Shown here: positions 1-6,845 of the stretch, in pieces
Position numbering within the stretch: the first letter of the stretch is position 1
Layout of the letters: the number at the start of each line of letters is the position of its first letter
Source of the DNA: a virus
Virus genome (UHGV): UHGV-0274194
Strand: one strand, 5' to 3'
Length of the DNA stretch: 6,845 nt
Program-made: the position numbers and the translations under genes
The notes under the pieces: model-generated
What the model was told of the DNA's origin: nothing
Databases searched by the model: none
Seen by the model: only the letters and a program-made list of their open reading frames with translations

Positions 1-30
1 GCGTAATACGGGCGGTAATGGCTTTTTCAT
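1..30 (-). CDS. 5' end of a minus-strand gene (first 10 codons, [10 protein letters not shown]) continuing beyond the window start; product unknown, possibly the primase-side early operon
   Basis: ATG at 30..28 is preceded by GGGGAGGG about 7 nt upstream on the minus strand. Its start overlaps the stop of the 75-aa ORF (ATGA at 27-30). Too little sequence to identify the product. Confidence 0.45.
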   Translation of the reverse strand, partial: MKKPLPPVLR

Positions 31-254
31 ACGTTACCCTCCCCGGTCAGCCACTGCTGATTGCAGCGTTCGACCACGCCGTCGAGCTGGGCGGTCATGA
101 GGTAAATCACGGAGGTGAGCTGTGACTGCTGCACCGGGTCACGACGAACGGTGGCGCAGTCCTGCACCTGCATCAGCTCATTGACGAGCTGGCCGACATT
201 GCGCATATGCTCCAGACATTCGAGGTCACGGGCGGTAATGGTGGTGTGTCTCAT
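27..254 (-). CDS. Hypothetical small protein (75 aa), P4-like early-region ORF
   Basis: ORF with a GGAGG Shine-Dalgarno 7 nt upstream of ATG 254..252. ATGA overlaps with both neighbours (251-254 and 27-30) indicate translational coupling. Composition is protein-like, but I do not recognise the family. Confidence 0.6.
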
Positions 255-445
255 GCGCGCACCTCCGCAACCGGCAGACGGCCAGCAAACGAGAGGACGT
301 AATCGCGAACGAGGGAAAGGCGTGCGGCGTGCTCATCACCGGCAACGGTGCGGAGCATACAAATACGAGGGGTACGGTCTGCGCGACGAACAGCAGCAAA
401 CACAAAGACAAATTGCGGGTGTGACGGGGTGAGGGTCGTAGCCAT
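251..445 (-). CDS. Hypothetical small protein (64 aa, [16 protein letters not shown]...), start chosen at the internal ATG with an SD
   Basis: ATG 445..443 is preceded by GGAGG with 8-nt spacing. Its stop overlaps the next gene's start (ATGA at 251-254). The longer 183-aa frame upstream (to 802) has no SD and an odd P/R/G/F-rich composition. Confidence 0.5.
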
Positions 446-798
446 AGTGGCAACCTCCATTGAGTAGCGGTTATTGCCACCACCGGAGTTCCTACGCTCA
501 TGGGTGGTGACCCGAACGGGGGTAGGAATACCGGCCTCAATGAATACCGGCCAGCCCGAAGGCTGCCCCGCCCGGATCACCATTATCTGACAGGGGCTAA
601 GGTGTAAACACCACAGCCCGAAAAATGGGTGTGCCTGAGCAACGACGTAAAAAAAGACGCATGGCGCGTCCGGTGTCGCCATTGAGTAACTCGGGTTCCT
701 ACGCCCGGCTGCCGATTTTGCGACAGCGGGAAAACTATACCTGGAAACGGCGAAAAGAAGCAAGCCAGAAAAAGGGGCTGTTTGCTGAACGGTCATCA

Positions 799-1065
799 TC
801 ATGCGTCATAGCCCCGGTTACGTTCGGCAATGCGATCCGCCATCCATGCAGTGATTTCAGACTGCGCCCACGCCACATTTTTTCCGCCGAGGGAGATTTG
901 TTTCGGGAAGGCTTCCCGGCTGATGAGGTCGTAAATGGTCGAGCGGGACAGGCCGCACAGATGCATCACTTCGGGCAGACGGATAAAGCGCTCGTGAACG
1001 GTATCAGAAACCGGCATCAGAGGCGCGGCAGGGGCAGAAGACGGGGAAGAAAAAGCAGTGTGCAT
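799..1065 (-). CDS. alpA: AlpA-family phage transcriptional regulator (HTH, Vis/excisionase-like)
   Basis: The 88-aa ORF core ([48 protein letters not shown]) matches the AlpA/MerR-like prophage regulator pattern from memory. ATG 1065 has a GAGGT SD; an alternative start at ATG 1017 would give 72 aa. Confidence 0.8.
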
Positions 1066-1334
1066 CGGGCTACCTCACAAAGTCCATACAGTGCCGGTCG
1101 TGTCCGTCCGGCTTCGGGTAGCTCTCTATTTTGTGAATATTTTCCTTCAGAGCAACAAGTCATTTTGTAGTGCTTCACCATACAACAGAGCGATTTTTGA
1201 ACAATGGCAAATGCTGGCAAACAGATGCAAATCAATGCATTACATTGCAGTAACTTTAAGTACTTTCACTTATATATTTCCTCATAATTAATCGGAAAAA
1301 AGACTAAATCCGACAACCCAGGCAAAAAGCAAAA

Positions 1335-1444
1335 GGTGAACAGTAGTGAACAGTAGGTGAACAGTTATACCCCCAACTATTCACCCTTTATCTTGCTGTA
1401 TTACTTATCTTTTTCTTTTCAGTGAACAGTAGTGAATAGTTATA
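1335..1444. repeat. Cluster of iteron-like direct repeats (G)GTGAACAGTA: three tandem units at 1335-1370, two more at 1422-1444, one inverted partial copy (TATTCACC) at 1377-1385
   Basis: Repeats are directly visible. GGTGAACA is the reverse complement of TGTTCACC, the type I iteron octamer bound by P4 alpha primase at ori/crr (recalled, not searched). Confidence 0.6.
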
Positions 1445-1515
1445 AGTAAAAAAACAAACGGTGAGTAGGGTTTTCCTGAGACCTTTCTCTGGCCAGCCGG
1501 GTTTTAAGGTTTGTT

Positions 1516-1533
1516 TGTACCATTTTTGCCACA
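1516..1533 (+). promoter_or_regulatory. TGT-N12-ACA dyad, candidate Ogr/Delta activator-binding site of the late promoter Psid
   Basis: tTGTaccatttttgccACAa lies 73-90 bp upstream of the sid ATG. The P2/P4 late-promoter consensus is TGT-N12-ACA centred near -55. Confidence 0.5.
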
Positions 1534-1605
1534 ACGGCAATGAATCGTGTTGTTGTGTCCGGCGCGGCAGAATCTCCTCAGATTGAAACGAAGAGGAGAC
1601 CCGAC

Positions 1606-2343
1606 ATGACTCATACCGCTGTTATTCCCGACTACCTTAAACCCGCAATCGAACGGCTTGAGACGGCCAGAGAGGAACATCTCATTAATGCCCGACACAT
1701 GGATGAAACCACGGCGGCCATCAGCCAGGTGAAAGCACAAAAAAAGGAACTGGAGCAGGAAAACGGCAATGATTCCGGCGCATGGCGCGCCGCCTTTCGT
1801 GCCGGTGGTGCTGTCATTACCGATGATCTGAAACAACGCCATCTGGCGCGCGTGGCACGGCGGGAACTGGCGCAGGAATGTGACAGCATGAACGAGGTAC
1901 TATCTTTTGAGTTGGACAGACTCAAAGGAGCCTGTGACCGCACGGCCAGAGCATACCGTCAGGCACATCACGGCGTCCTCAGTCAGTATGCAGAGCATGA
2001 ACTTGATGCATCCCTGCGTGAAAGCTGCGGTGCCCTCATCAGAGCAATGAAACTCAACATACTGGTTCTGAATAATCCACTTGCTAATACGACCGGGCAT
2101 CAGGGATATATCGAACCGGAAAAAGTTGTAATGCAGCAGGTGAAAGCATGGCTTGAACAGGCCGTAAAGGGCTGCAATATCCGTCTGACCGATGAACCGG
2201 TGCTGTTTAAAACAGGGCTGTCGGCTTCCACACTGCCGCATATGGAACATGACGTTGCGACCACGCCCGGTCAGCGAAAAGTCTGGCAGGAAAAAATGTG
2301 GGAACGTGAAGCTGACCTGAAAGCACGGGGGTTATTGTCATGA
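1606..2343 (+). CDS. sid: Sid, capsid size determination (external scaffold) protein
   Basis: 245-aa ORF with an AGGAG SD 8 nt upstream of ATG 1606. Position immediately upstream of, and coupled to, the Ogr/Delta gene, plus a length close to P4 Sid (about 244 aa). The ORF-track start at 1540 lacks an SD. Confidence 0.8.
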   Translation: MTHTAVIPDYLKPAIERLETAREEHLINARHMDETTAAISQVKAQKKELEQENGNDSGAWRAAFRAGGAVITDDLKQRHLARVARRELAQECDSMNEVLSFELDRLKGACDRTARAYRQAHHGVLSQYAEHELDASLRESCGALIRAMKLNILVLNNPLANTTGHQGYIEPEKVVMQQVKAWLEQAVKGCNIRLTDEPVLFKTGLSASTLPHMEHDVATTPGQRKVWQEKMWEREADLKARGLLS

Positions 2344-2585
2344 TGCGCTGCCCTTTCTGCCGCACAGCGGCACACGTTCGCACCAGCCGCTATATGTCTG
2401 ACAGCGTCAAAGAGAGTTACCTACAGTGCCAGAATGTGCACTGCTCGGCGACATTCAAAACGCATGAGTCCATCTTTGAAGTGATACGTTCGCCGGTCGT
2501 CGATGAGAAACCCGCGCCGGTGCCGACAGTCCCCGTGGCACCCCGTCGGGTAAAAGGCTGCTACAGCTCGCCGTTCCGCCATTAA
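2340..2585 (+). CDS. delta: Ogr/Delta-family zinc-finger late transcriptional activator (single-domain, 81 aa)
   Basis: Cys4 motif C4-x2-C7-x22-C30-x4-C35 (CPFC...CQNVHC) exactly fits the Ogr/Delta pattern. The start overlaps the sid stop (ATGA). Confidence 0.85.
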   Translation: MMRCPFCRTAAHVRTSRYMSDSVKESYLQCQNVHCSATFKTHESIFEVIRSPVVDEKPAPVPTVPVAPRRVKGCYSSPFRH

Positions 2586-2601
2586 TCAGGAGAGACAACC
2601 C

Positions 2602-3168
2602 GTGACCACTCTGACCTTACAGCAGGCCTATGACGCCTGTCAGACGAACAAAACCGCGTGGCTGAACCGTAAAACCGAACTGGCCGCCGCAATGCAGGAA
2701 TATCAGGAATTATTGCTGGATGACAATGCATCAGGCTCCCGCAGATTACAGACGCTGCGTGACCTGATTGACGTAAAAAAATGGGAAGTGAATCAGGCCG
2801 CCGGTCGCTACATCTTCTCGCATGAGGAGGTGCAGCGCATCAGCATCCGTAACCGGCTGCATGATTTTATGCAGCAGAACGGCGCAGAGTTGACCGCCGC
2901 ACTGGCACCGGAGCTGATGGGGATTAAAAACCAGCCCGCGATGATAAAGAATCGCGCGCTTGACCGTTCAGTTTCTTACCTGAGAGAAGCTCTTTCCGTC
3001 TGGCTGACCGTTGAAAATGAAATTAATTATTCTGCACAGGATAAAGATATTTTAACGGCCATCGGATACAGGCCTGACGCGCCTTCGCGGGATGATAATC
3101 GTGAAAAATTCACCCCTGCACAGAACATGATTTACACCCGTCGACGTGCCGAACTGGCCGCGCAGTAG
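2602..3168 (+). CDS. psu: Psu, polarity suppression protein (Rho antagonist / capsid decoration)
   Basis: 188-aa ORF with a GTG start preceded by AGGAGA. Length and position after delta match P4 Psu (about 190 aa), and the sequence looks Psu-like from memory. Confidence 0.85.
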   Translation: MTTLTLQQAYDACQTNKTAWLNRKTELAAAMQEYQELLLDDNASGSRRLQTLRDLIDVKKWEVNQAAGRYIFSHEEVQRISIRNRLHDFMQQNGAELTAALAPELMGIKNQPAMIKNRALDRSVSYLREALSVWLTVENEINYSAQDKDILTAIGYRPDAPSRDDNREKFTPAQNMIYTRRRAELAAQ

Positions 3169-3214
3169 CCTGTCAAAAAATCCCCGTAAATCCCGCTATT
3201 TTTAACGAAATAAG

Positions 3215-3241
3215 CCATGCATCCATAAGGTGCATGGTTTT
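3215..3241 (+). terminator. Probable intrinsic terminator of the sid-delta-psu operon
   Basis: 7-bp perfect stem CCATGCA / TGCATGG with a 9-nt loop, followed by TTTT, 47 bp after the psu stop. Confidence 0.5.
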
Positions 3242-3573
3242 GCATGCGTTTTCTCGCTCCGGCATGACAGACCAGCGCCAGTCGTGGCGCGGCCTGAGAC
3301 CACCTTTGCACCTGCATTAAAAGCGGCCCATTAAGCGGGCAGGCGTGGCGGGGAGAGCATTGCGCGCTGGCCTTCTATCTAATAACTTTGGGTTAAAGTA
3401 AGTCACAAGGTCAATGAAAGCTTTGTGAGATACAGATAAGCTATAATTGCTGCGATTGTGAATTAATCAATCGGGATTAGCACCATTTTCTTGTGTAACA
3501 TAAAAATTTCGGTAAACTCATTCTAAAAACTCGTGAAAAAATAATTATAACTCTATTCTTAGGAGGGTGTATT

Positions 3574-4212
3574 GTGTTGAATCCTGATGATTTGGATGAG
3601 GGTGTTTATCCAGATTGCTACTGGAGTTATATAGGGCAAAAGGATTATTTGAAGCCTAACACATACTTACAAGATGCAATTGATGATTTGAATTCAGGAA
3701 GTGAACGCCGAAATATGAATAATGCAGTGCGAAATGCAAAATCGGCATTACATATGAGAGTGGATATTCTTTGTCGAGCTTTTTGTGGCCGCGAATATTT
3801 CCAAAGGAATCTAAGGAACTTTCCAAAAAAGATGGATTTCCTAGAGGGAATTGGAATAGTTAGACCTAGAATAATTGATAAAATAAATAAAATAAGAAAT
3901 GAAATTGAGCACGAGTATCGAGATGCAACTCTTGAGGAAGCAGAGGATTTCATAGATATAGTTTTATTGTTTATGGAAGCAACTAGATATTTAAATTCAA
4001 GGTTTCCATGTGAAGTTGACTTCCATGGATTGGCAGTTTCTGATGAGGTTTATTTAAGGAGAGTAGTATGCAATTGGGAAGGTGGAGAATTACTTTTTTA
4101 CTATTCAAAGCAAGAGTCACGCCGGCTTGATAACGTGCAAACCTACTCAATAAAAGTGGGTGATTATAGATACGCTCGGTGGGTAAAATTCATTCTAGAT
4201 CATTGCGATTGA
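3574..4212 (+). CDS. Cargo protein, 212 aa, putative HEPN-domain RNase (HepT-like RNxxxHxY motif); function unverified
   Basis: GTG start with a strong SD (AGGAGGG, 6-nt spacing). Motif I-R108-N-E-I-E-H113-E-Y115 equals Rx4HxY in a predicted helical context. About 30% GC, far below the flanking core. A perfect TATAAT at 3442-3447 upstream has no good -35. Confidence 0.6.
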   Translation: MLNPDDLDEGVYPDCYWSYIGQKDYLKPNTYLQDAIDDLNSGSERRNMNNAVRNAKSALHMRVDILCRAFCGREYFQRNLRNFPKKMDFLEGIGIVRPRIIDKINKIRNEIEHEYRDATLEEAEDFIDIVLLFMEATRYLNSRFPCEVDFHGLAVSDEVYLRRVVCNWEGGELLFYYSKQESRRLDNVQTYSIKVGDYRYARWVKFILDHCD

Positions 4213-4249
4213 TATACTATTTGTCCTAACTCACTAAAATAAGTATTTT

Positions 4250-4276
4250 AGACCGAGCTAGGCGTAGCCTCGGTCT
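4250..4276. terminator. Hairpin between the convergent cargo genes (candidate bidirectional terminator)
   Basis: 8-bp perfect stem AGACCGAG / CTCGGTCT with an 11-nt loop, sited between the stop of the plus-strand gene (4212) and the stop of the minus-strand gene (4285). The flanking U-tracts are weak. Confidence 0.45.
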
Positions 4277-4284
4277 AAGTGTTA

Positions 4285-5310
4285 TCAATTTGCCAATGCA
4301 GCAACTAATCTTGCTAATTCATTGAAATTACTACTGAATTCTTTTCTGTTTTCTTTCATCGTATCCAGTATTACTCCATTTTGCTCTATTTGTGCATCTG
4401 AGAGGGCGAATACCGGCGTGCTATGTTTTTGAGATTGAGCAATTAGTGAGTTAAAGTCAGAAATATTCGCCAAATTAAAGGGCTCTTTTGAGGGACAGGC
4501 ATTTTCAAAATCAGTAACCGAAATTGACATATTGATAGGATTTAAAGCTGGTATTAATGTATTAGTGACCTCATCTTTGATAATATCAATCCATCTTTGA
4601 AATGATTTTACTGGTAAATTATTTCTTGGACGATACTTCTGAGATATAAATCCGATGAATTTCGGCGGATCAATAGGGAATGGATATAATATTCCACTAT
4701 CTCTAAAGTTATTTATCTCGCTGTTCCATCTAGGAAGAACTTTTGCGAGTGACTTTATTGCCTGAGCACAGAAAAAATCTGGTGATGTAGGAACTATAAA
4801 ATAGTCACTGCACATTAAGAGACATTCATTTAATGCACCAACGCTGGGGCTCATGTCAATAAGGACATAATCAAATTCATGTTTGCGCGCAGTCTCACGC
4901 AAAAAAGCTCCGATGCTGCCGGGGATATTTCTAATTGCGGGAATAGCAGCGCTGGTTGTCAGCGCAACTCCAATCTGTGTTTCAATTTCTGATAAATAGA
5001 TGCTACCACACAATAAACTTAAATTTGGATTTGTTGTGACTAATGGGTCGGATGGTATAACTTTTCCTAAAGAACCATCTACAACAGGTTTGATGCAACT
5101 ATAAATATCACAGTTTGGATTGTTTTTATAGATTTCATCAAAGTCATCAGTGGTCGAATAGCCCAAAGCTAAGGCTGTCAAATTACATTGTGGATCAGCA
5201 TCAACTATTAAAACTTTATAGCCAAGATTAGCTAGCATCCACCCCATGTTAAAAGTCGTGGTTGTCTTACTAACACCACCTTTATGATTAAATAAAGATA
5301 TTATTTTCAT
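4285..5310 (-). CDS. ParA/MinD-like P-loop ATPase (deviant Walker A), 341 aa, with a long C-terminal extension
   Basis: N-terminus FNHKGGVSKTT is a deviant Walker A (KGGxxK[ST]); A' motif VLIVDADPQ; Walker B FDYVLIDMSP. AAGGA SD 7 nt upstream of the ATG. About 36% GC. Confidence 0.8.
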   Translation of the reverse strand: MKIISLFNHKGGVSKTTTTFNMGWMLANLGYKVLIVDADPQCNLTALALGYSTTDDFDEIYKNNPNCDIYSCIKPVVDGSLGKVIPSDPLVTTNPNLSLLCGSIYLSEIETQIGVALTTSAAIPAIRNIPGSIGAFLRETARKHEFDYVLIDMSPSVGALNECLLMCSDYFIVPTSPDFFCAQAIKSLAKVLPRWNSEINNFRDSGILYPFPIDPPKFIGFISQKYRPRNNLPVKSFQRWIDIIKDEVTNTLIPALNPINMSISVTDFENACPSKEPFNLANISDFNSLIAQSQKHSTPVFALSDAQIEQNGVILDTMKENRKEFSSNFNELARLVAALAN

Positions 5311-5332
5311 TCGAAATCCTTAATAGAAATTA

Positions 5333-6499
5333 TTACTTTAAAAGATAGTTGCTATACCACTGAAGCATTTCCCTTCTTCTTTCAAGGTATTGAGCATGAT
5401 TATATGTTCCTCGAATACTATTCTTATCAACATGAGCAAGTTGCAACTCAATCCATGCACTATCAAACCCTTGTTCATGCAATATTGTCGACATTGTATG
5501 TCTGAAACCGTGACCTGTAGCACGACCTTTATAACCCAGTAGTTCAATTACTTGCGACACACTCTCCTTAGATATTGGTTTGTTACGGTTGTTTCGCCCA
5601 ATAAAAATGTAAGGATAGTGTCTTGTAATAGGTTTTAGTTGGTTAAAAAGATCAACGACTTGTGTTGATAGAGGGATAATATGGGGTCTGCGCATTTTCA
5701 TTCGTTCTGCGGGGATTTCCCATAAACCTCTCTCAAGGTCAACCTCATCCCATGCTGCAAAGCGCATCTCTTGAGTTCTCACACCGGTGAGCATAACTAT
5801 CTTTGTTGCATTTTTCGTTATGATGCTACCGGTATACGCTTCGAGATCCTGAATAAAATGAGGCAATTCTTCGGCAGATAGAAATGGATGATGTTTTTGT
5901 TTAGGAACGGCCAGAGCGATGGCTAAATCAGGCGCAGGATTGTATTCAGCGCGGCCAGTTATGATTGCGTAGCGATAAACCTCACCGCACCTCTGACGCA
6001 CCTTACGTGTTTTCTCTAGTGCCCCACGCTTCTCTATTCGTCGCAATACTTCAAGCAGTTCTAACGGTTTGATTTCACTGATAGGGCGTTTACCAATGAA
6101 CGGGAACACATCTTGCTCAAATGTCTTAATGATTTCTTCGCGATAGGCCACTGTCCAGCGGTCAGCTTTGTTAGTGTACCATTCTCGACATATGGTTTCG
6201 AATGAGTTCTCTGTTGAGAGTTGCTGTGCCAGTTTTTGGGCTTTACGTTCTCCCACTGGGTCTATGCCGTTTGCTACCTGCTTACGAGCGGTATCGCGTT
6301 TCTCACGTGCTTCTGCGAGGCTCACAAGGTTGTAGCTGCCAAATGACATTAGCCGTGCTTTACCGGCAAAACGAAAGCGGAAGCGCCAGCCCTTTGAGCC
6401 GTCTGGATTGATGAGTAATGACAGGCCTTGTCCATCGTTCAGTGTGTAGGGTTTGTTTTGGGGCTTTGCTCGTTTAATTTGTATATCTGTTAGTGGCAT
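5333..6499 (-). CDS. int: P4-type tyrosine site-specific integrase (selC-targeting family)
   Basis: 388 aa. The N-terminal arm-binding region ([24 protein letters not shown]) is typical of P4-like integrases, and catalytic-core motifs are present (R in GVRTQEMR, HxxR in GHGFRHT, LAHV, Y in RGTYNHAQY). It is adjacent to and co-oriented with the tRNA 3' end. Confidence 0.9.
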   Translation of the reverse strand: MPLTDIQIKRAKPQNKPYTLNDGQGLSLLINPDGSKGWRFRFRFAGKARLMSFGSYNLVSLAEAREKRDTARKQVANGIDPVGERKAQKLAQQLSTENSFETICREWYTNKADRWTVAYREEIIKTFEQDVFPFIGKRPISEIKPLELLEVLRRIEKRGALEKTRKVRQRCGEVYRYAIITGRAEYNPAPDLAIALAVPKQKHHPFLSAEELPHFIQDLEAYTGSIITKNATKIVMLTGVRTQEMRFAAWDEVDLERGLWEIPAERMKMRRPHIIPLSTQVVDLFNQLKPITRHYPYIFIGRNNRNKPISKESVSQVIELLGYKGRATGHGFRHTMSTILHEQGFDSAWIELQLAHVDKNSIRGTYNHAQYLERRREMLQWYSNYLLK

Positions 6500-6550
6500 G
6501 TGTATAAGTCAAAAGTGTGTATAAAAAATCTATACACATCACTATACATA
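6500..6550. promoter_or_regulatory. int upstream region with palindrome TGTGTATA-N7-TATACACA (6516-6538) and extra GTGTATA / TATACA copies; candidate operator or integrase arm sites
   Basis: Perfect 8-bp inverted repeat with a 7-bp spacer. Another GTGTATA sits at 6500-6506 abutting the int start codon, and ACTATACATA at 6541-6550. Confidence 0.4.
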
Positions 6551-6660
6551 TTTTTCATGGATTCAGGGAGAGCTTGTCGGACGGTTACGGATGAGCGATT
6601 TACTATATGCTTTGAAAATAAAGGATTTTTAGACTTTCTCGGATGGTGACGGAGGAATTT

Positions 6661-6728
6661 TGGCGGAAGATCACAGGAGTCGAACCTGCCCGGGACCGCT
6701 GGCGGCCCCAACTGGATTTGAAGTCCAG
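6661..6728 (-). tRNA. selC: Truncated tRNA-Sec (selC): the 3' 68 nt only (anticodon arm with UCA, long variable arm, T arm, 3' acceptor strand with GCCA); the 5' acceptor strand and D arm are missing
   Basis: The reverse complement CTGGACTTCAAATCCAGTTGGGGCCGCCAGCGGTCCCGGGCAGGTTCGACTCCTGTGATCTTCCGCCA matches the 3' portion of E. coli selC as recalled. The TCA anticodon and long extra arm are visible. The match stops abruptly at 6728. Confidence 0.8.
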
Positions 6729-6845
6729 AACGATGGACAAGGCCTGTCATTACTCATCAATCCAGACGGCTCAAAGGGCTGGCGCTTCCGCTTTCGTTTT
6801 GCCGGTAAAGCACGGCTAATGTCATTTGGCAGCTACAACCTTGTG
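6729..6845 (+). repeat. Perfect inverted duplicate of int codons 21-59 (partner arm 6323..6439), fused to the truncated selC and running off the window; possibly the 5'-truncated start of a second, oppositely oriented integrase
   Basis: Manual base-by-base reverse-complement comparison of 6323-6439 with 6729-6845 gives 117/117 identity. It translates on the plus strand as [39 protein letters not shown], with no in-frame start codon upstream. Confidence 0.9.

Follow-up and report, generated by a model that had tools for sequence, protein, structure and literature searches.

Positions 1-1065 of our window (the whole 6,845-nucleotide stretch of viral DNA that we analysed) carry a row of small minus-strand genes downstream of an alpA homologue, and within this row lie 357 nt (446-802) that can be read either as an open reading frame or as an RNA gene. 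A sequence-only reading of the region had proposed that the genes form a chain linked by ATGA stop/start overlaps, that 446-802 might be an untranslated RNA like the P4 CI immunity RNA instead of an ORF, or might hold a small gene in another frame, and that two small ORFs further downstream sit at the positions of epsilon- and Icd-like genes. The questions that the locus raises are whether RNA, protein or both are encoded between the alpA homologue and the small ORFs, and what the small ORFs themselves are. Our reading, which we hold with high confidence, is that positions 1-1065 belong to a P4-like satellite, of which they comprise the immunity region and the beginning of the "left" (replication) operon, and that they most likely work as the corresponding region does in phage P4.

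Identity and setting of the element

From its sequence we identified the stretch as a P4-like satellite prophage of E. coli, integrated, as judged from the adjoining gene, at tRNA-Sec. The tRNA-Sec gene (6665-6757) lies directly beside the satellite, which encodes an integrase, a two-gene cargo, and homologues of Psu, Ogr/Delta and Sid. Positions 260-1500 of the window had 75% DNA identity to phage P4 with the same gene order, and positions 1-1500 were 99.9% identical to an E. coli locus (L002) in which the gene chain can be followed beyond the edge of the window, where it goes on to a 106-aa DUF5375 protein and then a primase-helicase, the homologues of cnr and alpha. Roughly one in four complete E. 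coli genomes (1369 of 5426) carried related sequence.

Several features outside the immunity region were seen along the way. The cargo between psu and int (3574-4212 on the plus strand and 4285-5310 on the minus strand) encodes one ParA/MinD-type ATPase (AAA_31, 110 bits) and a second protein of 212 aa that had only a sub-threshold HEPN_RiboL-PSP match; neither protein gave a convincing match in PADLOC, and the L002 satellite has a different cargo at this site, a Sll1717-family P-loop ATPase. The psu-int interval is a known defence hotspot of P4-like satellites, and the cargo pair may be an uncharacterised defence system. Between vis and sid, repeated GTGAACAGT / TGTTCAC units occupy 1320-1445, where P4 has its ori type 1 and type 2 repeats, and a spurious let-7 Rfam match falls on these units. 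Two plus-strand ORFs (625-1170 and 115-432) had no match in a Pfam search, and we rejected them as genes, taking them to be antisense artefacts of GC-rich genes.

A coupled gene chain from vis to cnr

All three ATGA overlaps, which read TCAT on the plus strand, were confirmed from the sequence and the ORF list. They lie where vis/alpA stops and the next ATG begins (799-802), where a 183-codon frame gives way to the 75-aa ORF (251-254), and where the 75-aa ORF meets the start of a gene leaving the window (27-30), giving the minus-strand order vis/alpA, eta with nested kil, the 75-aa gene (orf75), and cnr (Table 1). The first of these genes, upstream of the immunity region, matched Pfam Phage_AlpA (PF05930; 72.3 bits against a cut-off of 21) and was 70% identical to P4 ORF88/Vis at equal length, the homologue that the P4 record names "excisionase and transcriptional regulator." The 64-aa ORF that ends the 183-codon frame scored 78.5 bits against a cut-off of 25 with the NCBIfam model phage_ICD_like (NF033153) and was 87% identical to the P4 Kil region; its ATG at position 445 has a GGAGG (454-458) 8 nt upstream, and the earlier view of this ORF as Icd-like with its own Shine-Dalgarno sequence was upheld. 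Only the first 10 codons of cnr are in the window, and these match the DUF5375/Cnr protein of L002, which scored 216 bits with Pfam PF17345 (cut-off 30) and was 92% identical to P4 ORF106/cnr.

Table 1. Features of positions 1-1065 and their coordinates in the window.
Feature	Coordinates	Strand	Description
vis/alpA	799..1065	-	88-aa excisionase and transcriptional regulator, heading the late (PLL-type) transcript
eta-like ORF, 183 codons	251..802	-	ATG 800-802 overlaps the vis stop; ends as Kil
Putative constitutive early promoter (PLE equivalent) within eta	734..763	-	Homology with P4 and inference
Leader RNA, seqA/IsrK-like	650..740	-	Rfam isrK, c4-a1b1; holds the upstream CI targets
Variable spacer, terminator to CI	588..649	-	Most divergent segment; in-frame length differences relative to P4
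CI / C4-type antisense immunity RNA	500..587	-	Rfam C4 (RF01695)
seqC, downstream CI target	454..495	-	Complementarity search
kil	251..445	-	64-aa Icd-like cell-division inhibitor; in-frame C-terminus of eta, own Shine-Dalgarno sequence
orf75	27..254	-	75-aa conserved protein; ATGA-coupled to kil upstream and cnr downstream
cnr start (DUF5375, copy-number regulator homologue)	1..30, ATG 28-30	-	Gene continues off the window

The junctions recur well beyond this element. Among 78 other loci from different genera, fetched via the Vis protein, an ATGA spans the vis stop in 77, and the kil/orf75 and orf75/cnr overlaps are present in 45 of 65 and 42 of 64 loci, respectively, in which both genes were found. 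Because they recur at the same junctions in related loci of different genera, the ATGA overlaps exceed chance, and the coupled minus-strand chain downstream of alpA stands as first described. Its links do need one revision: the ATGA junctions are real, but the "802-446 frame" and the 64-aa ORF, counted as separate units in the sequence-only reading, are one uninterrupted 183-codon ORF. We also noted that the loci L034, L055-L058, L064, and L067-L082 (mostly Pantoea, Erwinia, Mixta, and Serratia) have an extra ORF of 70-88 aa (MIxLTxGG...LS..DA..LALAI) between vis and the eta-like ORF. The start of this ORF is the ATGA that overlaps the end of vis, and in most of these loci the eta-like ATG lies ~10-15 nt after its stop, and therefore the coupling chain is kept with one more link.

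An antisense RNA and its two targets between vis and kil

Searches with Rfam models showed that RNA genes do occupy this interval. The C4 model matched over its full length (1-87) at 500-587(-) with 81.3 bits (gathering score 45, E = 2.4e-15), and isrK (RF01394) matched at 650-727(-) with 70.9 bits (gathering score 50). A third model, c4-a1b1 (RF03163), reached 45.7 bits at 688-740(-), 1 bit under its gathering score of 46.7; P4 itself, at 44.1 bits, also falls below this score. All three models match phage P4 at syntenic positions, and with C4 and isrK above their gathering scores the proposal that 446-802 holds a P4 CI-like immunity RNA proved correct. The families involved have been connected before: IsrK/C4 were equated with seqA/CI of P4 (PMC3632133), and P4 seqA was called a structural homologue of IsrK (PMC4825925). 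In the output of genome annotation pipelines, all 183 codons of the frame appear as an "Icd-like protein," and the CI and seqA RNA genes are left unannotated.

When CI was aligned across 15 diverged elements, the Rfam structure of 27 pairs, with a long closing stem around two hairpins, was paired in 99.8% of the cells of the alignment, against 30-51% in slid controls, and seven pairs had changes on both sides. A model built from this 15-sequence alignment recovered a single CI copy, on the same strand as vis, from each of the 80 sources (the window, P4, and the fetched loci) in which downstream sequence is present. An 86-row CI alignment (A5) was left out of the pair counts, as it includes six weak antisense matches.

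Inside eta, a block resembling PLE and conserved with P4, consisting of TTGCTT (763-758), an 18-nt spacer, and TATAGT (739-734), is by analogy with P4 a putative constitutive promoter; the predicted transcription start lies near 727, where the isrK model begins, and the c4-a1b1 model begins at 740. A consensus promoter scan of 1-1550 called neither the PLE-like nor the PLL-like promoter; the PLE-like block has a weak -35 hexamer and a spacer of 18 nt. A terminator scan found a terminator-like hairpin (655-671) followed by a U7 run (648-654) at the end of the IsrK-like leader. The spacer that follows (588-649) has the highest column entropy of the vis-to-kil interval among same-length loci, and its length differs from that in P4 by a net 45 nt, a multiple of 3.

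Two short unpaired boxes in CI have complements on both sides of it. Box a' (UUCAUUGAG, 536-544) is in the loop of hairpin 2, and box b' is UUCCUAC (522-528). In seqA the complementarity search identified box b as GUAGGAA (696-702) and box a as CUCAAUGG (679-686), and in seqC it identified box b as GUAGGAA (489-495) and box a as CUCAAUGGA (456-464), the latter overlapping the kil Shine-Dalgarno GGAGG. Pairing extends over 8-9 nt for box a' and 7 nt for box b', with both 679-702 and 456-495. Across the 78 loci, which come from many Enterobacterales genera, we counted 31 CI box combinations, and seqA and seqC co-vary with them: in nearly every locus the matching complements are present at fixed distances. 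The seqC boxes precede the kil ATG by 18-20 and 50 nt in almost every one of the 78 loci, and the seqA boxes are typically ~240 and ~255 nt from it, further in the longer length classes.

The boxes of P4 (CCUGUGAA and UUCUCAC) likewise have matching targets at the same sites. Compared with these, the CI boxes here are UCAUUGAG and UUCCUAC, and both targets have changed to match. Since both boxes and targets differ from those of P4, no shared immunity with P4 is expected, and on this sequence comparison we predict that the satellite is heteroimmune to P4. Across L003-L082, box a comes in some ten types and box b in six, with seqA and seqC nearly always matching, and it looks as if boxes a and b have been freely reassorted between elements.

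An open frame that is not constrained as protein

The RNA genes do not take the place of the frame, which runs without interruption through the promoter, seqA, terminator, CI RNA, and seqC, and then into Kil. The ATG at 800-802 is the first of three consecutive ATGs (794-802), and no good Shine-Dalgarno sequence precedes it. The homologous P4 frame has 199 codons and starts with MMMPALQ at the vis stop. The P/R/G/F-rich, "odd" composition remarked on earlier is present in that these residues make up 30% of the first 119, but it is only mildly odd, the most frequent residues being A, V, P, and S.

In the 357 nt that precede the kil ATG, we counted 11 stops in the kil frame across 78 distinct sequences, most of them the ORF's own upstream boundary; the remaining two minus-strand frames contained 272 and 411. 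At an average of 3-5 stops per sequence, these other frames do not support the small gene in another frame of 446-802 that had been suggested, and we dropped this candidate. The eta frame was open in 75 of the 78 distinct relatives, and the frame is preserved in all six length classes of the vis-to-kil interval (353, 356, 359, 362, 392, and 401 nt). The earlier interpretation was largely correct, but it set an RNA "instead" of an ORF, which is a false choice: there are RNA genes in 446-802, and the frame, which corresponds to P4 eta, is also kept open in nearly all relatives. The three exceptions, L021, L042, and L067, are broken by a frameshift or by stops ~240 nt upstream of kil and have CI and both targets intact. 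Either decay of these elements or an ability to do without full-length eta may account for them, and an element can therefore persist in a genome without the open frame.

Codon-position variability gave a different picture of the same frame. In 22 same-length loci, the entropy at codon position 3 relative to positions 1 and 2 was 5.0 for vis and 3.0 for kil, and 0.8-1.2 for the eta-specific part. A frame that is protected from stops and whose amino acids are not conserved as such is what one would predict where it is ribosome passage, and not the peptide, that matters, and most likely eta is kept open for this passage and not for its protein. [quoted passage not shown]

The same codon statistics could be explained if 446-802 were purely non-coding, consisting of promoter, leader, and CI RNA, with an open frame that is a never-translated relic of a stop-free ancestor. 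Such a region would have no third-position excess, as we see in the eta-specific part (ratio 0.8-1.2), its ATG at 802 would need no good Shine-Dalgarno sequence, and its strongly conserved columns would be RNA stems, as they are. We nevertheless consider this explanation very improbable. The contrast of 11 stops with 272 and 411 holds over 78 distinct and diverged sequences, and the frame is maintained at six different lengths, among them the net difference of 45 nt from P4, which falls in a spacer that cannot be aligned. Moreover, the ATG lies over the vis stop throughout the Enterobacteriaceae group, the Pantoea/Erwinia-type elements start a frame of similar length just after their inserted coupled ORF, and P4 eta has been reported to be translated and to control termination (PMC10111431).

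The Phage_ASH match of the eta frame

In-frame protein homologues over 446-802, which the sequence-only reading had regarded as evidence against an RNA, do formally exist: Pfam Phage_ASH (PF10554) matched residues 22-131 of the eta frame with 103 bits (E = 1.2e-29), and PHROG 6928, "transcriptional repressor," matched with 265 bits. As a refutation these homologues are misleading, because the Pfam family is itself the translation of an RNA-coding region. Phage_ASH has been treated as a domain of the Bro network (PMC10111431), and we weighed whether the first 119 residues are a functional "Ash"/Bro-network regulator domain to which the RNA matches are secondary. Both the scores of PF10554 and PHROG 6928 and the placement of Phage_ASH in the Bro network are in line with such a domain. 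However, the codon positions of this segment are equally variable, unlike those of the flanking vis and kil in the same loci; its conserved blocks are RNA helices with compensatory changes; and the blocks that do vary are the antisense specificity boxes, which co-vary with both of their targets. In addition, the protein families were built from translations of the same DNA, and a match to them is not independent evidence. A functional Ash domain is in our judgement unlikely, and we continue to read the segment as an RNA region through which a frame is kept open.

This match also bears on how satellites have been catalogued. PF10554 has served as the "epsilon" marker for P4-like satellites (PMC8628076). 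P4 epsilon is matched by PF25738 (Derepression family, 170 bits) and not by PF10554, which matches the eta-specific translation in the window (446-802, minus strand) and in P4 (L001; 2489-3088, minus strand). Since PF10554 matches the translation of the seqA/CI region and not epsilon, the "epsilon" component of the catalogue is the eta/CI immunity locus.

The 75-aa gene upstream of cnr

The product of orf75 matched phrog_10110 over its full length (E = 1.3e-45) and had 310 homologues, all of them unnamed or annotated as hypothetical. Its frame and stop are conserved, with a moderate third-position excess (entropy 1.01 at position 3 versus 0.65 and 0.55). An AF2 model predicted a helical hairpin (pLDDT 76.6), for which a fold search against the PDB returned only generic helical hairpins (best E-value 1.7). 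A 75-aa protein with no assigned function was described from 61% of P4-like elements and as absent from P4 (PMC8628076), and orf75 is a typical member of this phrog_10110 family, with size and position as reported there. It is a core gene of P4-like satellites that P4 lacks, as was already noted in that work (PMC8628076). In P4 a 135-nt gap (1626-1760) lies between orf151 and cnr, where most of its relatives carry the 75-aa gene, which suggests that P4 lost it.

The satellite itself has neither an epsilon homologue nor orf151, and we considered whether orf75 functionally replaces epsilon, the derepressor of the helper prophage, in an element that lacks it. That the gene lies directly after kil, in the place of P4 epsilon, that no epsilon homologue is present elsewhere in the satellite, and that the protein is small and helical would all fit such a replacement. 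On the other hand, BLASTP found no similarity between orf75 and P4 epsilon (E = 18), and a search of Pfam gave no match to any family and hence none to PF25738. Further, orf75 co-occurs with epsilon and orf151 in eight loci, which are ordered kil-epsilon-orf151-orf75-cnr (another locus, L028, has orf151 and no detected epsilon). Lastly, the gene was directly upstream of cnr in most loci examined, and as orf75 always abuts cnr it belongs with the replication genes. We thus consider a replacement of epsilon improbable. Of the two small ORFs once assigned to epsilon- and Icd-like positions, the 64-aa ORF is Icd-like, but the 75-aa ORF is neither epsilon nor its replacement. Most P4-like satellites, this one among them, lack epsilon but keep the 75-aa gene, joined by ATGA overlaps to kil and cnr. 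In a joint reading that appears to us rather doubtful, the 75-aa protein would be an undescribed regulator of the satellite life cycle, perhaps a partner of Cnr or alpha in copy-number control or another means of acting on the helper, and the eta-specific 119 codons would be a "translated RNA gene," kept open only to let ribosomes through.

A P4-type model of the locus

The mechanism of P4 immunity has been summarised previously (PMC10111431 and PMC4825925). The model given here sets the anatomy that we observe (the gene identities, the structure and covariation of CI, the three-way complementarity of the boxes, and an open frame free of protein-level constraint) beside what experiments on P4 would imply for CI processing, the mechanism of termination, promoter activity, and the role of translation. 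In the prophage state, the constitutive promoter inside eta (~734-763) would make a leader RNA, which would be processed to a CI RNA of ~88 nt (500-587). The two boxes of CI would then pair with seqA (679-702) and seqC (456-495) on new transcripts, and the downstream pairing would cover the ribosome-binding site of kil. The leader would then be untranslated and transcription would stop early, leaving kil, orf75, cnr, and the alpha primase off. On activation, the late promoter upstream of vis would fire, and ribosomes would translate vis and restart at the overlapping AUGA. As they move along the eta frame, these ribosomes would pass seqA, CI, and seqC and prevent RNA pairing and termination, and the ATGA couplings would carry expression into kil, orf75, cnr, and alpha.

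What the locus shares with the P4 region (PLL, vis, PLE, seqA, cI, seqC, eta/kil, epsilon, orf151, cnr, and alpha) is in the same order and on the same strand. As in P4, the start of the eta frame, ATGATGATG, overlaps the vis stop, kil is nested within eta in frame, the CI fold is the same, seqA and seqC are at the same relative positions, and the proteins are closely related (the 88-aa Vis 70% identical, Kil 87%, and cnr 92%). Unlike P4, eta has 183 rather than 199 codons, being 16 shorter (15 of them in the eta-specific part), and the satellite is without epsilon and orf151 and has an additional 75-aa gene before cnr, where P4 has the 135-nt gap.

Two other systems share parts of this arrangement. 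The immI operon of P1 and P7 (c4 antisense RNA, a1b1/a2b2, icd, and ant) resembles the present locus in having an Rfam C4 RNA with two loop boxes, an upstream target, and a target over the ribosome-binding site of an Icd-like gene. It differs in that its downstream gene is the antirepressor, whereas here these are satellite replication genes, and in that the RNA here lies inside a frame coupled to the AlpA/Vis gene. The IsrK RNA of Salmonella Gifsy-1 (RF01394) is similar in that 650-727 matches the full length of the isrK model, with the terminal hairpin and U-run covered; unlike IsrK, which belongs to a lambdoid prophage and controls orf45-anrP, the element here is the upstream CI target in a P4-type satellite.

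Taken as a whole, the immunity and early-gene region described here is an ordinary member of the long-studied and already known P4 system. As it is a textbook P4 immunity system, its value as a discovery is small and its use lies mainly in annotation. If the eta-specific part is translated only for the passage of ribosomes, Phage_ASH would no longer count as a genuine protein family; under either reading of that segment it is a mislabelled "epsilon" marker in satellite catalogues. For the family as a whole, mutual immunity between satellites could be predicted simply from the two-box code of CI and its targets.

Follow-up and report, generated by a model that had tools for sequence, protein, structure and literature searches.

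A probable P4-type ori1 replication origin between alpA/vis and sid in a selC-integrated P4-like satellite prophage

The P4 origin and the prophage under study

The closest described counterpart of the repeat cluster considered here is the replication origin of satellite phage P4, which was mapped and annotated decades ago. The P4 alpha protein reportedly binds type I iterons, and the minimal origin, ori1, is said to measure ~123 bp and to comprise six iterons and a 35-bp AT-rich region. Insertions of 6 or 10 bp are reported to inactivate P4 ori1. The late promoters of P4 depend on an activator, and TGT-N12-ACA, placed ~55 bp ahead of the transcript start, is the activator-site pattern of P2 and P4 late promoters. 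In the P4 record (X51522), the type 1 repeats are annotated at 9310, 9320 and 9331 (- strand), 9353 (+ strand), and 9396 and 9406 (- strand), between ORF88 (8764-9030) and sid (9583-). P4 also carries crr (X51522 4291-4590), downstream of alpha, with two 120-bp units; a unit holds five iterons in the orientation + + - - +.

The DNA analysed here, hereafter the window, is a stretch of 6,845 bases and is a P4-like satellite prophage at selC. Its content comprises C4 and isrK immunity RNAs, an ash-like ORF, alpA/vis, sid, delta, psu, cargo genes and int (Table 1). The start of sid, the ATG at 1606, was set by alignment with P4 Sid and by the RefSeq annotation of a relative. The C4 and isrK RNAs are encoded on the - strand, downstream of alpA, and fall within or beside the Ash-family ORF.

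The interval between psu and int is a hotspot that holds different cargo in other relatives. In the window it encodes a 212-aa protein, for which no Pfam or PADLOC match was found, and a 341-aa ParA/CbiA-like ATPase, whose PADLOC match to PDC-M28B was weak and partial. The pair may represent an uncharacterised two-gene defence cargo. At the right end, the last 118 bases of the window (6728-6845) are a perfect reverse complement of 6323-6440, in the 5' part of the integrase ORF, and are joined within the tRNA-Sec gene; in every relative, the match to the window stops at 6728. Since the junction at 6728 falls inside the gene, the tRNA-Sec has a non-native 5' end. This end probably reflects a chimeric or folded-back contig terminus; less probably, the rearrangement is genuine.

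Table 1. Features of the window, with iterons numbered from alpA/vis towards sid
Feature	Position	Strand	Remarks
Ash-family ORF	251-802	-	
C4 antisense RNA (P4 CI-type immunity RNA family)	500-587	-	Rfam, 81 bits
isrK Hfq-binding RNA	650-727	-	Rfam, 71 bits
alpA/vis homologue, left flank of origin region	799-1065	-	88 aa, AlpA family, 70% identical to P4 ORF88/Vis
TGT-N13-ACA dyad-like site, putatively on the PLL side, upstream of alpA/vis	1166-1184	.	Aligns to P4 TGT-N12-ACA 9133-9150
Five GCA-repeats, phased at 10 bp, where P4 has its 'ori type 2 repeats'	1207-1256	+	Not conserved with P4; hypervariable in the family
Iteron 1, GGTGAACAGT	1335-1344	+	Exact P4 type I octamer TGTTCACC on - strand; aligns to P4 repeat 9310-9317
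Iteron 2, AGTGAACAGT	1345-1354	+	Octamer with first base A for G; aligns to P4 repeat 9320-9327
Iteron 3, GGTGAACAGT	1356-1365	+	Exact octamer; aligns to P4 repeat 9331-9338
Iteron 4, inverted	1376-1385	-	ACTATTCACC on +, GGTGAATAGT on -; aligns to the sole oppositely oriented P4 repeat, 9353-9360
AT-rich spacer between iterons 4 and 5, presumed unwinding segment	1386-1420	.	74% A+T, compared with 54% in the whole window
Iteron 5, AGTGAACAGT	1421-1430	+	Aligns to P4 repeat 9396-9403
Iteron 6, AGTGAATAGT	1431-1440	+	Two mismatches to octamer; aligns to P4 repeat 9406-9413
TGT-N12-ACA dyad, putative Ogr/Delta activator site of the sid late promoter (Psid)	1516-1533	+	
sid homologue, right flank of origin region	1606-2343	+	245 aa, 63% identical to P4 Sid
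Ogr/Delta-like gene	2340-2585		
psu	2602-3168		
Cargo gene 1	3574-4212	+	
Cargo gene 2	4285-5310	-	
Tyrosine integrase	5333-6499	-	
tRNA-Sec	6665-6757	-	ARAGORN

The repeat cluster and its alignment with P4 ori1

The cluster at 1335-1444 reads GGTGAACAGT AGTGAACAGT A GGTGAACAGT, followed by 10 nt, ACTATTCACC, a 35-nt AT-rich segment, and AGTGAACAGT AGTGAATAGT. Its 9-mer GTGAACAGT occurs in four exact copies on the + strand, at 1336, 1346, 1357 and 1422, with a one-mismatch direct copy, GTGAATAGT, at 1432 and a one-mismatch inverted copy at 1376-1384. At up to one mismatch, the 9-mer was matched seven times in the 6,845-base window, as against 1.35 matches expected, and none of 200 shuffled sequences contained seven or more. 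Six of these matches fall within 1336-1440 (five + and one -); the seventh, at 994-1002, stands alone within alpA. The exact P4 octamer TGTTCACC was found in the window only at 1335-1342 and 1356-1363, on the - strand, so that two of the six iterons match it exactly, three with one mismatch, and one with two mismatches. A repeat search of the window recovered the same copies.

These results bear out the original prediction, made from the sequence alone, of five direct copies and one inverted copy, as found by both motif and repeat searches. Two of the copies had been said to contain GGTGAACA, as the two exact occurrences of TGTTCACC confirm. The cluster had also been placed between alpA and sid, 160-270 bp upstream of sid; the measured distance was 162-271 bp.

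A BLAST search with positions 700-2400 against phage records returned P4 (X51522), with 70.6% identity over 94% of the query, or 1.6 kb. The P4 features under the match include the "origin of DNA replication", six copies of "ori type 1 repeat" and three of "ori type 2 repeat". Each window iteron aligned one to one with one P4 type 1 repeat, in pairwise as well as seven-way alignments. Start-to-start spacings of 10, 11 and 86 bp are common to the window and P4, and the first iteron lies 271 bp from the sid ATG in the window and 273 bp in P4. The spacer segment CTGTATTACTTATCTTTTT is identical in the two, and the AT-rich spacer as a whole nearly so. Likeness to P4 reaches beyond the octamer, in overall identity, spacing and spacer, and the window itself shows these features of a P4-type ori1: iterons in a 3+1+2 arrangement, sequence of the TGTTCACC type, an AT-rich segment of ~35 bp, and a location between vis and sid.

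Because of the one-to-one alignment of the iterons, their equal spacing, the identical CTGTATTACTTATCTTTTT segment and the shared position, the cluster is assigned as an orthologue of P4 ori1. Positions 1335-1444 very probably represent the ori1 replication origin of the P4-like satellite prophage integrated at selC. The cluster had been predicted to be an alpha-binding region resembling either ori or crr; position and sequence sharpen this to the ori1 orthologue, with six corresponding iterons. It is ori rather than crr that the block resembles, since it has the 3+1+2 pattern and lies next to sid.

The practical use of the assignment is in annotation, where the ori core can be fixed at 1335-1444. 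As the orthologue of a long-known origin in an uncharacterised P4-like prophage, the block has little discovery value. One comparative survey of P4-like satellites (PMC8628076), checked for these terms, mentions neither iterons nor crr. This silence suggests that a small descriptive gap may exist, not a conceptual one.

Conservation of the cluster and its late-promoter surroundings

Relatives were collected from complete E. coli genomes, exact-protein look-ups, a sample of one genome per species, and IMG/VR, whose viral contigs were the source of the diversity. The one-genome-per-species sample, examined by Sid alignment, gave seven loci from the genera Citrobacter, Enterobacter, Scandinavium and Mangrovibacter. 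Three direct, one inverted and two direct iterons, within a core of 106-108 nt, were found in 94 of 101 related loci (46 distinct sequences, from several enterobacterial genera). Among 40 distinct 108-nt cores, the majority-base frequency was 0.956 in iteron columns and 0.856 elsewhere, and within the AT-rich spacer CTGTATTACTTATCTTTTT hardly varies in the family. Over ten diverse elements, the conservation profile of the alpA-sid spacer fell to a trough at 1166-1330, where the sequence is variable, and reached a plateau at 1331 that continued onwards. A match to the spacer was present in 1282 of 5426 complete E. coli genomes; the weakest of the E. coli matches keep only window positions 1336-1442, and the iteron block persists even in a distant O157 element whose spacer measures 933 bp. 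The near-invariant length of the core fits a need for fixed iteron phasing. Architecture and length together constitute a family-wide invariant, which could serve as a marker for P4-like satellites.

These data also bear on whether the cluster might be a functionless repeat, produced by chance or by low sequence complexity. Only the short length of the repeat unit favours such an origin, to which we assign a negligible probability. It was rejected on two grounds: the observed count was reached in 0 of 200 shuffles, and the iteron architecture is conserved across genera, with 3+1+2 retained in the 94 of 101 relatives.

The ori1 block sits between two divergent Ogr/Delta late promoters, adjoining their activator sites without overlapping them, as in P4. 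The block is separated by 72 bp from the TGT-N12-ACA dyad towards sid and by ~150 bp from the dyad-like site towards alpA. The centre of the TGT-N12-ACA dyad precedes the sid ATG by 81 bp in the window, P4 and most of nine relatives, and by 79-96 bp in the others. The iterons themselves were considered as a possible Ogr/Delta activator site, and this was rejected: the sole intergenic TGT-N12-ACA dyad is that at 1516-1533, outside the block. A sigma-70 scan of 1000-1650 gave one match, which is at chance level and uninformative for activator-dependent late promoters.

A second TGT-N12-ACA dyad, located 43 bp upstream of the sid ATG, occurs in P4 (9531-9548) and in some relatives. No perfect second dyad was found at 1554-1571 of the window.

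From its placement, the cluster had been thought to combine replication-origin function with an overlapping late-promoter control, in a manner particular to this element. Neither part of this idea was sustained. The activator sites are 72 and ~150 bp away, and the arrangement is canonical in P4 and kept in 94 of 101 relatives. The position between the late promoters is ancestral.

The variable part of the spacer contains a different set of repeats. Those at 1207-1256, which are GCAAATGCTG, GCAAACAGAT, GCAAATCAAT, GCATTACATT and GCAGTAACTT, occupy the place of the P4 type 2 repeats (9176-9205) and are unrelated to them. Other lineages carry phased repeats of their own, for example TGGCAAAC in loci L014, L015 and L020. 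The variable-repeat motif TGGCAAAY was not enriched in the window (13 occurrences compared with 15.8 expected) and did not recur near att. The phased repeats could be element-specific sites for a regulator or another DNA-binding protein.

Alpha, crr and comparison with other origins

Both alpha and crr are outside the window, because the window ends ~800 bp beyond alpA. Eight near-identical loci (L005-L012) encode a Sid identical to that of the window, with the same gene order and cargo genes; over 1-6728, their sequences depart from it at 0-4 positions. Alpha is full-length (777 aa) in seven of these eight. In L005 it is 82% identical to P4 alpha over the whole length, and its residues 671-770 correspond to PDB 1KA8, an entry deposited under the name "putative P4-specific DNA primase". 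In our reading, this structure is that of the P4 origin-binding domain described by Yeo et al. 2002.

Directly downstream of alpha there is a five-copy cluster of the GTGAACAGT 9-mer, at 6218-6310 in L003 and 5615-5705 in L005, and identical in L009. Its orientation, + + - - +, is that of an individual unit of P4 crr; the window-type relatives have a single crr unit, as opposed to the two units of P4. The original prediction had proposed a search for a second iteron cluster. None was found in the window, by a motif search at up to one mismatch or by a search for the exact octamer, whereas the near-identical elements have one at the crr position downstream of alpha. From these elements, we infer that the source genome carries both alpha and crr.

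By homology to P4, the C-terminal winged-helix origin-binding domain of the alpha primase-helicase would bind the six iterons, which lie about one helical turn apart (three direct, one inverted, two direct). Alpha would be expected to bind the second cluster as well, at crr, ~4 kb away and just downstream of the alpha gene. By the same analogy it would open the 35-bp AT-rich segment, prime and unwind, and replication would be bidirectional once the element had been induced or excised.

The phasing of the direct repeats also suggests a different protein. They could be sites for the AlpA/Vis recombination-directionality factor, serving to regulate the divergent late promoters instead of recruiting alpha. 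Recombination-directionality factors bind head-to-tail tandem repeats with a period of about one helical turn (PMC7498355), the reference list of PMC2603039 cites P4 Vis as regulating the P4 late promoters, and the repeats do lie between alpA and sid. However, the motif is found again downstream of alpha, at the crr position; each copy pairs with one annotated type 1 repeat of the P4 origin; and an inverted copy and a 44-bp gap do not suit a head-to-tail filament. No GTGAACAGT-like site (up to one mismatch) was found near int/att, in 1441-6845. An AlpA/Vis array was rejected on this last point, as the motif is absent from the att arm by int, where Vis acts, and we consider it very improbable. 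It is recurrence at crr, together with absence near int/att, that distinguishes alpha iterons from AlpA/Vis sites.

If the cluster is ori1, as we favour, it might still be an inactive relic of an orthologous origin, in a prophage that is decaying or whose resident alpha is truncated. Of the loci compared, L009 alone shows no difference from the window over 1-6728, and its alpha gene carries a nonsense mutation at codon 664 (L009 6101), just ahead of the origin-binding domain. Because the truncation removes this domain, the L009 origin would depend on alpha provided in trans; should the window derive from the L009 clone, its origin is intact and would have the same need. The rearranged or chimeric right end of the window, inside selC, also points towards a relic. 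Against this, no damage is seen in the six iterons, in their spacing or in the AT-rich spacer, all of which match those of the seven near-identical elements with a 777-aa alpha. Moreover, alpha from a co-resident P4-like element would still serve the origin, and up to four places per E. coli genome match the spacer region. On balance, a relic seems unlikely, though less so than the alternatives above.

Sequence differences among the iterons fall into a pattern across the family. Read over the six iterons, the first bases of the octamer are GAGGAA in the window lineage, compared with GGGGGG in P4; that is, A replaces G in iterons 2, 5 and 6, while P4 has G in all six. In addition, the core C of P4 ori is T in window iterons 4 and 6, and the iteron consensus of the lineage is RGTGAAYAGT, compared with GGTGAACAG in P4. 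The departures from the octamer count against the assignment to ori1; however, deviations of these kinds (A or T as the first base, T in place of the core C) occur also in the annotated type I repeats of P4 crr. In 78 readable loci, GAGGAA was found with the signature H/T/K...RKN in the alpha origin-binding domain and GGGGGG with N/K/L...HTK, and the association was complete. A few GGGGGA intermediates were seen among the 94 related loci (L004-L103).

One reading of this association is that P4-like satellites have at least two origin-specificity types, each a co-adapted pair of initiator and origin. Several satellites could then share a cell without cross-initiation or incompatibility. We hold this to be a doubtful proposition, as the association is at the level of clades and may reflect two clades and the shared ancestry of a linked module.

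Compared with described origins, the block is closest to P4 ori (X51522 ~9310-9413), with which it shares the number, order, orientation and spacing of the iterons, the spacer, and the location between vis and sid. P4 crr belongs to the same iteron family and has the same initiator; it differs in its five-iteron units and its place downstream of alpha, where the window block is arranged 3+1+2 and adjoins sid. The origins of PICI satellites and of iteron plasmids likewise have two sets of initiator repeats flanking an AT-rich melting region (PMC6092414), but their repeats and initiators are unrelated to those of the window. Unlike these, P4-type origins are bipartite, with ori and a distant crr, and are used by a primase-helicase with a C-terminal winged-helix domain.

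Follow-up and report, generated by a model that had tools for sequence, protein, structure and literature searches.

Two separable candidate anti-phage modules, a HEPN-family protein and a ParA/Soj-like ATPase, in the psu-int hotspot of a P4-like satellite

It has previously been reported that the psu-int interval of P4-like satellites is an anti-phage hotspot (Rousset et al. 2022, PMC9122126). The hotspot table in the supplement of that paper already contained the exact cargo described here (WP_087897310 and WP_032254743 in NZ_CP010200), entered without a system name, and the main text described no test of it. A ParA/Soj-like ATPase encoded together with a HEPN protein of the MAE_18760 / RiboL-PSP type was predicted to form a toxin-antitoxin dyad in which the ATPase is the antitoxin (Anantharaman et al. 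2013, PMC3710099), and we found no experimental test of this dyad in the literature. HepS of the Gifsy-1 prophage (PMC13043305) provided a precedent for defence by a solo HEPN protein; both HepS and Tha are abortive-infection RNases that are triggered by phage tail proteins. Other systems with related proteins are the type VII HEPN-MNT toxin-antitoxins (SO_3166/SO_3165) and type I ParABS partition (Soj/ParA, SopA, ParF, McdA). Our literature search found no experimental work on exclusion by prophage ParA, on ParA-like defence or on RiboL-PSP and MAE_18760 proteins, and no report of a defence role for any ParA-class ATPase.

The window analysed here was a stretch of 6,845 nucleotides from a viral genome (UHGV-0274194), and its cargo matched the hotspot described by Rousset et al. 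in position and context. The element belongs to the P4-like satellites, with tRNA-Sec as its integration site, and Pfam identified psu, Ogr/Delta, AlpA and a P4-type integrase in the flanks of the cargo (Table 1), which agreed with the psu-int location given in the initial annotation. The interval was indeed a variable hotspot: related tRNA-Sec satellites had unrelated cargo there. The low GC content that had been noted for the cargo was also borne out, with 35.5% across 3371-5332, and likewise across 3380-5332, versus 53.5% for the sid-delta-psu block at 1540-3168; individual 60-nt lines of the cargo ranged from 21.7% to 51.7%. The left edge was sharp. Megablast similarity to other P4-like satellites stopped at about 3370, and GC content fell from about 0.53-0.55 over 3169-3400 to 0.33 over 3401-3600. 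The right edge was gradual because int itself had only 44.1% GC. No RNA families were found within the cargo. We read the interval as hotspot cargo composed of two separable candidate anti-phage modules that most likely act independently and not as one obligate pair, and we give this reading a probability of about one half; it is the genomic context that suggests an anti-phage role for the cargo.

Table 1. Features of the psu-int interval and its flanks (positions in the window)
Feature	Position	Strand	Basis or detail
psu, left flank of the hotspot	2602..3168	+	Pfam Psu E = 1.6e-88
Start of AT-rich cargo and ORF-A leader	3371..3573	+	megablast edge at about 3370; direct reading
ORF-A, 212 aa	3574..4212	+	GTG start, AGGAGG 7 nt upstream
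Hairpin between the convergent genes	4247..4279	.	33 nt; TTAGACCGAGCTA-GGCG-TAGCCTCGGTCTAA
ORF-B, 341 aa, ParA/Soj-like ATPase	4285..5310	-	
int-ParA spacer, 22 nt, AAGGA ribosome-binding site	5311..5332	-	direct reading
P4-type tyrosine integrase, right flank of the hotspot	5333..6499	-	Pfam Arm-DNA-bind_3, Phage_int_M, Phage_integrase
tRNA-Sec, integration site	6665..6757	-	ARAGORN, Rfam, RefSeq annotation

ORF-A is a member of the HEPN superfamily by fold and motif, as the initial annotation had proposed for the first gene. Its HEPN domain (residues ~27-137) had the four-helix up-and-down fold and carried the motif R108-N-E-I-E-H113, in which R108, N109, E112 and H113 of the catalytic Rx4-6H pattern were invariant across 22 close and 62 diverse sequences; R108 and H113 were the very residues that had been singled out beforehand. 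A beta-sheet was formed by strand 14-19 together with strands 143-194, and a C-terminal helix followed. Conservation was higher in the HEPN core than in the beta-parts, both in the close family (82% versus 51-55%) and in the wide family (41% versus 13-17%). A Foldseek search of the PDB gave no match to ORF-A over its full length or to its C-domain, and nothing was matched in PADLOC, NCBIfam or PHROGs. On the Pfam HEPN_RiboL-PSP profile (PF18735) the protein scored 17.9 bits, below the gathering threshold of 28.4, and none of the 62 family members passed any Pfam threshold (best HEPN_RiboL-PSP E = 1.8e-4). A word-index search had returned a family of only 25 clusters, and this estimate was overturned by an exhaustive profile search, which found 1,099 representatives. 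ORF-A defines a large HEPN family (1,099 or more clusters at the 50% identity level) that current annotation resources have missed. The family recurred in satellite hotspots and defence islands, and a scan of its close members against viral contigs gave no matches.

The layout of ORF-A was comparable to that of HepS, a prophage-borne protein of 218 aa with Rx4H near residue 105 and no fixed partner gene, whose N- and C-terminal strands make a beta-sheet with the trigger. A test for homology between the two proteins found none. Experiments on the solo proteins HepS and Tha, which are unrelated to ORF-A, have established a logic by which ORF-A may work too, as a stand-alone HEPN ribonuclease that is inactive at rest. 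Its fast-evolving beta-sheet (strand 14-19 and residues 143-194) would be the sensor of a phage product and would, on recognition, turn on the R108/H113 active site; the protein would then cut RNA, probably tRNA or another RNA of translation, and the infection would be aborted. ORF-A can be put forward as a candidate new abortive-infection RNase of the solo type, with a sensor domain that diversifies.

The call of a ParA-like ATPase for the second gene held by Pfam (AAA_31 E = 1e-31, CbiA E = 1e-14), by matches to solved structures and by Foldseek. ORF-B is a deviant Walker A ATPase of the ParA/MinD class, with an intact KGGxxK[ST] signature (KGGVSKT), the aspartates of Walker A' and Walker B, and the corresponding fold. 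In an alignment of 31 sequences K10-GGVS-K15-TT, D37/D39 and D152 were invariant, so that the K15 proposed earlier lay inside the Walker A motif. The predicted model (pLDDT 84.5) matched Soj, ParA and McdA in Foldseek with E = 1e-9 to 1e-11, and the C-terminus carried a conserved extension of ~140 aa. Among solved structures the best match, ahead of Soj, ParA and McdA, was the extended ParA protein DIP2308 of Corynebacterium diphtheriae (3pg5), which ranked first both in sequence comparison (E = 5e-20) and in structural comparison (TM 0.55-0.69). The structural alignment ran past the ATPase core, so part of the C-terminal extension appeared to be common to both proteins. However, DIP2308 was only 20-24% identical to ORF-B and is uncharacterised, and therefore it gave no mechanistic lead. 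In PADLOC, ORF-B matched only PDC-M28B; this candidate was rejected because the match was confined to a 36-residue Walker A stretch. Neither ORF-A nor ORF-B had a full-length match to a named defence system in PADLOC 2.0, consistent with the initial annotation, which could not assign the pair to any.

The ORF-B subfamily was highly conserved, about 340 aa long and present in nearly all bacterial phyla, with 60-75% identity across distant phyla, and in many phyla the gene was a lone insertion next to housekeeping genes. A genome scan found 571 relatives of this ParA. P4 is able to replicate in plasmid form, and ORF-B could in principle be a maintenance or partition ATPase for a satellite or island that has excised and persists as a plasmid, with ORF-A as unrelated cargo. 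The ParA fold class of the protein, the PHROGs label of its family ('ParA-like partition protein') and the placement of ParA immediately after int in three lineages are consistent with such a function. We nevertheless consider it improbable. ORF-B shared the deviant Walker A fold and motifs of the type I ParABS ATPases, but it differed from them by its distinct ~140-aa C-terminal extension, and neither a ParB or adaptor gene (annotation and ORF list) nor centromere-like or iterated repeats were found in the window. The subfamily was nearly absent from plasmids (23/72,556), and on a Pantoea plasmid it was located inside a transposon-flanked cargo island, adjoining an Abi_2 gene. The single inserts in many phyla and the copies next to the repressor in integrating P22-like phages also argued against partition.

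Among viral contigs, 176 relatives of the subfamily were found in IMG/VR, and a CI-type repressor gene was located upstream on the same strand in 31 of 80 sampled viral loci. In P22-like phages, with orf23 of ST160 as a solo example, ParA was directly downstream of c2, the position of rexAB in lambda; further copies were found at the accessory end of a Pf1 prophage and in a P2/HP1-like prophage. The subfamily occupied slots where temperate phages hold exclusion genes, and in a whole clade it was translationally coupled to HEPN toxins. Solo copies on phages were common and the family has been proposed as the antitoxin half of a dyad, so it could be asked if ORF-B is an orphan antitoxin-like counter-defence gene that shields the satellite or prophage from host systems of the ParA-HEPN type and is not itself defensive. 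This is highly improbable in our view: its place beside lysogenic repressors points to a gene that is expressed in the lysogen and not during lytic attack, ParA was stably retained in Citrobacter and Enterobacter chromosomes, and it was strongly conserved across phyla. In the two-module reading that we prefer, ORF-B would be a ParA/Soj-like ATP-dependent switch expressed downstream of int, from a widespread subfamily that temperate phages, satellites and islands carry in their accessory slots. It would serve as an exclusion or defence factor, or as a regulator of one, rather than as a partition ATPase. A defence role of a ParA-class ATPase, if shown, would add a new type of component and would be a test of the 2013 prediction.

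The initial annotation had left open whether the two genes make up one module or two independent ones, and had asked if they travel together. They did so in four lineages (E. coli, Edwardsiella, Serratia marcescens and an Enterobacteriaceae MAG), always in the same convergent layout, and one of these was a non-P4 island. In the other five of the nine ORF-A lineages there was no ParA, and the catalytic residues of these copies were intact. In a Yersinia P4-like satellite ORF-A adjoined a tandem HEPN_Swt1/HepT protein, and in two P4-like lineages an operon of int, DUF262 and HEPN_MAE_28990 genes occupied the ParA slot near ORF-A; its DUF262 protein matched NsnA (E = 2e-56) and PD-T4-2_A (E = 1e-35) in PADLOC. 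One further lineage had ORF-A after AbiU, and another had it convergent with a PIN_12 gene. A tblastn search found no ParA in the Yersinia, AbiU and PIN_12 loci. Reciprocally, the nearest relatives of the window's ParA, at least 80% identical to it, were present without ORF-A in Citrobacter (138 index blocks) and Enterobacter. A 63-aa ORF in Citrobacter was tried as a remnant of ORF-A and rejected, as it gave no tblastn match and resembled a ribbon-helix-helix protein. Since ORF-A and ParA each occurred without the other, the comparison favoured two modules over one. The locus can be considered a clean natural experiment in hotspot modularity, where the gene on the psu side was constant and the module on the int side was swapped between ParA, a PD-T4-2-like operon and a tandem-HEPN gene.

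On the other hand, the two genes might be one module in which ORF-B restrains or activates the putative RNase of ORF-A, that is, a variant of the predicted dyad whose HEPN protein comes from another family and whose genes converge. We hold this as a tentative but serious possibility. The pairing was conserved in four lineages and on two types of element, and the ATPase was already proposed as an antitoxin in the 2013 paper (PMC3710099). ORF-B was in the same ParA subfamily as the dyad ATPases, 41-47% identical over its full length to members of the dyad clade, and likewise adjoined, at a distance of 72 nt, a HEPN gene that was catalytically intact by motif, in a mobile element and defence context. 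A downstream overlapping gene for a RiboL-PSP-type HEPN was found beside ParA relatives at 29 of 80 genomic and 10 of 80 viral loci, and another ParA clade had a partner of 311-320 aa ending in RNxAIH. For 29 P2 hotspots, a distant cousin ParA (27% identity, E = 4e-27) was recorded together with a RelA_SpoT-domain protein. Since the subfamily was often coupled to a HEPN partner, the HEPN neighbour in the window was unlikely to be pure coincidence. The partners at two loci (L031, L035) were HEPN-like by motif only, and local hhalign comparison with two HEPN profiles gave no support for an Aeromonas 181-aa protein or for the ParA neighbours at L016, L019, L028, L033 and L055.

The motif of ORF-A had the form RX4HXY, with Y115 invariant within the close family, and its best structural matches were MNT-regulated HEPN toxins, which would also fit a single two-gene module. 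RX4HXY is the typical motif of these toxins. However, Y115 varied in the wider family, no MNT nucleotidyltransferase antitoxin gene was found in the window (ORFs, Pfam), and ORF-A differed from the type VII toxins by the lack of an adjacent MNT gene and by an extra beta-domain of ~70 aa. It was also outside the canonical partner family of the ATPase: canonical dyad HEPN proteins matched PF18735 with E = 6e-14 whereas ORF-A was below the cutoff, and the hhalign probability was 11%, with an alignment that covered the catalytic motif only. In the canonical dyad both genes are on the same strand with the ATPase first and an overlap of 4-17 nt, whereas the genes of the window were convergent with a hairpin between them and formed no overlapping operon. 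Moreover, the two genes did not co-occur consistently, and in the ParA clade to which ORF-B belongs a recognisable HEPN neighbour was missing from most members.

A broader reading, which we regard as rather unlikely, would make the extended 340-aa ParA subfamily a very widespread and so far unrecognised immune switch of phages and satellites. Namely, an ATP-dependent dimer would sense infection and control interchangeable toxic effectors, such as the RiboL-PSP HEPN proteins, other HEPN proteins, RelA_SpoT-domain proteins (in the cousin family) and ORF-A in trans, and the solo ParA of many prophages would act from the repressor operon. If this were true, a ParA-class ATPase would be a defence component of a new class, and a function would for the first time be attached to the dyad of the 2013 prediction.

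The leader of ORF-A contained a TATAAT hexamer at 3443-3448 and its AGGAGG ribosome-binding site at 3561-3566, and a consensus scan called no full promoter in this segment. The convergent arrangement and the hairpin recognised earlier were supported by folding of the whole 72-nt spacer (-20 kcal/mol, z = -2.87 versus shuffles). The hairpin is probably a bidirectional transcription stop; a simple pattern scan for terminators passed over it, as it is not followed by a T-run, and so it is the folding that points to this role. No terminator was found in the int-ParA spacer, and ORF-B is therefore probably co-transcribed with int. The same int-then-ParA order was present in the Serratia island, where the integrase was 87% identical to that of the window and the gap between the two genes was 2 nt.

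The P4-like identity proposed for this satellite was borne out by Pfam matches to AlpA, Ogr/Delta, Psu and a P4-type integrase and by the C4 RNA in Rfam (see the table). Escherichia coli M10 carried a near-identical copy of the satellite at tRNA-Sec, adjoining yicJ (99.6-100% identity over the compared parts). The long ORFs listed across 500-740 of the window were probably spurious. In the AT-rich region separating alpA from the sid-like gene, a 10-11-nt unit, AGGTGAACAGT, was repeated in tandem (three copies at 1334-1365, two at 1421-1440); these short repeats may serve the satellite as a regulatory or binding array. The delta product was 81 aa long in the window versus 166 aa (501 nt) as annotated in two tRNA-Sec satellites (L093 and L094), and the gene appears to occur in single-length and double-length forms within this lineage. 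At the E. coli M10 locus (L001), a retron St85 reverse transcriptase and effector were annotated at 2881-4768, just outside the alpha primase gene; this would give the satellite a second, flanking site for defence cargo.

Features of the satellite, its cargo and one operon from comparison loci
Feature	Position	Strand	Basis or remark
C4 antisense immunity RNA (P4)	500-587	-	Rfam, 81 bits
isrK	650-727	-	Rfam, 71 bits
c4 a1/b1 target	688-740	-	Rfam
AlpA	799-1065	-	Pfam
Ogr/Delta	2340-2585	+	Pfam; 81 aa
Psu	2602-3168	+	Pfam, E = 1.6e-88
ORF-A (HEPN-type)	3574-4212	+	212 aa
Hairpin	4247-4279
ORF-B (ParA-like ATPase)	4285-5310	-	341 aa
P4-type integrase (int)	5333-6499	-	Pfam
tRNA-Sec	6665-6757
DUF262/GmrSD_N + HEPN_MAE_28990 operon	L105 4630-6404, L107 4647-6407		P4-like satellites adjoining smpB; convergent on ORF-A homolog

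The initial annotation had described an AT-rich cargo of two convergent genes separated by a hairpin, and all of these features were recovered. The GC content was 35.5% in 3371-5332 versus 53.5% in sid-delta-psu and 44.1% in int, and similarity to other P4-like satellites ended at ~3370. The 72-nt spacer between ORF-A and ORF-B had a folding energy of -20 kcal/mol (z = -2.9). This cargo was rare in E. coli (4 of 5,426 complete genomes). Related tRNA-Sec satellites had the psu-int interval filled with unrelated genes; therefore, this interval was indeed a variable hotspot. The supplement of Rousset et al. 2022 (PMC9122126) contained the ORF-A/ORF-B accession pair five times with no system assigned, and ParA was unmentioned in the main text. 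Thus, the locus was already on record with its function still uncharacterised, a commonplace situation for hotspot cargo lacking annotation. A 2026 preprint testing P4 hotspot unknowns described systems different from this cargo and reported phage protection from 6 of 8 randomly picked P4 loci without known function. Experimental work on ParA-HEPN dyads or ParA-like prophage accessory genes was not found in the literature.

We favoured a reading in which ORF-A and ORF-B were two separable modules, with a probability of about one half. ORF-A was a true HEPN protein, and its family was large and unannotated. Its Pfam match to HEPN_RiboL-PSP was below threshold (17.9 bits vs the 28.4 cutoff), it had no match in PADLOC, NCBIfam or PHROGs, and none of 62 sampled family members reached the Pfam thresholds. 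While a word-index search returned only 25 clusters of relatives, 1,099 cluster representatives passed E <= 1e-3 in an exhaustive profile search, 507 of them also E <= 1e-10; most were 210-260 aa long, and many had nearly full-length alignments. Residues R108, N109, E112 and H113 were invariant across 22 close and 62 diverse relatives. The helical core (residues 27-137) was 82% conserved in the close family, compared with 51-55% for the N-terminal strand and the C-terminal beta-domain; in the wide family these values were 41% vs 13-17%. No solved structure matched the beta-domain. ORF-A was a new family of a known kind. Beyond fold, motifs and context, we infer an RNase activity, a phage trigger and an anti-phage role. 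Namely, ORF-A would act as a solo HEPN RNase in which recognition of a phage product by the variable beta-sheet would release the R108/H113 site and lead to abortive infection. Such triggering would follow the same logic as that shown for the solo HEPN defence protein HepS (PMC13043305), although the two are not homologous.

In the two-module reading, ORF-B would switch in an ATP-dependent manner and serve in exclusion, defence or regulation. It was of the ParA/Soj class, as had been suggested, with the deviant Walker A K10-GGVS-K15-TT, D37/D39 and D152 all invariant, and formed a separate subfamily under strong conservation with a conserved C-terminal extension of ~140 aa. Among solved structures, the uncharacterised DIP2308 (3pg5) matched best, ahead of Soj, ParA and McdA. 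Full-length relatives with 60-75% identity occurred in Pseudomonas, Aeromonas, Shewanella, Burkholderia and cyanobacteria, and with each species represented by one genome, a scan gave 571 relatives in nearly all bacterial phyla. The subfamily was common on viral contigs (176 relatives) and rare in plasmid records (23 of 72,556); on a Pantoea plasmid it was within a transposon-flanked cargo region adjoining an Abi_2 gene. A CI/LexA-type or HTH-only repressor-like gene was located upstream on the same strand at 31 of 80 sampled viral loci. In the P22-like phages ST160 and SE1 the order was c2, a DUF3024 gene and ParA; in lambda, this position is that of rexAB. ParA also occupied the accessory end of a Pf1 prophage and was present in a P. 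syringae P2/HP1-like prophage. The window lacked a ParB gene as well as centromere-like repeats. Together, these contexts pointed to accessory cargo probably expressed in the lysogen; a partition ATPase was therefore an unlikely, minor alternative. ORF-B was probably cotranscribed with int, since only 22 nt and no terminator separated them; ORF-B had its own AAGGA site. The breadth and contexts of the subfamily made it a good experimental target, and a defensive ParA would be a new variant or component. Across P22-like phages and prophages related to them (L102 3515-5068 in Salmonella phage ST160, L156, L168, L170 and L081), the DUF3024 gene recurred between a CI-type repressor and ParA, and its product may be a ParA partner in the P22-like lineage.

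Control of ORF-A by ORF-B was a possible but more tentative model. At 29 of 80 genomic ParA loci, a ~200-aa gene with an RRNKIAHE motif and a HEPN_RiboL-PSP match (E = 6e-14) was directly 3' on the same strand, overlapping by 4-17 nt, and this partner also followed 10 of 80 phage-borne ParAs. These loci were the dyad of Anantharaman et al. 2013 (PMC3710099), a proposed toxin-antitoxin of a ParA/Soj ATPase (the antitoxin) and a MAE_18760-type HEPN. A neighbouring ParA lineage had a different partner with a C-terminal RNxAIH. [quoted passage not shown] Since this ParA subfamily was repeatedly coupled to HEPN toxins, a HEPN neighbour of ORF-B was unlikely to be due to chance. Moreover, the int-ParA-ORF-A order with convergent ORF-A was kept in three further places: a P4-like satellite of Edwardsiella located elsewhere in the chromosome, a non-P4 island adjoining colicin genes in Serratia marcescens, and an Enterobacteriaceae MAG where ParA and ORF-A were clear and only a short integrase-like fragment was upstream. 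Identity between E. coli and Serratia was 87% for int, 87% for ParA and 65% for ORF-A. The close ORF-A family also had an RX4HXY motif with Y115 invariant. This motif is a typical feature of modification-regulated HEPN toxins, and such toxins were the best structural matches of ORF-A. A counter-defence role of ORF-B as an orphan antitoxin was a minor and very improbable reading.

On the other hand, only 4 of 9 ORF-A lineages included ParA, and ORF-A homologs without it kept their catalytic residues. A Yersinia P4-like satellite (L101) had the homolog beside a tandem HEPN_Swt1/HepT protein; two P4-like lineages had a DUF262 protein (PADLOC NsnA, E = 2e-56; PD-T4-2_A, E = 1e-35) and a HEPN_MAE_28990 gene in the int-proximal slot. 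In one locus type an AbiU gene preceded the homolog, and in another the homolog was convergent with a PIN_12 gene; tblastn detected no ParA at the Yersinia, AbiU and PIN_12 loci. Conversely, Citrobacter and Enterobacter ParAs 80-82% identical to ORF-B lacked ORF-A. Within the ParA clade to which ORF-B belongs, a recognisable HEPN neighbour was lacking in most members, and many adjoined housekeeping genes. Judged by profile-profile alignment, which covered only the catalytic motif (11% probability), ORF-A was outside the family of the canonical dyad partner.

Several further arrangements were observed. The Yersinia protein between the ORF-A homolog and int (L101 5736-6905, 389 aa) had two Rx4H motifs, HEPN_Swt1 over the Pfam cutoff, a weaker HepT-like match and weak PADLOC PDC-M34B matches. 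In Aeromonas (L003-L006, 5443-5988), a 181-aa protein was encoded 12 nt upstream of ParA on the same strand, at an insertion separating formate dehydrogenase from kup genes; it lacked Pfam matches and showed just a faint HEPN pEK499_p136 similarity (E = 0.09) over a REKYSH motif. In Citrobacter and Enterobacter (L095-L098 and L109-L111, adjoining yicJ/selC), a convergent ribbon-helix-helix-like ORF of 63-77 aa and a SymE toxin gene were beside ParA, and some strains had a P4-like satellite inserted beside the solo ParA.

What the first reader, a model, noticed from the sequence alone, without database searches (positions are those of the whole stretch)
3574..4212. 212-aa protein with a HepT-type RNxxxHxY HEPN motif but no nucleotidyltransferase partner
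The translation contains KINKIRNEIEHEYRDATLEEAEDFIDIVLLF, that is R108-x4-H113-x-Y115, the signature of HEPN RNases (HepT/DUF86, Abi proteins, Cas13/Csm6 HEPN). HepT-like toxins are normally paired with an adjacent MNT antitoxin, and none is present: the only neighbour is the convergent ParA-like ATPase. The protein also has about 100 residues N-terminal and 95 C-terminal to the motif, larger than minimal HepT. It may be a solitary abortive-infection RNase or one part of a new pairing.
Basis: partly seen in the sequence, partly recalled or inferred. Interest (0 to 1): 0.75.

Follow-up and report, generated by a model that had tools for sequence, protein, structure and literature searches.

The report
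HEPN RNase cargo in P4 satellite
The 212-residue protein is a real, conserved HEPN-fold (probable RNA-cutting) protein carried with a ParA-like ATPase in the anti-phage "hotspot" of a P4-like phage satellite; this exact gene pair is already listed in the literature as an untested defence candidate, so it is a reasonable but not new lead.

Summary

The protein is not a HepT family member. It does not hit Pfam HepT, it has no MNT partner, and it carries an extra beta-rich domain. No Pfam, NCBIfam, PHROG or PADLOC model reaches threshold; the nearest is RiboL-PSP-HEPN, below its cut-off.

The window is a P4-like satellite at tRNA-Sec, and the gene lies with a ParA-like ATPase in the low-GC psu-int defence hotspot. 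Rousset et al. [quoted passage not shown] I did not find it among the systems they tested.

The ParA pairing is conserved in one enterobacterial clade, but each gene also occurs without the other.

Best reading: an abortive-infection-type HEPN RNase. A regulatory role for the ATPase is a live rival, with precedent in the HEPN-ParA/Soj toxin-antitoxin dyads predicted in 2013.

Novelty: new member of a known kind. Interest is moderate.

The parts
3574..4212 (+). 212-aa HEPN-family protein (GTG start; stop included)
3652..3981 (+). HEPN helical domain, residues ~27-136
   Evidence: Helices 27-40, 45-71, 73-79, 83-92, 98-113 and 120-136 in the model. About 100-120 residues aligned to HEPN structures.
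3895..3918 (+). Catalytic-signature codons R108-N-E-I-E-H113-E-Y115
   Evidence: Sequence. R108, N109, E112 and H113 invariant; Y115 in 41 of 42.
4000..4200 (+). C-terminal beta-rich module (four strands 143-194 plus helix 198-209). The model also predicts an N-terminal strand at 12-19, which I take to belong to it. Function unknown; candidate sensor, autoinhibitory or dimerisation module.
   Evidence: Secondary structure of the model. Kept over the full length in many distant relatives. No structural match reported for it.
3561..3566 (+). Shine-Dalgarno AGGAGG, 7 nt before the GTG start
   Evidence: Read from the sequence.
4250..4276 (.). Imperfect inverted repeat (hairpin) in the 72-bp gap between the two convergent genes; likely a shared transcription stop
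   Evidence: Sequence. RNAfold gives -18.7 kcal/mol for 4236-4290. It lacks a clear U-tract and was not called by the terminator scan.
4285..5310 (-). 341-aa ParA/MinD-type (AAA_31) ATPase, convergent with the HEPN gene and 22 bp downstream of int
   Evidence: Pfam AAA_31 at 9.8e-32 and CbiA at 1.2e-14. PHROG 164, ParA-like, at 1.8e-49. Deviant Walker A 'NHKGGVSKT'. Identical to system #47 protein 2.
2602..3168 (+). psu (polarity suppression / capsid decoration), the left boundary of the P4 hotspot
   Evidence: Pfam Psu at 1.6e-88.
3200..3367 (.). Conserved P4 backbone segment downstream of psu (probable cos region, about 3341-3360). Sequence shared with other P4-like elements ends here.
   Evidence: Nearly all of the 96 E. 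coli genomes that lack the cargo match only query bases 1-168 (rows H5-H15 are listed). Rousset 2022 states that the cargo abuts cos. The cos assignment is from memory and untested.
5333..6499 (-). P4-type tyrosine integrase, the right boundary of the hotspot
   Evidence: Pfam Arm-DNA-bind_3, Phage_int_M and Phage_integrase.
6665..6763 (-). tRNA-Sec, the integration site of the satellite
   Evidence: Rfam RF01852 at 44.3 bits, gathering score 47. tRNA-Sec is annotated at the same place in E. coli NZ_CP062871.

Best explanation
ORF 3574-4212 encodes a stand-alone, abortive-infection-type HEPN ribonuclease. It belongs to a widespread family that no curated model describes. It is carried as low-GC accessory cargo in the psu-int anti-phage hotspot of a P4-like satellite integrated at tRNA-Sec.

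Proposed mechanism:
1. The helical HEPN domain (residues ~27-136) dimerises, as HEPN RNases generally do, and forms a composite R108/N109/H113 active site.
2. The protein's own beta-rich module (C-terminal 143-209, with the N-terminal strand 12-19 that I take to belong to it) keeps the site inactive or senses a phage cue.
3. On infection the enzyme cuts RNA (tRNA, rRNA or mRNA), leaving 2',3'-cyclic-phosphate ends, and stops translation. This protects the clonal population and the satellite.

The neighbouring ParA-like ATPase is, on this reading, a separate cargo gene.

Shown here: the gene is real and conserved; it has a HEPN fold; the catalytic signature is invariant; it sits in the hotspot; the two genes are separable.

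Inferred: RNase activity, dimerisation, autoinhibition, the trigger, and anti-phage function.
For: Fold:
- The AF2 model has pLDDT 85.6 and pTM 0.82.
- Foldseek gives the same HEPN toxins probability 0.96-1.00.

Catalytic signature: R108, N109, E112 and H113 are invariant in 42 sequences at about 32% identity.

Hotspot context:
- Psu at 1.6e-88 and a P4-type integrase flank the cargo.
- C4 antisense RNA, isrK and tRNA-Sec are present.
- The cargo is 33-38% GC against 52-59% for the P4 core.
- The cargo is in 4 of 5426 complete E. coli genomes, while the flank is shared by 100.
- Rousset 2022 defines this locus as a defence hotspot and lists identical proteins as candidate #47, 'Likely a RNAse'.

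Stand-alone behaviour:
- Family members occur without any ParA-like gene. Neighbours include a Swt1-like double-HEPN protein (Yersinia, S. plymuthica, L009), PIN_12 (Klebsiella), AIPR followed by a terminator-like hairpin (L008), and housekeeping genes or an integron-cassette-like array.
- The ParA-like protein occurs without the HEPN gene at 80% identity in Citrobacter and at 64-73% in Pseudomonas, Aeromonas, Burkholderia and a cyanobacterium.
- The two genes are convergent and so are not co-transcribed.

RNA link: a 34%-identical, full-length relative with RNKLEHDY sits inside an rtcR / RNase Z - RtcB - X - DIP1984 - RtcA RNA-repair operon. RtcB ligates the ends that HEPN cleavage produces (established knowledge).
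Against: - No experiment exists for any member of the family.
- Rousset's paper lists it as a candidate only; the sequence is not in the tables of tested systems held as text.
- In the clade nearest the window (E. coli/Salmonella, Edwardsiella, UBA3516, Serratia marcescens) every sampled locus keeps the ParA-like gene in the same convergent position, while HEPN identity falls to 65%. That is also what a functional pair would look like.
- A constitutively expressed solitary RNase needs a control mechanism. The autoinhibitory role of the beta module is pure inference.
- I could not inspect residue geometry or a dimer model.
Confidence: 0.55

Rival explanations
1. The HEPN protein and the ParA-like ATPase form one two-gene toxin-antitoxin or defence module. 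The HEPN RNase is the toxin or effector. The SIMIBI-class ATPase is its nucleotide-dependent antitoxin, sensor or switch, taking the place that MNT holds in HepT-MntA pairs.
For: - Anantharaman et al. 2013 described HEPN + ParA/Soj-like ATPase dyads and proposed exactly this, through an ATP-dependent conformational change or phosphorylation.
- Rousset 2022 groups the two genes as one system with 25 occurrences.
- The pair keeps the same convergent layout next to int in E. coli, Edwardsiella, UBA3516 and Serratia marcescens, with HEPN at 99.5/83/66/65% identity and ParA at 99.7/94/88/87%.
- Other NTPases sit next to distant relatives: AAA_15/AAA_21 ATPases in L013 and in viral contig L033.
- A different ParA/AAA_31 protein is paired with a RelA_SpoT protein in the P2 hotspot tables.
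Against: - The genes are convergent rather than operonic.
- HEPN relatives at 55-66% identity lack ParA, and none of the 13 more distant loci probed by tblastn has one.
- Intact ParA-like genes at 64-80% identity lack the HEPN gene.
- The published dyad involves the MAE_18760 HEPN family, which this protein does not match.
- The co-occurrence could be plain linkage within one cassette lineage.
Confidence: 0.3
2. It is a HepT-type toxin of a type VII HEPN/MNT system whose MNT antitoxin is encoded elsewhere or has been lost.
For: - The RX4HXY motif is the published signature of MNT-associated HepT, and its Tyr is the AMPylation site.
- HepT structures are among the best fold matches.
Against: - The target has no Pfam HepT-like hit, and only 1 of 42 relatives has one, below threshold.
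- There is no MNT in the window, nor among the annotated neighbours.
- The protein is 212 aa with an extra domain, against about 130 aa for HepT.
- Y115 is conserved in 41 of 42 relatives, none of which is shown here to have an MNT neighbour.
Confidence: 0.03
3. It is a housekeeping or stress RNA-processing enzyme rather than a defence gene, for example one that produces or trims RNA ends for repair pathways. Its presence in the hotspot would then be incidental.
For: - A relative is embedded in an Rtc RNA-repair operon on an A. baumannii plasmid.
- Several distant relatives sit among housekeeping genes.
Against: - This copy is low-GC mobile cargo in a locus defined as a defence hotspot.
- Close relatives neighbour AIPR, PIN_12, DUF4238, SymE and toxin-antitoxin genes.
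- It is rare and patchy: 4 of 5426 E. coli genomes.
Confidence: 0.07
4. It is a catalytically inactive HEPN-fold ligand-binding or adaptor protein.
For: Many HEPN domains are non-catalytic (Anantharaman 2013, Table 1).
Against: R, N and H of the catalytic signature are invariant across the family.
Confidence: 0.03

Closest known systems
[quoted passage not shown] 2022, Table S1B)
   Same: Both protein sequences are identical, the locus is the same (between psu and int of a P4-like satellite), and the RNase prediction is the same.
   Different: Nothing differs; it is the same entity. The paper only catalogues it: 25 occurrences, comment 'Likely a RNAse'. The sequence is absent from the tested-system tables held as text.
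HepT toxins of type VII HepT/MntA (HEPN/MNT) toxin-antitoxin systems (Pfam PF01934/DUF86; e.g. SO_3166, PDB 5yep, 8xdj)
   Different: No Pfam match, no MNT partner, about 80 extra residues forming a beta-rich module, and a location in a satellite defence hotspot rather than a two-gene operon.
HEPN (MAE_18760 family) + ParA/Soj-like ATPase dyads predicted as toxin-antitoxin systems (Anantharaman et al. 2013)
   Same: A HEPN gene lies next to a SIMIBI ParA/Soj-type ATPase. The proposed logic is an ATPase antitoxin and a HEPN toxin.
   Different: The HEPN family is different: the target and 42 relatives have no hit to Pfam HEPN_MAE_28990, which I recall also covers MAE_18760. The genes here are convergent. 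The pairing is confined to one enterobacterial clade.
RiboL-PSP-HEPN family (Pfam PF18735; includes PD-T4-2B of the validated PD-T4-2 defence system)
   Same: It is the nearest sequence family: E = 0.003 for the target, and 10 of 42 relatives give sub-threshold hits. It is Abi-like and distantly related to AbiD/AbiF.
   Different: The score of 17.9 bits is below the 28.4-bit cut-off. Only profile positions 141-185 of 191 match. PADLOC gives no hit, including its PD-T4-2 models.
Single-gene HEPN abortive-infection proteins (AbiD/F, AbiJ, AbiU2, AbiV, ApeA) and ATPase-fused anticodon nucleases (PrrC, RloC)
   Same: A HEPN catalytic domain joined to a non-catalytic accessory domain, encoded on mobile elements or defence islands, with a presumed suicidal RNase mechanism.
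   Different: No sequence-level membership in any of them. The accessory module is a small beta-rich domain, mostly C-terminal, with no recognised homologue.

Membership tests
HEPN superfamily | Up-down helical-bundle HEPN fold | tested here: met
HEPN superfamily | Conserved Rx4-6H motif, usually with a polar residue after R | tested here: met
   R108-N109-x-x-E112-H113 is invariant in 42 sequences.
HEPN superfamily | Metal-independent endoribonuclease activity from a dimeric composite site | not testable with these tools
   No multimer prediction or model coordinates were available. Needs biochemistry.
HepT/MntA type VII toxin-antitoxin (Pfam PF01934 HepT-like) | Match to the HepT-like/DUF86 profile | tested here: not met
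   The target has no hit at E<=1. Only 1 of 42 relatives hits, at E = 0.0054 and below threshold.
HepT/MntA type VII toxin-antitoxin (Pfam PF01934 HepT-like) | RX4HXY motif | tested here: met
   RNEIEHEY at residues 108-115. The motif definition is from PMC7641770.
HepT/MntA type VII toxin-antitoxin (Pfam PF01934 HepT-like) | Adjacent MNT antitoxin with a GSX10DXD motif | tested here: not met
   No such gene in the window or among the annotated neighbours of relatives.
RiboL-PSP-HEPN (Pfam PF18735) / PD-T4-2B | Score at or above the Pfam gathering threshold; PADLOC PD-T4-2 model match | tested here: not met
   17.9 bits against a 28.4-bit cut-off, with only the C-terminal quarter of the profile matched. 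PADLOC gives 0 families.
MAE_28990/MAE_18760 HEPN (the family of the published HEPN-ParA/Soj dyad) | Match to Pfam HEPN_MAE_28990 or an NCBIfam model | tested here: not met
   Absent from the Pfam hits of the target and of 42 relatives. The target has no NCBIfam hit. That the Pfam model covers MAE_18760 is from my memory of its description.
MAE_28990/MAE_18760 HEPN (the family of the published HEPN-ParA/Soj dyad) | Neighbouring ParA/Soj-type ATPase | tested here: met
   An AAA_31/CbiA ATPase at 4285-5310(-), 72 bp away and convergent.
P4 psu-int hotspot cargo (Rousset 2022) | Variable genes located between psu and the P4-type integrase, next to cos | tested here: met
   Psu at 2602-3168 and int at 5333-6499. 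The cargo is present in 4 E. coli genomes while the flank is shared by 100. Identical sequences are listed as system #47.
P4 psu-int hotspot cargo (Rousset 2022) | Demonstrated anti-phage activity | not testable with these tools
   The sequence is absent from the tested-system tables held as text. Needs plaque assays.
ParA/MinD (SIMIBI) ATPases, for the neighbouring gene | Deviant Walker A KGGxxK[ST] and the AAA_31/CbiA profile | tested here: met
   'NHKGGVSKT' at residues 8-16. AAA_31 at 9.8e-32. No ParB or centromere partner was seen in the window.

The most novel reading that the evidence does not exclude
The ParA-like ATPase belongs to the same SIMIBI class as bacterial tyrosine (BY) kinases. 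It may be a new kind of enzymatic antitoxin or switch for a HEPN toxin. It could act by phosphorylating or otherwise modifying the conserved Tyr115 of the RX4HXY motif, as MntA AMPylates the equivalent Tyr of HepT. It could also act by ATP-dependent sequestration that a phage cue releases. Either way this would be a type-VII-like toxin-antitoxin or defence logic built on a partition-type ATPase.
Probability: 0.08. Interest if true: 0.8.

Novelty: new member of a known kind. Interest (0 to 1): 0.4.

Why it matters
If confirmed, it would add a compact 212-aa HEPN RNase family to the known anti-phage effectors. The family has about 1100 representative clusters and is absent from Pfam, NCBIfam, PADLOC and PHROGs. 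It would also supply a functional annotation for one of the untested cargo types of the P4 satellite hotspot.

The conserved pairing with a ParA-like ATPase in one clade is a tractable test of a 2013 prediction that, as far as I found, has never been examined: that partition-type ATPases can act as antitoxins or regulators of HEPN toxins.

The Rtc-operon relative suggests a direct link between this family and RNA-repair pathways.

Tried and rejected
**Searches that returned nothing useful**
- Sequence searches of the PDB with the close (A1) and broad (A2) profiles gave no meaningful hit; the best was E = 0.14 to a DEAD-box helicase.
- Foldseek against BFVD viral structures gave nothing credible.
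- The afdb50 library was not available.
- PADLOC, NCBIfam and PHROGs have no family for the target.
- tblastn against 50,697 phage records found no match, and only 4 distant plasmid matches.
- DefensePredictor (Science 2026) supplements: neither the accession nor the sequence was found in the held text; some files are truncated.

**An RNA antitoxin or ncRNA near the gene, as in type III toxin-antitoxin systems or AbiF-like systems**
- Rfam has no hit in 3169-4300.
- There are no tandem or inverted repeats of note.
- The upstream 210 bp are not conserved across family loci.
- I rejected this idea.

**A hidden MNT or other small partner on the opposite strand**
- Three of the four other ORFs have no Pfam hit and one has only a chance-level hit.

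**Other attempts**
- The 181-aa gene upstream of the Aeromonas ParA-like gene is not a cryptic HEPN relative: hhalign probability 0.5%.
The narrower one (A3) returned only 10 loci, so the neighbour census is small.
- The promoter scan found no sigma-70-like site upstream of the gene on the + strand.

Full report
**1. The observation**

The ORF at 3574-4212(+) is present. It starts at GTG, 7 nt downstream of an AGGAGG ribosome-binding site, and encodes 212 aa.

An Rx4H pair alone is weak evidence, because it appears in 32% of shuffles of this same protein. The fuller RNx3HxY appears in 0.16%.

What makes the motif meaningful is conservation:
- The word-indexed search found 25 clusters at 55-93% identity, all enterobacterial where a source name is given, and none carrying a Pfam domain.
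- The exhaustive HMMER search with the family profile found 1095 representatives at E<=1e-3 and 504 at E<=1e-10. Most are 210-260 aa and many align end to end.
- In 42 of these, averaging 32% identity to each other, D38, N50, N105, R108, N109, E112 and H113 are invariant. N54, K56 and Y115 are each kept in 41 of 42.

**2. Fold**

An AlphaFold2 model built on the family alignment is confident, with mean pLDDT 85.6, pTM 0.82 and no segment below 50. It has three parts:
- a short N-terminal strand (12-19);
- a helical domain (27-136), in which R108-H113 close the helix 98-113;
- a C-terminal four-stranded sheet plus helix (143-209).

The alignments cover about 100-120 residues, which is the helical domain only. 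The beta-rich module found no counterpart.

I could not inspect coordinates or model a dimer. The statement that R108/H113 line a composite cleft therefore remains an inference from how HEPN enzymes generally work.

**3. Family placement**

No curated model claims the protein:
- Pfam gives only HEPN_RiboL-PSP at 17.9 bits (cut-off 28.4), matching the last quarter of the profile, and DUF4145 at E = 0.16.
- Among 42 relatives, 10 give sub-threshold RiboL-PSP hits, one gives a sub-threshold HepT-like hit, and one gives a DUF4145 hit.
- PADLOC, NCBIfam and PHROGs return nothing.
- Sequence search of the PDB returns nothing.

It is therefore a HEPN-superfamily member by fold and motif. It is not a member of HepT/DUF86, RiboL-PSP/PD-T4-2B or MAE_28990/MAE_18760.

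**4.

The window is the right half of a P4-like satellite:
- AlpA (799-1065, -)
- a sid-position ORF (1540-2343)
- delta/Ogr (2340-2585)
- psu (2602-3168, Pfam 1.6e-88)
- a P4-type integrase (5333-6499, -)
- C4 antisense RNA, isrK and c4-a1b1 at 500-740
- tRNA-Sec at 6665-6763

The same arrangement is annotated at selC in E. coli NZ_CP062871.

Between psu and int lies a 2.1-kb stretch of 33-38% GC, against 52-59% for the P4 core. It holds only the HEPN gene and a convergent 341-aa ParA/MinD-type ATPase (AAA_31 at 9.8e-32, Walker A 'KGGVSKT').

The full cargo is in 4 of 5426 complete E. coli genomes. Nearly all of the other 96 matching genomes share only the first 168 bases after psu.

Rousset et al. 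2022 define exactly this psu-int interval as a hotspot of anti-phage systems. [quoted passage not shown] Its two protein sequences are identical to those of the window (string equality of the HEPN protein checked).

The sequence does not occur in their tables of tested systems as held here. I conclude that it was catalogued and not assayed.

**5. Is the ParA-like ATPase a partner?**

For:
- The convergent pair next to int recurs in E. coli, Edwardsiella, an Enterobacteriaceae MAG and Serratia marcescens.
- Across these, HEPN identity falls to 65% and ParA identity to 87%.
- Anantharaman et al. 2013 described HEPN + ParA/Soj dyads and proposed the ATPase as antitoxin.
- AAA_15/21 ATPases adjoin two distant relatives.

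Against:
- HEPN relatives at 55-66% identity have other neighbours. These are a 389-aa Swt1-like double-HEPN protein (Yersinia, S. plymuthica, L009), PIN_12 (Klebsiella), and AIPR followed by a terminator-like hairpin (L008).
- None of 13 more distant loci probed by tblastn has a ParA-like gene.
- The ParA-like protein belongs to a very conserved 340-aa subfamily, at 60-95% identity from Enterobacterales to a cyanobacterium.
- That subfamily occurs intact without the HEPN gene in Citrobacter (80%), P. syringae (a P2-like prophage), Aeromonas, Burkholderia and Nodosilinea.
- The two genes are convergent. They are separated by a 72-bp gap containing a hairpin of -18.7 kcal/mol.

The genes are thus separable in both directions, and the pairing is clade-specific. 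I favour independence (0.55) over a functional pair (0.30). Only an experiment can decide.

**6. Other checks**

I looked for an RNA antitoxin or conserved ncRNA and found none:
- no Rfam hit near the gene;
- no repeats of note;
- no upstream conservation across the family.

No MNT or other small partner is hidden on the opposite strand.

One relative (34% identity, full length, RNKLEHDY) is embedded in an rtcR / RNase Z - RtcB - X - DIP1984 - RtcA operon on an A. baumannii plasmid. RtcB seals 2',3'-cyclic-phosphate/5'-OH breaks, which are the products of HEPN cleavage. This context supports an RNA-directed activity for the family.

**7. Mechanism proposed**

Shown here:
- a real, conserved gene;
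- a HEPN fold;
- an invariant catalytic signature;
- residence in a defence hotspot of a mobile satellite;
- no obligatory partner.

Inferred:
- dimerisation to a composite RNase site;
- control by the beta-rich module, or alternatively by the ATPase;
- activation by infection;
- RNA cleavage leading to abortive infection.

**8. Comparison and novelty**

It works like HepT and the Abi-type HEPN proteins, but it fails the membership tests for each named family.

The entity itself is already in the literature as an untested candidate, and the HEPN-ParA idea dates from 2013. I therefore rate it a new member of a known kind, with moderate interest (0.4).

The most novel reading still open is that the SIMIBI ATPase, a relative of BY-kinases, modifies Y115 or gates the RNase. 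I put that at about 8%. Y115 is conserved in 41 of 42 relatives, including relatives whose loci lack a ParA-like gene, which argues that the Tyr is not there for ParA.

Noticed in passing
L036 3905-4555 (A. baumannii plasmid NZ_CP098797.1): A 34%-identical, full-length family member with RNKLEHDY lies inside an RNA-repair operon: rtcR / RNase Z - RtcB - X - DIP1984 (DUF6847) - RtcA. A HEPN-type nuclease inside an Rtc operon is unusual. It hints at a self-inflicted-damage-and-repair or RtcR-signalling role.
   Followed up: partly
window 4285-5310 (-); L021-L031: The ParA-like ATPase belongs to a 340-aa subfamily conserved at 60-95% identity from Enterobacterales to Pseudomonas, Burkholderia, Halomonas and a cyanobacterium. 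It has no ParB in any inspected locus. It is often found in prophage or satellite variable regions: a P. syringae P2-like tail-fibre region, and Burkholderia next to Imm_superinfect. An orphan ParA that mobile may itself be a defence or exclusion gene.
   Followed up: partly
L021-L024 5001-6634 (Citrobacter): An 80%-identical ParA-like gene persists without int or HEPN at the same yicI/yicJ-selC locus. It is followed by a convergent 63-aa RHH/HicB-like ORF and a SymE toxin gene. This looks like a decayed P4-like remnant.
   Followed up: partly
L010 6736-7905, L012 6736-7905, L009 6695-7864: In Yersinia, Serratia plymuthica and a metagenomic contig the HEPN gene is followed, co-directionally, by a 389-aa protein. 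That protein has a Swt1-like HEPN domain above the Pfam threshold and a second sub-threshold HEPN-like region. This may be a multi-HEPN cassette.
   Followed up: partly
L013 1142-4403; L033 4947-7519: Two distant relatives, in Massilia and in an IMG/VR viral contig, neighbour AAA_15/AAA_21 ABC-type ATPases. In Massilia there is also a D12 adenine methyltransferase in an apparent operon. The arrangement recalls PrrC/RloC-style ATPase-HEPN coupling.
   Followed up: no
L026-L029 3443-3988 (Aeromonas): The Aeromonas ParA-like gene is preceded, 12 bp upstream and co-directionally, by a 181-aa protein with no Pfam hit. It is not related to the HEPN family (hhalign probability 0.5%).
   Followed up: partly
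L002-L004 (Serratia marcescens): The int - ParA - HEPN block is present, but P4 genes are replaced by a colicin (ColA_N/Colicin), a Microcin-domain (PF03526) gene and a TonB_C gene. The three-gene block therefore moves or survives independently of the P4 core.
   Followed up: no
window 500-740 (-): Rfam finds C4 antisense RNA (81 bits), isrK (71 bits) and the c4 a1b1 target. This is the P4-type RNA immunity region, intact.
   Followed up: no
window 1334-1365 and 1421-1440: Short tandem 10-nt repeats (AGTGAACAGT-like) lie in the AT-rich gap between the AlpA and sid-position genes. They may be regulator-binding sites.
   Followed up: no
window 1540-2343 (+): The ORF in the sid position has no significant Pfam hit here. 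Its Edwardsiella counterpart hits Psu weakly, which suggests sid-like and psu genes are distant paralogues.
   Followed up: no
window 3341-3360: GGCGTGGCGGGGAGAGCAT resembles the P2/P4 cos cohesive-end sequence as I remember it. It lies in the segment conserved among P4-like elements, just before the cargo begins.
   Followed up: no

Follow-up and report, generated by a model that had tools for sequence, protein, structure and literature searches.

The 6,845-nt viral DNA analyzed here (UHGV-0274194; "the window" refers to this whole stretch) carries a gene for a ParA/MinD-type ATPase between a P4-type integrase gene and a HEPN gene (Table 1). This arrangement raises the question of whether the protein partitions DNA, assists the integrase, or belongs to the cargo of the element and, if so, whether it acts alone or together with its HEPN neighbor. 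Our analyses suggest that the exchangeable cargo in the psu-int hotspot of this P4-like satellite at selC consists of just the ATPase and HEPN genes, and we consider a two-gene abortive-infection or toxin-antitoxin-like module to be the most likely function of the pair, with a probability of about one half.

Table 1. Features of the window discussed in the text
Feature	Coordinates	Strand	Basis or remarks
AlpA gene	799-1065	-	
Psu-like, sid-position gene	1540-2343	+	
Ogr/Delta zinc-finger gene	2340-2585	+	
psu, left hotspot border	2602..3168	+	Pfam Psu, E 2e-88
Variable cargo cassette of the psu-int hotspot	3371..5332		Low-GC block; just the HEPN gene and the ParA-like gene
HEPN-fold gene, 212 aa, convergent with the ATPase gene	3574..4212	+	
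GC-rich hairpin in the 72-bp gap between the convergent stops	~4247..4279		Terminator-like in both directions
ParA/MinD-type ATPase gene	4285..5310	-	ATG-initiated ORF, 341 aa; stop codon included in coordinates
int-ParA spacer, 22 bp	5311..5332	-	Sequence; AAGGA ribosome-binding site
P4-type tyrosine integrase, 388 aa, right hotspot border	5333..6499	-	Pfam Arm-DNA-bind_3, Phage_int_M, Phage_integrase
tRNA-SeC (selC), satellite integration site	6665..6757	-	ARAGORN; related loci use the same site

Motifs, length, and fold of the ATPase

[quoted passage not shown] The protein matches Pfam AAA_31 (E 1e-31, residues 1 to 200) and CbiA. In an alignment of 55 homologous sequences with 61 to 87% identity, K10, K15, T16-T18, D37, D39, D152, S154, and P155 were invariant. 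ParA/MinD ATPases dimerize on ATP, and the signature lysine reaches over the dimer interface; judged from the alignment, the ATPase retains every residue required for this ATP-dependent sandwich-dimer switch. The dN/dS ratio was 0.04 to 0.10 against the copies from Edwardsiella, Serratia, and a metagenome-assembled genome (MAG), and the gene is under strong purifying selection, with a real and intact ORF. A sequence-only reading of this DNA had already called the product a ParA/MinD-like ATPase, in agreement with the Pfam matches, the invariant motifs, and the fold. Its coordinates, motifs, length, and 22-bp spacing were all correct; the strand, which it did not state, is minus.

That reading also described the protein as longer than typical ParA/Soj proteins, with an extended C terminus. 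The excess is real, at about 80 to 90 aa over Soj-type ParA chains of 244 to 264 aa, but it does not represent an added domain: the protein has one continuous fold, and its length is normal for a large subfamily. More than 5,900 protein clusters in the protein database matched the ATPase at an E value of ≤1e-10; of the best 120, all but a few fragments and longer forms were 340 to 346 aa long. The subfamily (long, 340 to 360 aa) is marked by the signatures HKGGVSKT and DPQCNL. Homologs of 340 to 346 aa are conserved as far as the last helix, and in the 55-sequence alignment the invariant residues span F7 to F325; those in the second half are F218, G220, Q224, R227-P228-R229, W240-I241-D242, N279, N282, and D285-F286-N287-S288-L289. 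When residues 200 to 341 were used alone as the query, only 252 clusters were found among 1.84 billion representatives. The full-length matches aligned at the same position (~206 to 340) in proteins of ~340 to 360 aa, revealing no separate domain, and none was found by Pfam, NCBIfam, PHROGs, or PADLOC.

The AlphaFold2 model of the ATPase (pLDDT, 87.3; pTM, 0.89) consists of a single continuous alpha/beta domain, in which strands 217 to 224 and 279 to 283 extend the central sheet. A Foldseek search of the PDB with this model returned 237 chains at an E value of ≤0.001; the top 50 were mostly Soj, ParA, McdA, and MinD (probability, 1.00; target-normalized TM, 0.45 to 0.74), and the alignment to these structures of 240 to 265 residues covers the whole ATPase chain. 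In the profile alignment, Walker B lies at residue 152 in the ATPase and at 118 to 142 in Soj proteins, a shift that places ~10 to 30 additional residues before Walker B and ~60 after it. According to the model, the extra length therefore takes the form of insertions that flank Walker B and a long helix at the C-terminal end, all typical of the subfamily, and a distinct C-terminal domain is ruled out in favor of one ParA fold with insertions. A frameshift or fusion as the source of the extra length, an artifact that the sequence-only reading had allowed for, is ruled out as well by the conservation of both the length and the C-terminal residues across phyla, together with the dN/dS of 0.04 to 0.10.

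The psu-int cassette and its HEPN gene

An identical island in Escherichia coli M10 contains genes for a primase-helicase, DUF5375, an Icd-like protein, AlpA, the sid-position protein, delta, psu, and int, and by its gene content the island is identified as a P4-like satellite at selC. The GC content was 0.33 to 0.40 over positions 3301 to 5500, a low value common to the ATPase gene and the HEPN gene, versus 0.50 to 0.60 in the P4 core. The ~2-kb cassette was found in 4 of 5,426 complete E. coli genomes and the flank in 98; in the other 94, homology to positions 3300 to 5332 stopped within the first 68 to 71 bases, just past psu. The block is therefore variable content of the psu-int locus. 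Its low GC content and patchy presence fit the proposal, made from the sequence alone, that the ATPase gene is cargo rather than part of the P4 core. Each P4-like satellite has a single small cassette of this exchangeable kind, and most of the cassettes tested protect against phages. The psu-int locus of these satellites has been described as a hotspot and reservoir of anti-phage systems (Rousset et al. 2022, PMC9122126), and the exact pair found here (WP_087897310 and WP_032254743) is entered among the hotspot contents in supplementary file 2 of that study. By a term search, the pair was neither discussed nor tested in the text covered of the article and of a preprint from 2026 that followed it up.

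The ATPase gene follows int in the same direction. The AAGGA Shine-Dalgarno-like sequence lies ~7 nt before the ATPase ATG; the 22-bp spacer is too short for a promoter, and a promoter scan found no minus-strand promoter-like site near it. The junction is also co-directional in related loci, with spacings of 22 bp in Edwardsiella, 2 bp in Serratia, and ~23 bp in the MAG. Cotranscription of int and the ATPase gene is plausible because of the 22-bp spacing and the lack of a promoter-like site between them.

On its other side, the ATPase gene faces the hairpin and the convergent HEPN-like gene that the sequence-only reading had placed there, and both are confirmed. The predicted folding energy of the hairpin was -20 kcal/mol (z, -3.6) for the plus strand and -21.2 kcal/mol (z, -2.7) for the minus strand, and it could terminate both convergent transcripts. 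Pfam gave only a weak match of the 212-aa protein to HEPN_RiboL-PSP (PF18735; E 0.003), under the cutoff. Its AlphaFold2 model (pLDDT, 85.6) has a helical HEPN core at residues ~27 to 136 and a C-terminal beta domain at ~143 to 194; HepT toxins were among the best structural matches, and sacsin, AbiA, Csm6, and LsoA were also named. The Rx4H motif (R108-N-E-I-E-H113) is intact, with R108, N109, E112, and H113 invariant in 23 sequences, and the 212-aa neighbor thus has a HEPN fold with an intact catalytic motif. HEPN RNases act as dimers with a composite Rx4-6H site. The dN/dS of this gene was ~0.15, and it too is under strong purifying selection. Its family is narrow, with 25 clusters whose named sources are all Enterobacterales species, and it has no matches in IMG/VR. 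Among PADLOC models, none matched the ATPase or the 212-aa protein beyond a P-loop match.

Elsewhere, the two genes again face each other in a P4-like satellite of Edwardsiella piscicida, in an island of Serratia marcescens that also has a colicin module, and in an Enterobacteriaceae MAG, where identity is only 47% for the integrase, which is apparently disrupted, but 87 to 88% for the ATPase and 67 to 69% for the HEPN protein. The pair has thus been inherited as one block. Other relatives lack the partner. The closest ATPase relatives (80 to 82% identity), from Citrobacter, Enterobacter asburiae, and Klebsiella oxytoca, lie near tRNA-SeC (84 bp downstream of it in Citrobacter), with no integrase gene called beside them. 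Searches with tblastn found neither a HEPN gene nor an integrase remnant beside the Citrobacter genes; at the Enterobacter and K. oxytoca loci, gene calls included neither a HEPN nor an integrase gene, and DNA homology to the window was limited to the ParA ORF and the tRNA. At these stand-alone selC loci, homology starts exactly at the ATG, and the downstream neighbors vary (SymE, RhuM, or a PIN/HTH pair). More distant relatives without a HEPN gene, at 66 to 73% identity, occur in Pseudomonas, Burkholderia, and Aeromonas, with the Pseudomonas syringae and Burkholderia homologs sitting in prophages; no homology was found between the 212-aa protein and the 181-aa upstream neighbor in Aeromonas. 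The 212-aa family likewise occurs without the ATPase, after an AbiU/AIPR gene and, in a Yersinia P4-like hotspot, before a 389-aa Swt1-like HEPN protein. The earlier description of the ATPase gene as an orphan is therefore weakened, given that the two genes make up the whole cassette and recur as a pair, and it keeps some plausibility from nearest relatives that stand alone.

Linkage to HEPN genes also recurs among other members of the ATPase subfamily. A GTDB scan covering one genome for each of 100,044 species yielded at least 586 confirmed ATPase relatives among the 600 pattern matches listed; the relatives among these matches come from many bacterial phyla and one archaeal MAG, Nitrososphaera. 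A further 176 matches were found in a viral contig collection. In 39 of the 80 best GTDB loci, a ~200-aa HEPN gene lies directly 3' of the ATPase gene on the same strand, mostly with a 1- to 17-bp overlap or within 6 bp; at the extremes, the ORFs lie ~190 bp apart or apparently overlap by a few tens of base pairs. These operonic partners match PF18735 above the threshold (E 1e-10 to 1e-14) and bear RRNKIAHE. The same ATPase-PF18735 operon was present in 11 of 80 IMG/VR contigs and, unannotated, in Pseudomonas Pf prophage AY324828; one locus (L027) has a third kind of neighbor, of 311 aa with an RNDAIH motif. In a neighbor-joining tree, the operonic ATPases form one clade and the ATPase of the window belongs to another, where the convergent 212-aa HEPN gene accompanies only the terminal selC group from Enterobacterales. 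With hhalign, the 212-aa family and the PF18735 partners of the operonic ATPases aligned over just 28 columns (probability, 9%), a similarity limited to the catalytic motif. With separate ATPase clades and HEPN families alike just in that motif, the linkage of this ATPase subfamily to HEPN genes is therefore judged to have arisen at least twice.

Function of the pair and competing explanations

Since the dimer-switch residues of the ATPase and the Rx4H motif of the HEPN protein are both intact, we propose that the ATPase gates a ribonuclease. The ATPase, serving as a regulator or sensor that depends on nucleotide, would keep the HEPN protein in check, whether by sequestration, conformational control, or phosphorylation; phage infection would lift this restraint, and the freed HEPN dimer would then cleave RNA and arrest cell growth. 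Such a module is favored by the hotspot location, the intact catalytic residues, the recurrence of ATPase-HEPN linkage, the inheritance of the pair as a block, and the defense-candidate and repressor neighborhoods of related genes. Several observations count against it. The ATPase and HEPN genes converge on a terminator-like hairpin and are therefore separate transcription units, whereas, to our knowledge, known toxin-antitoxin pairs and most defense pairs are cotranscribed. In addition, the closest ATPase relatives stand alone, those at 66 to 73% identity lack the HEPN gene as well, and the 212-aa family is also found with other partners; the low hhalign probability and the lack of a PADLOC match beyond the P-loop count on the same side.

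The neighborhoods of other subfamily members belong to the case for such a module. In the P22-like phages ST160 and SE1, a homolog with 43% identity lies between the c2 repressor gene and gene 24; it follows a DUF3024 gene, itself a match to the PADLOC candidate PDC-S43. Another subfamily member adjoins DUF4917 (PADLOC candidate PDC-S21). A repressor-like neighbor cluster is present in 29 of 80 viral loci, and in at least 14 of the viral loci a protein of this cluster, of ~215 to 300 aa, is encoded directly upstream of the ATPase gene on the same strand; the single cluster member scanned (L137) is a repressor with an HTH and an S24 peptidase. In lambdoid prophages, the ATPase gene often lies directly downstream of CI-type repressor genes. 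The long ParA subfamily thus appears to occupy accessory regions in prophages, satellites, and genomic islands; several members are found among housekeeping genes, and the subfamily is therefore not exclusively mobile. We tentatively suggest, as a possibility that falls short of even odds, that the subfamily is a general immune ATPase of temperate phages and satellites, expressed in lysogens beside the CI repressor or the integrase, that senses infection by its ATP dimer switch and acts either alone or by way of exchangeable effectors, among them two unrelated HEPN families and DUF4917.

A somewhat unlikely alternative is that the hotspot holds two independent single-gene cargos. The HEPN protein would then be a separate Abi system analogous to ApeA, and the ATPase would act by itself, for instance in exclusion or immunity, expressed from the lysogen or satellite, against incoming DNA or the positioning system of a competitor. 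The stand-alone, selected ATPase genes of Citrobacter, Enterobacter, K. oxytoca, Pseudomonas, Burkholderia, and Aeromonas argue for this, as do the P22-like phages and many IMG/VR prophages that have the gene right after a CI-type repressor gene without a HEPN gene, the other neighbors of the HEPN family, and the convergent transcription with a terminator between the genes. Single-gene HEPN_Apea cassettes are also among the P4 hotspot contents catalogued by Rousset et al. (2022, PMC9122126). Independence does not readily explain why the pair stays together while the integrase and the rest of the island change, or why the sister ATPase clade is tightly operonic with HEPN genes, and a lone ParA-type ATPase is not known to block phage by any mechanism.

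Partition is far less probable. P4 can persist as a plasmid, and in some integrative elements ParA/Soj genes help to maintain the excised form; with a ParA fold and an intact ATPase site, the protein might stabilize the plasmid (episomal) state of the satellite through an unrecognized adaptor or by acting on the nucleoid directly. However, no ParB-like gene was found among the ORFs or Pfam matches of the window, no ParB homolog is annotated in the 26-kb region of the identical E. coli M10 island, and positions 3100 to 5400 showed neither a parS-like array of repeats nor a centromere-like site, just two chance-level, two-copy repeats of 13 to 14 nt. The sequence-only reading had likewise noted no ParB partner and no centromere repeats, and this holds for the window and the M10 island. 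The ATPase also scored far below every cutoff of the curated partition, MinD, and BcsQ models (best NCBIfam scores, 61 to 64 bits versus 180 to 348). The gene is present in only 4 of 5,426 E. coli genomes although P4-like satellites are common, and copies of it occur in P22-like and P2-like prophages, which integrate, and in chromosomes where the gene stands by itself. A conventional partition locus is ruled out by the absence of ParB and repeats, and we take the ATPase gene, from its predicted features and context, not to be a DNA-partition locus. Slimmer still are the prospects of an integration or excision accessory coexpressed with the integrase, with a role, for example, in recombination directionality or timing, which would suit the tight co-directional junction with int and the lack of a promoter-like site there but not the persistence of close ATPase homologs without an integrase, the phage homologs that adjoin a repressor gene rather than int, or the unrelated cargo that P4-like satellites with related integrases carry at the same position.

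Relation to known systems

The type of pairing seen here was predicted in 2013, and the cassette was catalogued in 2022; a literature search for tested ParA-HEPN or ParA-like defense systems returned only that prediction and the 2022 table entry. What our analysis adds is the recognition of the neighbor as a HEPN protein, the convergent layout, an independent second origin of the ATPase-HEPN linkage, and the repressor-adjacent prophage niche. If the two genes do form an abortive-infection or toxin-antitoxin-like module, the locus would make the predicted ParA/Soj-HEPN pairing accessible to experiment for the first time and would show how a ribonuclease can come under the control of a ParA-type ATP switch, which normally positions DNA and protein cargo. 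If the subfamily as a whole has an immune role, "ParA-HEPN" would be a new, tractable class of abortive infection, and positioning ATPases would gain a role in immunity. Since the subfamily is widespread, any function established for this ATPase would extend to thousands of genes that currently carry the label "ParA family" or "chromosome partitioning protein."

The best match of the ATPase by both sequence and structure is DIP2308 of Corynebacterium diphtheriae (PDB 3pg5), a 361-aa protein (E 5e-20 over ATPase residues 1 to 201; TM up to 0.68). Identity is just 22 to 24%, however, and the C-terminal halves hardly align by sequence; as DIP2308 is uncharacterized, no mechanism is gained from the match. 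The ATPases of canonical ParABS systems (Soj, ParF, SopA, and P1 ParA) share the fold, the deviant Walker A lysine, and the A' and B aspartates, whereas the ATPase described here comes without ParB or parS, has 80 to 90 added residues in the form of insertions, and occupies another genomic niche. The position of the cassette, by comparison, is that of the P4 hotspot, with variable low-GC content between conserved psu and int; in the material consulted from Rousset et al. (2022, PMC9122126), the HEPN nature of the 212-aa protein went unrecognized.

The pair resembles the HepT/MntA (HEPN-MNT) type VII toxin-antitoxin system in that a HEPN RNase toxin is governed by a nucleotide-using partner enzyme, but here the partner is a ParA-type ATPase instead of a nucleotidyltransferase, and the genes do not form one operon. 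The closest precedent is the dyad of a "MAE_18760" family HEPN gene and a ParA/Soj-like ATPase gene, which Anantharaman, Makarova, Burroughs, Koonin, and Aravind predicted to be a toxin-antitoxin system with the ATPase as the antitoxin (Anantharaman et al. 2013, PMC3710099). A database search for a link between the PF18735 partners and "MAE_18760" found no source connecting both. The pair in the window differs from that dyad in its convergent layout with a terminator-like hairpin between the genes, the operonic form being confined to the sister clade, and in its 212-aa protein, which comes from a narrow Enterobacterales family with an added beta domain. It is like the dyad in that a ParA/Soj-type ATPase gene adjoins a HEPN gene in mobile or accessory DNA and the catalytic Rx4-6H motif of the HEPN protein is intact, and the sister ATPase clade, with its PF18735 partners, has the tight two-gene operon.

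A ParA-HEPN pair in a filamentous prophage and other neighbours of ParA homologues

The Pseudomonas Pf prophage record AY324828 annotates only the first gene of a pair, the Soj-like "Orf317"; absent from the annotation is the second, a 175-aa PF18735 HEPN gene (motif SRRNSIVHEAD). The start of the HEPN gene overlaps the end of the "Orf317" gene by 8 bp, so that the pair forms a ParA-HEPN operon at the accessory end of the prophage. In another Pseudomonas prophage, the ATPase gene is followed by a convergent gene for a 497-aa Fic/DOC protein and also by one for a 218-aa protein with an RNEAAH motif and weak DUF4145 and HEPN matches. In the Aeromonas loci, a 181-aa gene, for which no family match was found, ends 12 bp upstream of the ParA homologue, and this two-gene insert has formate-dehydrogenase-like genes on one side and a K+ transporter gene on the other.

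Gene pairs and regions in the comparison loci
Feature	Locus	Coordinates	Position
Soj-like "Orf317" gene + PF18735 HEPN gene	L094 (AY324828, Pseudomonas Pf prophage)	3995-5026 and 5019-5546	
Prophage locus, ParA homologue 66% identical	L108 (Pseudomonas)	3400-6383	
181-aa gene	L004-L007 (Aeromonas)	5443-5988	
ParA homologue region	L093 (Salmonella phage ST160)	2759-5068	
Two-HEPN cassette	L101 (Yersinia enterocolitica P4-like satellite)	6001-7905	psu/delta-int hotspot
AbiU/AIPR gene + 212-aa HEPN family gene	L100	307-2766	
Retron St85 reverse transcriptase + its effector	L001 (E. coli M10)	2881-4768	same satellite, opposite end

HEPN relatives and the rest of the satellite

The 212-aa HEPN family, to which the gene convergent with the ATPase gene belongs, also occurs with other partners. 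In the Yersinia hotspot, the ATPase gene is absent and the family gene is followed by one for a 389-aa protein matching Swt1-like and HepT-like HEPN; in L100, it lies about 100 bp after the AbiU/AIPR gene, with RES, ParE/ParD, and DUF4145 genes also nearby.

In E. coli M10, the retron St85 genes are found on the far side of the primase gene, within the same P4-like island, so this satellite region may have another defence system in addition to the contents of its psu-int hotspot. No Pfam match was found for the window copy of the sid-position gene (1540-2343); its product matches PHROG 6165 ("polarity suppression Psu-like"), and the Edwardsiella homologue has a weak Psu match, which together suggest that sid and psu are distant paralogues.

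The ATPase gene near selC and in other phages

Citrobacter, Enterobacter asburiae, and Klebsiella oxytoca (L095-L099 and L102-L107) carry a ParA-like gene with 80-82% identity to that of the window near tRNA-SeC without an integrase, 84 bp downstream of the tRNA gene in one Citrobacter locus (L096). In some Citrobacter genomes, selC and this gene are separated by an insertion, either a whole P4-like satellite or a CbtA/CbeA island. In these loci, homology to the window sets in precisely at the start codon of the ParA-like gene, as if the ORF by itself were the conserved unit.

The P2 hotspot table of Rousset et al. 2022 (PMC9122126, supplementary file 6) includes, in P2-like phages, a ParA-like ATPase adjoining a RelA_SpoT-domain gene; it is of the KGGVGKS type, differing from the window's, and this is a further case in which a toxin-like enzyme accompanies a ParA-type ATPase. 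In P22-like (phage ST160) and other lambdoid prophages (IMG/VR L137-L149 and others), a ParA homologue lies directly downstream of a CI-type repressor, and a DUF3024/PDC-S43 gene sometimes precedes it. In lambda, this repressor-downstream slot is occupied by rexAB.

Follow-up and report, generated by a model that had tools for sequence, protein, structure and literature searches.

Results

A P4-like satellite prophage beside selC

The window, by which we mean the whole stretch of 6,845 nucleotides analysed here (UHGV virus genome UHGV-0274194), carries the right-hand part of a P4-like satellite prophage with its integrase gene, followed by a fragment of the tRNA-Sec gene selC and, at its right end, by an inverted copy of part of the integrase gene. 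The features are as follows.

1..6660, right-hand part (about 6.7 kb) of a P4-like satellite prophage, based on Rfam, identity to P4 and near-identical loci
5333..6499, minus strand, complete tyrosine integrase gene (int), 388 aa, from the open reading frame list; the sole full int copy
6323..6440, minus strand, native arm on the left side of the inverted repeat: third base of int codon 20 and codons 21-59; collinear with all reference loci
6441..6727, spacer of 287 nt that retains the native order and comprises int codons 1-20, the intergenic region of 161 nt between int and selC, and the greater part of the selC 3' fragment
6661..6728, minus strand, selC 3' fragment, tRNA-Sec nt 28-95, identical to E. 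coli selC over 68 nt, up to 6728
6661..6680, minus strand, att core, formed by the last 20 nt of selC; no other part of selC is repeated at the satellite's far end in the references
6712..6728, anticodon hairpin CTGGA-TTTGAAG-TCCAG, with the join falling on its last base
6728..6729, non-native join between selC nt 28 and the reverse-complemented int codon 20/21, the two sides sharing a microhomology of 1 nt
6728..6845, plus strand, right arm, inverted copy of 6323-6440, ending on the window's last base

The gene content of the satellite, for which the gene layout and the Pfam families were taken from near-identical loci, comprises an Icd/Ash-like gene, AlpA, the C4/CI RNA, isrK, a sid-like gene, ogr/delta, psu, an unknown 212-aa protein, a ParA-like ATPase and int. 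The region 260-3340 is about 72% identical to the sid-delta-psu-cI region of phage P4. The hallmarks by which such satellites are recognised, namely a sid/delta/psu module, a CI (C4) RNA, a tyrosine integrase beside a tRNA gene and short att direct repeats, were all seen. P4-like satellites reside at tRNA genes, as do phage P4 at leuX and the selC islands with P4-type integrases, and the window outside the join is typical of them; judged from its sequence, this part is to be classed as an ordinary P4-like satellite prophage at selC and presents nothing new. The Pfam domains of the integrase (Arm-DNA-bind_3, Phage_int_M, and Phage_integrase) were all above cutoff, and the exact protein is widespread, being present in 1,413 index blocks of a public collection, from which 26 contigs were read.

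The Rfam search also identified, each at full length and on the minus strand, a C4 antisense RNA, which is the P4 CI-type immunity RNA, at 500-587 (81.3 bits) and the Hfq-binding sRNA isrK at 650-727 (70.9 bits). These two RNAs lie side by side and overlap the Icd/Ash-like ORF at 251-802 (minus strand). The ORF at 1540-2343, as listed, encodes 267 aa, a protein for which the exact look-up returned no record, and the gene called there in the references encodes 245 aa from a different start. The slot between psu and int is occupied by a gene for a ParA/AAA_31-type ATPase at 4285-5310 (minus strand) and the gene for the 212-aa protein at 3574-4212 (plus strand); the annotations of other selC satellites show SIR2, Sll1717 P-loop ATPase or AAA-like genes in this position. 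The 212-aa protein had no Pfam family above threshold, with HEPN_RiboL-PSP being the best match at 17.9 bits against a cutoff of 28.4, and the only PADLOC match was one to PDC-M28B that was limited to the P-loop. The ATPase and the 212-aa protein may represent an uncharacterised cargo pair in the variable slot of the satellite.

At the other end, the window begins about 43 nt inside a DUF5375-primase block that is 81% identical to an M10-type satellite; the reference sequence compared to the left of the window was 16457-19200 of the locus L012. This block is present in 87 of 5,426 E. coli genomes, at a median of one place in each. A repeat-induced contig break at the left end was considered and found to be unsupported, as the region is single-copy in nearly all of the genomes that have it.

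Geometry of the inverted repeat

A repeat search and a string comparison indicated that the arms of the inverted repeat, 6323-6440 and 6728-6845, are 118 nt long and 100% complementary, with a spacer of 287 nt between them, 6728-6845 being the exact reverse complement of 6323-6440 and the end of the right arm being the final base of the window, 6845. The runner-up inverted repeat within the window is merely 24 nt long at 75%, and chance can therefore be ruled out for the 118-nt repeat. The left arm consists of the third base of int codon 20 and codons 21-59, and the plus-strand translation of 6729-6845 (NDGQG...SYNLV) is identical to Int residues 21-59. The base G6728 is common to selC and the inverted int copy and represents a microhomology of 1 nt, the adjacent base being mismatched. 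The two joined segments come from one locus and from opposite strands, 288 nt apart, and meet at the end of the sequence, with the native order being retained up to the join; the spacer (6441-6727) is 100% identical to closed genomes.

The preliminary description had reported a perfect inverted duplication of at least 117 bp of the 5' coding region of the integrase gene, covering int codons 21-59 and running to the window edge. The measurements bear this out, as do the translation of 6729-6845 and the end of the right arm at 6845, and the length is 118 instead of 117 nt because the base G6728 is shared by selC and the inverted int copy. The figure of at least 117 bp is uninformative on the biological extent of the duplication, because the arm stops where the sequence stops.

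Truncation of selC at the join

The selC 3' fragment contains the anticodon stem-loop, the long variable arm, the T arm, the 3' acceptor strand and CCA, and sequence comparison indicated that the window departs from E. coli selC at 6729. The E. coli selC query was confirmed against the selC of the loci L004 and L012. The join cuts the gene after tRNA nt 28, 68 nt from the 3' end, and 27 nt are missing. ARAGORN called a 93-nt tRNA-SeC at 6665-6757 (minus strand), spanning the join, in which the 5' third is integrase sequence and unpaired. In the Rfam search of the window, no tRNA-Sec match was obtained at the gathering threshold, the score for tRNA-Sec (RF01852) being 44.3 bits versus a gathering score of 47, with the acceptor and D-stem pairs broken or non-canonical and the match good only from the anticodon stem onward. 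Because of this sub-gathering score with the broken acceptor and D-stem pairs, the selC copy of the window as written is to be regarded as truncated and defective, and not as a functional tRNA-Sec gene.

The join also coincides with the final base of the anticodon hairpin, and only 0.8% of the window positions occupy such a place in a hairpin of this kind. Self-priming at this hairpin was considered as a separate candidate and rejected, as it predicts TTGGGGCC after 6728 and the window has AACGATGG.

Distance between the join and the att core

Each of the near-identical references L003, L004, L006, and L012 contains two copies of the last 20 nt of selC (e.g., at 9820 and 19436 in L012), which lie about 9.6 kb apart, and a single copy of the last 22 nt. 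The join is located about 48 nt beyond this att repeat, deeper into the tRNA gene. As the att core is 6661-6680 and the join lies about 48 nt further in, the join is not what the integrase would be expected to produce, and the general habit of P4-like satellites of residing at tRNA genes leaves it unexplained, as it lies outside the att core. The idea that the join represents the edge of a selC att identity of about 68 nt was rejected, as the att repeat is only 20 nt long. At the two breakpoints, we found no flanking inverted repeats and no similarity in either orientation, and they share 1 nt. Thus, with the join off the att repeat, with microhomology of 1 nt and with no inverted repeats at the breakpoints, neither an integrase nor an invertase would explain it.

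The preliminary description had placed the junction inside the tRNA body, about 68 nt from the 3' end and not at the att core, had concluded that it was not a simple attL/attR product, and had called the visible selC copy non-functional. The selC match of exactly 68 nt and the att repeat confined to the last 20 nt of selC confirm the first two of these statements, and the third agrees with the Rfam result (44.3 versus 47 bits) for the copy as written.

Comparison with other assemblies

Positions 1-6728 of the window are collinear from end to end with L003 (CP055588.1), L004, L006, and L012 at 99.91-99.97% identity, with 2-6 differences, and in all four loci, 6728 is followed by the 27 nt of selC that the window lacks and then by the yicJ side. 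After 6728, the references read CCGCCTCACC... (selC nt 27 to 1), whereas the window reads AACGATGG..., which is the reverse complement from 6440 downward. The full reference continuation past 6728 is CCGCCTCACCGGAGACGACGATCTTCC, with two substitutions in L003, which was checked directly.

An alignment with closed E. coli genomes at selC, which the preliminary description had put forward as a check, was run with the window region 5300-6845 as the query. As a result, 470 of 5,426 complete E. coli genomes covered at least 80% of the query, and four were 100% identical up to 6728; no alignment in any of the 5,426 extended beyond query position 1429 (window position 6728), and none of these genomes crosses the join. 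In the ten places obtained from the exact integrase look-up, int was followed by intact selC and then yicJ (10/10), and the annotated tRNA-Sec in M10 and 401651 is 95 nt long and is likewise followed by yicJ. A 32-mer spanning the junction was missing from the 12 fetched loci. A junction 29-mer was not found in the genome, viral, and metagenome collections, with the genome and metagenome scans being run without a positive control, and the reciprocal inversion junction was not found in three collections by scans of low power. The viral collection does not contain even the native int sequence, so that its negatives are uninformative, and the species-representative collection holds one genome per species, which lowers the power of negative scans. 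The exact protein look-up for the junction-spanning ORF of 86 aa returned no record, and the matches to other proteins of the window, none of which is unique to it, were confined to long reference contigs.

Several further differences among the loci were observed. At position 3376, in the intergenic region from psu to the gene for the 212-aa protein, the window has T and L003, L004, and L012 have C, this being the sole difference shared against all three. The selC of L003 differs at a few bases. In 401651 (L002, NZ_CM129040.1), the same int is split by an IS3-family insertion at 6034-8461, corresponding to about 5890 of the window, and the adjoining selC is intact. L003 and L006 (CP055588.1 and CP066115.1) carry at 1-5500 a PTS / fructose-bisphosphate aldolase / lyxose isomerase cluster beyond yicI, and other hosts have yicH-xanP-gltS-recG beyond yicI. 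The host flanks thus differ beyond yicI, and the same satellite therefore occupies different chromosomal backgrounds.

Discussion

The join joins two segments of one locus in opposite orientation at the end of the sequence, it carries no recombination signatures, and the locus is intact in every comparable assembly. With a probability of roughly 80%, we interpret the join at 6728/6729 as a fold-back chimera that was captured at a contig end, that is, as an artefact of library preparation or assembly that does not belong to the genome of the organism. We infer that the join arose in vitro and that the right end of the window is a contig end, and the organism most probably has a normal selC and a single integrase. 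The preliminary description had offered two alternatives, and the one favoured here is that of a chimeric or palindromic assembly artefact; the other, a second integrase resulting from tandem or inverted islands or from an inversion between int copies, is unsupported, as a single int together with intact selC and yicJ was seen in every comparable assembly and the breakpoints have no inverted repeats and share 1 nt.

The process could be envisaged as follows. A fold-back molecule, i.e., an inverted chimera of sequences from the same locus, would arise during DNA amplification or library preparation, and the assembler would use this molecule to extend a contig end. The true sequence would be that of the P4-like satellite prophage followed by intact selC and then yicJ; at selC nt 28, the assembled path would leave it and run down the opposite strand from int codon 20. 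The path would stop after 118 nt, either because any further extension would only repeat what the contig contains or because the end of the supporting read is reached. The assembler would prefer this chimeric path only if the native continuation was missing or had been pruned. A physical chimeric molecule would be required, because a misjoin made in the assembly graph alone depends on a (k-1)-mer common to both sides, and the two sides of this join have only 1 nt in common. Unitigs can be misjoined at coverage gaps even from error-free reads (Rahman and Medvedev, PMC9528984), and such a graph-only misjoin at low coverage, an 'unsafe unitig' (PMC9528984), was rejected as a candidate for the same reason.

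With respect to the length of the arm, the window matches the beginning of the fold-back path exactly, and a canonical k-mer walk along that path at k=119 halts at 6845, leaving a terminal inverted repeat of k-1 = 118 nt, although this does not identify the assembler. The arm length therefore looks as if it had been set by the software or by the end of the supporting read and not by biology. The overlaps at contig ends differ by assembler, being maxK for MEGAHIT and metaSPAdes and maxK-1 for IDBA_UD (COBRA, PMC10914622), and a strict unitig would also break at 6440, a node with two right-hand neighbours; for these reasons, the fit at k=119 is only a consistency and indicates no particular assembler. 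The derivation of the 118-nt arm from the MEGAHIT default of k=119 was rejected, as COBRA gives maxK overlaps for MEGAHIT and 118 fits k-1 only. Against the chimera stands the location of the join on the last base of the anticodon hairpin, which as a 0.8% class is unexplained by the fold-back model and gives some plausibility to an event that depends on structure, be it in vitro or in vivo.

Inverted chimeric molecules are well documented. Of 475 chimeras obtained by multiple displacement amplification (MDA) of a single E. coli cell, 85% connected inverted segments with a deletion of the part between them (PMC1855051), the joined sequences were less than 10 kb apart in 337 of 406 inverted chimeras (Lasken & Stockwell 2007, PMC1855051), and 93.5% of the proximal ones had complementarity of at least 2 bp at the junction (PMC1855051). 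Inverted chimeric reads consisting of a strand and its inverted complement have been described from both sonication and enzymatic libraries (PMC10908179), and fold-backs account for about 0.55-0.6% of ONT gDNA reads and about 15% of split reads (PMC12870357). The join resembles these molecules (PMC1855051, PMC10908179, PMC12870357) in that it connects sequences of one locus that lie on opposite strands at a distance of a few hundred bases, with the intervening part skipped, in that there is no recombinase signature, and in its location at the end of the assembled sequence. There are also differences. [quoted passage not shown] In comparison with de Bruijn contig ends, which overlap by k or k-1 (PMC10914622, PMC9528984), the terminal 118 nt similarly duplicate the contig in reversed form, but de Bruijn contig ends overlap another contig, whereas the overlap here is with the contig itself and in reverse.

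The explanations by which the join would be a product of recombination have to be weighed against a fold-back chimera. An integrase-mediated product would consist of tandem or inverted P4-like islands at selC, or of recombination between int copies or att sites, such that a second int faces the first; it is in line with selC being a hotspot for islands with P4-type integrases, many different islands occupying it according to annotations, and with the inverted segment being integrase coding sequence. However, the join lies 48 nt further in than the att repeat, which is confined to the last 20 nt of selC, the inverted copy begins at int codon 21 and adjoins neither an int promoter nor a 5' end nor att sequence, its 118 nt are 100% identical to the resident int and not to the diverged int of a second island, and none of the 5,426 complete E. 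coli genomes has inverted int copies joined in this way. We consider such a product extremely improbable, and the position of the join relative to the att core appears effectively to refute it. There is also hardly any likelihood that a site-specific invertible switch accounts for the join, in which case a segment of about 288 bp with the int promoter and start would flip in the manner of fimS or hin, with both states being assembled. The segment, at 289 bp, is within the size range of known invertible promoters, the gene of a tyrosine recombinase adjoins it, and the join equals one inversion junction; nevertheless, a switch needs bounding inverted repeats, and here 1 nt is shared and there is no similarity in either orientation, one breakpoint is within a tRNA gene and the other within the int reading frame, and the low-power scans of three collections did not find the reciprocal junction.

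A genuine rearrangement deserves more consideration, although we judge it unlikely. It would be an inverted duplication of the fold-back or tandem-inversion-duplication type, or an inversion of 6440-6728 in a subpopulation, arising by illegitimate recombination or replication template switching, with the result that the truncated selC abuts a second int copy that is inverted and lacks its 5' part. The join was present in at least one sequenced molecule, given that sharing of 1 nt rules out a pure graph artefact, and the assembler took it over the native path; it is one of the two junctions expected from inverting 6440-6728; its breakpoint is at the hairpin base (0.8% class), where replication could stall; and a de Bruijn assembler, by collapsing a real inverted repeat, would produce an identical contig. 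A pure inversion is excluded, however, because the window keeps the native 6440/6441 junction, so that a duplication or a mixed population and a second, unseen junction would be needed. The join was seen neither in the 5,426 complete E. coli genomes nor in the ten loci with an identical integrase, and the scans of three collections, weak in power, did not yield the reciprocal junction. Moreover, E. coli rarely carries long perfect inverted duplications, which are unstable in it, whereas chimeric reads occur in every library; this weighs against a genuine rearrangement. Tandem inversion duplications and fold-back inversions do arise in vivo, by snap-back or template switching in Salmonella and E. 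coli, and are accompanied by a second junction and a raised copy number, usually under selection for amplification. The join is similar to them in being inverted, in having little or no homology and in having arms with a short unique spacer, but nothing here indicates a second junction or a raised copy number, and related genomes do not have the join. In particular, it seems rather doubtful that a natural Escherichia strain or subpopulation carries a fold-back duplication whose starting point was the base of the selC anticodon hairpin and which was re-primed inside the int of the satellite.

The biological importance of the join is small, and its importance for data hygiene is moderate. The sequence as deposited would lead to wrong calls, namely a broken or chimeric tRNA-Sec gene, a partial second integrase and possibly an 'inverted terminal repeat', and automatic annotation would carry a false tRNA gene across the join, as in the 93-nt gene already called by ARAGORN. 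Scans for unusual repeats should discount perfect inverted self-overlaps that run up to a sequence end. A real join would represent an isolated rearrangement junction of modest interest, with selenoprotein synthesis being lost. If a fold-back duplication were true, selC would be destroyed and a palindromic structure would be formed around the int promoter, and this would be a case of natural hairpin-associated template switching at a tRNA gene beside a mobile element.

Follow-up and report, generated by a model that had tools for sequence, protein, structure and literature searches.

Predicted arm-type sites of a P4-family integrase in front of int in a satellite prophage at selC

Short repeats crowd the DNA immediately in front of the integrase gene (int) in the 6,845-nucleotide stretch analysed here (hereafter the window; UHGV virus genome UHGV-0274194), and the question that this locus raises is which factor, if any, they serve. 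The initial annotation had singled out a palindrome among them as the likely binding site of a dimeric protein and had offered integrase autoregulation, an AlpA/Vis-type excision regulator or arm-type sites of the integrase as possible explanations. We propose, on the basis of sequence comparisons, that the copies of TGTGTATA are very probably arm-type sites of the element's own P4-family integrase (Int), located in the int-proximal (P′) arm of attL/attP.

Its gene content marks the window as a selC-located satellite prophage resembling P4 and phiR73. It contains psu, delta, a sid-like gene, vis, the C4/CI RNA and the iterons of a P4 origin, with int situated beside selC, and Pfam matches were obtained for Psu, Delta, an Ash-family protein, a ParA-like ATPase and the integrase. 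Within Int, Pfam identifies an Arm-DNA-bind_3 domain (PF13356; residues 3–88, E=1.9e-26) together with the Phage_int_M domain and the catalytic Phage_integrase domain. The ATG at 6499 is the correct start of int because the conserved N terminus, MPLTD..., begins there. No Shine–Dalgarno (SD)-like purine run precedes this ATG (...CTTTTGACTTATACAC-ATG), so that the earlier remark on the lack of an SD is correct for the selC clade. The SD is also absent at the int start of P4, and the clades with GGGGG-type repeats (see below) carry GGAG upstream. The product of the vis/alpA homologue is likely, from its similarity to P4 Orf88/Vis, to be the excision directionality factor for the same att arm.

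Other parts of the element are also of P4 type. Clusters of GGTGAACAG / GTGAACAGT at 1334–1366 and 1421–1440 are identical to the 'ori type 1 repeats' of P4 and, from their position with the vis operon on one side and the sid-delta-psu operon on the other, are read as the replication origin of the satellite. Searches against Rfam identified the C4 antisense RNA (the P4 CI immunity RNA, 81 bits) and isrK (71 bits) at 500–587 and 650–727, both on the minus strand. The variable hotspot between psu and int (3574–5310) carries as cargo a 212-residue protein with a weak HEPN (RiboL-PSP) match and a convergent 341-residue ParA/AAA_31 ATPase, for which the PADLOC match (PDC-M28B) is also weak. These two proteins may represent an undescribed anti-phage pair. 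Between attR and the primase gene, the full element of E. coli M10 additionally encodes a reverse transcriptase of the retron St85 family with its effector (locus L001, 2888–4775), which we take to be the layout known for the selC retronphage phiR73.

Four complete E. coli genomes are 100% identical to the window across positions 5300–6728 (megablast). In strain M10 an annotated element lies between setC and selC, with int 161 nt downstream of selC and in the same orientation, and hence the ∼160 bp that hold the repeats constitute the int-proximal arm of attL. The minus strand of the window carries both selC and int with a 161-nt spacer between them, and the corresponding spacers in relatives measure ∼161–163 nt. 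Within the 29.4-kb M10 locus a single further copy of the selC 3′ end marks the other terminus of the prophage (attR), so that the core forms a direct repeat (L001, 2699–2722 and 15358–15381). The same block is found at the attR of T43, a different selC satellite.

The last 118 nt of the window (6728–6845) are a perfect inverted copy of 6323–6440, which is the 5′ part of int. The copy is joined inside the anticodon stem of selC, at the point (6728) where the genome matches stop and where the complete genomes run on into the 5′ half of selC. From this arrangement, 6728–6845 is probably a fold-back or chimeric assembly end. It is because of this copy that selC is truncated in the window; the repeats are not touched by it. 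A full-length tRNA-SeC reported by ARAGORN at 6665–6757 was rejected since its 5′ half is the fold-back artefact, and Rfam gave no tRNA at the gathering score. The features of the window are collected in Table 1 together with those annotated in P4.

Table 1 Positions of the att region, int, vis and predicted arm-type sites in the window, and of the annotated arm repeats of phage P4
Feature	Position	Strand	Sequence, basis or remark
Window
int, P4-family tyrosine integrase with N-terminal arm-DNA-binding domain	5333–6499	−	Pfam; 37% identity to P4 Int
vis/alpA homologue, 88 residues	799–1065	−	70% identity to P4 Orf88/Vis
attL core, 24 bp (last 20 nt of selC plus 4 nt)	6657–6680		Identical block at both prophage ends
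tRNA-Sec (selC) gene, 3′ 68 nt, 5′ part absent	6661–6728	−	Fold-back window end
P′1, predicted arm-type site, first unit of the tandem pair with 12-bp period	6540–6551	−	ATATGTATAGTG in int sense
P′2, predicted arm-type site, second tandem unit and right arm of the palindrome	6528–6539	−	ATGTGTATAGAT in int sense
P′3, predicted extra clade-specific inverted copy, left arm of the palindrome	6515–6526	+	GTGTGTATAAAA
P′4, predicted inverted arm-type site over the first two bases of the int start codon	6498–6509	+	ATGTGTATAAGT
Block of the int-proximal arm common to P4 and the window	6610–6648		ACCATCCGAGAAAGTCTAAAAATCCTTTATTTTCAAAGC; alignment A2
Phage P4
Arm repeat at the annotated int start, abutting a conserved second ATG	3915–3926	+	NC_001609
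Abutting arm-repeat pair, int side	3942–3953, 3954–3965	−	NC_001609
Core, 20 bp	4078–4097		NC_001609
Second abutting pair, beyond the core	4151–4162, 4163–4174	−	NC_001609

The palindrome itself was confirmed. A repeat-finding tool returned the perfect 8-bp inverted repeat TGTGTATA-N7-TATACACA described in the initial annotation, with TGTGTATA at 6516–6523 and TATACACA at 6531–6538 on either side of the spacer AAAAATC. The additional copies claimed there, including one at the int ATG, are also real and occupy 6498–6509 and 6540–6551. The first of these reads TGTGTATAA on the plus strand (6499–6507), or ATGTGTATAAGT in its 12-mer form, and shares the A and the T of the int ATG (the complement of 6497–6499). 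The second contains TATACATAT (6543–6551), which is ATATGTATA when read on the minus strand and is spaced 12 bp from TATACACAT (6531–6539). A second inverted repeat, perfect over 9 bp, is formed by 6498–6506 and 6531–6539, and a weaker copy, TTTGTATA, lies within int at 6478–6485. Along the minus strand, in the direction of int, the four main units follow one another as ATATGTATAGTG, ATGTGTATAGAT, TTTTATACACAC and ACTTATACACAT-G, that is, two abutting 12-mers in the same orientation followed by two inverted copies.

The simplest account of such repeats would be chance in AT-rich intergenic DNA, and the palindrome taken alone does lack window-wide significance. About 0.95 perfect 8-bp inverted repeats with spacers of 3–10 nt are expected per window by chance, and a value of P∼0.023 is obtained when only the 161-nt intergenic region is counted. 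The palindrome by itself is therefore weak evidence. The number of copies, however, is a different matter: the window contains three exact copies of TGTGTATA where 0.18 are expected, with none of 200 shuffled sequences reaching three, and three copies of a single 8-mer inside 162 nt correspond to P∼0.013.

The repeats are found in the att arms on both sides of the core that attL and attR have in common. In the M10 locus exact TGTGTATA is present four times, compared with 0.63 expected; three of these are the int-side copies and the fourth adjoins the attR core. This fourth copy belongs to a pair with a 12-bp period in the P arm of M10, AAGTGTATAAGT and ATGTGTATACAA (L001, 2778–2801), that begins 55 nt from the core. 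T43 has a corresponding P-arm pair, ATGTGTATAAAT and ATATGTATAAGG (locus L089, 8832–8855), 56 nt from its attR core. The Int-region DNA of T43 and M10 is ∼91% identical, their cargo is different, and the DNA between core and pair is unrelated. In the P arms of both M10 (AATCAATGCATTG; L001, 2736–2748) and T43 (AATCAAATGGTTA; L089, 8789–8801), a perfect match to the consensus for integration host factor (IHF) is situated at 13 nt from the core, which places it between the core and the tandem sites. P4 has a site with one mismatch at the equivalent place (locus L008, 4109–4121). In the int-proximal arm of the window no match to the IHF consensus WATCAANNNNTTR was found at ≤1 mismatch and hence no IHF site is called there.

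The initial annotation had suggested a comparison with the arm-site repeats of P4, and this gave the same order, the same orientations and the same 12-bp period with similar distances, although the motif differs. The P4 sites were taken from the RefSeq feature table (NC_001609) and from secondary citations. The record annotates seven 'attP arm sequence repeats', which trace to Pierson & Kahn 1987 as cited in PMC7286903. P′1 aligns column for column with P4 3954–3965 and P′2 with P4 3942–3953, while P′4 is the counterpart of the P4 repeat at 3915–3926. In both P4 and the selC satellites a tandem pair is accompanied by an inverted unit at the int start and by a second pair on the other arm. The distance from the core to the int-side pair is 112 nt in P4 versus 105–109 nt in the window, and that on the other arm is 53 nt in P4 versus 55–56 nt in M10 and T43. 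The seventh P4 repeat is located inside int, and no equivalent of it was found within int of the window. The two elements are alike in integrase family and satellite gene set. P4 differs in that its repeats are of the TTGGGGGCAYAW, TGGGGGCAT type rather than TGTGTATA, its core lies in a tRNA-Leu gene rather than at the 3′ end of selC, its Int is only 37% identical to that of the window, and it has no counterpart of the extra inverted unit at 6515–6526.

The int-proximal arms of P4 and the window are colinear, with the tandem pairs in the same columns and blocks such as ACCATCCGAGAAAGTC in common. From its conservation, the block at 6610–6648 is a candidate for binding not Int but an accessory factor that is itself conserved, either Vis or a host protein. 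Throughout 6555–6650 blocks are kept with P4 despite the different Int motif (ACCATCCGAGAAAGTC...ATCCTTTA), and the submotifs RTCCG and AATCC recur near 6644, 6593, 6583 and 6564, where they are candidate Vis or host-factor sites.

A single scan of GTDB representative genomes yielded 80 loci with Int relatives at 53–93% identity, 77 of which were tested. The upstream regions were viewed from −90 to +12 around each int start, and the test called for two 9-mers at 11–13 bp spacing with ≤2 mismatches plus an inverted copy ending a few bases from the ATG. A tandem pair (at ∼−52) with an inverted copy at the ATG was present in 76 of the 77 loci, whereas shuffled upstream regions gave a mean of 1.3 and a maximum of 5. 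Because the loci are phylogenetically related, the independent evidence lies in the motif classes, and the independent support in the survey corresponds to approximately four motif classes and five tRNA targets. The four classes are GTGTATAG (the TGTGTATA class, in clades at 59–93% identity), GGGGGTA, TGGGGGCAT (the P4 type) and GTGTCCCT, and they match signatures in the N-terminal domain of Int (for example, LTDIQIKR...WRFRFR versus LNARQVET...WRMKYR). The TGTGTATA class was found at tRNA-Sec, Thr(CGT), Gly(CCC) and Arg(CCT), and the GGGGG classes at Thr(CGT), Gly(CCC) and, in P4, Leu. Motif class is thus decoupled from the tRNA target, with one class occurring at several tRNAs and different classes at one tRNA. 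That the motif tracks the N-terminal domain of Int independently of the target is the modularity predicted for a heterobivalent integrase. A chance origin of the copies is excluded by their number in the window, their conservation across genera, their match to the annotated sites of P4 and the recurrence of the architecture far above its frequency in shuffled sequences. In three loci of a tRNA-Gly clade (L060, L062 and L083) the spacer between tRNA and int is ∼35 nt longer, the tandem pair lies at ∼−85, and additional copies of the motif are present between the pair and the ATG.

If the copies are not accidental, a protein other than Int might still be their ligand, and the most obvious one is the Vis/AlpA-type excision factor encoded in the window, which in binding them would bend the arm and repress int. 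The P4 record annotates Vis as 'excisionase and transcriptional regulator', and P4 Vis is stated, as cited in PMC7286903, to repress the int promoter PintP4. However, the Vis of the window and that of P4 have 70% identity overall and hardly differ across the helix-turn-helix (HTH) region. The two elements nevertheless carry completely different repeat motifs, P4 repeating TGGGGGCAT and not TGTGTATA. Since Int is only 37% identical between the two, the motif follows Int, not Vis. Moreover, it tracks the class of the Int N-terminal domain, it has zero copies in the Vis-controlled late-promoter region (1065–1540), and the blocks in common with P4 at 6555–6650 are more plausible as Vis sites. The AlpA/Vis option is not supported by these results, and we regard Vis as an improbable ligand of the repeats.

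The same comparisons bear on the palindrome, which could in principle be the operator (6516–6538) of a separate dimeric regulator encoded by the host or the element. Its perfect 8-bp arms and 7-nt spacer are what such a protein might recognise, and the exact palindrome is present in M10 and in 15 loci of the selC clade from several genera. In the seven E. coli selC sequences of alignment A1, the tandem pair and the copy overlapping the ATG are invariant, while the unit at 6515–6526 appears as TTATACACAC, TTATACATAT, TTATACGTAG or TTATAAGTAG. The O157 sequence in that alignment retains the three universal units, and in O157-type E. coli sequences P′3 is degenerate (TTATACGTAG). P′3 is also missing from two selC-clade loci (L033 and L035), from all other clades and from P4. 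When 33 unique selC-clade sequences are compared, P′1, P′2 and P′4 have mean column conservation values of 0.94, 0.87 and 0.93, respectively, which makes these the best-conserved intergenic blocks, whereas P′3 (0.79) is at the background level of the remaining intergenic region (0.6–0.8). The operator of a dimeric regulator would be expected to conserve both half-sites and their spacing, and many of the homologues here have a degenerate left half-site or lack it altogether.

A special case is provided by Yersinia (L029–L032, L034 and L087), where, in the region ∼45 to 20 nt upstream of the ATG, AGGGTATAG forms the second tandem unit and CTATACCT the extra inverted one. The palindrome persists there as a 7-bp/N7 form despite changes in both arms, and the first and last units stay GTGTATAG. 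Survival of the palindrome in this way would be in keeping with an operator, and the double change could reflect selection. It could equally reflect templated quasipalindrome correction, a process that can change both arms of a palindrome together without selection. The half-site, in addition, is identical to the arm motif specific to the Int class, and about one such palindrome per window is expected by chance. The proposal of a palindromic site for a dimeric protein is accordingly not supported, the copy that completes the palindrome being restricted to the selC clade and less conserved than its neighbours, and a separate dimeric regulator is very unlikely. The palindrome exists because the selC clade has an extra inverted unit at 6515–6526 head-to-head with P′2, and the comparative data are best read as showing an added arm unit peculiar to this clade, the palindrome as such not being what functions. 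The unit at 6515–6526 most likely serves as a further Int site under weak constraint.

The inverted copies might also act mainly as RNA, the int leader forming a hairpin in which the SD-less start is masked or at which transcription ends prematurely. The leader can be folded so that P′1/P′2 pair with P′3/P′4 (−13.8 kcal/mol, z=−2.0), and int of P4 is said to show premature termination and post-transcriptional control. However, the z-score is modest, with 5 of 200 shuffled sequences folding as well, and the predicted leader presumes a transcription start for which the promoter scan gave no candidate. The tandem pair on the other att arm, which is outside any int transcript, is left unexplained. 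RNA structure as the main role of the copies is hence hard to credit, and a leader hairpin would be a secondary layer at most. A related but distinct idea is that the palindrome of P′2 and P′3, 15 nt upstream of the SD-less start, is a control device of the selC clade that P4 lacks, either as a cooperative Int clamp that locks the leader or as an mRNA or single-stranded DNA hairpin (P′1–P′2 with P′3–P′4) that hides the start codon. This is speculative and rather unlikely; in the hairpin variant, if true, the same bases would serve both as arm sites in DNA and as a translational switch.

Binding by Int is the reading that we prefer. Of the options in the initial annotation, arm-type sites of the integrase are favoured by positional homology with P4, by the copies on the other arm and by co-variation with the class of the Int N-terminal domain. 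We propose that the N-terminal domain of Int would bind the arm units while its C-terminal domains hold the core, and that Int, bending proteins and Vis would together build the intasome for integration at selC and excision from it. Integrase autoregulation, another of those options, gains support as a consequence of the arm-type sites. Because the arm overlies the start codon and, presumably, the int promoter or leader, Int bound there would also repress int, and by this reasoning the sites probably act as an autorepression operator as well. The overlap with the promoter is assumed, since the interval from selC to int contains no sigma-70 promoter matching the consensus at 9 or more of 12 positions, and a scan of 6300–6845 for promoters and terminators was empty. 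A TATAGT hexamer within P′1 (6542–6547) is only suggestive, having no good −35 partner.

Autorepression has been reported for related integrases. IntL represses PintL fourfold at the selC-intL locus of O157 EDL933 (PMC2951348), and IntI of the selC island PAI I536 in strain 536 strongly represses its own promoter with the assistance of IHF (PMC7286903). The latter source also cites repression of PintP4 by P4 Int and Vis. An arm site on the int start codon across the family would offer a simple structural reason for autorepression in P4, O157 IntL and 536 IntI. Primary P4 papers aside, a literature search returned no description of arm sites for P4-like integrases, and the present analysis supplies a predicted arm-site motif and map for the selC-targeting integrases of P4/phiR73 type. 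Such integrases mobilise satellites with defence cargo and neighbour selC islands, for example in O157 strains, and an arm-site map helps to delimit att sites when islands are annotated. Read as arm-type sites, the repeats are an ordinary part of the known integration and excision machinery, and no new mechanism is involved.

Beyond P4, three known systems resemble this arrangement. In the KplE1 (CPS-53) prophage, arm-type P′ sites for IntS together with TorI sites lie over the intS promoter in attL/PintS (Panis et al. 2010, PMC2951348). As in the window, a tRNA gene is followed by int in the same orientation, the 'STI' shape of Panis et al., with enough intergenic DNA to accommodate attL. In KplE1 attL covers the int promoter, as is predicted for the window, and the arm-type sites serve as the autorepression operator. 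KplE1 differs in that its integrase belongs to another lineage (IntS-type integrases of HK620 and Sf6, 'prointegrase IntS', are ∼47% identical to the window Int), its P′ sites contain TAAA and its recombination directionality factor (RDF) is TorI. Furthermore, the KplE1 layout was mapped experimentally, whereas that of the window is derived from sequence. PAI I536 of uropathogenic E. coli 536 (Chitto et al. 2020, PMC7286903) likewise has a P4-like integrase beside selC, IntI, with strong repression of its own promoter and binding of IHF to the promoter region. However, it is a pathogenicity island and not a satellite, and the repression was reported without mapped Int sites. Phage lambda offers the general model of arm-type sites (P1, P2 and P′1–P′3), in which the N-terminal domain of Int binds sites in both arms that are unrelated to the core and IHF bends the DNA between core and arms in a heterobivalent intasome. 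Unlike the window Int, with its Arm-DNA-bind_3 domain (PF13356), lambda Int uses an arm-binding domain of another family on a different arrangement of sites, and transcription of lambda int does not run through the phage's own attL arm.

Follow-up and report, generated by a model that had tools for sequence, protein, structure and literature searches.

Features of the locus

The DNA analyzed here, referred to as the window, is the whole 6,845-nt stretch of virus genome UHGV-0274194. Related loci with which it was compared are denoted by L numbers. The following features were identified in the window:

27-254, minus strand: ORF of 75 aa in a P4-like left (early) operon, also called as a gene in relatives L004, L005, L007 and L023
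251-802, minus strand: Ash/Icd-like ORF of 183 aa, a core component of the P4 epsilon/ash family (PF10554 Phage_ASH, E 1.2e-29)
500-587, minus strand: C4 antisense RNA, a P4 CI-type immunity RNA (Rfam RF01695, full length, 81.3 bits against a gathering score of 45)
650-727, minus strand: isrK-family small RNA of P4-like elements (Rfam RF01394, 70.9 bits, gathering score 50)
799-1065, minus strand: alpA, regulator/excisionase of the P4 ORF88 type, 88 aa (PF05930 Phage_AlpA, E 3e-20; 70% to P4 ORF88)
1336-1440, no strand assigned: GTGAACAGT-type iterons, ori-like repeats between alpA and sid (direct repeat family D2)
1606-2343, plus strand: sid, capsid size determination, 245 aa (63% to P4 Sid over 240 aa; annotated at 245 aa in relatives)
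2340-2585, plus strand: delta, short single-domain form, 81 aa (PF04606 Ogr_Delta, one domain)
2602-3168, plus strand: psu, 188 aa (PF07455, E 1.6e-88; 61-62% to P4 Psu and phiR73-type Psu)
3342-3367, plus strand: cos core, the recombination breakpoint of two arms (16/19 positions shared with the P2/P4 cohesive-end sequence; alignment to P4 nt 1-26)
3574-4212, plus strand: HEPN-like cargo gene, 212 aa (R108-N-x2-E-H113 motif, weak fold match, system 47 of Rousset 2022)
4285-5310, minus strand: ParA/MinD-type ATPase cargo gene, 341 aa (PF13614 AAA_31, 110.7 bits; CbiA, 54.8 bits)
5333-6499, minus strand: selC-specific P4-family tyrosine integrase, 388 aa (Arm-DNA-bind_3, Phage_int_M and Phage_integrase domains)
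6652-6680, minus strand: att core, attL copy (selC positions 76-95 and 9 nt downstream, from the attB/attL/attR alignment)
6661-6728, minus strand: 3′ 68 nt of host selC, the tRNA-Sec gene (exact match to positions 28-95 of the 95-nt E. coli selC)
6728-6845, plus strand: inverted duplicate of 6323-6440, int codons about 20-59 at the N-terminus (inverted repeat I1, 118 nt, 100%)

Read leftward from the right end of the window, the order is selC, att core, int, ParA-like gene, HEPN-like gene, cos, psu, delta, sid, ori, alpA and finally the CI RNA, isrK and ash, which is the order of the P4 prophage. The core set of P4-like satellites given by Moura de Sousa & Rocha comprises int, psu, delta, sid, alpA, ash/epsilon and alpha. 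Pfam matches to Psu, Ogr_Delta, Phage_AlpA, Phage_ASH and Phage_integrase were obtained in the window, together with a Sid 63% identical to that of P4. An earlier note on this DNA had proposed a P4-like satellite at selC, and the core genes, the RNAs and the cos site bear this out. The alpha (primase) gene and attR of the element are located past the left end of the window. Three complete chromosomal copies (L004, L005 and L007) are 99.9% identical to positions 1-6728 and have intact selC, alpha and attR; it is these copies, beyond the window itself, that encode the 777-aa alpha primase-helicase. The element in L005 measures 9,645 bp between its repeats. The best match of the window in the phage collection was P4 (72%), and cluster members of nine window proteins had generic names, with no phiR73 label among them.

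In L004 (18349-21026) and L007 (18337-21026) DUF6680, IS, HicB, SymE and autotransporter genes are found past attR of the window-type element, an indication that the selC locus of these hosts may hold tandem islands or remnants. The selC genes of these two hosts differ from E. coli selC by 2-4 nt.

The selC fragment, the att core and the contig end

Positions 6661-6728 are the last 68 nt of E. coli selC and the start codon of int lies 161 nt from the tRNA-Sec 3′ end, as the earlier note had stated. This fragment was matched in 5,426 of 5,426 complete E. coli genomes, and in all relatives a full-length selC (95 nt) is present, followed by yicJ. The sequence of the att core is ACTCCTGTGATCTTCCGCCAAAAT(T/G)CCTC, in which one mismatch distinguishes the element-derived from the host-derived copy. 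It was found as a 29-nt direct repeat with 1 mismatch at the opposite boundary in L002-L005, L007, L016 and L018. In L004, L005 and L007 the repeat of the selC 3′ end is 23-29 nt long and lies about 300 nt past alpha. A matching repeat at the far boundary had been anticipated; it exists in complete relatives, and the tRNA end in the window contains the att core.

The match to selC ends at 6728 because positions 6728-6845 are an inverted copy of int sequence. The junction falls within the selC anticodon stem with 1 nt of microhomology, and in all relatives the 118-mer occurs only once, inside int. Exact searches of genome, metagenome and viral contig collections with the 35-mer that spans the junction (6728/6729) gave no match, and no ORF spanning the junction is on record. 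Most likely, 6728-6845 is an assembly or library fold-back chimera at the end of the contig and no part of the element. This structure could also be explained by a real chromosomal rearrangement, in which an inverted duplication disrupted selC in the source strain. The perfection of the repeat over 118 nt and the clean junction would fit such an event. However, it was seen neither in the 12 loci with the exact ParA gene or its DNA (L001, L002, L004-L013), nor in L003, nor in the 5,426 E. coli genomes, and the junction 35-mer is missing from three public collections. Moreover, the repeat is located at the extreme end of the sequence and the rearrangement would have inactivated the tRNA-Sec gene. 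We consider a rearrangement improbable and treat the terminal 118 nt as a probable chimera.

ARAGORN reports a full-length tRNA-SeC at 6665-6757, the 5′ 29 nt of which are inverted int sequence. This call is chimeric and the full-length gene is false: real selC is confined to 6661-6728, so that of the complete 95-nt gene expected of a functional tRNA-Sec only positions 28-95 are present in the window. The window is an example of how a chimeric contig end can yield a false full-length tRNA call.

Immunity region, origin and late genes

No Pfam match was obtained for the 75-aa ORF at 27-254, and exactly the same protein is encoded in 494 contigs. The Ash/Icd-like protein is 73% identical to the ORF annotated in P4 as 'cI gene product' (P4p10, 137 aa) and 60% identical to the Icd-like protein of the phiR73 type. 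Both the C4 RNA and isrK lie wholly inside this ORF and on the same strand. The ORF may be untranslated in part, by analogy with what was formerly annotated in P4 as the 'cI protein'.

Between alpA and sid, tandem GTGAACAGT motifs occupy positions 1336-1354 and 1422-1440, in the place of the P4 ori. These iterons may resemble those bound by alpha in P4. Their TGTTCAC motif recurs in a crr-like region beside retron Ec73 in L016 (8150-8550).

The delta product was correctly described earlier as the short single-domain type, since it has 81 aa and one Ogr_Delta domain against 166 aa in P4. It is 76.5% identical to the 81-aa delta product of the Ec73-bearing element.

Integrase and the HEPN/ParA cargo

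The integrase shows 100% identity to its counterpart in the Ec73-bearing selC element, against 37% to P4 Int. The two cargo genes named in the earlier note, HEPN-like (3574-4212) and ParA-like (4285-5310), are real. In the HEPN-like protein the residues R108-N-E-I-E-H113, which conform to the HEPN R-x4-6-H motif, are invariant in 19 homologues. Its AlphaFold model is confident (pLDDT 85) and consists of a helical bundle over residues 28-136 and a C-terminal beta domain. When the model was compared with the PDB using Foldseek, the top matches were HEPN proteins, with probabilities of 0.95-1.0 and weak E values of 0.08-0.2. The score against Pfam HEPN_RiboL-PSP (17.9 bits) is below the 28.4 cut-off, and no sequence match to the protein was found in the PDB. 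The family is small, with 25 clusters, all of them from Enterobacterales.

The ParA-like gene follows int on the same strand after a gap of 22 nt. Its product carries a deviant Walker A motif, KGGVSKTT, at residues 10-17, and the best match among its solved relatives is 3pg5, followed by Soj/ParF and ParA. Pfam detected no ParB-like domain in any ORF of the window, and the only neighbors of the cargo ParA gene are the HEPN-like gene and int.

Both cargo proteins are identical to proteins 1 (HEPN-like) and 2 (ParA-like) of P4 hotspot system 47 in Table S1B of Rousset et al. 2022. That entry lists 25 occurrences, a psu-int location and the note 'Likely a RNAse'. Among the tested systems in Table S2 of the same paper there is no AAA_31 or HEPN_RiboL-PSP entry, and system 47 is not one of them. 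PADLOC did not recognize the pair and reported only a P-loop match, and a literature search found no later validation of a ParA+HEPN system.

The convergent HEPN/ParA pair is also present beside int and selC in an Edwardsiella P4-like satellite (L023, 7001-10229) and in a Serratia island (L020 and L021, Serratia marcescens, 7001-10194), where the triad of HEPN-like gene, ParA-like gene and int has been kept. The Serratia triad is without P4 late genes and adjoins colicin and microcin genes. In L022 (307-9766; Logan SRR33442294) a HEPN homologue of 58% identity occurs without ParA, clustered with AIPR, RES, ParE/ParD, DUF4145 and KAP NTPase genes, and this cluster looks like a defence island.

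The pair is a candidate anti-phage or abortive-infection module, in which a predicted HEPN RNase would be the effector and the ParA-type ATPase would act as regulator or sensor; we put the chances of this at about even. The pair could instead serve the satellite itself, by providing partition or addiction for the P4 plasmid state or by helping the integrase. A ParA-type ATPase gene only 22 nt from int on the same strand would suit such a role, as would the triad kept intact beside selC in Serratia and Edwardsiella. Plasmid persistence is possible for P4 (PMC8628076), and partition systems are frequent in the P2 hotspot. Against this, there is no ParB or centromere-binding partner and the HEPN homologue also occurs solo in the defence island of L022. 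The locus is, moreover, a documented defence hotspot in which most of the unknowns that were tested protect against phages. On balance, a service to the satellite is the main alternative and seems unlikely, and the candidate defence module is the reading that we carry forward.

Retron Ec73 and the phiR73-type elements

Two classes can be told apart among the loci that encode exactly this ParA protein. The first is of the window type, and in the second a 'retron St85 family' effector and a 316-aa reverse transcriptase (RT) are encoded beyond alpha. The element of E. coli SC423 (L016), a member of the second class, occupies SC423 positions 391,866-404,553 and measures 12,688 bp between 29-nt repeats at selC. 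Just upstream of its effector gene lie exact matches to the native parts, 22 and 25 nt long, of msd primers published for Ec73. The SC423 RT has the primer-encoded Ec73 termini RIYSLIDS... and ...NLHNK[G/V]E. The RT (316 aa) carries D189/D190 and the effector E117, as reported for Ec73, and the order msr-msd, ORF, RT is that described for Retron-Eco3 in phiR73 at selC. Because primer sites, RT termini, these residues and gene order all agree, the SC423 retron is Ec73. PGAP labels Ec73 in these selC satellites as 'retron St85 family'.

The phiR73 of Sun et al., 1991, is reported to be 12.7 kb long with 29-bp repeats, in agreement with the SC423 element. The label 'phiR73-type' is accordingly used here on the strength of Ec73 identity, the selC site and the size and repeats reported for phiR73, rather than of the original phiR73 sequence from strain Cl-23.

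In three Ec73-bearing E. coli genomes (SC423, M10 and 401651) the HEPN-like protein, the ParA-like protein and Int are identical to those of the window and the cargo is located between psu and int. The retron in these genomes is located between alpha and attR, where it coexists with the HEPN/ParA cargo. Among the 5,426 complete E. coli genomes Ec73 was found at 100% in 4, the HEPN/ParA cargo in 4, and both in 3. In L016 the retron (msr-msd, 316-aa effector and 316-aa RT) occupies positions 5896-8300, between the alpha/crr region and attR, and it is similarly placed in L001, L006, L008-L011 and L018. Rousset et al. 2022 cite phiR73 among the retrons of the psu-int locus. They thus seem to place its retron in the psu-int hotspot, as against the alpha-attR position in the Ec73-bearing genomes examined here.

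No RVT domain (Pfam) and no tblastn match to the Ec73 RT was found anywhere in the window, and the earlier statement that no reverse transcriptase is encoded there holds. The window stops short of alpha and attR, and the lack of a retron between them is seen in the 99.9% identical relatives L004, L005 and L007, where tblastn with the Ec73 RT likewise gave no match.

The element of GmM062 (L018, 4177-14434) combines a phiR73-type backbone and Ec73 between alpha and attR with another cargo (HEPN domain protein WP_047649655) and another int. The two cargo sites therefore vary independently. The sid gene of this element is truncated and its psu is a pseudogene. In E. coli E203449 (L019, 12236-14309) a 76%-identical St85-family retron adjoins the attR repeat of selC. 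The island there is not of the P4 type and also encodes an integrase-domain protein, a RepA helicase and a second RT. Retrons of this family thus occupy the attR-proximal end of different selC islands.

The RT of Rousset system 8 was tried as Ec73 and rejected. What it retrieved was an unrelated IMG/VR contig, as well as P4 variants that are integrated at leuX and carry another St85-family retron. One divergent P4-like satellite, at a tRNA-Leu gene in E. coli M217 (L015, 1566-13234), runs from int through alpha, sid, psu and delta to the St85-family retron of system 8. Satellites of the M217 type are present at >=99% identity in 154 of 5,426 complete E. coli genomes, and any match was found in 156.

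The element is a mosaic of two arms

Comparison of the window with SC423 revealed an abrupt change in similarity. The proteins to the right of cos (Int, ParA and HEPN) are 100% identical, whereas identity on the other side is 76.5% for Delta, 62% for Psu, 63% for Sid, 72% for AlpA and 60% for Ash. At the DNA level the two sequences are 100% identical over 3377-6728 and only 50-77% identical left of 3341. Sid and Psu of the phiR73 type are no closer to the window than those of P4. The left part has its counterpart in a third element, at selC of E. coli 20220828076 (CP151161), to which the window element is 99.8% identical along 6,397 bp that extend from cos to attR and include psu, sid and alpha. 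The CP151161 satellite carries an unrelated cargo (a Sll1717-family ATPase) and an int of 85% identity.

A three-way alignment showed that the window equals CP151161 left of cos and SC423 right of cos, with the switch inside the 26-nt cos core (3342-3367). This shared core begins at the position of P4 nucleotide 1. The second boundary of the shared arm is the 29-nt att core. Since the switches fall in the cos core and the att core, the exchanged unit is the whole cos-cargo-int-att arm. Not every exchange ends at cos, because in Res13 (L002) similarity to the window reaches into psu.

These data bear directly on how the window element is related to phiR73. The earlier note had regarded it as a phiR73-like satellite in which the retron cassette between psu and int was swapped for HEPN/ParA on an otherwise conserved backbone. 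Such a swap would agree with the citation of phiR73 among psu-int retrons by Rousset et al., with the window lacking an RT, and with an Int 100% identical to that of Ec73-bearing elements. It is contradicted by SC423, M10 and 401651, which have the identical HEPN/ParA genes at psu-int and the retron between alpha and attR. HEPN/ParA did not replace the retron; the window element lacks Ec73 because the retron sits on the alpha side of att, in the arm that was not inherited. The conserved backbone does not stand either, with Psu at 62%, Sid at 63%, Delta at 76.5% and AlpA at 72%. Comparison of core genes with the phiR73 type therefore supports the proposed kinship for int (100% to the Ec73-bearing type) and fails for psu, sid and delta (62-77%). 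We regard the retron swap as very improbable. Descent of the window lineage from a phiR73-type element by simple vertical inheritance, with deletion of the retron and ordinary divergence, would account for the integration site, Int and cargo that they have in common. Yet a uniform clock cannot yield 100% identity along 3.35 kb to the right of cos and 50-77% to its left, and CP151161, a third element, matches the diverged arm at 99.8% identity. This explanation has next to no chance of being correct. Cargo exchange on a conserved backbone, which the earlier note had suggested, is nevertheless real if CP151161 is taken as the reference (99.8%, other cargo, 85% int), but not with phiR73 in that place.

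Overall, we conclude with a probability of roughly 0.85 that the window represents two thirds, on the attL side, of a P4-like phage satellite of 9.6 kb, which is integrated at the 3′ end of selC in an Escherichia-type host. The satellite is a two-arm mosaic, its cos-to-att arm (cargo and int) being that of phiR73-type elements and the remainder coming from a retron-free P4-like lineage.

A possible route of arm exchange

We infer a mechanism of exchange from the breakpoints in three elements. In linear form the satellite genome runs from cos through cargo, int, attP, the retron where present, and alpha to psu and the second cos. Two selC-type satellites that reside in or infect the same cell could be joined through their shared cohesive ends, either after injection or during packaging, or could recombine at cos. 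Recombination of att with att (attP x attP) by Int would then resolve the joined satellites into chimeric monomers with breakpoints at cos and att. Alternatively, the crossover on the att side might be recombination in the shared host flank. The breakpoints observed at cos and att have the pattern expected from cohesive-end joining and att resolution. Rousset et al. suggested that recombination acts on cos ends together with a second homologous event, and according to a 2026 survey (PMC13586616) the recombination processes behind the exchange are still to be elucidated.

We tentatively suggest that the cos-cargo-int-att arm may be a self-contained exchange cassette, which would be swapped among satellites with the same att by cohesive-end joining and att resolution by its own Int. 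The HEPN/ParA pair within it would be a new two-gene abortive-infection system linked to the selC integrase across Escherichia, Edwardsiella and Serratia. This combined proposal is possible rather than probable. If true, exchange of such cassettes would explain the very fast turnover of defence genes in P4-like satellites.

Relation to published work and to the closest known systems

The finding is already known in kind. P4-like satellites in tRNA genes have been published (PMC8628076), as have the cos-adjacent P4 hotspot with hundreds of cargo arrangements (PMC9122126) and a minor hotspot between primase and att, along with swaps that proceed very fast among near-identical elements (PMC13586616). 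Cargo exchange on a conserved P4-like backbone is likewise described (PMC9122126, PMC13586616), the HEPN/ParA cargo has been published and the exact element is annotated in public genomes. The present analysis adds a correction, namely that in the Ec73-bearing genomes examined Ec73 occupies the end between alpha and attR, rather than the psu-int hotspot, and coexists with HEPN/ParA. It also adds a clear case, built on three elements, of the entire cos-to-att arm being swapped as a unit, one of the breakpoints lying in the 26-nt cos core. The case agrees with the proposal of Rousset et al. that cos ends recombine and makes it slightly more precise.

The window element is most instructively compared with four known systems. 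With the phiR73-type elements (SC423, M10 and 401651; retron Ec73, or Retron-Eco3) it shares the selC site, the 29-nt att core, identical Int, ParA and HEPN proteins, the cos-to-att DNA, the short 81-aa delta and the P4 gene order. They differ in having Ec73 between alpha and attR and a length of 12.7 kb, whereas the window element is without Ec73 and 9.6 kb long, and in their sid, delta, psu, alpA, ash and alpha genes, which are 60-80% identical to those of the window lineage. The CP151161 satellite and its relatives use the same selC site, and identity is 99.8% along the stretch that starts at cos, includes psu, delta, sid, the immunity region and alpha, and ends at attR; their cargo is instead a single Sll1717-family P-loop ATPase and their int is 85% identical in DNA. 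P4 (NC_001609) has the same gene order, cos, CI RNA, homologues of Sid, Psu, AlpA and Ash, and the cos-int hotspot. It differs in its integration at leuX, an Int of 37% identity, a two-domain delta of 166 aa, the gop-beta-cII cargo and core proteins that are 61-73% identical. From system 47 of Rousset 2022 the cargo of the window does not differ at all, both proteins being identical and placed at the same psu-int site.
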